A stretch of DNA of 24,000 nucleotides, taken from contig JAUWKS010000013.1 of the NCBI GenBank assembly GCA_030614005.1, positions 38,337 to 62,336 of the forward strand, in the 5' to 3' direction. This document shows positions 1 through 24,000 of the stretch, one piece after another. Under the pieces are notes generated by a model. It was not told the DNA's origin. It saw nothing but the letters and a program-made list of their open reading frames with translations, and did not search any database. Origin of the DNA: Candidatus Heimdallarchaeota archaeon (GTDB lineage Archaea > Asgardarchaeota > Heimdallarchaeia > JABLTI01). Positions within the stretch are counted from its first letter, which is position 1; every line of letters starts with the position of its first letter. A program made the position numbers and the translations under genes.

Positions 1-1
1 A

Positions 2-1102
2 GTATTGCTTTTAGATGCAGTGAAAATATCTCGAATAAAAATGAAGAAAACACGCATTGGTGGTAGAAGAGTTTCCTTAGACCCCTTATATGTTGAAAAA
101 GATGTATATAATGCATTGAAACATTTTATTACTGTTCCTTATCATCAGGTTAAGAACATTGATAGAAAAATCTCTTTGAAATTCATTGACGCTGGACACA
201 TTCTTGGATCTGCGCAAGTTATACTTGATTGTGATGGAACAATTATTACTTTTACAGGCGATTTAGGACAAAATGGTATGCCTTTGATTCGTAACCCTGA
301 TCCAATTAAGAAAACACATTACTTGATAACCGAATCAACATATGGCAATCGAATCCACCCACCCATGGGAAAAGCTGCCCAAGAGTTAATCCAGTATGCA
401 AAACACATTTATGATGAAGGGGGGAAGCTAATCGTTCCATCATTCGCAATTGGAAGAACGCAAACACTGATTTACTTTCTAAATGAAACATTTGAGAAAG
501 AGGAAATCGATAAAATGCCAGTCTATATTGATTCACCTATGGCAATAGATGCAACGGAAATTTATATAAAACATCCAGAATGCTTTGATAAAGAAACCTT
601 GAAGTTACTAAAATCAGGTGACAATCCTTTGATGTTTCCTGAATTATCCTTTTCAAAAACCCATCGCGATTCAAGAAGCATATTGAAGGGCTGGGAAACA
701 TGTGTTGTTTTTGCTGGTTCTGGTATGTGCACTGGAGGACGAGTATTAAGTCATTTAATTAATGAATTGCCTACAAGAAAATCTATCGTGTTGCTGGTTG
801 GATTTCAAGCTAAAGGTACTCTGGGAAGAGAGCTCTATGAAGGAGCTAAATCAGTAAAGATTTATAATAAAGAAATTAAAATTCGTGCAAAGGTAAAATC
901 TATCGGAGGCTTCAGTGCACATGCTGATCGAAGGGAACTTATTGATCATATAGCGAAAATTCGAAAGAAACCTGCAAAAACATTTGTGGTGCATGGGGAA
1001 GCACAACAATCATTGACTTTTGCTGCAAACATAAGAAATACTTTACGGATATGGGCGCGTGTACCTGAATATAAGAAAGAGTATCGTCTCAAACCATTGT
1101 AA
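2..1102 (+). CDS. beta-CASP family metallo-beta-lactamase-fold RNase (aCPSF/RNase J-like), C-terminal ~365 aa; 5' end lies outside the window
   Basis: The ORF runs into the left window edge, so the TTG at nt 5 is only a track artefact. The translation carries HILGSA (MBL motif), ESTYG (beta-CASP motif A), GFSAHAD (motif B His) and VVHGE (motif C His). The HxHxDH motif must lie upstream of the window. Confidence 0.85.
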   Translation, partial: VLLLDAVKISRIKMKKTRIGGRRVSLDPLYVEKDVYNALKHFITVPYHQVKNIDRKISLKFIDAGHILGSAQVILDCDGTIITFTGDLGQNGMPLIRNPDPIKKTHYLITESTYGNRIHPPMGKAAQELIQYAKHIYDEGGKLIVPSFAIGRTQTLIYFLNETFEKEEIDKMPVYIDSPMAIDATEIYIKHPECFDKETLKLLKSGDNPLMFPELSFSKTHRDSRSILKGWETCVVFAGSGMCTGGRVLSHLINELPTRKSIVLLVGFQAKGTLGRELYEGAKSVKIYNKEIKIRAKVKSIGGFSAHADRRELIDHIAKIRKKPAKTFVVHGEAQQSLTFAANIRNTLRIWARVPEYKKEYRLKPL

Positions 1103-1115
1103 TAAAGTGGTTTTT

Positions 1116-2891
1116 CTAAACTTGACTCCTATAGACAATTGCATTCGGTACTCCCGCAATATTAGCTACGACTATTAATCCGTGCTGTGAAAAGAATTCA
1201 TGAATGTCAAAGAAATATAGAGTCACTCTTTGAATATCAGTCGTTCGAACAACAACATACGTACCTTTTATTGAGAATTTTTCTAAAGTATCACTATCAT
1301 TCAGTCTCCATATTGGACTTGTAAATTGTGAACGTATGAAAGTAATTGAAATATTTTTATTCAAATAAGCGTAACCACCTGTATACCAAACCATTTCTAG
1401 AACAATAAGCCTTTCAGAATCTTCTTGTTGCCCTACCCAGTACATTGCATTACAGATGCCTGAATTCCATTTCCACATATAGTTTTTCTTAACTAATCCC
1501 ATATACAATGAAGATGTGCTTAACATAACCAGAAGTAAACCTAAAACAACATATTGAAACTGTTTTCTTTTAACCAATTTCGAAAATTTGTAAATACCAT
1601 TAGCAACGAAAAGCATGCCAAGGGGAAGAAAGGTCATTATAAATCTAAATTCTTTATGAGCAATGGATGAGAAAATTGCTAACCAATAGAACATTAAAAT
1701 TAAAACGAATACTTTTGACTTGGTCTTTTCCTTAAAAATAAGTCCAAAAATGAGTAAGAAAAAAAAGATGAATATGAAGATATAGGCGAAATCAGTGAAA
1801 AATCCGGCAAAGTATTGGAACCAGGGAGACGTACCATGATATGCACTATTGCCTTCCACAATATTATATCGAAAGTAATTGATAGGCGAATGAAGAAAGG
1901 TACCCCAAGTAAATAAATCTAATAATCCCTGGAAGAGAACCATCAAAAATGCTCCCCCACAAAAACTTGCTAGAGTTGAAAACGAATTAAGATATTCACC
2001 TCTACTTAGAGGTTCATATGTTTTCTCTTTCTTCTTAGCTAACGTTCTAAATGAAATAGCTATTTTTCTGCAAACATCTACAATAGGTTTGTATAAAATT
2101 GCAATTGCTAGAGGTATCCCCATAAGAGCTCCTGGAAATCGTATCATAAAAGATAGTCCTAATGAAAGTCCGGCAATTGCAGAAAGAGTGACTTTCCTCT
2201 TCGCTTTTTCATGTCTTATCGCCTTATAAATTAGAAAAATGCTTAGAAAGAGAAAATCAGAAGACAATGAATCTGTCATAGTTCGACTCGCCCAATAAGG
2301 GAAAAACCACCAAGTACCACAAATAAATGCACTTATTAAACCAACGATTTTATTAAACATCTCTTTGCCAAATAGATATGAAACTACAACAGTAATTATT
2401 GAGAAAAGAGAAAGAAATAATCGAGCCGAATAAATCAAAACCAATGGATCTGTTATTCCGAAGAGCATTAGAAATTTATAGACCCCAACAAGTATTAAAA
2501 CAAAGAACCATGACCTTGCTCCACCAAATCGATAAGCAGTGTTGTATTCCCAAGGAATGGTTTGACCTGTTCCATATTCCCCATATATCCAATAATGAAT
2601 CATTTCAAGCGATTGAAAGACTTCATCAGGATGAACAAACCCTTGGGATTCTTGTGCAGCTAAGAGACGAAGAAGAATGGATAAAATGATAATAACTGTC
2701 AAAGGTAAATAATTGAATATTTTTTTGAAAAACGTTGTACTAACAACATCAGAGAAATTCTTTCTAGTGGGCATGTGTTCATTCACTTTTTCTTGATCAT
2801 GAATGGAGAATTGAGTTTTAGTAGGTTGGTCTCCATCGAGCAAAAGCCATTCTCTCCAGTTTAGGTATACAAGGTTAGAAATATTAACCAT
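1116..2891 (-). CDS. Polytopic GT-C glycosyltransferase, GT22 (ALG9/ALG12/PIG-B/PIG-Z-like) mannosyltransferase family
   Basis: 591-aa ORF with more than 10 predicted TM helices. After the first TM helix comes the luminal-loop signature GFVHPDEVFQSLE (HPDE at nt 2622-2633), the hallmark HPDE-x-FQS-xE motif of the Alg9-like mannosyltransferase family. An alternative start exists at M40 (nt 2774). Confidence 0.7.
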   Translation of the reverse strand: MVNISNLVYLNWREWLLLDGDQPTKTQFSIHDQEKVNEHMPTRKNFSDVVSTTFFKKIFNYLPLTVIIILSILLRLLAAQESQGFVHPDEVFQSLEMIHYWIYGEYGTGQTIPWEYNTAYRFGGARSWFFVLILVGVYKFLMLFGITDPLVLIYSARLFLSLFSIITVVVSYLFGKEMFNKIVGLISAFICGTWWFFPYWASRTMTDSLSSDFLFLSIFLIYKAIRHEKAKRKVTLSAIAGLSLGLSFMIRFPGALMGIPLAIAILYKPIVDVCRKIAISFRTLAKKKEKTYEPLSRGEYLNSFSTLASFCGGAFLMVLFQGLLDLFTWGTFLHSPINYFRYNIVEGNSAYHGTSPWFQYFAGFFTDFAYIFIFIFFFLLIFGLIFKEKTKSKVFVLILMFYWLAIFSSIAHKEFRFIMTFLPLGMLFVANGIYKFSKLVKRKQFQYVVLGLLLVMLSTSSLYMGLVKKNYMWKWNSGICNAMYWVGQQEDSERLIVLEMVWYTGGYAYLNKNISITFIRSQFTSPIWRLNDSDTLEKFSIKGTYVVVRTTDIQRVTLYFFDIHEFFSQHGLIVVANIAGVPNAIVYRSQV

Positions 2892-2927
2892 AAAAAACTA
2901 TTCCATATGCTACTATAACACAAGTAT

Positions 2928-2935
2928 TTTATAAA
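2928..2935. promoter_or_regulatory. Palindromic TATA box (TTTATAAA) of a bidirectional promoter
   Basis: Perfect 8-bp palindrome TTTATAAA centred at 2931.5. It lies 40.5 nt from the minus-strand ATG (2891) and 39.5 nt from the plus-strand TTG (2971). It is the only TATA-like element in the 79-bp divergent spacer. Confidence 0.4.
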
Positions 2936-2970
2936 TAATAGAACTCGATATTACATACAGAGGTAGAAAA

Positions 2971-5091
2971 TTGAGCGACTATATACATACTATCAGCTTC
3001 AAAGTTCTCATAGATTCTGAAGTGGTGGATTTTACGTTTAGAGTTCCACGAGGAACGTTGCTAATCCAAGTATTGGATGAACTTGAAACAACGCTGAAAA
3101 TTCAGCCAAGGGTTATTGCTACAGTAAATCATGATGGAGAAATAGTTATTATCGAAAACCATTATTCCACCGTTGAGTACCTTATGCAAAAACATGGAAC
3201 TGATTTTTATGCTGGCGGATCAAGTATTGTGACATTCAATCATGGAGAATACATTATTGATCTAGAAGTTCCAGAAGCAATTCCATTTGCATCATCCTTT
3301 AGAACAGCCTGTAAAAGCTTCTCGATAATGCCAAGAGATGTCTCTATGGAAAGACAAGATGGTCAAGTGATGGATTATGAAATATTTCGTATGCCCACCG
3401 CTTTTGTGCTAAACTCTTGGGGGAATTTTTATCGAATTGTTGATCGCGAATTAGGTGATCCTTTAATTGATCCACCAAAAGCAGTTGAAGAAGAGTCGCT
3501 CACACATACAGAGCAAACTTCTGAAGAAATAAAATCGGAACAAGATTCAATGGTCTACCCACCGAAATTAGATGGTTCTGAATTAATAGATGCAGCTTCA
3601 GTAGTATCTGAAATAGATACTTTGACTGATCATTTTGTTGAATCCTCCTTATCTGATGACCAAGAAAAACCAACAATTGAATCATTAATGGATGAAATAC
3701 GTATAGATAGTGAAACCGATTTAGACGATGACGAAGAGGAGTTTATGACTCAAGCAATTGACGAACCCTTAGCAGATTCTGTTATTACAGATGTTTCACA
3801 CATAGAGGAGAAGGAGGAGGAACCTGAAGGCGTTCCCCTAAGTGAAGTGATTGATTTTGACGATGAAATAGAAGCTTTAGAGGATGAAACAATTGCTGAT
3901 GAAGAGGAAGAAGATGATTTAGAAATTTTTGCCCAAGATTATGAAGAAGTAACGGATTTTGAAGAAGTTGATACTGAAGAACAAATTTCCGATGAATTTG
4001 TTGATGAGGATGAAGAGGTCATTGACGATCTTCCAATTGAAGAAACTTCTCCATCATTTGAAGAAATGATAACAACTTCTGTAATAGAAGAGAAAGTAGA
4101 ATCAGATGAAGTTGAAGAACCTGAGGAAGAAAAAATAGTTACTCAACCATTTGATGATGAGCAATTTATTGATTCAATCAATGATCATTATGTTGAAAAA
4201 GATACGAGTGATCAAATACCAGTATTCTCTACTGATGAAACAGAAATAACCGAAGATGTTGAGGATGAAGACTTAGACGAAGACCCTCAAGCATTGGATG
4301 ATTTGACGGAAGATATGGTTATCAAATCCGAAGATATTTTCGAATCTGATCTCAAAGAGATAGATGAAGTAACTGAACAACCAGTAGTTGCTCCTATTCA
4401 GGATGATTTGTCTTTAGACCAAAGATTAGAGATTAGAAAACAAGAGCTAGTTACTCTTGAAAAAATCTTAAGTGAAGAAGAGAAATTAAAAGTAAAGATA
4501 CAACAAAGGACAATTACCATCGATTATTATGAGAAAATGAATCCACGAAAAATATATCCAATAGCGGTGAAAATTTCACCTACTACTTCACCTAAACAAA
4601 ATAAATTCACTGACCAACTAAAGATTGTACCGATATTTCCAGGTTGTTATGTAACTCCCCATCAAGAAATTATTGAAATAAATGGTGAAAGTGATATTGA
4701 TACAGAATTCACTGTAACACCTCTAATTAGCAAAGGAATAGTAAATGGAAAACTTGGTATCTGGTATAAAGAAAGAAATATTCTCAATATCAATACTAGA
4801 TCAAAAATAAGGAATTATTCGGGTTGCATTGTTAGTAGCATATTGGCATTTCTATTTGGAATTATGCCTTTTATGTTTTTAATATTCAATTTTAATTTTA
4901 ATGAAGCTTTAGCAACTGGAATAAATAACATTCTTTCAACATCATTGACAACTACTTTGTTAATGATTATTGAAATAATTCTGTTAGTAGTTTTCCTTGG
5001 CCTAATGGTAGGGTTTATTTTCGTAGGGAAACCAGCAAAACGAAAAATAAAACGCAAATTTTATCCTGTTGCACCTCAATCTGATGATTAA
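2971..5091 (+). CDS. Hypothetical membrane-anchored protein: N-terminal globular region, ~300-aa D/E-rich disordered spacer, coiled coil, beta-rich domain, 2 C-terminal TM helices
   Basis: 706-aa ORF with a TTG start preceded by GAGGT (acagaggtagaaaa-TTG). Residues ~170-480 (nt 3478-4410) are dominated by D/E with interspersed I/V/F/L. TM helices are ILAFLFGIMPFMFLIFNF and LLMIIEIILLVVFLGLMVGFIFVG, followed by a basic tail KPAKRKIKRK. I recognise no family. Confidence 0.8.
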   Translation: MSDYIHTISFKVLIDSEVVDFTFRVPRGTLLIQVLDELETTLKIQPRVIATVNHDGEIVIIENHYSTVEYLMQKHGTDFYAGGSSIVTFNHGEYIIDLEVPEAIPFASSFRTACKSFSIMPRDVSMERQDGQVMDYEIFRMPTAFVLNSWGNFYRIVDRELGDPLIDPPKAVEEESLTHTEQTSEEIKSEQDSMVYPPKLDGSELIDAASVVSEIDTLTDHFVESSLSDDQEKPTIESLMDEIRIDSETDLDDDEEEFMTQAIDEPLADSVITDVSHIEEKEEEPEGVPLSEVIDFDDEIEALEDETIADEEEEDDLEIFAQDYEEVTDFEEVDTEEQISDEFVDEDEEVIDDLPIEETSPSFEEMITTSVIEEKVESDEVEEPEEEKIVTQPFDDEQFIDSINDHYVEKDTSDQIPVFSTDETEITEDVEDEDLDEDPQALDDLTEDMVIKSEDIFESDLKEIDEVTEQPVVAPIQDDLSLDQRLEIRKQELVTLEKILSEEEKLKVKIQQRTITIDYYEKMNPRKIYPIAVKISPTTSPKQNKFTDQLKIVPIFPGCYVTPHQEIIEINGESDIDTEFTVTPLISKGIVNGKLGIWYKERNILNINTRSKIRNYSGCIVSSILAFLFGIMPFMFLIFNFNFNEALATGINNILSTSLTTTLLMIIEIILLVVFLGLMVGFIFVGKPAKRKIKRKFYPVAPQSDD

Positions 5092-5107
5092 CAGACGCTG
5101 TTAATCA
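5085..5107 (+). terminator. Stem-loop terminator overlapping the stop codon
   Basis: Perfect 10-bp stem TGATTAACAG / CTGTTAATCA with a 3-nt loop (acg). It includes the TAA stop at 5089-5091 and is followed by ctttcattttc. Confidence 0.5.
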
Positions 5108-5182
5108 CTTTCATTTTCTAAATGCTCTAGAAAGATTTTAATATAAACTAAATAAAAAAACAAGAGAAGGTGTTAAGAACAA

Positions 5183-5401
5183 ATGAATGATTTCAACGCA
5201 TTCCTTGGACCAAAAGGTTTACTAGCATTTGCAATTATTTTCGTAATTTTAGGAATAGCCGCACTCGCATGGTTATTCATGTATCAAGAAGCAGACCCTG
5301 ATAGAACATTTCGTGGTTCAGTAGCTAGAGCGTTTTCTGCATCAATGTTTTTAGGATTTTCAGCCTTTCTCTTTGTTATTTGGAGCGGCGTACTAATATA
5401 A
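5183..5401 (+). CDS. Small hypothetical membrane protein (72 aa, 2 TM helices)
   Basis: ATG preceded by GAAGGTG (SD-like) 11 nt upstream. A TATA-like ttttaatataaa lies ~45 nt upstream. Two clear hydrophobic helices. The hairpin at 5421-5438 lies downstream. Confidence 0.6.
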   Translation: MNDFNAFLGPKGLLAFAIIFVILGIAALAWLFMYQEADPDRTFRGSVARAFSASMFLGFSAFLFVIWSGVLI

Positions 5402-5420
5402 TTTCAATAATGAAACGAAG

Positions 5421-5438
5421 AGCGATCGTTTGATCGCT
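5421..5438. terminator. Bidirectional stem-loop between convergent genes
   Basis: AGCGATC-gttt-GATCGCT, a perfect 7-bp stem with a 4-nt loop. It sits between the stop at 5401 (+) and the stop at 5461 (-). T-rich tracts follow on both strands. Confidence 0.5.
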
Positions 5439-5460
5439 AAACTTTAATTTTATTAGTTCT

Positions 5461-6240
5461 TCAATGGTATTTTGCATTTGAGCATTTGTTCCTAGATTTA
5501 ATCTTGATGGAATCAAAGAGCATTGAACCGATATCAATGAATAATAATCTATTAGTTAACAATGGTTTTTCTTTTAACATAACTCTAGTAGCTTCGGCAA
5601 TCTGTAAACTACCAATTAACTGTATTATACTCGGATGAATGCCAGTTTCTGCTGAAGATGGAAGTGCATTATCATCAATATGACCAAATAAACACTCGAT
5701 ACAAGCGCCTCCTCGAACAACTGTCATTACATTCCCTGCTAAACCGCTAACCGCACCAAATAGGAAAGGTATATCGCTTTCTAAGCATTTCTTGTTAATT
5801 GCGAATCTTGATGTGAACCTATCTAAAGCATCAATAACAAAATCAACATTATCAGTTACAAGATCAACATTTCTAGTAGAAACCTCTTCTTGAATGATTT
5901 CAATTTTAACATCTGGGTTTAGCTTTTCTAAGAATTTTTTAGCCGCATTTACCTTTGGTTTGCCTACATCCTTTTCACGGTATAGCATTTGTCTTTGTAA
6001 ATTTGATAACTCAACAATATCTTTGTCAAAAAGTCGCAGGTGACCCACACCTAATGCTGTAAGTTGAGTTGCAGTAACAGAACCAAGACCTCCAGCTCCA
6101 ACAATTGAAACTCTTGCTCGTCGAATTTTTTTCATACCCTCAACACCAATTGTTGGGAGATTAACAAAACGAGAATATCTGCCTGTAGAAAAATTGTTTT
6201 CGTTCAAATCTTTATTTCTCCATAAGTAGTTCTTTTGCAA
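5461..6240 (-). CDS. ThiF/MoeB/UbaA-type E1-like adenylyltransferase (ubiquitin-like/sulfur-carrier activating enzyme)
   Basis: RYSRF...IGVEGMKKIRRARVSIVGAGGLGS (Rossmann GxGxxG), LSNLQRQ motif, and a CIEC CxxC pair. There is no rhodanese domain. The start overlaps the upstream HD gene by 29 nt. Confidence 0.85.
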   Translation of the reverse strand: MQKNYLWRNKDLNENNFSTGRYSRFVNLPTIGVEGMKKIRRARVSIVGAGGLGSVTATQLTALGVGHLRLFDKDIVELSNLQRQMLYREKDVGKPKVNAAKKFLEKLNPDVKIEIIQEEVSTRNVDLVTDNVDFVIDALDRFTSRFAINKKCLESDIPFLFGAVSGLAGNVMTVVRGGACIECLFGHIDDNALPSSAETGIHPSIIQLIGSLQIAEATRVMLKEKPLLTNRLLFIDIGSMLFDSIKIKSRNKCSNAKYH

Positions 6241-6802
6241 GTTTCTTAACTAAGCTAAATTCATAATTGTCAACTTCTTTATTGAAACTAATGAAAAAAT
6301 CACTAAACATCTCTTTAGAGAGGCCATTTCGAATATAATTGTTCAGCTGAAGAATTGTTTCAAGACGATCTGCTTCAGATACAATCCTTGCTTCTATTGA
6401 TTTCTTTTCCTGAAATTCAGCGAAATATTCTTGCAAAATTTTCCCTTGTTCTTTAGGGAGCTTTGCAAATAATGATTTTGCCGCATTTTTATCAAGGTCA
6501 TGTTTGAATGCATCATATTTTTCCGGAGAGAATTTTCTTATGCAACGATTAATATCTTGAGATACACTTTCTGAGAGATCATGAATATGGGCCATAATTA
6601 GTGCTTTCTCTAGATTGATTTCCTTTCCTTTAGCTTTTTCATCAAAACAGATTAGCATAGTTATCATAGTAACAAATTGACTGTGGTCTGCAACACTCTC
6701 TACATCTGAAAGCGGAACACCGGAGTAAATCCAACCACTTCTAACAATTCGTTTAAGGCGGATGGCTTCTTGTAAAAATGACAATAGATTAATTTCATGC
6801 AT
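6212..6802 (-). CDS. HD-domain phosphohydrolase, YfbR-like 5'-deoxynucleotidase family
   Basis: RSGW...ESVADHS...HIHDLSE...D pattern, matching the RxGW / E-x-VAEHS / HD-x-xE motifs of the HD_3/YfbR family. 196 aa. Confidence 0.8.
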   Translation of the reverse strand: MHEINLLSFLQEAIRLKRIVRSGWIYSGVPLSDVESVADHSQFVTMITMLICFDEKAKGKEINLEKALIMAHIHDLSESVSQDINRCIRKFSPEKYDAFKHDLDKNAAKSLFAKLPKEQGKILQEYFAEFQEKKSIEARIVSEADRLETILQLNNYIRNGLSKEMFSDFFISFNKEVDNYEFSLVKKLAKELLMEK

Positions 6803-6861
6803 TTATATCACACATCTTATAATAATTCAGTTTTAATTAAAAATGATTGGCAATTACTTTC

Positions 6862-6894
6862 AAAAAAAGAGTTGGTTGGTAAATTGTTCCAACC
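6862..6894 (-). terminator. Intrinsic-terminator-like hairpin + T7 tract after the PAC2 gene
   Basis: On the minus strand: TAG-GGTTGG-aacaattta-CCAACC-aactc-TTTTTTT. The 6-bp stem starts at the stop codon (6894-6896) and the T7 run is at 6862-6868. Confidence 0.5.
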
Positions 6895-7661
6895 TATGTA
6901 TAAAAGTTGCTCTTTTTCCTTGCTTGTCGGGGTGTTCCAGCAGACATTTCATTTGTCTGAAGTGCTAATTCTGAAAGTTTCTTTTTAATGGATTCAGATT
7001 GCTCAATCAAGGTTTCAACATTGATATCTAATTCTTTCAAGTCATTGATAATTTTAACAAGAGAGGCAGCCCCACCAGGATCAGGGAGTTCAGGTCTTGT
7101 GCCTACAAGAAACGCATAACCATCTATATCACTTATCATGGTTTTATTTAGAATTGCACCAGCAAACCCTTTGATAAAGCCACTTTTCAGAGGAGGAATT
7201 TTCAGCTTCTCTGCTTTATTTTTAATTTCGGGTTCGGAAACCATATACACTTTCCCTTCATCCTTTCTATTGAGATAACCAAATCCATCAAGGGTTATAA
7301 TTTCCTTTGCTCCATGCCCTTCTGCCCACGACATAATAGCATTGGAAATAAAGTATGCTGCTTCTGGAGAAACAGCACTTTCACCAATAAATACTGCAAT
7401 TTTCAAATCCTTCTTCCCCATAATCCGATAGGGATGTCTCAGATACCCATCTAGGAAAACAGCAACAGGTGGTATTGCAACGCCTTCAATAAAACCAATG
7501 GTTTTTAGTTCCAATTTTTCACTTATATGTTGGGCAGCAATCGCTCCAGTTAATCCCATACCTGGAAAACCAACAATAACTGTTTCTACATCAAAATCAG
7601 TTTTACAGATGCATCGAGCATACATCTCACTACTTTCAATTAAACTTCTATCATAGTTCAA
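6894..7661 (-). CDS. PAC2-family proteasome assembly chaperone (PbaA/PbaB-like) with C-terminal HbYX motif
   Basis: VIVGFPGMGLTGAIAAQHI...PPVAVFLDG...IAVFIGESAV is typical of the PAC2 family. The C-terminus ends ...KKSNFYT, i.e. F-Y-T, which is hydrophobic-Tyr-X. TTG start with AGGAG 10 nt upstream; M13 is an alternative start. Confidence 0.8.
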   Translation of the reverse strand: MNYDRSLIESSEMYARCICKTDFDVETVIVGFPGMGLTGAIAAQHISEKLELKTIGFIEGVAIPPVAVFLDGYLRHPYRIMGKKDLKIAVFIGESAVSPEAAYFISNAIMSWAEGHGAKEIITLDGFGYLNRKDEGKVYMVSEPEIKNKAEKLKIPPLKSGFIKGFAGAILNKTMISDIDGYAFLVGTRPELPDPGGAASLVKIINDLKELDINVETLIEQSESIKKKLSELALQTNEMSAGTPRQARKKSNFYT

Positions 7662-7831
7662 AATACATTTCTCCTACTTTTTTTTTGAAATTAAATGTTT
7701 AATATTTCGTAAATATATACTATCTTCTACCATTATTTAGACTTGTTGTTTTTTTTCTTTGTAAAAAACTCATCAAATATTAATAAAATGTTAAAATTCA
7801 GCTAAAATCTTAATATTAAAACAAATGAAAG

Positions 7832-7851
7832 GTCGGAGAATTGGCTCCGAC
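7832..7851 (-). terminator. Stem-loop 17 nt downstream of the methyltransferase stop
   Basis: GTCGGAG-aattgg-CTCCGAC, a perfect GC-rich 7-bp stem. On the minus strand it is followed by ctttcatttgtttt. Confidence 0.45.
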
Positions 7852-7868
7852 AAATTGCTGTTTGAAAA

Positions 7869-8756
7869 TTATTTTTTCTTCTTAACGATTTCGACCATTT
7901 TCTTTATATGTTCTGTAGTGGTTCCACAGCATCCTCCAAGAACTTCAACACCAAGTTTTTGGATTTCTAGCATATCATTAGCAAACCTAGCAGGATCGAT
8001 TGGGTAGAGATTTTTACCTGCGACAGTCAATGGTGCACCAGCAGTAGGTTGTACGATAACTGGTTTCGTTGCAACATTTTTGATCTCCTTAGCTAGTCCT
8101 ATCATTTCATAGCTACCAAGTGTACAACCGCAACCAACAACATCTGCTCCGGCTTTTTCCAAACGAGTAATGGACTCTTTCACATCCATATTACACAAAG
8201 GTGTTCGATATCCTTCAGCAAATTTGTCAAAAGTCATTGCTACGATAATAGGTAAATCACTTGTTTCTTTTACACTCTTAATGGCTTCTTCCGCTTCTTC
8301 GATGTAATACATTGTTTCAATACTAAACAAATCTACATCTGCTTTCGTTAGGGCTTCGATTTGCTCATCAAAAGCTTCACGGAACATTGCTAACGTATAG
8401 TCTCCACCATCACGTTCTAAAAGCACTGCATTAGGACCAACATTTCCAGCAACAAAACCATTTTTTGGGCAAACACTTCTAGCAATCTCTACCTGACGGG
8501 TATTGATTTGTTGAATCTTTCCTTCGAGTTTTTTACCTAGGCCAATAATAGTTGCACCATATGTATTTGTGTGGATAGCATCAACACCGGCATCAAAATG
8601 TGCTTTATGTATCTCTGCAATAATCTCTGAAAAGTAAGCTGAAAATCTTTCTGCAGAATCGCCTAGTACTAATCCTTTCTCAAGGAGCTCTGTTCCCATT
8701 GCTCCGTCAAAGAAAACGGTTCGTTCTTCTATTAGATCAAGTATTGTTTTCTTCAT
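7869..8756 (-). CDS. Homocysteine S-methyltransferase domain protein (MetH N-domain / MmuM-like, Zn-dependent)
   Basis: FFDGAMGTEL, TNTYGA and the C-terminal Zn-ligand motif GGCCGTTTEHI. I prefer the ATG at 8756 (GGTGA 6 nt upstream) over the track TTG at 8792, which lies only ~20 nt from the TTTTAAAA TATA-like element at 8809-8816. Confidence 0.85.
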   Translation of the reverse strand: MKKTILDLIEERTVFFDGAMGTELLEKGLVLGDSAERFSAYFSEIIAEIHKAHFDAGVDAIHTNTYGATIIGLGKKLEGKIQQINTRQVEIARSVCPKNGFVAGNVGPNAVLLERDGGDYTLAMFREAFDEQIEALTKADVDLFSIETMYYIEEAEEAIKSVKETSDLPIIVAMTFDKFAEGYRTPLCNMDVKESITRLEKAGADVVGCGCTLGSYEMIGLAKEIKNVATKPVIVQPTAGAPLTVAGKNLYPIDPARFANDMLEIQKLGVEVLGGCCGTTTEHIKKMVEIVKKKK

Positions 8757-8926
8757 AATTTTCACCAAAACTACAACTTTTTTCTTTCCCAATAGTAATT
8801 GTTTCTAGTTTTAAAAAACGTTCCTCAAGAGGAATAGGTGAAGAGAAATAATCAAAACTTTGTTAAAGTGAAATAAACCTTATTCTAAGGTAGTTGAAAT
8901 TAACCTTTCAATCCAAGTTGATTGTA

Positions 8927-11032
8927 ATGAAGAAACTAGCTATTGGTATTGATATAGGTGGAACGTTCACAGATATTATTATCCAAAACAAAGACTCTGG
9001 CGATATTATCAAACAGCTAAAGGTTGCAACAATACTCAAAAACCCCGAAGAAGCCATAATTGCTAGCTTACAACAAGAACTAATCAGTGAAGACATAGAC
9101 TTTGTCCAACAAATCTATCATGCAACAACTATTGCAACAAATGCTTTTCTTGGTCAAGTAAATTTGGAGTTACCAAAAACAGCGCTCGTAACAACGAAAG
9201 GTTTTCGAGATATATTAGAAATAGGTCGACAAAGAAGAGCCTCTCTCTATGACTTTTCTTTTGAGAGACCAAAACCCATTATTCCTAGACGTTTTAGATT
9301 TGAAATTAAAGAGCGATTAAACCACAAAGGAGAAATAATCTGCCCTATTGAATTAGATATTCTACCAAAAATAAGTGCCGCTATCAAACAAGAAAATATC
9401 AGTAGCGTTGCAATTACTCTTCTCCACTCATATAAGAACTCAATCCACGAACAAAAAATCAAAGAATACTTTGAGAAAAATCACAAAGATCTTTATATTT
9501 CAACTAGCTTTGAAGTTTCTCCTGAACACAGAGAGTTTGAACGAACAAGCACAACAGCAATAAATGCAATATTAATGCCGATAGTTTCTAGATACATAAA
9601 TTCGTTGGCAGAATCATTTAGAGAATTTGGTTTTAAAGCTCCTTTGTTCATAATGCAAAGTAATGGTGGAGTCAGTAAATCAGATCAAATACAAAAATTG
9701 CCTGTAAGTATAATTGAAAGTGGCCCATCAGCTGGCGTAGTTGCTTCTCGATTTTATGCTGAATTCCTTGATCTTAATAGAGTACTTTCTTTTGACATGG
9801 GTGGCACAACCGCAAAAGCAGGTTCAATTGTAAATAAAACGATTACTTTAACCTCCGAATATGAAATAGGTGGCGATGTACATAGCGGTCGAATAACAAA
9901 AGGAAGTGGTTATCCTGCAAGATTTCCATTCATTGATTTAGCTGAAATTTCGTCTGGTGGAGGATCAATTGCTTGGGTAGATAACGGAAATGCTTTGCGC
10001 GTTGGACCAATTAGCGCTGGGTCAGAACCAGGACCCGTCTGTTATAATCAGAATGGTATTGATCCCACAATTACTGATGCAAATCTAGTTCTAGGTCGGT
10101 TAAACCCTGAAGGCTTGCTCAATAAAACATTTAAAATATTTCCTGAATTATCAAAGAAAAGTATAAAGAAGAAAATAGCTTCAAAAATAGATCTGAGTGT
10201 CACTGAAAGTGCACTGGGAATCATTGAAATTGCTAATATAAATATGAGTCGTATTTTACGAATAGTAACAGTTGAACGTGGATTAGACCCAAGAGATTTC
10301 ATTTTAATTGCTTTTGGTGGTGCAGGACCATTGCACGCGTGTGCCTTAGCTAATGAGCTTGAAATGACTCATATAATAATTCCAAATAATCCTGGACTTT
10401 TCTCGGCAATGGGATTACTGTTCACTGATGTAAAGCATACAAATGTAAAATCAATAAGAGAAAAGATTGAGAATCTTGATTACCTGATGATTGAAAATGA
10501 ATTTGGAAAATTGGAAGAAAAGGGAATTGCTGTTTTAGATGATGAGGGTTTCAAAGGAAAAGATATAATACATCAGAGATTTGCAGAATTACGGTATGTA
10601 GGACAAGGTTTTGAATTATTAGTTCCACTTTCAGACATTAAATTAGTAGCTGATAATACCTCTTCTAAAATTGAGAAGCTCTTTAATCAGAAACATAAAA
10701 TAATTTACGGTTACATTATGGAAAATGAAGAGGTTGAAGTGGTAAATATAAGAGTTAATAGTCTTGGTCTTATCAAAAAACCAATTCTAAAGAAAGTCAA
10801 ACCTGGAGAGAAAAAGCCAATAAAAGAAGCTATAGTTGATCATAGGCAAGTATTATTCGACAAACAAAAGGAATATATTCAAACACCAATTTATGATCGA
10901 ACAAAACTTCTAGCAAAGAATGAAATTGCTGGTCCTGCCATAATAGAACAATACGATTCAACAACAATCCTTCCCCAAAACTGGAAAGCAAAAGTGGATG
11001 AATTTGGGTTAATTCATTTGCATAGGATGTGA
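8927..11032 (+). CDS. hyuA: Hydantoinase/oxoprolinase family A subunit (N-methylhydantoinase A / acetone-carboxylase-beta-like)
   Basis: N-terminal ATPase motif IGIDIGGTFTD, a second phosphate loop FDMGGTTAK, and GGAGPLHA. The start is uncertain between TTG 8894 and ATG 8927; the family normally starts just before the IGIDxGGTFTD motif. Confidence 0.9.
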   Translation: MKKLAIGIDIGGTFTDIIIQNKDSGDIIKQLKVATILKNPEEAIIASLQQELISEDIDFVQQIYHATTIATNAFLGQVNLELPKTALVTTKGFRDILEIGRQRRASLYDFSFERPKPIIPRRFRFEIKERLNHKGEIICPIELDILPKISAAIKQENISSVAITLLHSYKNSIHEQKIKEYFEKNHKDLYISTSFEVSPEHREFERTSTTAINAILMPIVSRYINSLAESFREFGFKAPLFIMQSNGGVSKSDQIQKLPVSIIESGPSAGVVASRFYAEFLDLNRVLSFDMGGTTAKAGSIVNKTITLTSEYEIGGDVHSGRITKGSGYPARFPFIDLAEISSGGGSIAWVDNGNALRVGPISAGSEPGPVCYNQNGIDPTITDANLVLGRLNPEGLLNKTFKIFPELSKKSIKKKIASKIDLSVTESALGIIEIANINMSRILRIVTVERGLDPRDFILIAFGGAGPLHACALANELEMTHIIIPNNPGLFSAMGLLFTDVKHTNVKSIREKIENLDYLMIENEFGKLEEKGIAVLDDEGFKGKDIIHQRFAELRYVGQGFELLVPLSDIKLVADNTSSKIEKLFNQKHKIIYGYIMENEEVEVVNIRVNSLGLIKKPILKKVKPGEKKPIKEAIVDHRQVLFDKQKEYIQTPIYDRTKLLAKNEIAGPAIIEQYDSTTILPQNWKAKVDEFGLIHLHRM

Positions 11033-11036
11033 AGCT

Positions 11037-12674
11037 GTGAAAGAAAATCAAGTAGATATCATTACTCGAGAGGTCATTCGTGGAGGATTAGAATTTACTG
11101 CAGAAGAAATGGGTATCATTTTACGAAACGCAGCGTATAGTACCAATATTAAGGAAAGAATGGATCACAGTTGTTCTTTATTCGATTACAAAGGACGAAT
11201 GTTAGCTCAAGCAGAGCATATACCTGTACATCTCGGTGCTATGCCGCTTACTGTGAAGAGTGTTATAGCAACTTTTGAAGGTGAAATCAAACCTGGGGAT
11301 TCATTTATTCTAAACGACCCATATTTAGGTGGAACTCATCTGCCTGATATTACTATTGTTACACCGATATTTTATCAAAAAGAATTGGTTGGTTATTCTG
11401 TAAGTAGAGCACATCACAATGATGTTGGTGGGATGGTTCCAGGATCAATGCCCGGAAATGCTACCGAAATATTCCAAGAAGGGCTGAGGATTCCTCCGGT
11501 AAAAATCGTTCAAAAAGGCGTTGTTAACAAAGATATCCTAGATATTATAATGATTAATTCTCGAACGCCTAAACTACGAAAAGGAGATTTAATGGCTCAA
11601 CTGTCTGCAAATTGGACCGGAGAGAAACGATTAATAGAATTAATTCAGCGAAAAGGATTAAAAACATATAAATTAGCTGTTGATGAAATCTTGAATTATT
11701 CTGAAAGAAGATTTCTAGCAATTATTAAGAATTTTCCAGACAAAGAAGCTGAAGGCATCGACTTTATGGATGACGATGGGATTAGTGATGAACGAATCAA
11801 ACTCGTTGTCAAAGTAAAGAAAATTAAAAACCATCTGACTTTTGATTTCACAGGTACTTCTAAACAAGTACGAGGTGCTGTTAATTGCCCAATTGCTGTA
11901 ACATTATCTGGTGCTTATTTTGTTTTACGATCAATAACTGATCCAACAATACCTGCAAATGAAGGGTTATATCGTCATTTAACAGTTATTGTTCCAGAAG
12001 GGTCAATATTAAATGCCAAATCTCCCGCGGCTGTTGTCGGAGGAAACGTAGAAACATCTCAAAGAGTTGTTGATACTTTGCTAAAAGCATTTTCAAATAT
12101 TCTTCCAGATATAATTCCTGCAGCATCACAAGGAACAATGAATAATCTCATCATAGGTGGAATGGATGTAAATAATCACCCCTTTACTTTTTATGAAACA
12201 ATCGGCGGTGGAAGCGGAGGTACTCCAAGCAAAGATGGTGTTGATGGAATACATACCAATATGACGAATACTATGAATACACCCATCGAGGAAATCGAAG
12301 CAAGATATCCACTAAGAGTTCTGGAATATTCATTGAGAAATAATAGCTCTGGTAAAGGCAAGTATCGTGGTGGTATTGGAATAATTAGAGCATTTCAAAC
12401 GGAAGTGCCTGTGATAATTAGTCTTCTGGGTGAAAGGCAAAAAACCGCTCCTTGGGGATTACAAGGAGGAAAAGATGGAAAGCAAGGAGAATATTACAAA
12501 ATTACTACTGGGAATGAAAAAATAGTTTTACCAGGAAAAGGCACTTTTACATTAGACGCTGGAGAAGTAATCGTTATTGAAACCCCTGGAGCCGGTGGCT
12601 GGGGTAAACCAAAGGAAAGAAGTAAAGCAAGATTAGCTGAAGATACATTAGATGAAAAAGTATTTGAAAAATAA
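11037..12674 (+). CDS. hyuB: Hydantoinase/oxoprolinase family B subunit
   Basis: Begins 4 nt after the A-subunit stop (GTG start). It has the DIITREVIRGGL... opening typical of Hydantoinase_B, and the motifs NDPYLGGTHLPD and GGGSGG. Confidence 0.9.
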   Translation: MKENQVDIITREVIRGGLEFTAEEMGIILRNAAYSTNIKERMDHSCSLFDYKGRMLAQAEHIPVHLGAMPLTVKSVIATFEGEIKPGDSFILNDPYLGGTHLPDITIVTPIFYQKELVGYSVSRAHHNDVGGMVPGSMPGNATEIFQEGLRIPPVKIVQKGVVNKDILDIIMINSRTPKLRKGDLMAQLSANWTGEKRLIELIQRKGLKTYKLAVDEILNYSERRFLAIIKNFPDKEAEGIDFMDDDGISDERIKLVVKVKKIKNHLTFDFTGTSKQVRGAVNCPIAVTLSGAYFVLRSITDPTIPANEGLYRHLTVIVPEGSILNAKSPAAVVGGNVETSQRVVDTLLKAFSNILPDIIPAASQGTMNNLIIGGMDVNNHPFTFYETIGGGSGGTPSKDGVDGIHTNMTNTMNTPIEEIEARYPLRVLEYSLRNNSSGKGKYRGGIGIIRAFQTEVPVIISLLGERQKTAPWGLQGGKDGKQGEYYKITTGNEKIVLPGKGTFTLDAGEVIVIETPGAGGWGKPKERSKARLAEDTLDEKVFEK

Positions 12675-12790
12675 GCCTTAAAAGTAGTTTTTTGATAAAA
12701 AGTGCTAAATCTAAAGATTTATTTTCTCATAACTGACAAAATTGTGTAAGAAACGTTTGAGTTTAGCGTTTCGTATCGGAGCAATGCATA

Positions 12791-14773
12791 GTGACCACGC
12801 CAGCTAAGGGAGATAAGATAAAAACAAAAACCCCCTACAAGACGCAACCCGATCTTGATAAAATCATTTCAGGTGGTAATTGGTACAAAAAACTCATTGA
12901 AACAATGGATGATGGAATTATTGCTACAGATATGAATAGAATTATTATTTATGTTAACCCTGCTGCTTGTAAAAAATTAGGTTATACTGAAGAAGAATTA
13001 CTTGGAAAAAGCTCTTTAGAAATTGTTGTTGAAGAAGATCGCGCTAGAGTCACTCGAGAATCAGCAATACGCTTTAGTGAAAAAGTCTCTACACAATATG
13101 AAATTACTTTTAAAACAAAAGTTGGCTCAAAATTTCCCGTTCTGATTAGTGGTTCACCAATTTTGGATGAGAATAATCAAACACTTGGCACTTATGCATT
13201 AATTACTGATATCAGAGATAGAAAGGTTGTAGAAAAAGAGTTACGGGATAAGAATAATGAATTACAAAATCTCTATAACAATTTATTGGAGTTATATCAG
13301 CAACTGGGTGCAATAATCGCAGAGACAACTACAGTACCCTCAACTGAAATTTTGCTTTTCACCTCCAAGCATTGTGTGTATTGTGCACCTGCAGAAGAGG
13401 TCCTACAACAGGTACTTGCTTCTTACGCTGGAAAAATCACTTACAGAAAAGTGGATATTGATGAAGAGCCTGAGTTGGCAGCAGAACATGAGATTCTTTC
13501 CCTCCCAACAATTGCAATTGGCGAAGAACAACTAACTTCTGTTCCTGATATCTATAAATTACATTCAGCATTATTCAGTGCATTAGTGCCCGAAGAAAAG
13601 TTCAGAAGAACAAGACAAGAATTAGATAATATTATTGATAATTCACCTGTTGCTATTTTTACTATAAATTCTAAAGGAACGGTTACCAAAAGTAATCCTC
13701 TTGTCGGGATACTGACCGGTGTGGAATTACAAGACATTACAGGTCATGATGCACTAAATCCAGAAAAGAATGGAGAATCACTATTTCCAAAATCACTCAT
13801 TAAGCTTTTTAAGAAAGGCCTAAAAGGTAAGACAATAACTGAAGATCGTTTACGTATCAAAGACTATTCCTCTGAGAAAGATGATCCATTTTCAATTGTT
13901 AGTTTCAAAGTAGTTCCAATGGCTACTAAAGAGGGAGAAATAAACGAAATTCTTGTCTTATGTGAAGATGTCACTAAACTGGCTATGCAAGAAGAAGCAT
14001 TGAGTGAATCCTATACCAAATTAGAAGACCTGAATGACAAGCTTTTACAATTAAATAAAGATAGGTCGAATTTTGTTGAACTTACTTCGACTAAACTTTT
14101 AGAACCATTAAGAAACTCAAGAGAGTTGATAGATACTATTCTTCGTGGGCAATTAGGCATGCTGAGTGAAGAACTATTTGGCACAATGGAATTTCTGAGA
14201 AATAACTTAGAAAAAGTATCAAAAAGTATTTTTGGCATTATAGAATTTTCAAATATAGAAGCACAAGACTTCAGTTTGAAACTTGATGAACATAACCTTA
14301 AGGATCTTATTTCACAAACAACTAGTTTAGTTGGGTCTGTAGGTATACAAAAAAGCTTTATTGGGACAATTGAACTTTCTAATGAAGTCACTGTTTGGTG
14401 TGACTCTGAACAAATTATTCGTGTTTTAAGAAACTTAGTTTTGAATGCTATCCAATTCACTCCTATAAATTGTAACATTCACTTTTCAGCTGAAGATAAG
14501 AATGGTCTTGTTGCTGTTTATTTGAAGGATAACGGTTTTGGTATTGCTAAGAAAGATCTTAAAAGAATATTTGAGCAATATGTAAAAACTGATCCCGAAA
14601 GTTCTGGGTCGGGTTTAGGGTTATCCATGGTAAAAAGTTTAGTGGAAGCTCACGGAGGAACCGTTAGAGCAGAATCGGAAGGCAAAAACAAAGGTTCAAC
14701 GTTTATGTTTACTTTGCCAACCAATAAAGCATCATATGAAAAACTAATCTCTAAGAAAGAGAAATCAAATTAG
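12791..14773 (+). CDS. PAS - thioredoxin-fold (CxxC) - PAS - degenerate HisKA - HATPase_c sensor protein (histidine-kinase-like, H-box His absent)
   Basis: PAS1 runs from YKKLIETMDDGIIATD to ALITDIRDRK. A Trx fold follows: ILLFTSKHCVYCAP...ILSLPTIAIG. PAS2 runs from IIDNSPVAIFTIN to VLCEDVTK. The DHp-like helix SNFVELTSTKLLEPL sits where SHELRTPL is expected. HATPase boxes are intact: N (VLRNLVLNAIQFT), G1 (DNGFGI), F (IFEQY), G2 (GSGLGLSMV). GTG start with GGAG upstream. Confidence 0.85.
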   Translation: MTTPAKGDKIKTKTPYKTQPDLDKIISGGNWYKKLIETMDDGIIATDMNRIIIYVNPAACKKLGYTEEELLGKSSLEIVVEEDRARVTRESAIRFSEKVSTQYEITFKTKVGSKFPVLISGSPILDENNQTLGTYALITDIRDRKVVEKELRDKNNELQNLYNNLLELYQQLGAIIAETTTVPSTEILLFTSKHCVYCAPAEEVLQQVLASYAGKITYRKVDIDEEPELAAEHEILSLPTIAIGEEQLTSVPDIYKLHSALFSALVPEEKFRRTRQELDNIIDNSPVAIFTINSKGTVTKSNPLVGILTGVELQDITGHDALNPEKNGESLFPKSLIKLFKKGLKGKTITEDRLRIKDYSSEKDDPFSIVSFKVVPMATKEGEINEILVLCEDVTKLAMQEEALSESYTKLEDLNDKLLQLNKDRSNFVELTSTKLLEPLRNSRELIDTILRGQLGMLSEELFGTMEFLRNNLEKVSKSIFGIIEFSNIEAQDFSLKLDEHNLKDLISQTTSLVGSVGIQKSFIGTIELSNEVTVWCDSEQIIRVLRNLVLNAIQFTPINCNIHFSAEDKNGLVAVYLKDNGFGIAKKDLKRIFEQYVKTDPESSGSGLGLSMVKSLVEAHGGTVRAESEGKNKGSTFMFTLPTNKASYEKLISKKEKSN

Positions 14774-14817
14774 TTACTGGTTCTTTTTATATAACTTTGT
14801 TTTGTTAGTCAGAAACG

Positions 14818-14826
14818 TTTTATATA
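14818..14826 (+). promoter_or_regulatory. BRE/TATA promoter of the aldo/keto reductase gene
   Basis: AGAAACG (purine-rich, BRE-like) is immediately followed by TTTTATATA, 38 nt upstream of the ATG at 14856. A second copy of TTTTATATA lies at 14785-14793. Confidence 0.4.
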
Positions 14827-14855
14827 GACGCAATATTGTGATACGGTGATAAAAA

Positions 14856-15989
14856 ATGCAATATCGTACTTTAGGCAAAACAGGACGAAAAGTATCAGTA
14901 CTAGGTTTTGGCGCAATGCGTTTACCCACAATAAAACTTGGGGAACAAGCAATCAAACATGATGAAGCAATAGAATTGATAAGAAAAAGCATAGATGCTG
15001 GAGTAAATTATGTTGACACAGCATATAATTATCATAGCGATGAAAGTGAGCTTGTTGTAGCAAAAGCATTGAAGGATGGTTATCGAGAGAAAGTTACTCT
15101 TGCAACAAAAGCACCAATTTGGAAGAAAGAGTACGATAAAGAAGAAAGCTTTGATAAATATCTCAATGAACAATTGAAAAAATTAGAAGTAGAAACGATA
15201 GATGTGTATCTTTTCCATGCTTTAAATACTAAAACATGGAAGAAACTGAATGAAATAAAAGGAATTGAAAGTGCAAAGAAAGCTAAAGCAGCAGGAAAAA
15301 TAAATCACTTGGCCTTTTCATTCCATGATAAACCAGAGCTTCTGAAAGAGATAATTGATTCTGAAGCATTTGAGGTAATGCTTGTACAGTACAATATTCT
15401 TGATACTGTAAATGAAGAAATGATCAAGTATGCATCTGAAAAAGGGATTGGTGTAGTTGTAATGGGTCCAGTAGGAGGAGGCCGACTTGCTGGTGTTCCA
15501 CCTGAGAAACTAGAACAATACTTGTTACCAGGGAAGAAGAATTTTGCTGATTTAGCATTAAGGTATGTTTGGAATAATCCATACGTTGACGTTGCATTAT
15601 CTGGTATGGGTACAGATGAAATGGTAGAGGAAAATCTCGCTTTGGCTTCTAACGAAGAGTACACTTTAACAGATACTCAGAAAAAAATGGCTGATGAATT
15701 AGGTGTCAAATTTAAAGGATTGACAGATAACCTTTGTACAAACTGTAAATATTGTATGCCGTGTGAACAAGAAGTAAATATTGCATTCATCTTTCAAGCA
15801 CTGATAAATTACCAAGTTTACGGACAAGAAGACGAAGCGAAAAGAAGGTACAGCATAATAGGTAAAGAAGATTGGGCTTCTGGAAAAAATGCTGAAGCTT
15901 GCACAGAATGTGGTGAGTGTTTAGAAAAATGCCCGCAGAAAATACCTATTATTGATCAATTAAAGAAAGCACACGAAATCCTGACTTAA
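14856..15989 (+). CDS. Aldo/keto reductase with C-terminal Fe-S cluster-binding domain
   Basis: The MQYRTLGKTGRKVSVLGFGAMRLP opening is typical of AKRs, with DTAYNYH following. The C-terminus has CTNCKYCMPC and CTECGECLEKCP (CxxCxxCxxxCP ferredoxin motif). Confidence 0.9.
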   Translation: MQYRTLGKTGRKVSVLGFGAMRLPTIKLGEQAIKHDEAIELIRKSIDAGVNYVDTAYNYHSDESELVVAKALKDGYREKVTLATKAPIWKKEYDKEESFDKYLNEQLKKLEVETIDVYLFHALNTKTWKKLNEIKGIESAKKAKAAGKINHLAFSFHDKPELLKEIIDSEAFEVMLVQYNILDTVNEEMIKYASEKGIGVVVMGPVGGGRLAGVPPEKLEQYLLPGKKNFADLALRYVWNNPYVDVALSGMGTDEMVEENLALASNEEYTLTDTQKKMADELGVKFKGLTDNLCTNCKYCMPCEQEVNIAFIFQALINYQVYGQEDEAKRRYSIIGKEDWASGKNAEACTECGECLEKCPQKIPIIDQLKKAHEILT

Positions 15990-16021
15990 TTAATTAATAA
16001 GACTAATAAAAATAAAAAAAC

Positions 16022-16039
16022 AGCAGTTGAGAAACTGCT
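16022..16039. terminator. Bidirectional intrinsic-terminator-like hairpin between convergent genes
   Basis: AGCAGTT-gaga-AACTGCT, a perfect 7-bp stem. On the minus strand it is followed by G-TTTTTTT (plus-strand A7 at 16014-20). On the plus strand it is followed by tctatctttcttttt. Confidence 0.6.
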
Positions 16040-16054
16040 TCTATCTTTCTTTTT

Positions 16055-16738
16055 CTATCTCATCCATTGTGCTACTTTGACTCCTTTCCAACGTTTTATC
16101 TCGCCGTTTTTCATACCGATGAAATCAGGAATCATTCTGAGGATAATGAGTATTGTGCACCCCCAACTAAAAACCATTATTGGCCACGTATGCCAATGAG
16201 TTCCATCAAGCAAGGAAAATTGTCCTACTAGATAGAAAATAGTGTATGTTGTCGCAACGGATACTGTTGCCATTATACCTGCTATTCCACTATATCTGAT
16301 AATTATTAACCAAACAAGTAATGAAACCCACCAAACAAGGATACCCCATGGATTGATTACAATCATGACACCAGTTAATACTGCAAATCCTTTGCCTCCT
16401 TGAAATTTCATCCAAGGCATCCAACAATGTCCCGCAAATGCTGCAATACCACACAGAGCAGCTAGTAAATCCAAATTCACTGGTTCTAAAGATGTTAGAG
16501 TACTGAAAAAGATATATCGAGTTAATAATGTGCCAAGAAAGCCTTTTGTAATATCTAAAGACATAGTTAAAATCGCCCAACTATAACCCGCTGTTCGTAC
16601 AGTGTTTCTAGTGCTAACGGAACCTGAACCTTCATTTCGCACATCTTTTCCAGTAACTAATTTAACAATAATCCAAGCAAATGGAATCGAACCGAAAAAG
16701 AACCCAATAATTGGTGCTAAAATATAAGGATAAATCAT
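16055..16738 (-). CDS. plsY: PlsY-family glycerol-3-phosphate acyltransferase (acyl-phosphate dependent), bacterial-type
   Basis: GFFFGSIPFAWIIVKL...GKDVRNEGSGSVSTRNTVR, DITKG and GHCWMPWMKFQGGKGFA align with the three PlsY motifs (GSGNxGATNxxR, DxxKG, GHxxPxxxxFxGGKG). I prefer the ATG at 16738 (AGGAG 9 nt upstream) over the TTG at 16744. Confidence 0.8.
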   Translation of the reverse strand: MIYPYILAPIIGFFFGSIPFAWIIVKLVTGKDVRNEGSGSVSTRNTVRTAGYSWAILTMSLDITKGFLGTLLTRYIFFSTLTSLEPVNLDLLAALCGIAAFAGHCWMPWMKFQGGKGFAVLTGVMIVINPWGILVWWVSLLVWLIIIRYSGIAGIMATVSVATTYTIFYLVGQFSLLDGTHWHTWPIMVFSWGCTILIILRMIPDFIGMKNGEIKRWKGVKVAQWMR

Positions 16739-16916
16739 CTGCAAAATCTCCTGTTATTAGCACTACTATTCTTTATCTTTAAATAGATTTTTCACAGACG
16801 CTATGATATGGTTATTACGGCTAATTCTTTAACAAAATTAATTCTTTGGCAAAAACTAAAAAAGCAGAAGAGCTTAAAGAGGATAACAAACCAAATCAAA
16901 AGAGAGACTGATTATC

Positions 16917-17183
16917 TTGGTATCTTGGAAAGAAGAATTTAAACAAGCAGGTATAGAGTTGGGGTATGATTTACTATTAGTTGCACTAATCATTTGTTGG
17001 GTAGCGGCTATTGTTACTGCTATACTAGAAGTTTCTCTTTGGATTGCCTTAGGACTTTTCTTTTTGGGATGTATTTTCTTATTTTCAATGTTTACAGTAT
17101 CGAGAAATTCAGAAGAAGCTGAGAAAAAAGCTCTAGCAAAAGAAAATTCTGAAGATGTAGAAGAGGAAGAAGAAAAAGCATAA
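16917..17183 (+). CDS. Small hypothetical membrane protein (2 TM helices + acidic tail)
   Basis: 88-aa ORF with only a TTG start available. It has two clean TM helices and the tail EDVEEEEEKA. T-tracts lie downstream (atatttttgg, ccttttttttc). The non-ATG start and lack of a clear SD lower confidence. Confidence 0.4.
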   Translation: MVSWKEEFKQAGIELGYDLLLVALIICWVAAIVTAILEVSLWIALGLFFLGCIFLFSMFTVSRNSEEAEKKALAKENSEDVEEEEEKA

Positions 17184-17416
17184 GAAAGTATATTTTTGGA
17201 ATAATTTTATTCGTAAGAGAAACTAACAGCCTTTTTTTTCTTTGTTATACCCATAACACAATACTTTTTTGCATACAATTCAAAAATATGCTATCTGATA
17301 ATTTGTTGCTAATAGTTAAATTGCTCGTAATTTTGTAAATTAGGTTCATTTACACAAATGAATAAGCAGAATAATCAAATTATTAACTATTGAAATCCTG
17401 TTTGGAGAGAAAAAAC

Positions 17417-19066
17417 ATGCCAGAAGTAGGTCTAGGAGAATTCGATGATCAAGAAGTATTAAAGAAATCGCTTGTGGCATTCGAAAAAACCAAAAAAGAG
17501 ATTCAAGATCATATTCTTGAAAGAACCGCAGTTGTTCCTGATGTAACTTTAACTGAAATAGAAAAAGAATTCAATATTTCCACAGAACTCGCGAAAGCAA
17601 TTTTTGTGTTAGAATTTGAGTATTATATTCCGAGGAAACTTTCAGCAAATTGTTACCTCTCTGAAATGAAGAGACTTACAGAAGCTCAATATGAATTGCC
17701 GGATATTTACTCTTTTAGAGTAAGGTATTCAATGGAAGAAGGTTTTTGGATTAAATATCTAGTAGTGGATCTTCCAAAAAAACTTGAACATAAAATGGGT
17801 AAACTGAAAAAAATCTATTGTTCTCTATTTGGCGACCTCGCCGCGGATAAAGAAGACGCAGCCGTATATATTATCGAAAGAGCTTTTATCTGTAGTGAGG
17901 TAATAAGACCAATTATCCATTCTTGGATGAAAGAGCATCATCGAGCAAAGTATTCTGATTGTGTGAAAACATTTTTGTGTAGCATCCAACGAAAAGCAAG
18001 AGAAAAGTGTTTACCATTAGTGGAAGAAATTGGCAATAGATTTCATTCACAGATGGATTCACTAAGAAGTATCATTACCGAAATTCGACCAAAAGGGTGG
18101 ATAATGAATGCAAAAGAAGAATATAATAAACTTTCAGAGAAACTAATACTATTTGAAAAGGAAGACTACCTTGATTGGCGATTAGCTGCAGAAATTATTT
18201 TAGAAACAATGTTGTTGAGAGATTTTGATGATCAAGATAAAGAAGAAACAGATTTTGTAGTTAAAGAAATGCCAAAACAAAAAGAAAATATTGTAACTCA
18301 AATGATAACAACAAAAAAGGAAAAATACCTCACAGATGATATTTCAGTAATTCTTACAAAAATAGTTGATTTATCTGAAGAGAACCAGAAACCGCTAATA
18401 GAAGAGATGATACAAGAAAATTATGATCATGCAACAGTCAAAAACCGAGTAAAACCAGCTATTTTCTCAAAGATTTTTCTTGAAAGGATTATGACTGAAC
18501 TGATGATTGGAAATAAAGAAATAGTCAAAATAACAAAGAAATTTGATGTACAACTTATGTTTCGCTTATCTCCTGCTGGAGGAAAAGAATTTCCACATTT
18601 AGGAATAGATGACAAAATAACTGGATTGCTTGAAGAATTTGTTATGGATATTCTACAAAAACAAAATGAGCTAAAAATGATTTCTACAGAAGAAACTATG
18701 AGGGAGAAAGCTGAGCAATCTATTGAAGAGAGCGAAAAACACTCAGAAGAAGTAGACTCGACAAAGAAAAGTCAAGTGGTTGGGAAAATAAAGGAATCGA
18801 GTGAAAAGGAATTATGGTTATTTGTAAGAGATGAATACTTGAAAGAATTATTCGATAGTGAGAAAGAATTAGTTGCAGGAGCAAGAATTCTGAAGAAATA
18901 TTCACTTGAACTGGGATTATTAATGACTGAGGGAGAAGCAACGTCATATCTAACCTCTGAACTCGATAAGAAGGGCTTTTCTATTGAAAGCTCAAGCAGA
19001 GAAGATATTGATTCAAATGTGTGCAAAATCGTTTTCAAACAGTTGAAAGAATTGAGGAAATACTAA
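17417..19066 (+). CDS. Hypothetical protein, 549 aa, K/E-rich and predicted mostly alpha-helical; no family recognised
   Basis: Long ORF with protein-like composition. ATG at 17417 is preceded by GGAGAG 9 nt upstream; the track TTG at 17390 is less likely. Possible winged-helix-like segments occur near both termini (VTLTEIEKEFNISTELAKAIFVL; ARILKKYSLELGLLMTEGEATSYL), but I cannot support a call. Confidence 0.75.
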   Translation: MPEVGLGEFDDQEVLKKSLVAFEKTKKEIQDHILERTAVVPDVTLTEIEKEFNISTELAKAIFVLEFEYYIPRKLSANCYLSEMKRLTEAQYELPDIYSFRVRYSMEEGFWIKYLVVDLPKKLEHKMGKLKKIYCSLFGDLAADKEDAAVYIIERAFICSEVIRPIIHSWMKEHHRAKYSDCVKTFLCSIQRKAREKCLPLVEEIGNRFHSQMDSLRSIITEIRPKGWIMNAKEEYNKLSEKLILFEKEDYLDWRLAAEIILETMLLRDFDDQDKEETDFVVKEMPKQKENIVTQMITTKKEKYLTDDISVILTKIVDLSEENQKPLIEEMIQENYDHATVKNRVKPAIFSKIFLERIMTELMIGNKEIVKITKKFDVQLMFRLSPAGGKEFPHLGIDDKITGLLEEFVMDILQKQNELKMISTEETMREKAEQSIEESEKHSEEVDSTKKSQVVGKIKESSEKELWLFVRDEYLKELFDSEKELVAGARILKKYSLELGLLMTEGEATSYLTSELDKKGFSIESSSREDIDSNVCKIVFKQLKELRKY

Positions 19067-19085
19067 AAAAAATCATTATCCTCTT

Positions 19086-19223
19086 TTATCTGTCCTCAAA
19101 AATTGAGAAGGATCTACTCGTCGTTTTTTGATTAGCATTATCAGAAGAATTGTTACCAATAACATCTTTCTTACGGTAACTGCGGCTCAGATTTTCCGCC
19201 CAAAAATCTAGTTCAACTGGCAT
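19086..19223 (-). CDS. Possible unannotated small ORF (45 aa)
   Basis: Read by hand as MPVELDFWAENLSRSYRKKDVIGNNSSDNANQKTTSRSFSIFEDR*. The ATG is preceded by GAAGGT ~11 nt upstream, the same SD flavour as other genes here. It is below the track length cutoff and has no homology evidence. Confidence 0.25.
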   Translation of the reverse strand: MPVELDFWAENLSRSYRKKDVIGNNSSDNANQKTTSRSFSIFEDR

Positions 19224-19672
19224 GCTATTTCTTTACCTTCTCAAGATTGGTTTGTAGTGACAATGATATTTCAATAATTCAATAAAAACAACCGCAATAT
19301 CGGGATAGTTACCTCAATATTAGCTTCTAATAGAATTTAGAGATGAAAAAGAGAAGAAAAAAAGGTTTTTGTAGCGACAAAAACACCGATGCTTTTTCCC
19401 ACAAAACATAAAAAGAATCAATAAAAAGTACAATTAGAAAGTTACTAGACTTCAAATCCAGAAAAACTAGCTGAAGTTACCAGTACAAAGAAAAGTTCCT
19501 AAAATCAATGTTATCTTAGATGGGAACATCAAGAAAAAGCGGGGATATGTTTAACTATTCAAAAAGTGGTTAGATAAAAAACATCACCAAATAAACAAGT
19601 ACTTGGTACAGATAGATTTTGAAGGAAATGAAATACAGACCAAACAATTGGTAATAGGTTGATGAAAGAACA

Positions 19673-20911
19673 ATGTCAATGAAAGCAGATTTCATAAAAG
19701 AATTAGAAATTTCTACATTCTCAAAACCAATTCTAAAAGAAATGGGCGTAAAAGCAATCTTCTTAGTCACTTTTGACATTATCCTAGGACCAATAGCCTA
19801 TGTCAATAAACTCTCTACAGAAAAAAGTGAGTATCTCGAATTTTTGCAACAGAATATAGCGCACCTAGGAGAATTTTACACTGGAATATCACATGCACAA
19901 ATCGATAAAGTAACAACAAGAACCGGAGAAGAAATGCTTGTAGGACGAGCAACAAGAAAAGTAAATGAAATGGAACTAATAGATATCGCCGTAGCTTTAG
20001 TGGACTCAACAGAATATCATAATGAAATTGTTAAGATGCTAAAATTCGTTGTGAGAACGTCATATGGCAATCCAAAAAACTTTTGTGATTTATTAGACAG
20101 AGTGTTGCTGGAATATCAAGACCTCGGAAAGAAAAAAGCAGAGGCAGGAAAATTCGCCGTATTCAAAGATGCTTCAAAGGAAAAAGTGGCGAATATAGCA
20201 AAGCTATATCACAATTGGAAAGGAGTACTATTCATAGATTTTGAAGGAGATAACATAAACAGCTCATTTATGCCGGATTGGATTGAAGCGAGTAAAATAA
20301 ATTCGCAGGAATTAGCTCAGAAAACGAGAAATATGTACGCAGAAGGAGTTATCATTCCAAGATCTAAACAAATATTTTCGATGGTAAGCATAAAAGGCAA
20401 ACAAGTAATCGTTGTATCAACAAATAATTCACGCTATGTAACAATCATTTTCCCGACAGCAGATGGAATGACAAAAATATCAACAATAGCAGAAAATATG
20501 GATATTATTAACGAGGCACTGAGCGAAGTGGGAATGCAATTCAGCACAGATGCAATGAAGAATACTCTCGAGATAATCGATAAAAGAATAAGAGAAAATG
20601 ATACCAGCGTCTTAATGAAAGAAGTAATTGTAGTAATGTTAAGATCCGAAGAGTTGATGCCAAAGAAAAAGATAAAACAAGAAGAATTTGAAGCATTTCA
20701 GGGAGAAATACAAAAGAAATATTTTCAAGGATTGAATAAAGCATTCGAAGAATTTGATGGCACAAAAACAATCTTAGAAATAACTCATAGAGTAAATGTT
20801 AGTTTAGAGCAAATGGGTGATTTTGTGGTGTTTTGTATGACAAGGGGAATTGTGCAGGTCTTTACTAAAAATGGCCGAACAAGAAAAACAGATGGAAAAG
20901 TTGTTATCTAA
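19673..20911 (+). CDS. Hypothetical protein with two roadblock/LC7 (longin-like) type domains and a C-terminal winged-helix domain
   Basis: 412 aa. Domain 1 (aa ~5-150): helix, then GVKAIFLVTFDIILGPIAYV hairpin, helix, three strands, helices. Domain 2 (aa ~170-285): KVANIAKLYHNWKGVLFIDFEGDNINSSF...IFSMVSIKGKQVIVVSTNNSRYVTIIFPTADGMTKISTIAENMDIINEAL, the classic roadblock pattern. C-terminus: GTKTILEITHRVNVSLEQMGDFVVFCMTRGIVQVF (wHTH-like). The CDS is solid; the domain calls rest on pattern only. Confidence 0.6.
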   Translation: MSMKADFIKELEISTFSKPILKEMGVKAIFLVTFDIILGPIAYVNKLSTEKSEYLEFLQQNIAHLGEFYTGISHAQIDKVTTRTGEEMLVGRATRKVNEMELIDIAVALVDSTEYHNEIVKMLKFVVRTSYGNPKNFCDLLDRVLLEYQDLGKKKAEAGKFAVFKDASKEKVANIAKLYHNWKGVLFIDFEGDNINSSFMPDWIEASKINSQELAQKTRNMYAEGVIIPRSKQIFSMVSIKGKQVIVVSTNNSRYVTIIFPTADGMTKISTIAENMDIINEALSEVGMQFSTDAMKNTLEIIDKRIRENDTSVLMKEVIVVMLRSEELMPKKKIKQEEFEAFQGEIQKKYFQGLNKAFEEFDGTKTILEITHRVNVSLEQMGDFVVFCMTRGIVQVFTKNGRTRKTDGKVVI

Positions 20912-21209
20912 GTAGGGAAAAGAGCCCGAAAAAAGTATCGTTACCATTCTATTCACTCATATTTAAATAAAAACGATTTTTTATTACTAAATATAATTTT
21001 AGAAATAATCGCAAGTTATTAAAAACCGTTAACTCAAATATTAAGTGGAAATGGAGTACCACTATTTGTTATTAGGAGAAAAATGCAGTTGCAATAGAGG
21101 CTTCTTTTTCTAGAAACGAAGAGTAATTGAGGAGCTTTGTAAAAAAATACTAGCTGAAAAAACTCAAGAAAAGGGAAAGTAAAATAACCGATTTAAAGAA
21201 GGGGAAAAT

Positions 21210-22028
21210 ATGTATCAAGATGATTTGGGAAATTTCCATAGAACAGATGCAGAAGAAAATGTTTTGTGGGGGATGAGACTATTAAAAATAGGATTCATTC
21301 TCTTAATAATATGTTTTACAGCATATTTCATAGAATCAATAATAGAATTGTATACAGGACTAGGTCATTATACAATAGATCCGACATACTCCTTTAACAA
21401 AATAAAAGCATATTATATAATGATAATGTTTTTGGCAATATTCACAACTACTTTTACAGGATCAATTTATGTGCTTGGAATGGGAACTGTATTTTTGAGT
21501 AGGATCTTACCAGAACCTGTGAAAAAGAGCCTGAAGATAACGGGGATACTATATCTAATACTAATACCTCTGAACTTGCTAAAAATAATAATTATATATA
21601 GTATTTATGCAAATTCCTCATTAGTTACAGATATCTCAAGAATAAGTAGAATAATAACCAATATAGTTTATTCAGTAAAAGTACTAGAATTTCTAATGCT
21701 GATAGTAATAGCTATGCTACTAGCAAAAGAACTGAAACAAATGAATGAAATGCAAAGAGGAAAAAATGGTACGGTAGTTTTACCGGGAATTTTAGTAGCA
21801 GCATTCATTATCTGGTTAACAGGAGGAATAATGTTTTACGTTGTAGTAGATAAACCAGATCCATACGATGTGCTAGAACCAGTGCTAAATACTGCAATAT
21901 ATCTAGAAGGAATAGGTCAAATACTCTATTGTGCAATAGCAGTTGGAGTATTCATAGCACTACTAGTAAAAGCAAACAAAATAGTGATACCTCCTTTAGC
22001 AGTAATAAACAGAAGTGGTTATTACTAA
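21210..22028 (+). CDS. Hypothetical polytopic membrane protein (~6-7 TM helices)
   Basis: 272-aa ORF with the ATG preceded by GAAGGGG. It has repeated 20-25 residue hydrophobic segments separated by short polar loops. No family recognised. Confidence 0.75.
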   Translation: MYQDDLGNFHRTDAEENVLWGMRLLKIGFILLIICFTAYFIESIIELYTGLGHYTIDPTYSFNKIKAYYIMIMFLAIFTTTFTGSIYVLGMGTVFLSRILPEPVKKSLKITGILYLILIPLNLLKIIIIYSIYANSSLVTDISRISRIITNIVYSVKVLEFLMLIVIAMLLAKELKQMNEMQRGKNGTVVLPGILVAAFIIWLTGGIMFYVVVDKPDPYDVLEPVLNTAIYLEGIGQILYCAIAVGVFIALLVKANKIVIPPLAVINRSGYY

Positions 22029-22114
22029 CTACATACCTATCTAAAATAAAGAAAAAAAAAGACAAGTAAGCAAGTGTGTGTGAGAAATTGACAGCGCAAT
22101 ATGTAGTTAAGAAA

Positions 22115-22375
22115 ATGGCAAAGATACATTGTGCGAAGGGACCAAAGAACTGCAAGAAATGTAGAGAATATGCAAAAGAGAAAAGATATGCATTATTGGA
22201 CACCAACCCACAAGAAAATGAAATGGCAGCAAGACCGATGATAGAGTTGGAAGTTGAGGGCGGGGAAAAAGTCTGGGTAACTTTTGATGTGATAGCTTAT
22301 TTTGAGTCAATGGATGAAGTAAAAGAATATACAACAAAAAAAGACATTGAAGTAGAACAAATAATTGAAGAATAG
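22115..22375 (+). CDS. Small hypothetical protein (86 aa from the ATG; 99 aa from the GTG at 22076) with an N-terminal HC-x6-C-x2-C cluster and acidic C-terminus
   Basis: MAKIHCAKGPKNCKKCREYAKEKRYALLD...IELEVEGGEKVWVTFDVIAYFESMDEVKEY. Its composition is protein-like, whereas the antisense ORF 22107-22427 is low-complexity L/F/S-rich. The start is ambiguous. Confidence 0.5.
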   Translation: MAKIHCAKGPKNCKKCREYAKEKRYALLDTNPQENEMAARPMIELEVEGGEKVWVTFDVIAYFESMDEVKEYTTKKDIEVEQIIEE

Positions 22376-22427
22376 AATTCAAAAAGTAAAGAATAAAGCT
22401 GAAGCCTAGATTGAATAAAATGATCAA

Positions 22428-23489
22428 TCAAAAATTCAAGCCAAAAAAAGATTGCTTTTCAATTTGTTGTTTAAGACTAGGTTTGATTTGTATACAAATA
22501 TCCGTTACTAAAGTCATTAAATCTTCTGGAGTTTGTTTGGTAAATTTCTGGAATTGTTCACTATCAAATTTGCCATTAGAACACATTCCTAACAATTCAA
22601 TACATTTAGTAATAATATTACTCATTTCCTTTTCAAATGATGCTCGAATGTCAATTTCAGTTTTTTGCTTTCGCATTTTTTTTACCAGAGCACGTAAAAT
22701 TTTTGTACCATTTAAACCGGAAGCTGTTCCTTTTTCCAAAGAAATAATTGCTACATCAGCATTTTTGTAATTTATTTCAGAAGCTTGAGGAACACCAATA
22801 ACATTAGCTGTTTGAGGGTCTACATATGAACTTGTATAAGTGATTACGTTTTGAAAGGGAAACGGAGTAAGTAGATTTAGGATAGCTATTGTTTGAGATG
22901 CAGATATTAGATCACTACAAATGATGATTGGTTTGAAAGACAATAAGGCATAAATTACTACATCTAAATTAGATTTAATATGGTCAAAAAGAAAAGTGAT
23001 AGAAACATCGGTAGGGGCATTCATTTTAGCGCGAAAATAAGCTAGATTTTCTTCGGAAAACCTACTCATCTCAGAGAAACGTTGATCATATATTGAAAAA
23101 ACGGCATCAATAATTCCATTTAATATCTGTTCTTGCTTATGTGAGAAGATGAGACCGGTATGAACTTCTTGAATTTCTTGAATCTCAGAAATAATTTTAG
23201 ATACTATTTCAGAGAGAATCTTATCTATTATTTCCTTTTCATAAGCTACATTAATATCCTTGATTATAACAACACCAAAATTCTTACTTATTTTAATATA
23301 GATTTCATGTGTTTGAGTAGCAAAATAGTTCGCTTCACCAACATCCATAGTAGCTAAAAAAGTCTGAATGGCTGTAATAGCTCCTGAGAAAAGAGTAGCT
23401 CGTTCAATAGATTCTTTTCCTTCTGACTTTAATTTTCGGAAATAAAGAGGAAGTCCACTTTGAGAGATAATATATATGGCATCTAACAT
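22428..23489 (-). CDS. Hypothetical protein with N-terminal longin-type domain and central DENN/folliculin-like core
   Basis: 353 aa. The N-terminus LDAIYIISQSGLPLYFRKL...ERATLFSGAITAIQTFLATM...HEIYIKISKNFGVVIIKD has longin beta-beta-alpha-beta-beta-beta order. Residues ~160-260, VVIYALLSFKPIIICSDLISASQTIAILNLLTPFPFQNVITYTSSYVDPQTANVIGVP...ADVAIISLEKG, match the remembered core-DENN consensus. The CDS is solid; the domain call rests on pattern only. Confidence 0.55.
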   Translation of the reverse strand: MLDAIYIISQSGLPLYFRKLKSEGKESIERATLFSGAITAIQTFLATMDVGEANYFATQTHEIYIKISKNFGVVIIKDINVAYEKEIIDKILSEIVSKIISEIQEIQEVHTGLIFSHKQEQILNGIIDAVFSIYDQRFSEMSRFSEENLAYFRAKMNAPTDVSITFLFDHIKSNLDVVIYALLSFKPIIICSDLISASQTIAILNLLTPFPFQNVITYTSSYVDPQTANVIGVPQASEINYKNADVAIISLEKGTASGLNGTKILRALVKKMRKQKTEIDIRASFEKEMSNIITKCIELLGMCSNGKFDSEQFQKFTKQTPEDLMTLVTDICIQIKPSLKQQIEKQSFFGLNF

Positions 23490-23514
23490 TCTAAAAAAAT
23501 AGACTACTATCCCA

Positions 23515-23521
23515 TTTTAAA
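23515..23521 (-). promoter_or_regulatory. TATA box of the longin-DENN-like gene (probably a leaderless or short-leader mRNA)
   Basis: Minus-strand TTTAAAA starts 32 nt upstream of the ATG at 23489. No SD-like sequence lies in between (tgggatagtagtctatttttttaga-ATG). Confidence 0.35.
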
Positions 23522-23617
23522 TGTTCTTTAATATACAAGAAGGGATAATGAACGTAATTTTTGTCAGCAAAAAATACCCTCGGAAATGGTGACTGAATTT
23601 GTATCTAGAAACGAAAA

Positions 23618-23630
23618 GGCTAGAGTAGCC
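23618..23630 (-). terminator. Weak stem-loop + T-tract downstream of the 23689-24000 gene
   Basis: Minus strand: GGCTA-ctc-TAGCC followed by TTTTCGTTTC. The stem is only 5 bp, ~60 nt after the stop. Confidence 0.25.
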
Positions 23631-23688
23631 GCTTAGTAAACTGTGTAAGCATAGTAGGTAGACTAACAAACTAACAGTGATTGGTAAA

Positions 23689-24000
23689 CTATTTAATTAT
23701 CATTTTATAGGTCCTCAAGCTTAATAAAACCATTATTAAAACGAAGACCGCACCAAACACATAAACAATGGGTGTGATAATTTGATTGATAATATCAATC
23801 TCTAATATGACACTAATTATTGCTGCGATATAACCAAGAATAAAGAAAATAATAAAAGAGATAGCTATTTTCCAGTATTTGGTTATACTTGCTCCCTCAG
23901 GGAACATTGCTATGATTTTAAGGATCAGAACAAAAGCAAAAACGAAACTTATTATTCCAATGCCGGCTGAAACAAGAGTGAAAATATCTAGTAAATCCAT
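23689..24000 (-). CDS. Small hypothetical membrane protein (3 TM helices), start at or beyond the window edge
   Basis: The 103-aa ORF begins with an ATG exactly at nt 24000, so the true start may lie outside the window. It has three long hydrophobic helices. Confidence 0.6.
   Translation of the reverse strand: MDLLDIFTLVSAGIGIISFVFAFVLILKIIAMFPEGASITKYWKIAISFIIFFILGYIAAIISVILEIDIINQIITPIVYVFGAVFVLIMVLLSLRTYKMIIK

Follow-up and report, generated by a model that had tools for sequence, protein, structure and literature searches.

The end of the window, the whole stretch of 24,000 nt from a Heimdall-group Asgard archaeon analysed here, carries six genes (G1 to G6) which the earlier note had tentatively combined into one membrane-associated GTPase-regulatory unit. 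This raises the question whether these genes are conserved as one unit or belong to separate sets. The features concerned are the following:

16917..17183, plus strand: G0, 88 aa, two-span hydrophobic block and acidic tail by hydropathy
17417-19066, plus strand: G1, 549 aa, soluble, family not recognisable
19086-19223, minus strand: micro-ORF, 45 aa, MPVELDFWAENL...SIFEDR, convergent with G1
19294..19307, no strand: inverted repeat GCAATATCG(A/G)GATA (ATATC-N2-GATA[T]) in the G1-G2 spacer
19396..19416, no strand: TATA-like block TTTCCCACAAAACATAAAAAG in the G1-G2 spacer
19673-20911, plus strand: G2, 412 aa, predicted NPRL2/Fuzzy-like protein
21210-22028, plus strand: G3, 272 aa, membrane protein
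22076-22375, plus strand: G4, 99 aa, Cys protein
22428-23489, minus strand: G5, 353 aa, predicted folliculin-like protein
23689-24000, minus strand: G6, 103 aa, membrane protein just upstream of G5

The ORF listing reproduced the genes and coordinates given before as well as the spacers of exactly 606, 298 and 199 nt. The description of the genes as uncharacterised was confirmed, as none of the six showed an above-threshold match in Pfam and NCBIfam; no match passed the curated sequence-level thresholds, and the top sub-threshold match in these libraries was the Fuzzy longin for G5 (E=0.24). The membrane-protein calls were reflected by hydropathy, with about six transmembrane segments in G3 and three in G6, while G1, G4 and G5 had none. 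Since the same 103-aa gene was called on the related loci L001 and L008, G6 is complete at the window edge. Of the claim that the spacers are unusually long and AT-rich, only the lengths were retained, since the GC content of 0.29-0.33 lies within the range of the other spacers (0.23-0.33; window 0.338). Even the lengths are not exceptional throughout, as spacers of 207-369 nt also occur among the recognisable genes of the window, and the longest, of 606 nt, holds a conserved 45-aa ORF and conserved non-coding blocks.

Gene order was compared in 10 distinct relatives, including eight of the nine GTDB species, down to a G2 identity of 49%. The order G0-G1-micro-ORF-G2 was found at every related locus with enough flank, often followed by G4; G1 adjoined G2 in 16 of 16 such loci (10 distinct relatives after duplicate removal), and the locus tags of both are adjacent in further MAGs. 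The genes downstream of G0-G1-G2, on the other hand, differ everywhere. The G6-G5 pair recurs among very different neighbours, down to a G5 identity of 21%. G6 homologues adjoin G5-family genes in L002, L009, L010 (frameshifted), L020 and L021; counted by lineage, G5-family genes have a G6-like neighbour in four besides that of the window, with different genes around them. The neighbourhood of G2 and G5 is limited to the closest relatives, in which G5 is at least 68% identical, while G5 orthologues at 42% (L010) and 21% (L021) identity stand in unrelated contexts and G2 at 49-68% identity is followed by different genes. The window end is thus composed of two separate gene sets and not of one six-gene machine. 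With slightly better than even confidence, we favour the explanation that these are two independently conserved sets, each built around a eukaryote-like protein of the longin GTPase-regulator type.

An alternative would be that the pairings have no functional meaning, with G0-G1-G2 reflecting a young colinear clade, G5-G6 a coincidence, and each protein acting alone as one of the numerous longin/DENN paralogues that have expanded in Asgard archaea. The G2 family is indeed confined to a narrow clade, and there the genes for hydantoinase, PAS kinase and PlsY further upstream are colinear across the same loci as well, so the adjacency of G1 and G2 may partly be inherited gene order. Furthermore, two G5-family genes (L024 and L025) have no G6-like neighbour, and Asgard signature families are described as patchy and shuffled, most of them without a conserved neighbourhood (Liu et al.). 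Nonetheless, G0-G1-G2 stayed unbroken where both flanks had changed, with PlsY lost in L005 and genes inserted in L007, and the G1 and G2 homologues were recovered from a largely identical narrow set of MAGs and contigs. G6-G5 recurs with no other shared gene, and in L021 the two lie only 19 nt apart on one strand. Altogether, we consider this alternative rather unlikely.

Returning to the two conserved sets, the domains of G2 were taken from the DSSP elements of its AF2 model (pLDDT 81.5):

residues 26-130, nt 19748-20062: longin domain 1, with invariant G39-P40 and R92/R95/K96
residues 182-286, nt 20216-20530: longin-type domain 2
residues 355-398, nt 20735-20866: C-terminal winged helix

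In Foldseek, this model matched NPRL2, Npr2 and Fuzzy with E values of 4e-5 to 7e-4 and probabilities of 0.97-1.0 over about 385 columns. Fuzzy (9rs9_B, 4.1e-5) was the nominal best, next to NPRL2 (9o5a_H, 4e-5), and further matches comprised 6ces_N, Npr2 8adl_S and one chain of a MON1A/CCZ1/C18orf8 complex. A check of the chains identified 6ces_N and 8adl_S as NPRL2/Npr2, and the entries 9o5a, 9o5d and 9v0j contain NPRL2. Model and matches agree with the fold proposed for G2 before and support a protein of two longin-type domains and a C-terminal winged helix.

G39-P40, R92, R95 and K96 were invariant in 26 sequences with identities down to 48%. The Gly-Pro precedes strand 2 of longin domain 1, while the three basic residues lie in strand 4, beside the turn between strands 4 and 5. 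The arginine finger of NPRL2 (Arg78) is located in the strand 4-5 hairpin loop; from their position in the predicted hairpin, the basic residues of G2 are candidates for its equivalent. The best local profile alignment between G2 and NPRL2 covered exactly the stretch from strand 1 to GP, though not significantly. A GP before strand 2 was reported to be specific to the GAP longins FLCN, NPRL2, SMCR8 and C9orf72, to be absent from non-GAP longins and to occur in Heimdall longins too (PMC12290439).

Among known systems, NPRL2/Npr2, the catalytic subunit of GATOR1/SEACIT, resembles G2 over nearly the whole length, including the GP motif of the N-terminal longin domain (IFLVTFDIILGP in G2, IFFSEFHPTLGP in NPRL2), the basic strand-4 residues and the C-terminal winged helix. 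However, the TM-scores are low (about 0.2), no sequence-level match to the NPR2 Pfam family and PDB chains was obtained, and the second domain of G2 is a full longin-type fold. Moreover, an NPRL3- or DEPDC5-like gene is absent, and G2 is always accompanied by the orphan G1 instead. The tri-longin Rab GEFs Fuzzy-Inturned, Mon1-Ccz1 and HPS1-HPS4 are multi-longin proteins that act as heterodimers on Rab GTPases. Although Fuzzy and MON1A/CCZ1 chains match G2, its predicted two longin-type domains plus winged helix differ from three longins, and it carries the GP reportedly missing from non-GAP longins.

The winged helix would also allow G2, possibly together with G1, to be read as a ligand-sensing transcription regulator, in which two alpha/beta sensor-like domains control a winged helix bound to the upstream inverted repeat and the likeness to NPRL2/Fuzzy is fold-level only. 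This repeat, about 370 nt upstream of G2, is invariant or near-invariant in 10 lineages, although the DNA on either side of it could not be aligned, and it may be bound by a dimeric regulator. One of the conserved upstream neighbours is a PAS histidine kinase, and sensor-plus-HTH proteins (LasR, RhlR, SdiA, PpsR and Cache/PAS sensors) appeared among the lower-ranked Foldseek matches (probability 0.1-0.7). All top matches, in contrast, are longin GTPase regulators, and the invariant GP is typical of GAP longins. NPRL2 itself has C-terminal winged-helix-like domains in the GATOR1 structures and is not known to bind DNA. Taken together, a regulator of transcription appears distinctly improbable.

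Besides the repeat, the TATA-like block is kept in 10 lineages and would be a putative promoter; no RNA family of Rfam was found here. Counterparts of the micro-ORF are called as genes of 45-50 aa at the equivalent position in L002, L004, L007 and L009, and their translations share an N-terminal MP[VI]ELDxW.xNL and a C-terminal SIF[ED]. Since G1 and G2 lie about 560-850 nt apart across the loci, with the opposite-strand micro-ORF in between, they do not form a simple operon.

For the second of the two conserved sets, the AF2 model of G5 (pLDDT 87.4) comprises:

residues 1-102, nt 23184-23489: longin domain, followed by a helical linker
residues about 165-350, nt 22440-22997: DENN domain

Full-length FLCN chains were the best Foldseek matches (6ulg_L, E=2.7e-7, probability 1.0), with 8dhb_J, 6nzd_H and DENND10 8p0v_M as others, and the crystal structure of the C-terminal DENN domain of FLCN (3v42_A) aligned with a TMt of 0.64 over 198 columns. 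G5 homologues match Pfam SMCR8_C (PF27109), Folliculin_C and C9orf72-like weakly, and the G5 family profile aligned the SMCR8 DENN core motif. The earlier longin+DENN call is in line with these data, which support a folliculin-like fold. The layout of an N-terminal longin and a C-terminal DENN alpha/beta domain corresponds to FLCN of FLCN-FNIP, and also to SMCR8/C9orf72 and DENND10. Compared to FLCN, G5 is much shorter, reaches no Pfam model at threshold, has no FNIP-like partner or Rag/Ragulator genes nearby and shows G-L-P rather than G-P in the strand 1-2 loop. A conserved arginine in the longin domain was not evident among the four closest sequences, and this half of G5 is grouped with archaeal proteins of about 149 aa that stand alone rather than with the longins of GP-type DENN relatives. 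Lacking the strict GP motif, the longin domain is therefore more likely part of a non-catalytic or GEF-type platform. It also aligned with MglB (Foldseek E ~3e-4, rmsd ~3 Å), a prokaryotic GAP of the roadblock type that acts on a Ras-like GTPase; MglB, however, consists of one small domain, and its gene adjoins that of its GTPase MglA, whereas G5 and G2 are multi-domain proteins with no adjacent GTPase.

As the earlier note had remarked, the window contains no small GTPase; tblastn with HRAS, ARF1 and RAB7 gave no match. Within about 10 kb of any G1-G2 locus examined, no Ras/Arf/Rab-like gene was found either, and beyond nt 24000, where the note had proposed to look for one, two relatives have a 16S rRNA gene. 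Proteins of the same kinds as G5 and G2 are already published for this lineage, with DENN paralogue families that have expanded and NPRL2-like longins connected with two-component signalling in Asgard archaea (Liu et al. 2020/2021) and GP-motif longins in Heimdallarchaeia (Traffic 2025, 'GP-motif Asgard longins'). The published conserved Asgard operon combines a LAMTOR1-like roadblock, a Rab-like GTPase and a DENN protein. Here, by contrast, neither a GTPase nor a roadblock gene was recognised (Pfam/NCBIfam, tblastn of the loci); G5 is accompanied by the three-span G6, and G2 by the orphan G1, the two-span G0 and the Cys-knuckle protein G4.

The favoured explanation builds on what the folds and motifs show, on the two units of synteny and on the lack of a GTPase gene in the vicinity. 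In set A (G0-G1-micro-ORF-G2, often with G4), G2 would be a 'GAP longin' of the NPRL2/FLCN type, whose longin domains most likely pair with G2 itself or another longin protein and which most likely stimulates GTP hydrolysis by a Rag/Arf/Rab-like GTPase whose gene lies in another part of the genome, with G1 as a putative lineage-specific scaffold or partner. In set B (G6-G5), G5 would serve as a folliculin-like longin+DENN platform tethered or recruited to the membrane by G6. This would entail GTPase binding, GAP or GEF activity, contacts within the pairs G1/G2 and G5/G6, and a membrane location. Of the membrane-linked GTPase regulation proposed before, the regulator folds and the recurrence of G6 beside G5 are preserved, while the single unit and the nearby GTPase are not. 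A six-gene module with a G2-G5 heterodimer held by G3 and G6 is very unlikely: although a GP in G2 but not in G5 mirrors the asymmetry of FLCN/FNIP and NPRL2/NPRL3 and the window, L002 and L009 have the genes side by side, the two sets recur separately, L002/L003 lack G3, L009 has an extra 238-aa gene, G5 of L003 is truncated, and the stretch from G2 to the 16S gene looks indel-prone. G3 is present only in the window/L001, L009 and L011; L002/L003 and every locus further removed lack it, which makes it a variable insertion between G2 and G4.

Modest new leads are the small membrane partner G6, the conserved inverted repeat and the orphan partner G1. The ATG of G1 at 17417 agrees with its homologues, although the TTG at 17390 is an alternative start. 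Nearly all of the 36 homologues are labelled Asgard or Heimdall, a few carrying other labels. A Pfam search gave no consistent match, hhalign with the profiles of G2 and G5 gave no match, and the sole PDB match below E=0.01 was the small protein Gogy (7bqq_A, E=0.0035).

G4, usually directly 3' of G2, was found downstream of it in L002/L003, L009, L011, L014, L015, L016 and L017, with a length of about 86-99 aa. It had no match in Pfam and PDB, but the small Cys protein noted before has an invariant H18-C19-x6-C26-x2-C29 in the alignment, which is probably a zinc knuckle. G0, with its hydrophobic block at residues 11-63, was detected by tblastn 5' of G1 at every related locus with enough flank (38-86% identity). 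It lies outside the region described by the earlier note, yet the conserved G0-G1-G2 block begins with this gene.

The ORF listing of the window end (window G+C about 34%) reproduced the genes and coordinates of the earlier note, which had read 17417-24000 as one six-gene membrane GTPase-regulatory module. A further small gene, G0, lies just upstream of G1, so that seven genes are considered here:

16917-17183, + strand: G0, small membrane protein
17417-19066, + strand: G1, orphan protein
19673-20911, + strand: G2, NPRL2/Fuzzy-like protein
21210-22028, + strand: G3, membrane protein
22076-22375, + strand: G4, Cys-knuckle protein
22428-23489, - strand: G5, predicted longin-DENN protein
23689-24000, - strand: G6, membrane protein, 103 aa, complete

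G6 is regarded as complete because two short contigs with the sequence of the window carry the same called gene. Hydropathy predicted about six spans for G3, three for G6 and two for G0, but none for G1, G4 and G5, so that the two membrane proteins described before, G3 and G6, are confirmed. Pfam and NCBIfam scans of G0 to G6 gave no match above the curated thresholds, and the six genes of the supposed module are indeed uncharacterised. For G4, a profile search of PDB sequences also gave no match. The homologues of G1 to G6 are nearly all from Asgard archaea, labelled mostly Heimdallarchaeota or Gerdarchaeota. The spacers measure exactly 606, 298 and 199 nt, as had been stated, but their description as unusually AT-rich does not hold, since their AT content is no higher than that of other intergenic DNA in the window.

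For the analysis of gene order, 19 related loci were collected and compared by tblastn and profile HMMs. G0-G1-G2 occur in the same order in every locus with enough flank. The carriers comprise 10 distinct relatives, including eight of the nine GTDB species having G2, with identities down to 49% for G2 and 33% for G1. This order is intact despite the loss of PlsY (L005), gene insertions upstream (L007) and wholly different downstream genes, and in seven of these lineages G4 follows G2. As this clade is a narrow one, in which the hydantoinase, PAS kinase and PlsY genes upstream are mostly colinear as well, some of the conservation presumably reflects inherited gene order. The PAS histidine kinase (12791-14773, + strand), which contains an embedded thioredoxin-like segment (CVYCAP), keeps its place upstream of G0-G1-G2 in all related loci. 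In a Gerd-like relative (L005/L006, 13143-19618), genes for a MoxR-type AAA ATPase, a VWA protein and a 1003-aa WD40 protein lie about 2 kb after G2.

Only the closest relatives, L002 and L009, have G5 and G6 next to G1-G2. Elsewhere, G5 was found at 42% identity between a PadR-like gene and a TPR gene (L010), and a family member at 21% identity between genes for a solute-binding protein and PGI (L021). G3 is present in three near relatives only, while L009 carries an extra gene and L003 a truncated G5. Thus, the six genes do not form one conserved gene order, and the proposed module is a recent juxtaposition in an indel-prone stretch. A G6-like three-span protein, on the other hand, adjoins the G5-family gene in the clade of the window and in three further loci: on the opposite strand in L010, where it is frameshifted, and in L020, and on the same strand with a gap of 19 nt in L021. 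Since the contexts with this pairing have no other gene in common, G6-G5 argues more strongly for a functional link than does the adjacency of G1 and G2. L024 and L025 showed no G6-like neighbour beside their G5-family members. A metagenome scan for G6 relatives yielded two weak, uninformative loci.

On balance, we favour the reading that the region holds two separate units encoding longin-type GTPase regulators, which would act on GTPases encoded elsewhere. The folds, motifs and synteny are documented here, and the activities and contacts of the proteins are all inferred. Unit one would comprise the NPRL2-like, probably GAP-type G2 with G1 as orphan partner and the small accessory proteins G0 and G4, while unit two would consist of the folliculin-like G5 and its small membrane partner G6. 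That there is no functional pairing whatever appears unlikely: the inherited share of the G0-G1-G2 order is in line with such a view, and the recurrence of G6 beside G5 in otherwise different contexts speaks for a link.

For G2, 25 relatives were detected, almost all with an Asgard label, at identities of 44-91% and with a very strongly conserved N-terminal stretch of 150 residues. The model of G2 (pLDDT 81.5) shows a longin domain (residues 26-130), a longin-type domain (182-286), helices and a C-terminal winged helix (355-398). Three consecutive longin domains, as in the tri-longin Rab GEFs, were not found; G2 has two and a winged helix. The top Foldseek matches were longin GTPase regulators only, namely Fuzzy (4.1e-5), yeast Npr2 (7e-4), chains of MON1A/CCZ1 complexes and NPRL2 in four GATOR1 entries (E 4e-5 to 2e-3, probability 0.93-1.0, 383-393 columns, with a TM of only about 0.2). 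The original label of a roadblock-winged-helix protein was a fair first reading, and an NPRL2-like double longin with winged helix is the more exact description.

At the sequence level, G2 showed no match to NPR2/NPR3 in Pfam and NCBIfam, and a profile search against PDB sequences did not recover NPRL2. Between G2 and NPRL2, hhalign aligned a single local stretch, residues 25-40 of G2 with residues 6-21 of NPRL2, which covers 16 residues around the motif and, with an E-value of 0.16, is not significant alone. Within it, G39-P40 is invariant among 26 G2-family sequences and located at the start of strand 2. A Gly-Pro motif before strand 2 of the longin domain has been reported as specific to the GAP-type longins FLCN, NPRL2, SMCR8 and C9orf72, as missing from FNIP2, NPRL3, TRAPP, adaptin and DENND longins, and as present in some heimdallarchaeial longins (PMC12290439, a 2025 survey in Traffic that has 15 Asgard GP longins). 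In strand 4 of G2, just ahead of the predicted turn 98-99 to strand 5, three basic residues (R92, R95, K96) are invariant. Arg78 of NPRL2, the arginine finger of the strand 4-5 hairpin, could fall on E99 of G2 by simple sequence register. Compared to NPRL2 in GATOR1, G2 thus shares the GP-bearing N-terminal longin and the overall fold including the C-terminal part, but has neither a Pfam NPR2/NPR3 match nor an NPRL3/DEPDC5-type neighbour.

The profile search with G2 also gave an unexpected match to Get3 in the helical region (E=7e-5). It aligns residues of about 265-385 (window about 20465-20827) with the helical/CXXC region of Aspergillus Get3 (3ibg_A); two other Get3 chains matched at 0.16, and G2 does not possess the cysteines. 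Separately, L025 has two ArsA/Get3-like ATPase genes (497-2529) close to its G5-family gene.

For the constant neighbour G1, 36 relatives of some 550 aa were found, largely in the same MAGs as G2. No consistent Pfam match was obtained, as 25 + 10 homologues gave only scattered and inconsistent HTH and DUF matches. The profile search of PDB sequences gave no meaningful match either, the sole one below 0.01 being a weak one to an unrelated small protein (7bqq_A, Gogy). By hhalign, neither the G2 nor the G5 profile was related to G1. As no second longin protein is adjacent to G2, a partner of the NPRL3/DEPDC5 type was not found there. The conserved D147...E154-R155 of G1 was considered as a PD-(D/E)xK-like feature, but this reading was rejected as unsupported.

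The 606-nt spacer between G1 and G2 is not empty but contains a conserved ORF and conserved non-coding blocks:

19086-19223, - strand: micro-ORF of 45 aa, convergent with G1, called in four relatives
19294-19307: inverted repeat GCAATATCG(A/G)GATA, non-coding, conserved in ten lineages
19396-19416: TATA-like block TTTCCCACAAAACATAAAAAG, non-coding, conserved in ten lineages

Around the repeat and the TATA-like block, the DNA of the ten lineages no longer aligns, and a 'CGACAAAA' motif recurs near these two blocks. Both ends of the micro-ORF product are kept in L002, L004, L007 and L009, with the N-terminus MPVELDFWAENL (MP[VI]ELDxW..NL) and the C-terminus SIFEDR (SIF[ED]), while the reading frame is interrupted early in L005. 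The idea of a known RNA hidden in the long spacers was dropped because Rfam found no RNA family over 16700-24000, even at E<=1. With a palindrome upstream of its gene and a winged helix at its C-terminus, G2 might act as a sensor-plus-winged-helix transcription regulator on the inverted repeat; given that the top Foldseek matches are all longin GTPase regulators, we consider this distinctly doubtful.

Turning to the second of the two favoured units, a word-indexed search returned only three close relatives of G5, whereas a full HMMER scan with their alignment returned 88. One group consists of full-length proteins (340-370 aa), another of many standalone proteins of about 149 aa, which match residues 1-135 of G5 only, and the third of longer multi-domain proteins. 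The standalone longin proteins (P0032, P0038, P0040, P0041, P0043) closely resemble the N-terminal domain of G5, and all end in a conserved ...KKLKDALW tail. Among the larger relatives, P0060 has 496 aa and P0073 has 763 aa with two DENN-like stretches, which points to further domain shuffling.

The AlphaFold2 model of G5, computed with an alignment of 30 family members (pLDDT 87.4), places a longin domain at residues 1-102 and, after a helical linker, an alpha/beta domain at about 165-350. According to DSSP, the longin domain has the order beta-beta-alpha-beta-beta-beta-alpha (E2-9, E14-19, H28-47, E55-57, E61-67, E71-78, H85-102). In the Foldseek comparison with the PDB, folliculin came first (6ulg_L, 2.7e-7), with FLCN chains at ranks 1, 2 and 4 (6ulg_L, 8dhb_J, 6nzd_H) and DENND10 at rank 3, and there were many longin/roadblock matches to the N-terminal domain. 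The isolated C-terminal DENN domain of folliculin (3v42_A) also matched (E=3.8e-4, TMt 0.64, 198 columns). G5 itself reached none of the Pfam models, including Folliculin, Folliculin_C, SMCR8_C and DENN; its homologues showed weak or faint matches to SMCR8_C, and a few family members weak ones to Folliculin_C, C9orf72-like, Folliculin and Fuz_longin_1. In the profile search of PDB sequences, the only results were a weak alignment of the SMCR8 DENN core motif with the family profile and a Loki longin match. As the model, the FLCN matches and the SMCR8 motif agree, the longin-DENN-like assignment made before was correct, and on this modelled structure G5 is a longin-DENN protein.

G5 and its three closest relatives carry G-[LV]-P at the motif site and show neither the GP motif nor the conserved longin Arg of the GAP-longin catalytic signature, while the more distant, FLCN-like relatives have FDxxxGP. 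These GP-type relatives align with the DENN half of G5 only, and the longin half groups with the standalone 149-aa family. Compared to FLCN and SMCR8, G5 shares the N-terminal longin and the C-terminal DENN domain but differs in the missing motif and arginine. With its G-[LV]-P and a longin half from the 149-aa family, G5 appears to be a shuffled member of its family that is non-catalytic or of the GEF type. The asymmetry of a GP-positive G2 and a GP-negative G5 is suggestive of the single complex with a G2-G5 heterodimer proposed in the earlier note, but synteny speaks against it and makes it highly improbable. The G2 and G5 profiles showed no relation by hhalign. In L003 (5876-6508, - strand), the G5 orthologue of a close relative was called as 210 aa without longin domain; tblastn similarity reaches about 35 residues further upstream of the called start, and genes not seen in other loci follow.

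No small GTPase gene lies inside the window, as had been noted: tblastn with HRAS, ARF1 and RAB7 gave no match over the window and L001-L019, and the Pfam lists of called genes contained no Ras, Arf or Roc near the G1-G2 or G5 orthologues. The sole nearby GTPase is an Arf/Ras/Roc gene in L024 (1401-2135), 4 kb upstream of a distant G5 paralogue. In the same Heimdall genome, tandem repeats (about 7140-7900) with the same ORF fragments about three times lie between the G5-family gene and an RVT_1 reverse-transcriptase gene. Beyond nt 24000, where the earlier note asked whether a small GTPase gene lies, two relatives carry a solitary 16S rRNA gene, some 0.76 kb past G6 (L002, 14120-15610, + strand; L009, 1-479, - strand, truncated at the contig end). 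L008 matches the last 578 nt of the window at 100% identity and runs 514 nt further (L008 1-514) into the same spacer, with 88% identity to L009 and 80% to L002. Since this spacer leads to the 16S gene in both relatives, the window in all probability stops shortly before an rRNA gene, which would also explain why several assemblies break at this point.

Longin, roadblock and DENN proteins are the platforms that switch Rag, Arf and Rab GTPases at eukaryotic membranes, and the origin of this machinery from Asgard archaea is an open question of eukaryogenesis. Asgard DENN proteins with expanded paralogue families, Heimdall proteins with the FLCN domain organisation, NPRL2-like longins tied to two-component signalling and a conserved operon of LAMTOR1-like protein, Rab-like GTPase and DENN protein have already been reported (Liu et al., bioRxiv 2020.10.19.343400). 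That operon differs in composition from the region described here, where no small GTPase gene stands beside G5 and no roadblock gene was recognised. As FLCN-like and NPRL2-like Asgard proteins and the GP-motif link have been published, proteins of this kind are already known. New are the well-conserved NPRL2-like family with its constant orphan neighbour, the recurrent membrane partner of a folliculin-like protein and the upstream palindrome. To our knowledge, none of the published Heimdall-group FLCN-like and NPRL2-like proteins has a known partner or activity.

The region therefore offers three handles: G2 (49-91% identity across the clade) with the GP motif of GAP longins and one constant orphan neighbour, G5 with a recurrent three-span neighbour, which would explain simply how a regulator reaches the membrane without Ragulator, and, ahead of G2, a conserved palindromic element. 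Should the pairings prove physical, they would provide minimal two-component systems for biochemical reconstitution; if not, the region is one more example of expanded Asgard longin/DENN paralogues. More speculatively, and with small probability, G6-G5 and G0-G1-G2 might be two membrane-tethered precursors, in archaea, of FLCN-FNIP and GATOR1, the eukaryotic GAP complexes of lysosomal nutrient sensing. In that case, the small integral membrane protein G6 would replace Ragulator and Rag as anchor of the folliculin-like G5, the NPRL2-like catalytic longin G2 with its partner G1 would act on a Rag- or Arf-like GTPase, and expression might be set via the inverted repeat and the neighbouring PAS histidine kinase.

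Further upstream in the window (2971-5091, + strand), a 706-aa protein is encoded, whose central 300 residues or so are extremely Asp/Glu-rich and whose C-terminus carries hydrophobic segments.

Follow-up and report, generated by a model that had tools for sequence, protein, structure and literature searches.

NPRL2 and NPRL3 (Npr2 and Npr3 in yeast) are subunits of GATOR1/SEACIT that consist of longin and winged-helix domains and act as the GTPase-activating protein (GAP) for RagA/Gtr1 in nutrient sensing. Longin GAP complexes, including GATOR1, folliculin and C9orf72-SMCR8, control nutrient signalling at the eukaryotic lysosome. A Gly-Pro (GP) motif that closes the loop preceding strand 2 is reported to be specific to the GAP longins FLCN, NPRL2, SMCR8 and C9orf72 and to one class of Asgard longins, and to be absent from non-GAP longins (PMC12290439). 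It has been proposed that the eukaryotic longin GAPs have archaeal relatives in the Asgard 'Folliculin/SMCR8-type' longins with the GP motif and an arginine (PMC12290439), and Liu et al. (bioRxiv 10.1101/2020.10.19.343400) describe an NPRL2-like architecture, a longin followed by a small C-terminal domain, in Thor and a few Loki genomes. How does gene T, located at 19673..20911 (+) in the 24,000-nucleotide stretch of Heimdallarchaeota DNA analysed here (the window), compare with these systems?

Gene T encodes 412 amino acids plus a stop codon in the open reading frame that the earlier note had described, and the two strings that this note quoted as roadblock/LC7 patterns are located at G25-V44 and K183-F199. 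T is a real, strongly conserved gene that is present in single copy in the genomes of several Heimdall-class Asgard families. Its homologues form 25 protein clusters with 44-91% identity, and the close-family alignment contains 51 invariant columns, with conservation from residue ~4 on. The protein is composed of an N-terminal extension, a longin domain (D1), a linker, a roadblock-like domain (D2), a helical connector, a winged helix and a short tail. Sequence profiles place T confidently in no unrelated family: hmmscan against Pfam gave no match at E<=1, scans of T and ten distant homologues against Pfam and NCBIfam yielded nothing usable, and among the PDB sequences, alignment profiles of the close and wide T families matched nothing beyond designed proteins and, spuriously, Get3 helices. 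A scan of the whole window against Rfam gave no match.

The architecture of T emerges from its predicted structure. AlphaFold2 models full-length T with a pLDDT of 81.5, and a separate model of residues 165-412 reaches a pLDDT of 90.5 and a pTM of 0.85. The models contain three modules, namely the longin-type D1 (residues 25-147), the roadblock-like D2 (residues 182-286) and the helical connector with the terminal winged helix (residues 355-400). Two roadblock/longin-type domains and a C-terminal winged helix had been proposed in the earlier note from the letters alone, and the models and Foldseek bear this proposal out: the roadblock/longin sandwiches are present, and AlphaFold2 reproduces the secondary structure suggested for both domains.

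In Foldseek searches with full-length T, the best matches are Fuzzy-Inturned chains and chains of GATOR1 and SEA entries whose length fits NPRL2/Npr2, and a MON1A/CCZ1/C18orf8 chain is also among the top matches (E 4e-5 to 7e-4, probability 0.91-1.00). With the C-terminal 248 residues (165-412), a chain of NPRL2 length is the best match (E 2e-5, probability 1.00, 251 aligned columns), followed by a chain of a yeast SEA-complex entry and then by GATOR1-entry chains of NPRL3-fitting length; the Foldseek output carries no chain names, and the NPRL2/NPRL3 identities are deduced from chain lengths and entry composition. The succession of a longin and a winged-helix-containing C-terminal part in NPRL2/NPRL3 is matched as a whole (E 2e-5 to 4e-5, probability 1.00, 251 and 385 columns), and multi-longin proteins in general match T with probabilities of 0.97-1.00. 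The global TM-scores of T with its structural matches are low (0.17-0.29; 0.19-0.28 for NPRL2/NPRL3), so the match concerns the domains and their order rather than a rigid superposition. In these terms, the predicted fold of T most resembles NPRL2/NPRL3. Both have an N-terminal longin in which a Gly-Pro hairpin precedes strand 2 and an arginine is conserved in the region of strands 4-5, and both have a C-terminal part with a winged helix, through which NPRL2/NPRL3 make protein-protein contacts. T differs from NPRL2/NPRL3 in having a further, roadblock-like domain that separates its GP-longin from its winged helix, in placing its arginine in a shorter hairpin, and in lacking a Pfam NPR2 or HTH_NPRL3 match. 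Furthermore, T is single-copy, and neither a paralogous partner nor a DEPDC5-like gene is seen among its conserved neighbours.

D1 (19745..20113 (+)) is preceded by a conserved N-terminal extension (residues 1-24, 19673..19744 (+)) with a strand at 8-10, a helix at 17-23 and a P19 that is nearly invariant across the wide T family. The modelled domain is composed of strands 26-35 and 39-46, helices within 53-73, strands 79-81, 87-97 and 100-110 and helices within 116-147. DSSP thus gives residues 26-147 the longin order beta-beta-alpha-beta-beta-beta-alpha, with an additional final helix, and Foldseek matches them to longin-containing chains. The hhhhxFxxxLGP element of D1, which the earlier note had likened to the longins of Nprl2, SMCR8 and C9orf72, turns out to be the published GP motif (PMC12290439). 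It reads F34-D35-I-I-L-G39-P40 (FDIILGP; 19772..19792 (+)) and spans the end of strand 1, the loop and the start of strand 2, such that G39-P40 sits at the strand 1-strand 2 loop. G39 and P40 are both invariant in the close family and in the alignment with the Arf-linked homologues described below; across the wide family, G39 is invariant and P40 nearly so. A candidate arginine finger, R92 (19946..19948 (+)), is aligned within a 'VGR'/'IAR'/'VAR' motif where strand 4 ends and is nearly invariant family-wide, whereas the invariance of R95 and K96 is restricted to the close clade. The model places R92 within strand 4 and not in a loop, which counts against a GAP role.

Given its GP motif and arginine, T resembles the Asgard GP-motif longin families. 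However, those families are recognised by sequence profiles, whereas T is missed by the Pfam Folliculin and NPR2 models, and T combines a longin and a roadblock domain in tandem and is found in families of the Heimdall class. In genome-wide profile searches, none of Folliculin (PF11704), NPR2 (PF06218) and Fuz_longin_1 matches T. Comparison of T profiles by hhalign with the Folliculin-positive Asgard proteins of its own genome and class, taken singly and as alignments, gave no signal (probability below 1%), a further point against the GAP reading.

An indirect connection of D1 to small GTPases comes from short homologues in another Asgard class. At four loci in three genomes from two families of that class, a gene for an Arf-family GTPase is followed after 0-7 nt by one for a D1 homologue of 252-258 aa. 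D1 aligns with these short Arf-linked proteins at a probability of 98.9% and an E of 2.8e-17 (hhalign), and hmmsearch recovers them at 1e-20 to 1e-27 overall and at 1e-23 to 1e-27 for the four operon loci. The GTPases of these operons match Pfam Arf at 1e-18 to 4e-22, over the cut-off. The C-terminus of the short proteins gives a same-register hint of similarity to the winged helix of T that is not significant (E 0.04). The genome that carries T holds no clear orthologue of the operon GTPase (best identity 39%). Ras-superfamily GTPases number about 40 in this genome, at least four of them of the Rag/Gtr type, and therefore candidate clients for T exist.

We propose that T serves as a platform on which a small GTPase of the Ras superfamily is regulated, that it is of one structural kind with NPRL2/NPRL3 and that it is probably a GAP, and we give this reading a probability of roughly 0.55. 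D1, with its Gly-Pro hairpin (G39-P40) and R92, would dock at the nucleotide pocket of a GTPase similar to Arf or Rag, and the docked domain would stimulate GTP hydrolysis. D2 and the acidic winged helix described below may provide dimerisation or scaffolding surfaces, as do the C-terminal parts of NPRL2/3 and the roadblocks of MglB and Ragulator.

D1 is connected to D2 by a partly disordered linker (residues 148-181, 20114..20215 (+)) of variable length among homologues, in which residues 152-161 have a pLDDT below 50. D2 (residues 182-286, 20216..20530 (+)) is an alpha/beta domain that resembles roadblock/MglB and lacks a GP motif. In the 165-412 model, it is composed of strands 182-189 and 194-196, helix 211-223, strands 235-240, 243-249 and 255-261 and helix 269-286, and its G184, D189 and P201 are conserved family-wide. 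D2 matches a dynein roadblock, a Streptomyces roadblock, MglB, LAMTOR and Asgard roadblocks in Foldseek with a TM(target) of 0.43-0.56, a probability of 0.6-0.95 and an E of 0.03-0.2, which is consistent with a roadblock fold. The Robl_LC7 profile (PF03259) matches the genome at 16 other places and misses T. D1 and D2 have the fold alone in common, as an internal-repeat comparison by hhalign detected no sequence similarity between them (E 0.13). Behind D2, the helical connector (residues 287-354, 20531..20734 (+)) includes a short strand (328-332) and P330, which is invariant across the whole T family.

The C-terminal winged helix (residues 355-400, 20735..20872 (+)) occupies the nucleotides at which a winged helix-turn-helix (wHTH) had been anticipated. 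It is composed of helices 355-359, 367-374 and 378-390 and a wing strand (394-398), modelled with a pLDDT of about 95, and contains a DG motif (G363) and an invariant R391. The winged helix is acidic (pI 5.6, five K/R) and therefore probably binds protein rather than DNA; acidity together with a hydrophobic third helix is not typical of DNA-binding winged helices. In another Asgard family, roadblock-2xwHTH proteins match a profile of the region with their C-terminal wHTH, and the winged helix of T is thus shared with these proteins. Pfam HTH families do not match T itself, a genome-wide HTH_NPRL3 search leaves T unmatched, and DUF742 (PF05331) gives no match to T at E<=10. Relatives of the T winged helix show weak matches to TrmB, HTH_47, DUF742 and HTH_NPRL3. 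The Robl_LC7, NPR2, Folliculin and Fuz_longin_1 profiles all miss T, and this lack of a profile link to those four families and to DUF742 and HTH_NPRL3 counts against the GTPase-platform and GAP reading.

The modules described above could also serve a GTPase in another manner. [quoted passage not shown] We regard this alternative as possible but unlikely. The tri-longin RabGEF subunits (Fuzzy, Inturned, Mon1, Ccz1 and HPS1/4) resemble T in their consecutive longin-type domains, and the chains of Fuzzy-Inturned and MON1A/CCZ1 supply top structural matches (E 4e-5 to 4e-4). Longin domains are, moreover, commoner in GEFs (PMC8534245), and the matches of D2 to MglB, LAMTOR and roadblocks would suit a scaffold. 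However, the RabGEF subunits carry three longin domains and form heterodimeric GEFs, whereas in T the third module (residues 287-400) consists of helices and a winged helix in place of a third longin domain, and D1 possesses the GP motif that is reported absent from non-GAP longins (PMC12290439). The exchange variant draws on actinobacterial conservons, in which DUF742 winged-helix proteins, reported to have GEF activity, accompany roadblock proteins and Ras-like GTPases (PMC11343762). T shares with these systems (roadblock CvnB/MfpD, DUF742 winged helix CvnC/MfpC and a Ras-like GTPase) a roadblock fold and a small winged helix, a pairing found repeatedly in systems that regulate GTPases, and the weak DUF742 and HTH_NPRL3 matches of its winged-helix relatives point in the same direction, but T itself is matched by neither profile. 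The conservon modules are, in addition, separate proteins encoded beside their GTPase, whereas no GTPase gene accompanies T.

The genomic neighbourhood of T bears on its link to GTPases as a whole. No GTPase gene is a conserved neighbour of full-length T in 29 loci, and in one genome a Ras-like gene is divergently adjacent to T. The conserved neighbours are of other kinds. The helical orphan protein c3 (17417..19066 (+); 549 aa, or 558 from an upstream TTG) is encoded on the strand of T and upstream of it in the family to which the window belongs, whereas in two other families its gene is the divergent neighbour of T and sometimes encodes a short form of 267 aa; c3 has no assignment in Pfam or the PDB and is unrelated to T by hhalign. 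The long spacer between c3 and T contains a conserved 45-aa ORF (19086..19223 (-)), which is called as a gene of 49-50 aa in relatives, and the best-conserved parts of the spacer are the start region of this ORF and a block upstream. In three families, a gene for a methyltransferase-fold protein of ~330 aa lies 2-155 nt downstream of T, and its GxGxG motif is lost in one of them. An orthologue of this methyltransferase-fold protein is encoded on contig C34 (34718-35662). An HD phosphohydrolase gene is also among the conserved neighbours. These helical orphan, methyltransferase-fold and HD hydrolase neighbours, together with the lack of a conserved GTPase gene, count against the GTPase-platform reading.

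Such a neighbourhood would fit a protein that is unrelated to GTPases, namely a ligand sensor or adaptor whose winged helix is under the control of two small alpha/beta domains of the sensor type and which, with the methyltransferase-fold protein and/or c3, takes part in metabolic or transcriptional regulation. T also yields Foldseek matches to PAS/GAF sensors and to LuxR-type receptors, in which an HTH is joined to a ligand-binding domain. However, these matches (probability 0.08-0.6) are much weaker than those to NPRL2 and Fuzzy, the acidic winged helix with its hydrophobic third helix is unusual for a DNA binder, and D1 homologues have Arf-family GTPases as operon partners. We consider a role outside GTPase regulation unlikely.

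The earlier note had further suggested that T acts together with a 353-aa longin-DENN-like protein, which would make the two a dedicated complex analogous to FLCN-FNIP or C9orf72-SMCR8. The two genes lie 1.5 kb apart in the window, and the same layout recurs in G082, one of four same-genus genomes sampled. However, they are on opposite strands with two other ORFs between them, and the 353-aa family comprises only three detectable clusters. In the other 27 loci, which include G083, G085 and G090 of the same genus, the close relative L022 and every locus of other families, the 353-aa gene is not near T. Adjacency is thus confined to the closest relatives, and a dedicated complex is very improbable. 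The ~330-aa gene that follows T in other families was considered as a homologue of the 353-aa gene and rejected, as it encodes the methyltransferase-fold protein.

The reading of T as a GTPase platform that is probably a GAP can be carried one step further, to a speculative and quite improbable form. T may be a single-chain archaeal counterpart of NPRL2-NPRL3, in which D1, the catalytic GP-longin, and D2, a non-catalytic roadblock/longin, would pack against each other as a pseudo-heterodimer within one chain, and a sensor would be recruited by the winged helix. The downstream methyltransferase-fold protein would then be a small-molecule (SAM-type) sensor that feeds T, as SAMTOR does for GATOR1. 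If true, this arrangement would place a GATOR1-type nutrient-sensing GTPase switch in archaeal relatives of eukaryotes.

The T family adds a conserved, single-copy, structurally NPRL2/3-like protein of the Heimdall class that sequence profiles miss, and T represents a testable candidate for an archaeal relative of the eukaryotic machinery that regulates Rag GTPases. The operon partnership of D1 homologues with Arf-family GTPases in another Asgard class offers a natural handle on the client, and the recurrent link of T to methyl-transfer proteins suggests a possible input. As a separate observation, the occurrence of the T family among Heimdall-class families is mostly complementary to that of a Folliculin-type protein of ~440 aa.

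T is a 412-aa protein, encoded by the ORF at 19673-20911 on the plus strand, that is predicted to consist of a longin-type domain (D1, residues 25-147), a roadblock-like domain (D2, residues 182-286) and a winged helix (residues 355-400). We propose, with a probability of roughly 55%, that T regulates a small GTPase as a longin GAP of the NPRL2/FLCN kind, in which D1 would be catalytic and D2 and the winged helix would form a scaffold. The gene is single-copy in its 3.6-Mb, 90%-complete assembly, where the window (G+C 31-37%) spans positions 38337-62336 of contig C123 and also carries typical archaeal housekeeping genes, including those for a beta-CASP nuclease, an Alg9-like glycosyltransferase, ThiF, PAC2, hydantoinase A/B and a PAS histidine-kinase-like protein.

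A search among 5.8 billion proteins yielded 25 clusters of T homologues (44-91% identity, 390-470 aa each), all annotated as 'hypothetical' and labelled Heimdallarchaeota, Gerdarchaeota, Thorarchaeota or 'Asgard group'. Their alignment contains 51 invariant columns, and its conservation begins at residue ~4, which fixes the start codon. Another 20 or so relatives, ~400 aa long with 16-25% identity, came from an exhaustive phmmer search that covered 1.8 billion representatives. No Pfam or NCBIfam family matched T or these distant relatives, and T-family profiles found no solved structure by sequence. When the whole genome was searched at E<=10 with Pfam NPR2, Folliculin, Robl_LC7, Fuz_longin_1, DUF742 and HTH_NPRL3, T was matched by none of them, and in other parts of the genome the same searches located 16 roadblock-like places and 2-3 longins of Folliculin type. 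The hhalign comparison of T profiles with alignments of Folliculin-positive ~385-460-aa proteins from the Heimdall class of the window also gave no signal. Given that the Pfam profile searches and the hhalign comparison were all negative, T is a separate, divergent family that is assigned by its predicted structure and a motif only.

AlphaFold2 modeled full-length T with a pLDDT of 81.5 and a pTM of 0.66 (26-sequence alignment), and a second, independent model of residues 165-412 (40 sequences; pLDDT 90.5, pTM 0.85) contains the same elements, bearing out the secondary structure and coordinates that the earlier note had read from the sequence. After a short strand (8-10) and a short helix (17-23), D1 is predicted to comprise β 26-35, β 39-46, α 53-73, β 79-81, β 87-97, β 100-110, α 116-130 and α 134-147. 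A linker that is disordered in part (152-161) leads to D2, with β 182-189, β 194-196, α 211-223, β 235-240, β 243-249, β 255-261 and α 269-286. D1 and D2 have a common fold and undetectable sequence similarity. A helical region (292-350, with a strand at 328-332) precedes the winged helix (α 355-359, 367-374 and 378-390; β 394-398). With its acidic character (pI 5.6, five K/R) and hydrophobic third helix, the winged helix fits a putative protein-binding type better than a DNA-binding one.

The best PDB matches of full-length T are chains from the Fuzzy-Inturned entries (4e-5) and the KICSTOR-GATOR1 entries (4e-5, probability 1.00, 385 aligned columns), followed by mouse CPLANE-RSG1 chains (3e-4), MON1A/CCZ1/C18orf8 (4e-4) and the yeast SEA complex (7e-4). 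Individual domains also match, more weakly, MglB, a roadblock-longin protein of a Lokiarchaeon and a Loki Rag-like GTPase. The C-terminal 248 residues best match a 363-370-residue GATOR1 chain (2e-5, probability 1.00, 251 columns), then a chain of the yeast SEA-complex entry and GATOR1 chains of 400-460 residues; the NPRL2/NPRL3 identity of the matched chains is taken from their lengths and the entry composition. D2 alone superposes on roadblocks (dynein, Streptomyces, Prometheoarchaeum, Thorarchaeota), MglB and LAMTOR with a TM-score on target of 0.43-0.56. As the global TM-scores of the T matches are low (0.17-0.29), the modeled likeness concerns the types of domain and their order and does not extend to a rigid-body correspondence. 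A role of T as a GEF or scaffold would also agree with the matches to Fuzzy and MON1A/CCZ1 and with the precedent of the conservon, in which a roadblock protein is the GAP and a DUF742 winged helix is the GEF (PMC11343762 for the GEF part) for a Ras-like GTPase; we consider such a role unlikely.

The GP motif is a Gly-Pro that ends the loop before strand 2, is specific to the GAP-active longins FLCN, NPRL2, SMCR8 and C9orf72 and adjoins their arginine finger, and it also occurs in one class of Asgard longins (PMC12290439, 2025). FLCN-like longin-DENN proteins in Heimdall genomes have likewise been published, and the published Asgard NPRL2-like longins, from Thor and some Loki genomes, combine a longin with a C-terminal domain of small size (Liu et al., bioRxiv 10.1101/2020.10.19.343400). 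Our literature search found no description of a tandem GP-longin/roadblock/winged-helix family or of its neighbours. T carries F34-D35-x3-G39-P40 exactly at the GP-motif position; G39 is invariant and P40 is invariant or nearly so in the close family, the wide family and more distant D1 homologues. In the close, wide and distant D1 sets alike, R92 is almost invariant (within 'VGR', 'IAR' or 'VAR' where strand 4 ends), and R95-K96 is invariant only within the close clade. By the established topology of a longin sheet, the strand 1-2 and strand 4-5 hairpins lie on the same edge, and R92 or R95 is therefore a reasonable candidate for the arginine finger of D1.

The main non-structural argument for T as a GTPase regulator comes from another Asgard class. 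In two of its families, an Arf-family GTPase gene (Pfam Arf 1e-18 to 4e-22, above cut-off) is followed after 0-7 nt by the gene for a 252-258-aa protein homologous to D1 (hmmsearch 1e-23 to 1e-27; hhalign 98.9%, E 2.8e-17, 125 columns). This arrangement of Arf and GP-motif longin occurs in all four loci examined, from three genomes (sampled loci L098, 3680-7188 (-); L100, 5638-7690 (+); L104, 5107-7343 (+); L106, 4065-7334 (-)). The next gene encodes a B12-binding corrinoid-type protein (3/3 loci scanned) and is followed by a URO-D/MtaA-type gene (2/2 loci scanned), and a small GTPase and a longin are coupled in this way to a corrinoid methyltransferase system. These operons are the only direct genomic link of the longin family of T to a small GTPase. 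The genome of the window encodes about 40 Ras-superfamily GTPases, at least four of them of Rag/Gtr type, and no clear orthologue of the operon Arf-like protein.

A scan of 400 genomes from the phylum places full-length T in five families, always as a single copy. Four of these families belong to the class of the window (9/11, 1/1, 27/31 and 10/12 genomes), and the fifth (f33, 2/2 genomes listed) is related to it at the phylum level only. Two further families of the class lack T (0/3 and 0/22 genomes). A Folliculin-type ~440-aa protein is present in 21 of the 22 genomes of the latter family and in none of the 31 in the family where 27 carry T. T and this Pfam-Folliculin-type protein are largely complementary among the families of the class, except that the window's own family carries both. 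Outside the class, one family has an evident full-length relative. Two families have ORFs of ~253 and ~440 aa that are related to the N-terminal domain. Taken by itself, the winged-helix part gives weak matches to ~330-aa proteins of a large Asgard family (L036, 1098-2105; L037, 1267-2256 (-); L038, 1325-2308 (-)), which comprise an N-terminal roadblock/LC7 domain, a proline/glutamate-rich linker of ~100 residues and two winged helices. Matches to DUF742, HTH_47, TrmB and, in one case, HTH_NPRL3 are weak. The last of these winged helices resembles that of T.

ORF clustering in 29 loci of full-length T revealed no GTPase gene as a conserved neighbour. In one sister-family genome, T has as its divergent neighbour, across a 119-nt gap, the gene of a Ras/Rab-like GTPase of 171 aa (Pfam Ras 8e-51; L044, 6214-6726 (-)), and no such gene lies beside T in a congeneric genome. 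In three families, a gene of 308-361 aa comes 2-155 nt after T (L042, 8270-9313; L043, 8174-9256; L044, 8134-9102; L045, 2412-3404 (-)). Its three sub-families are homologous to one another (hhalign 96% and 84%) and have a class-I methyltransferase-like core (PDB profile match CurJ 5e-5). Two sub-families retain the GxGxG SAM motif; the third has lost it (VCIIGEN), pointing to a putative non-catalytic role for this sub-family. The orthologue in the window's genome sits away from T (contig C34, 34718-35662). The synteny of T itself would also suit a sensor or adaptor that acts independently of GTPases and is linked to its methyltransferase-fold neighbour, a role that we regard as rather improbable. 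Elsewhere in the window's genome, a 344-aa class-I methyltransferase, weakly related to this methyltransferase-fold family, is followed after 78 nt by a 194-aa Ras/Gtr1-like small GTPase (contig C117, 7757-9454; L096, 1402-3099).

The earlier note had also proposed that T acts together with the 353-aa longin-DENN-like protein (22428-23489). Conserved synteny lends this partnership no support because the two genes are close only in the window and in one of four same-genus genomes sampled, the 353-aa family has only three detectable clusters, and the 308-361-aa gene that follows T elsewhere, considered as a 353-aa homologue, was ruled out as unrelated. An HD (YfbR-like) gene lies upstream of T in two families.

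In the window's family, the gene upstream of T on the same strand is always c3 (548-559 aa), separated by a 0.55-0.85-kb spacer. The window copy (17417-19066 (+)) encodes a 549-aa helical orphan, and a paralogue lies on contig C36 (3248-4240) of the same genome. In two other families, c3 homologues of 492-560 aa, or a 267-aa short form that represents the N-terminal part only, divergently adjoin T. Pfam and PDB give no assignment for c3, whose invariant residues are W111, F138, E154 and W170. Throughout the window's family, the synteny of c3 and T extends to a PAS-thioredoxin-HATPase_c histidine-kinase-like gene (12791-14773 (+)) that is located two to four genes upstream. A kinase-like sensor likewise goes together with roadblock and winged-helix proteins in actinobacterial conservons, but the link to T and c3 may be coincidental. 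The 606-bp c3-T spacer of the window (19067-19672) contains a 45-aa ORF on the minus strand (19086-19223) that begins MPVELDFWAENLS. In five same-genus genomes, conservation within the spacer is highest in the start region of this ORF and in the block that lies upstream of that region (GCAATATCGGGATA on the plus strand). A minus-strand ORF of about 45-50 aa is found in the spacer of most loci of the window's family, and gene calling in relatives recognises it as a gene of 49-50 aa.

Follow-up and report, generated by a model that had tools for sequence, protein, structure and literature searches.

NPRL2 and NPRL3 (Npr2 and Npr3 in yeast), which belong to the GATOR1/SEACIT complexes, switch off Rag GTPases in eukaryotes; their layout, according to the literature, is a longin domain at the N-terminus and two or three winged helices after it. 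A 2025 survey (PMC12290439) defined a GP motif located where the beta1-beta2 loop ends or beta2 starts. According to that survey, the motif marks the GAP-type longins (FLCN, NPRL2, SMCR8, and C9orf72) specifically; adaptin, TRAPP, and DENND longins lack it, and some Heimdall longins have it. Asgard longins, NPRL2-like proteins of Thorarchaeota and Lokiarchaeota, and GP-motif longins of Heimdallarchaeia (PMC12290439) have already been published. The protein described here, P0001, is not a new kind of system.

P0001 is an unannotated protein of a Heimdall-group Asgard archaeon that contains two longin-type domains and a winged helix (Table 1). Its gene lies in the window, i.e. the whole stretch of 24,000 nucleotides that was analyzed, which is contig C123 of a 3.6-Mb host assembly (90% complete). 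The window has a G+C content of about 33% and encodes archaeal and eukaryote-like proteins, including a beta-CASP RNase, PAC2, an Alg9-like mannosyltransferase, and a ThiF-type E1; Rfam and tRNA scans across it were both empty. The Alg9-like enzyme (GT22), a eukaryote-type glycosylation enzyme, adjoins a 706-residue open reading frame without Pfam match (1116-2891, minus strand, and 2971-5091, plus strand, respectively).

Table 1. Features of the P0001 locus (positions in the 24,000-nucleotide window).
Feature	Residues	Positions	Strand	Basis or description
Small hydrophobic ORF upstream of P0029	88 aa	16917..17183	+	BLAST matches in L002 and L003
P0029, all-helical neighbor upstream of P0001	558 aa	17390..19066	+	Conserved adjacency
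P0001 gene, double-longin winged-helix protein	412 aa	19673..20911	+	Open frame and homologues
Domain 1	17-146	19721..20110	+	Short helix and longin-type beta-beta-alpha-beta-beta-beta-alpha-alpha
FDxxxGP (F34-D35-I-I-L-G39-P40), end of beta1/start of beta2 of domain 1	34-40	19772..19792	+	Conservation, position
Basic residues of strand beta4, candidate functional arginines	R92, R95-K96	19946..19960	+	Conservation
Domain 2, longin-type	181-287	20213..20533	+	
Helical spacer	288-333	20534..20671	+	Helices 292-307 and 316-323, strand 328-332 in the model
C-terminal winged helix	334-400	20672..20872	+	

Both residue strings quoted in a previous sequence-only reading of this DNA were present in the translation of the P0001 gene. 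The gene is under selection: 25 homologues sharing 44-91% identity were found, every one of them called hypothetical, and remote homologues (20-25% identity) have the same length as P0001. A search of 1.84 billion representatives returned just 23 sequences at an E value of 0.001 or better. In the host genome, the family profile (E up to 10) detected P0001 as a single copy. The full-length family was found in five families, in 9/11, 1/1, 27/31, 10/12, and 2/2 genomes; four of these belong to the class of the window and one lies elsewhere in the phylum. It was not found in two other families of the class (0/3 and 0/22 genomes) or in the largest family of the phylum (0/135 genomes); families f4 and f6 of Heimdallarchaeia lack it. 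Homologues with a named source were mostly from Heimdallarchaeota, the others being assigned to Gerdarchaeota, 'Asgard group', Kariarchaeaceae, Wukongarchaeota, and one Thorarchaeota-labelled MAG.

Sequence-family searches with Pfam (P0001 and 19 relatives) and NCBIfam returned nothing usable for P0001, and its double-longin winged-helix architecture is unmatched in both collections. The NPR2 (PF06218) and NPR3 (PF03666) models did not match P0001 or the 19 relatives at E values up to 1, and the NPR2 model found nothing in the host genome at E values up to 10. The Folliculin model (PF11704) matched three other host genes (contigs C57 and C74) and not P0001. The absence of P0001 matches to the NPR2, Folliculin, Robl_LC7, and longin models of Pfam counts against a role in GTPase regulation, as does the absence of any relevant match in PDB searches with P0001 profiles. 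A match of one profile (A1) to Get3 (3ibg_A, E 7.4e-5) over the helical region 265-385 was rejected as compositional, since it was lost with the broader A2 profile and had no structural support.

The structural evidence on P0001 comes entirely from one predicted model, obtained with AlphaFold2 from a 26-sequence alignment (pLDDT 81, pTM 0.70). In the model, two beta-beta-alpha-beta-beta-beta-alpha modules are followed by a helical spacer and by a C-terminus that is rich in helices and ends in a strand. The three-module description given in the sequence-only reading, i.e. two roadblock/longin-type domains and a C-terminal winged helix-turn-helix, is therefore correct, and the predicted structure that it had called for supports it together with the structural matches. 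Both N-terminal modules display the five-stranded antiparallel sheet and the beta-beta-alpha-beta-beta-beta(-alpha) order of the roadblock/longin superfold and matched solved longin or roadblock structures, domain 1 no better than it matched sensor domains of the GAF/LuxR/IclR type; the C-terminal module is a three-helix bundle with a beta wing and matched solved winged helices. Domain 1 is the most conserved module (mean identity of 80%, compared with 66% in both domain 2 and the winged helix), and the spacer is the least conserved ordered part (50%). Recent internal duplication as the origin of the two longin domains was rejected because comparison of domain 1 with domain 2 by hhalign revealed no similarity. 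The closest single-domain matches of domain 2 were the longins of AP sigma/mu, TRAPP, Sec22, VAMP7, and SRX. In Foldseek searches of the PDB, Fuzzy-Inturned, Mon1-Ccz1, and GATOR1/SEA chains ranked at the top (E 8e-5 to 9e-4, probability 0.80-1.00). The best whole-chain structural matches were NPRL3/Npr chains. P0001 thus shares its end-to-end plan with NPRL2/NPRL3, whose published layout is a longin followed by winged helices, and has one extra longin.

The sequence-only reading had also pointed out that the hhhhxFxxxLGP element of domain 1 resembles longins of the Nprl2/SMCR8/C9orf72 type. This likeness held up, both in the conservation of the motif and in its position. F34, D35, G39, and P40 were invariant in the close family. 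Upon addition of members that are 20-25% identical, F34, D35, and G39 were still invariant and P40 was at least 90% conserved; upon addition of short homologues of another class, F34, G39, and P40 were invariant and D35 was at least 90% conserved. G39-P40 open strand 39-46 in the model, which places them where the published GP motif is defined (PMC12290439), and the spacing of the F-D and G-P pairs equals that of W33-D34 and G38-P39 in C9orf72. Heimdall proteins scoring above the Pfam Folliculin threshold contain an identical FDxxxGP motif and an invariant 'RG' in the beta4-beta5 loop. Profile-profile alignment of P0001 with these folliculin-like longins placed the FDxxxGP motifs in register, with a weak hhalign signal (P 0.005-0.01, probability of 4-7.5%). 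The motif favors assignment of P0001 to the GAP-type class.

An arginine finger was not established. The arginine of the 'aRGG' loop of the Heimdall folliculin-like longins aligned to N98 of P0001 rather than to R92 or R95; R95-K96, located 2-3 residues from N98, are invariant in the close family only; and R92, although conserved to at least 90% across the superfamily, is located in the middle of a strand and may have a structural role. In distant members the turn is acidic. In view of the lack of a conserved finger-loop arginine, P0001 may represent the half of a pair that, like C9orf72, is non-catalytic, or may use another residue.

Based on its likeness to NPRL2/NPRL3, P0001 is plausibly a regulator of one of the many small GTPases of this archaeon. 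We propose, with a probability of about 0.55, that P0001 acts in the cytoplasm as a regulatory platform for a small GTPase and follows the NPRL2/NPRL3 plan with an additional longin domain. Domain 1 would contact the GTPase through its FDxxxGP face, as in folliculin, NPRL2, SMCR8, and C9orf72, and domain 2 would provide the second half of a longin-longin platform, within the chain or across a dimer. P0001 could act as a GAP, as a GEF, or as a scaffold alone. Besides the missing family matches, points against this proposal are the weak hhalign signal, the alignment of the folliculin-type arginine to N98, the acidic turn of distant members, the mid-strand position of R92, the lack of a GTPase gene near full-length family members, and the absence of a paralogous partner from the host genome, unlike NPRL2/NPRL3.

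Evidence from genome organization came from proteins that match domain 1 only (E 1e-21 to 1e-26), detected by a scan of the phylum in two families identified as Borrarchaeum. At each of the six loci examined, the gene for the 252-258-residue protein starts a few bases from the stop codon of a small-GTPase gene. The upstream GTPase (183-192 residues) matches Pfam Arf (1.2e-18) and is named ADP-ribosylation factor-like protein by NCBI. In our analysis, this tight coupling provides the best available evidence that domain 1 may work with a small GTPase. The Borrarchaeum-type gene order, an Arf-like GTPase, a domain-1 longin protein, and a B12-binding-domain protein at tight spacing, is an unusual trio; it was seen at L012 (633-2688, minus strand), with B12 binding assigned by Pfam, and at L016 (1638-3693, plus strand), where a 259-residue ORF follows likewise.

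The full-length family behaves differently, as no GTPase gene was found within 6 kb of any member examined. At least 44 GTPases of the Arf/Ras type are encoded in the host genome, four of them strong matches to Gtr1/RagA, and the location of none of them on the contig of the window is a point against the GTPase-platform role. The best host match to the GTPase of the Borrarchaeum operon displays 31% identity (E 1e-10), so that no orthologue could be singled out and a partner GTPase cannot be named. Elsewhere in the host genome, two folliculin-type longin genes are located beside Arf-like GTPase genes on contig C74 (33922-34101, minus strand; 35024-35533, 38701-38970, and 24592-25098, plus strand); these pairs fit published Asgard DENN/folliculin neighborhoods.

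P0029 is the sole conserved neighbor of the full-length P0001 family. Translation probably begins at a conserved Met, residue 10 (nucleotide 17417), and the conserved core of the protein spans residues 36-245. Close relatives have the gene on the same strand, next to the P0001 homologue in L002-L004; in L005 and L007 it is adjacent and divergent, the arrangement recorded for family f5 and for a Wukongarchaeota locus. Adjacency was counted in 8 genomes of family f1 and 5 of family f5, and P0029 was not detected in the 31 genomes of family f3 (0/31). The predicted structure is all-alpha, without a convincing fold match. Prediction of a complex between P0001 and residues 20-285 of P0029 gave a score of 0.00, which is no verdict for or against binding. 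A 548-residue paralogue of P0029 in the host genome (L021, contig C36, 3182-4828, plus strand) has no longin neighbor; the gene beside it, in divergent orientation, encodes a VTT/DedA-domain membrane protein. A P0029-like gene is also kept in family f4, in which P0001 has no homologue. For the 88-residue ORF upstream of P0029, Pfam matches were weak and transmembrane-like only.

Other features of the locus were recorded. The spacer of about 600 nucleotides between the P0029 and P0001 genes contains a 45-residue ORF on the minus strand (19086-19223), whose N- and C-terminal residues are kept in L002 (a called gene of 50 residues) and whose DNA is conserved in L003; it may encode a real small protein. 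Genes for a ThiF-type E1, a YfbR-like HD hydrolase, PAC2, and a Rce1-like protease recur near P0001 homologues in very distant lineages (window, 5461-7661, minus strand; L007, 656-4846; L005, 2369-4373; L006, 5242-5865), and the ThiF and HD genes overlap both in the window and in L007. A histidine kinase (12791-14773, plus strand) that has PAS domains and, ahead of its ATPase domain, a thioredoxin/glutaredoxin-like insert is kept upstream in L002 and L003.

This neighborhood bears on the possibility that P0001 is a longin scaffold or adaptor devoid of GTPase control that would form a complex of the membrane-associated or trafficking type together with P0029 and perhaps the small membrane ORF. 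Longins are known in such roles, as in the sigma and mu subunits of adaptors, SNARE longins, and SRX. Domain 2 has its nearest matches among longins of this kind, full-length members have a helical protein rather than a GTPase as their only conserved neighbor, and the small hydrophobic ORF is retained upstream in close relatives. However, most such longins also act with GTPases (TRAPP, SRX, and, via Arf, the adaptor subunits), homologues of domain 1 are in operons with an Arf-like GTPase, and the FDxxxGP motif has been reported to be absent from adaptin, TRAPP, and DENND longins (PMC12290439). We consider this explanation unlikely.

Domain 1 matched sensor domains of the GAF/LuxR/IclR type no less well than it matched longins, an observation that weighs against the GTPase-platform role. 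Combined with the winged helix, it would fit a ligand-sensing transcription factor of the CodY/IclR/TrmB type, with one or two GAF/PAS-like domains and a DNA-binding module. However, helix 3 of the winged helix is both hydrophobic and acidic, with a nearly invariant Asp, and the pI of the domain is mostly below 7, i.e. neutral to acidic. The winged helix therefore probably binds protein rather than DNA. In addition, P0001 matched no Pfam HTH family at an E value of 1, the whole-chain matches are NPRL3/Npr chains and not regulators, and homologues of domain 1 are linked to a GTPase in operons, leaving a transcription factor very unlikely. In the GTPase-platform reading, the acidic and hydrophobic winged helix would hold a protein partner, possibly P0029. 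A reduced relative of Mon1, Ccz1, Fuzzy, or Inturned, which would promote nucleotide exchange on a Rab/Arf-like GTPase and whose first longin domain would form the catalytic face in a dimer, is equally improbable. The tri-longin Rab-GEFs (Mon1, Ccz1, Fuzzy, Inturned, HPS1/4) have tandem longins in one chain, as does P0001, but comprise three consecutive longins, whereas the third module of P0001 consists of helices and a winged helix.

The sequence-only reading had proposed that P0001 works with a 353-residue protein encoded on the opposite strand (22428-23489). This partnership was not borne out, as the gene is convergent, is separated from P0001 by a membrane-protein gene, and belongs to a small family (three detectable relatives besides itself) missing next to the P0001 homologues in L002-L007 (6 loci). 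Its designation as longin-DENN-like derives from sub-threshold signals only (Fuz_longin_1, E 0.24; Folliculin_C, E 0.011 in two of the four members; ESM Atlas, score 0.82). Its ESM Atlas neighbors carry Folliculin or C9orf72 domains, and PF27109 is precomputed on two of its relatives. ORFs of 319-351 residues located downstream of homologues (L003, L005-L007) were rejected as relatives of this protein because of an identity of 12-18% in forced alignments and no BLAST match at E 1e-3. Distant P0001 homologues directly precede an ORF of 319-339 residues in L005 (7248-8207), L006 (7324-8325), and L007 (7215-8234); those in L006 and L007 have faint methyltransferase-like matches, and no counterpart was seen in the window.

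Asgard archaea encode many longin and roadblock proteins and many small GTPases and, to our knowledge, almost none of these has an assigned partner or activity. The P0001 family adds the combination of a GP-motif longin, a second longin, and a winged helix, and offers two testable handles, the conserved helical neighbor and the short Borrarchaeum homologues, whose genes are translationally coupled to that of an Arf-like GTPase. In our literature search, we found no description of the pairing of a P0001-type protein with a helical protein or of the Arf-like-GTPase operon of the short domain-1 relatives. This operon would provide a direct test of whether GP-motif longins regulated GTPases before eukaryotes. 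It is doubtful, and rather improbable in our estimation, that the Heimdall/Wukong family is the archaeal sister of the eukaryotic NPRL2/NPRL3 lineage, with P0029 in the place of DEPDC5 in GATOR1. If it were, a longin and winged-helix GAP subunit for Rag/Arf-like GTPases would predate eukaryotes, and part of the nutrient-sensing GATOR1 module would have been present in the archaeal ancestor.

Comparison with described systems places P0001 as follows. Asgard roadblock and Roadblock-Longin proteins, like bacterial MglB, have one or two domains and lack a winged helix, unlike P0001, which had no Pfam Robl_LC7 match. The Heimdallarchaeial folliculin/SMCR8-type longins (PMC12290439) occur in the same organisms and have their FDxxxGP in register with that of P0001, but they pass the Pfam Folliculin threshold and contain the invariant 'RG' of the beta4-beta5 loop, neither of which applies to P0001, and the C-terminal half of the latter (longin and winged helix) also differs from theirs. 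The short Borrarchaeum proteins share domain 1 (F34, G39, P40, and G71 invariant; D35 and R92 at least 90% conserved); they match family model positions 23/24-157/189 only, lacking domain 2 and the winged helix, and they are linked to a GTPase whereas the full-length family is not. NPRL2 and NPRL3 are the GTPase regulators that most resemble P0001. The latter differs from them by its second longin domain, by one clear winged helix and at most part of a second instead of two or three, by the lack of a conserved arginine at the finger loop, and, in comparison to the NPRL2/NPRL3 heterodimer, by the absence of a paralogous partner in the host genome (family profile, E up to 10). It has the N-terminal longin and the C-terminal winged helix of their architecture, and the closest structural likeness of the P0001 family is to these NPRL subunits of GATOR1.

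What the first reader, a model, noticed from the sequence alone, without database searches (positions are those of the whole stretch)
22428..23489. Archaeal protein that reads as longin + DENN/folliculin-like
Residues 1-105 start directly with a beta-hairpin (LDAIYIISQSGLPLYFRKL). A helix follows (ERATLFSGAITAIQTFLATM), then three strands (ANYFATQTHEIYIKISKNFGVVIIKD) and a long helix. This is the longin-domain order seen in Mon1/Ccz1, AP-sigma and folliculin-type proteins. Residues ~160-260 (nt 22710-23012) read ITFLFDHIKSNLDVVIYALLSFKPIIICSDLISASQTIAILNLLTPFPFQNVITYTSSYVDPQTANVIGVPQ...ADVAIISLEKG. They track my remembered core-DENN consensus element by element. A helix is followed by a buried hydrophobic strand ending in S-x-D/S. 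Next comes a helix ending LL-x-P-F-x-aromatic-Q, then a Y/P-rich loop, then hydrophobic-hydrophobic-G-V/L, and later D-hhhh-D/S-L-d-x-G. The YTSSY...NVIGV stretch also resembles the folliculin C-terminal (DENN) region. Longin+DENN is the architecture of DENN Rab-GEFs and of the FLCN/FNIP, C9orf72/SMCR8 and Nprl2/Nprl3-type GTPase regulators, generally treated as a eukaryotic invention. As far as I know, a compact prokaryotic version is not a described family.
Basis: partly seen in the sequence, partly recalled or inferred. Interest (0 to 1): 0.85.

Follow-up and report, generated by a model that had tools for sequence, protein, structure and literature searches.

The report
Heimdall archaeal longin–DENN (folliculin-like) protein
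This is a real gene of a Heimdall-group Asgard archaeon whose protein has the two-domain longin + DENN build of eukaryotic folliculin/SMCR8-type GTPase regulators, but such archaeal proteins were already reported in 2020-21, so it is a new member of a known kind.

Summary
Window 22428-23489 (minus strand) is a 353-aa gene with homologues in Heimdallarchaeota/Asgard metagenomes.

Direct Pfam, NCBIfam and PDB sequence searches give nothing significant. An AlphaFold2 model built on an 87-sequence family alignment is very confident (pLDDT 93.7). Its best Foldseek matches are human folliculin (three entries), DENND10 and a C9orf72/SMCR8 chain. The isolated folliculin C-terminal DENN crystal structure also matches. 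The N-domain alone matches longin/roadblock proteins.

Sequence evidence agrees:
- Homologues carry precomputed Pfam SMCR8_C hits.
- The C-domain profile aligns to the folliculin DENN core (hhalign P = 2e-4; 0 of 200 shuffles reach it).
- The same profile aligns to the SMCR8 DENN core.

The architectural reading is therefore right. The novelty claim is not: Liu et al. (2020/21) described Asgard DENN proteins, including Heimdall proteins with folliculin's domain order.

Two things seen here are not mentioned in the papers I read:
- This protein lacks the "GP" motif and any conserved arginine typical of GAP-type longins. FLCN-like paralogues with the same DENN domain have the GP motif.
- A 103-aa three-segment membrane protein gene sits directly upstream in five divergent lineages.

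Most likely it is a non-catalytic-arginine partner or GEF-like platform for a small GTPase, working at the membrane.

The parts
22428..23489 (-). Complete gene for the 353-aa longin + DENN-like protein (stop codon at 22428-22430)
   Evidence: ORF list. Identical and 68-75% identical proteins in public data. 88 relatives in the exhaustive search. AF2 pLDDT 93.7.
23160..23489 (-). N-terminal longin domain, residues ~1-110. It is the non-GP type, with S-G-L-P in the beta1-beta2 hairpin and a conserved LFSG..AIQ helix.
   Evidence: Topology beta-beta-alpha-beta-beta-beta-alpha. Foldseek matches to TRAPP Bet5, MglB, Fuzzy, Mon1/Ccz1 and AP sigma. Fuz_longin_1 at E=0.24 on the protein, and in 12/46 stand-alone homologues with best E 6e-5. 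No GP motif and no conserved Arg.
23010..23159 (-). Helical linker, residues ~111-160 (H117-142, H146-157)
   Evidence: AF2 secondary structure.
22665..23009 (-). DENN-core-like alpha/beta domain, residues ~161-275. It contains the strand PIIIC-SD, the helix ending LLTPFPF and the NVIGV strand.
   Evidence: Foldseek hit to the FLCN C-terminal crystal structure 3v42_A (E 5.5e-4, TM 0.57 on target, 179 columns) and to full-length FLCN, DENND10 and 7mge_B. hhalign of the C-domain profile vs FLCN 365-423 gives P=2.1e-4, with 0/200 shuffles reaching it. hmmsearch aligns the profile to the SMCR8 DENN region 723-756 at E=0.075. Precomputed SMCR8_C hits on homologues.
22431..22664 (-). C-terminal four-helix bundle, residues ~276-353. 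It is d-DENN-like, with a nearly invariant P337.
   Evidence: AF2 helices 278-303, 310-319, 322-335 and 338-350. Conserved P337 in the family. Covered by the FLCN C-terminal match.
23689..24000 (-). Upstream gene for a 103-aa protein with three hydrophobic segments. It forms a conserved gene pair with the longin-DENN gene.
   Evidence: ORF with three hydrophobic segments. Homologues of 41-76% identity lie directly upstream of family genes in L001, L002, L004, L003, L005, L006 and L009, while the other neighbours differ. No Pfam family.
23490..23688 (-). Intergenic spacer between the two genes. It has an AT-rich TTTAAAA element (23515-23521), 26-32 nt upstream of the ATG, which may be an archaeal TATA box.
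   Evidence: Sequence read directly. This is inference only, because such motifs are common in a 31% G+C genome.

Best explanation
SHOWN: the gene encodes a soluble two-domain protein of a Heimdall-group Asgard archaeon. It has an N-terminal longin domain, a helical linker and a C-terminal DENN module (alpha/beta core plus helical d-DENN-like bundle). The DENN module is homologous to the DENN domains of folliculin and SMCR8. The same DENN module occurs in Asgard paralogues fused to at least three kinds of longin domain. This protein carries the kind that lacks the GP motif and any conserved arginine. That longin kind also exists as a large family of stand-alone ~147-aa proteins.

INFERRED: like all characterised longin-DENN proteins, it regulates a small GTPase (Rab-, Arf- or Rag-like, all abundant in Asgard archaea). 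It would offer a dimeric longin platform, with the DENN domain contributing binding or dimerisation. Because it lacks the GAP signature, it is more likely a GEF-like platform or the non-catalytic partner (FNIP/DENND-like) than the arginine-finger GAP subunit. The partner could be itself or a GP-motif FLCN-like paralogue.

INFERRED: the conserved adjacent 103-aa membrane protein docks or is controlled by it, placing the activity at the cell membrane. This would be analogous to membrane recruitment of the FLCN and C9orf72 complexes in eukaryotes.
For: Fold:
- The AF2 model has pLDDT 93.7 and pTM 0.84 and was made without templates.
- Foldseek top hits are folliculin 6ulg_L (E 8e-7), 8dhb_J and 6nzd_H. 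These chains were identified as folliculin.
- Further hits are DENND10 8p0v_M (7e-6), 7mge_B and FLCN-CT 3v42_A.

Sequence:
- Precomputed SMCR8_C (PF27109) hits on P0003 (75% identical), P0016, P0008, P0013 and P0023.
- Folliculin_C, C9orf72-like and Folliculin weak hits in family members.
- hhalign to the FLCN DENN core gives P=2.1e-4 and score 32, against shuffles of 12.0+/-2.1 with maximum 20.8.
- SMCR8 is the best natural PDB hit of the C-domain profile.

Longin type:
- Searches support the longin assignment.
- The hairpin reads S-G-L-P where paralogues have G-P-x-P, and no position is >=25% Arg in residues 1-110.
- The GP motif is reported as specific to GAP longins (PMC12290439).

Membrane link:
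- A homologous 3-segment membrane gene lies directly upstream in five divergent lineages, in otherwise unrelated neighbourhoods.

GTPase link:
- A Ras/Roc-type GTPase gene abuts the same-class relative P0038.
- Liu et al. report a conserved Asgard roadblock + Rab-like GTPase + DENN operon.
Against: - The protein itself has no significant hit to Pfam DENN, Folliculin_C or longin models or to PDB sequences.
- No GTPase, roadblock or second DENN gene lies near the gene in the window or in L002.
- The membrane-protein pairing is absent in 6 of 11 lineages examined.
- No biochemical data exist for any Asgard DENN protein, so GEF versus GAP versus scaffold is undetermined.
- The family-conserved G of the 'GD' motif is Ser in this protein.
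Confidence: 0.7

Rival explanations
1. It is itself the catalytic GAP subunit, a direct functional equivalent of folliculin or SMCR8. It would supply an arginine finger from its longin domain to a Rag/Arf-like GTPase.
For: Folliculin is the top structural match. The DENN domain is most similar in sequence to SMCR8 and FLCN.
Against: The beta1-beta2 hairpin has S-G-L-P, not the GP motif found in FLCN, NPRL2, SMCR8 and C9orf72 and in the Asgard paralogues P0010 and P0012-P0016. No arginine is conserved anywhere in the longin domain of this class. The N-domain's profile affinities are to Fuz/Mon1, sybindin and roadblock families.
Confidence: 0.1
2. It is a GTPase-independent adaptor or scaffold. 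It would be a longin-DENN protein used only for protein-protein or membrane-protein interactions, as DENND10 is within the Commander assembly, for example as a chaperone or regulator of the adjacent small membrane protein.
For: DENND10, a compact 357-residue chain, is among the best matches. The gene pair with a membrane protein is conserved, whereas GTPase genes are usually not adjacent.
Against: Most characterised longin-DENN and longin/roadblock dimers act on small GTPases (PMC10933270; PMC12290439). One same-class relative is next to a Ras/Roc GTPase gene. Asgard GTPase genes are generally not in operons with their regulators, so absence of adjacency is weak evidence.
Confidence: 0.17
3. 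The C-terminal domain only resembles DENN by convergence or by a generic alpha/beta sandwich, and the protein belongs to an unrelated archaeal family.
For: There are no significant direct Pfam hits. Sequence identities to eukaryotic proteins are 10-16%. hhalign probability is only 12-46%.
Against: Three independent sequence signals all map to the same core strand-helix-loop: SMCR8_C Pfam hits on homologues, the SMCR8 hmmsearch hit and the FLCN hhalign. They are in register with the structural match. The whole two-domain order (longin, linker, DENN core, helical tail) is shared. No other fold appears among the 50 hits listed, all with E <= 7.6e-4.
Confidence: 0.03

Closest known systems
Asgard archaeal DENN-domain proteins, including Heimdall proteins with FLCN domain organisation (Liu et al. 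2020 bioRxiv / 2021 Nature)
   Same: Same lineage (Heimdall/Asgard) and same longin + DENN architecture. The DENN module is shared at E 1e-24 to 1e-33 with GP-motif FLCN-like paralogues.
   Different: This protein's longin is a different type: GxP..LFSG..AIQ, with no GP motif and no conserved Arg. It is not in the reported roadblock + Rab-like GTPase + DENN operon. Instead it is paired with a small membrane-protein gene. I could not verify whether this exact subfamily is among their asCOGs, because the supplement is not held.
Folliculin (FLCN) / FNIP and SMCR8 / C9orf72 longin-DENN GAP complexes
   Same: Same two-domain order and best structural matches. The DENN core motif is conserved: ours VIYALLSFKPIIICSD...LLTPFPF...YTSSY...NVIGV, SMCR8 AIYSLLSGRTLVVLGED...IFVP, FLCN ...VIWKSRD...MLPVG..IIPYSSQY..NFLGL.
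   Different: It is much smaller (353 aa, with no long disordered inserts). [quoted passage not shown] The heterodimer partner and client GTPase are unknown.
DENND10 (FAM45A) and classical DENN Rab GEFs (DENND1-type)
   Same: Compact longin (u-DENN) + DENN + d-DENN protein of about the same length (a 357-residue chain in 8p0v_M). It is the third-best Foldseek hit. It lacks the GP motif, as the DENND family does.
   Different: No Pfam DENN/uDENN/dDENN profile hit at E<=10. Sequence affinity is to SMCR8/FLCN-type DENN domains instead.
Longin domains of Fuzzy/Mon1/HPS1 (tri-longin Rab GEFs) and TRAPP Bet5/sybindin; roadblock MglB
   Same: The N-domain fold and topology match. There are weak Fuz_longin_1, Sybindin and Robl_LC7 profile hits in this N-domain family.
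   Different: Those proteins have no DENN domain. Hits are below Pfam gathering thresholds for this protein. Roadblock starts with a helix, whereas this domain starts with a beta-hairpin.

Membership tests
DENN superfamily (FLCN_C / SMCR8_C-type DENN module) | Alpha/beta core with a central sheet flanked by helices, followed by an all-helical d-DENN region | tested here: met
   The AF2 model (pLDDT 93.7) has strands 188-191, 230-233, 247-250 and 255-257 with flanking helices, then helices 278-350. Foldseek matches FLCN-CT 3v42_A (E 5.5e-4, target TM 0.57) and full-length FLCN, DENND10 and 7mge_B.
DENN superfamily (FLCN_C / SMCR8_C-type DENN module) | Preceded by a longin (u-DENN) domain in the same polypeptide | tested here: met
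   Residues 1-110 have longin topology. They match longin/roadblock structures.
DENN superfamily (FLCN_C / SMCR8_C-type DENN module) | Significant match to a curated DENN-type sequence profile (Pfam DENN, Folliculin_C, SMCR8_C) | tested here: inconclusive
   The protein itself has no hit at E<=10 to DENN or Folliculin_C, and the precomputed entry for its identical copy is '-'. The local Pfam lacks PF27109.

Homologues do hit. SMCR8_C hits P0003 and P0016 (unmarked) and P0008, P0013 and P0023 (weak). Folliculin_C reaches best E 0.0015 in 2/44 members. The family profile vs FLCN gives hhalign P=2.1e-4 with 0/200 shuffles reaching it. SMCR8 scores E=0.075 in PDB.
FLCN/SMCR8/NPRL2-type GAP longin | GP motif in the beta1-beta2 loop or at the start of beta2 | tested here: not met
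   The query has S11-G12-L13-P14. Paralogues P0010, P0012-P0016 and P0030 have G-P-x-P. The motif definition is from PMC12290439.
FLCN/SMCR8/NPRL2-type GAP longin | Conserved catalytic arginine finger in the longin domain | tested here: not met
   No column of residues 1-110 reaches 25% Arg across the family alignment.
Longin domain | Order beta-beta-alpha-beta-beta-beta-alpha(-alpha), with no N-terminal helix | tested here: met
   E2-9, E14-19, H28-47, E55-57, E61-67, E71-78, H85-102, H104-108.
Longin domain | Match to a curated longin profile above the gathering threshold | tested here: not met
   Fuz_longin_1 scores E=0.24 and 12.1 bits against a cut-off of 26.1. 12/46 stand-alone homologues hit at E<=0.01, best 6e-5.
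Roadblock/LC7 | N-terminal helix preceding the first hairpin (alpha-beta-beta-alpha-beta-beta-beta) | tested here: not met
   The chain starts with a strand at residue 2. MglB and Robl_LC7 similarities reflect the shared superfamily core.
Rab/Arf/Rag GEF or GAP (functional class) | Binds a small GTPase and changes its nucleotide state | not testable with these tools
   Context only. A Ras/Roc GTPase gene is adjacent to relative P0038, and Liu et al. report an operon. No GTPase gene is in the window.
Asgard roadblock + Rab-like GTPase + DENN operon (Liu et al.) | DENN gene adjacent to a LAMTOR1-like roadblock gene and a Rab-like GTPase gene | tested here: not met
   Neighbours in the window, L002 and L004 are a small membrane protein, a 99-aa ORF, a 272-aa membrane protein and a 412-aa unknown protein. 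None has a Ras, Arf or Robl hit.

The most novel reading that the evidence does not exclude
The longin-DENN gene and the conserved 103-aa three-segment membrane-protein gene may form an ancient two-component module. In it, a membrane protein tethers or signals to a GTPase regulator. This would be a prokaryotic counterpart of PQLC2-C9orf72/SMCR8, SLC38A9-FLCN/FNIP or Ragulator anchoring. The non-GP class (this protein) and the GP-motif FLCN-like class would heterodimerise like FNIP-FLCN. If so, the asymmetric catalytic/non-catalytic longin-DENN pair and its membrane recruitment predate eukaryotes.
Probability: 0.15. Interest if true: 0.75.

Novelty: new member of a known kind. Interest (0 to 1): 0.4.

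Why it matters
Longin-DENN proteins control Rab, Arf and Rag GTPases at eukaryotic endomembranes and lysosomes. Their presence in Heimdall-group archaea bears on how membrane-trafficking and nutrient-signalling machinery arose before eukaryotes. That general point is already published.

This locus adds three things:
- A well-supported example that standard annotation leaves as 'hypothetical protein'.
- Evidence that one archaeal DENN module is combined with GAP-type (GP motif) and non-GAP-type longins, the division of labour seen in FLCN/FNIP.
- A conserved small membrane-protein neighbour, which gives a concrete, testable hypothesis for where and with what the protein acts.

Tried and rejected
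- Direct hmmscan of the protein against Pfam and NCBIfam at E<=10 gave only noise-level hits (Fuz_longin_1 at 0.24).
- phmmer against PDB found nothing.
- The word-indexed homologue search found only 3 relatives.
- The first AF2 run on that 3-sequence alignment was poor (pLDDT 51) and was not used.
- The full-length family profile vs PDB gave only weak hits (SMCR8 E=0.62).
- I tested whether the neighbouring 412-aa ORF (19673-20911), which contains 'LGPIAYV', is a GP-type longin/DENN partner. BLASTP and hhalign found no similarity to the DENN or longin families and it has no Pfam hit, so I rejected this on present evidence. Its only lead is a weak Get3-like match.
- A metagenome scan with the membrane protein found nothing.
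- Broad alignments were too divergent for pattern scans.
- A narrower scan returned only short contigs that were uninformative for synteny.
- Small membrane proteins next to P0016, P0018, P0013 and P0038 are not detectably homologous to the 103-aa protein, so they were not counted as the conserved pair.
- The supplement of Liu et al. is not held, so the asCOG assignment could not be checked.
- A P-loop/NTPase reading of 'PIIICSD' was considered and dropped, because no nucleotide-binding fold appears among the structural hits listed.
Full report
**1. The observation**

The window carries an ATG-to-stop ORF of 353 codons at 22428-23489, on the minus strand. The finding did not state the strand, and the plus-strand translation is full of stops.

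The window has 31-37% G+C. Other window genes include a PAC2-family gene, an Alg9-like GT22 glycosyltransferase, a beta-CASP/RMMBL nuclease, ThiF, hydantoinase A/B and a PAS histidine kinase. The closest species-representative genome encoding a homologue (72% identity) is the MAG 'Candidatus Heimdallarchaeota archaeon HM7_B34'. All named relatives of the C-domain family are Heimdallarchaeota or 'Asgard group'. The gene is real: identical and 68-75% identical proteins exist in independent assemblies.

**2. Direct annotation fails**

- hmmscan against Pfam and NCBIfam at E<=10 gives only Fuz_longin_1 (E=0.24, residues 5-65) and noise.
- phmmer against PDB sequences gives nothing.

**3. The family**

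An exhaustive HMMER search with a three-sequence profile found 88 proteins at E<=1e-3. They fall into two groups:
- About 45 stand-alone ~147-aa proteins that match only residues 1-140.
- About 40 proteins of ~335-370 aa (a few longer) that match the C-terminal 200 residues.

The C-terminal module is fused to at least three N-terminal types:
- Class A (this protein): G-x-P in the first hairpin, then an LFSG..AIQ helix.
- Class B: F-x-x-F-D-x-x-x-G-P-x-P.
- Class C: CIFFRSYD...LLGGFLSAI.

**4. Structure**

AlphaFold2 on the three-sequence alignment was poor (pLDDT 51). On the 87-sequence family alignment, without templates, it gave pLDDT 93.7 and pTM 0.84.
- The N-domain is beta-beta-alpha-beta-beta-beta-alpha starting at residue 2. 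That is longin order, not roadblock order.
- After two linker helices comes an alpha/beta unit: strands 188-191, 230-233, 247-250 and 255-257, with helices 164-184, 194-207, 235-241 and 263-273.
- It ends in a four-helix bundle (278-350).

Foldseek against the PDB ranks first 6ulg_L (E 8e-7), then 8dhb_J, 8p0v_M, 6nzd_H, later 7mge_B, and 3v42_A (E 5.5e-4; TM 0.57 normalised on the 196-residue target; 179 columns).
- I confirmed that 6ulg_L, 6nzd_H/8dhb and 3v42_A are folliculin. I searched the PDB with the human FLCN sequence recalled from memory, which proved 578/579 identical to 6ulg_L.
- 8p0v is the Commander entry that includes DENND10, and the matched chain has 357 residues.
- The remaining listed hits, all with E <= 7.6e-4, are single longin/roadblock domains covering the N-domain: TRAPP Bet5/Trs23, MglB, Fuzzy, Mon1/Ccz1, AP and COPI small subunits, LAMTOR, and dynein LC7.

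**5. Sequence-level corroboration**

- Precomputed Pfam annotations attached to homologues show PF27109, named SMCR8_C. It hits P0003 (75% identical to our C-half), P0016, and more weakly P0008, P0013 and P0023. The local Pfam copy lacks this model.
- Scanning 44 family members against the local Pfam gave sub-threshold Folliculin_C (2 members, best 0.0015), C9orf72-like (2) and Folliculin (1, 1.3e-4) hits.
- A C-domain-only profile (32 sequences) finds SMCR8 as its best natural PDB hit (E=0.075). Profile positions 21-53 align with SMCR8 723-756, 'AIYSLLSGRTLVVLGEDEAIVRKLVTALAIFVPS'.
- hhalign aligns query residues 180-236 with the FLCN C-terminal domain at FLCN 365-423, with P=2.1e-4 and score 32.0. 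200 shuffles of the FLCN domain gave 12.0+/-2.1 with a maximum of 20.8, and the reversed sequence gave 13.4.

I consider homology of the C-terminal module with FLCN/SMCR8-type DENN domains established beyond reasonable doubt.

**6. The N-domain**

In the stand-alone relatives, Fuz_longin_1 (12/46, best 6e-5), Robl_LC7 (9/46), Sybindin (5/46) and Intu_longin_1 (2/46) appear.

The Traffic 2025 paper (PMC12290439) reports a GP motif at the beta1-beta2 junction, next to the arginine finger. It finds this motif only in GAP-type longins (FLCN, NPRL2, SMCR8, C9orf72) and a class of Heimdall longins. It is absent from FNIP2, NPRL3, DENND, TRAPP and adaptin longins.
- Class B paralogues have G-P-x-P, and most have an Arg in the beta4-beta5 loop.
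- Our protein has S-G-L-P, and its class has no column with >=25% Arg in residues 1-110.
- It therefore fails the two defining features of a GAP-type longin.

**7. Genomic context**

There is no GTPase, roadblock or second DENN gene in the window or in 10 kb either side of the HM7_B34 homologue. The operon described by Liu et al. (LAMTOR1-like roadblock + Rab-like GTPase + DENN) is therefore not present here.

Instead, the gene directly upstream (23689-24000, same strand) encodes a 103-aa protein with three hydrophobic segments and no Pfam family. tblastn finds homologues (41-76% identity) directly upstream of family genes in several places:
- The close relatives L001, L002 and L004.
- P0008 (42% identical to ours; divergent orientation).
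- P0009 (36%; divergent).
- The class B proteins P0010 and P0012 (23%; co-directional, with gaps of 97 and 20 nt).

The rest of each neighbourhood is unrelated. The homologue is absent next to P0013, P0014, P0016, P0018, P0023 and P0038. Several of those have other small membrane-protein genes adjacent, which I did not count.

That makes five of eleven lineages sharing only this pair, which suggests functional coupling. One class A relative (P0038) is followed by a convergent 196-aa Ras/Roc-type GTPase gene. Tran et al. note that Asgard GTPase genes are generally not in operons with longin or roadblock genes (PMC10933270), so the lack of an adjacent GTPase is weak evidence.

**8. Mechanism**

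*Shown:* the protein is a soluble longin-linker-DENN protein homologous to the FLCN/SMCR8 DENN lineage, with a non-GP longin.

*Inferred from established knowledge of these families:* longin/roadblock domains dimerise into platforms that bind small GTPases, and DENN modules add GTPase contacts or dimerisation. The most likely role is regulation of a Rab-, Arf- or Rag-like GTPase.
- Because the GAP signature is missing, I favour a GEF-like platform or a non-catalytic partner (FNIP/DENND-like), possibly of a class B paralogue.
- I give about 0.1 to it being the arginine-finger GAP.
- I give about 0.17 to a GTPase-independent scaffold role.

The membrane-protein neighbour suggests recruitment to, or control of, the cell membrane. 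Eukaryotic parallels are PQLC2 recruiting C9orf72-SMCR8-WDR41 and the SLC38A9 tail acting on FLCN-FNIP2 (abstracts listed).

**9. Novelty**

The claim that no prokaryotic longin+DENN family is described is wrong.
- Liu et al. reported DENN-domain proteins across Asgard archaea.
[quoted passage not shown] - The 2025 Traffic paper analysed Heimdall FLCN/SMCR8-type longins.

This protein is an unannotated member of that known set. Two points are not mentioned in the passages I read of the papers retrieved here: the split of one DENN module between GP and non-GP longins, and the conserved small membrane-protein partner. Both are computational leads only.

**10. Verdict**

The structural interpretation is correct, and the novelty is overstated. 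I classify it as a new member of a known kind, with interest 0.4.

Noticed in passing
window 19673-20911 (+): This 412-aa ORF has no Pfam hit but is highly conserved (44-91% identity) in Heimdall-, Gerd- and Thor-labelled Asgard MAGs. A family profile gives a weak PDB hit to the helical region of the Get3 tail-anchor-targeting ATPase (E=4e-4). It contains 'FDIILGPIAYV' but shows no detectable relation to the DENN or longin families. It stays near the longin-DENN gene in the three close relatives.
   Followed up: partly
window 23689-24000 (-); also L003 5667-5981, L009 4595-4903, L006 7421-7733, L005 3-239: This family of ~103-aa proteins has three hydrophobic segments, a conserved FP-x-x-A-x-I-x-(K/R)-Y-W loop and a (R/K)-T-Y-x-x-I-x-K tail, and no Pfam family. 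It is more conserved (41-59% identity across lineages) than the adjacent DENN proteins (23-42%).
   Followed up: partly
L002 7240-8730 (-): A complete archaeal 16S rRNA gene (Rfam RF01959, 1391 bits) lies about 1.3 kb from the membrane-protein/longin-DENN pair in the Heimdallarchaeota MAG HM7_B34. It could be used to place the lineage.
   Followed up: no
window 16055-16744 (-): A PlsY-type glycerol-3-phosphate acyltransferase (Pfam G3P_acyltransf, E 2e-36), which is a bacterial-type ester-lipid gene, occurs in an archaeal genome. It is conserved in the relatives L002 and L004.
   Followed up: no
window 12791-14773 (+): A 660-aa sensor kinase combines PAS domains, a thioredoxin/glutaredoxin-like segment (residues ~187-245) and HATPase_c. 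This is an unusual redox-looking insertion.
   Followed up: no
window 2971-5091 (+) and 17390-19066 (+): Two large ORFs (706 aa and 558 aa) have no Pfam family at E<=0.001/0.01. The 558-aa one is syntenic in L002 and L004.
   Followed up: no
L021 2453-3043 (-) and 5057-5686 (+): Next to the class A longin-DENN relative P0038 lies a 196-aa Ras/Roc-type small GTPase gene (convergent, 54 nt away). About 2 kb further there is a weak ICMT/PEMT-like (isoprenylcysteine methyltransferase family) membrane protein gene.
   Followed up: partly
window 22076-22375 (+): A 99-aa ORF lies convergent with the longin-DENN gene and is conserved in L001 and L002. It has a Cys-rich N-terminus (C..C...C..C), no significant family hit, and may be a small zinc-binding protein.
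   Followed up: no
proteins P0052 (763 aa), P0039/P0061 (~500 aa), P0075-type (~243 aa): The same DENN-like module occurs in other architectures. It is duplicated in tandem in P0052, follows two longin-like regions in P0039 and P0061, and follows a short Cys-containing N-terminus in a large ~243-aa Heimdall subfamily.
   Followed up: no
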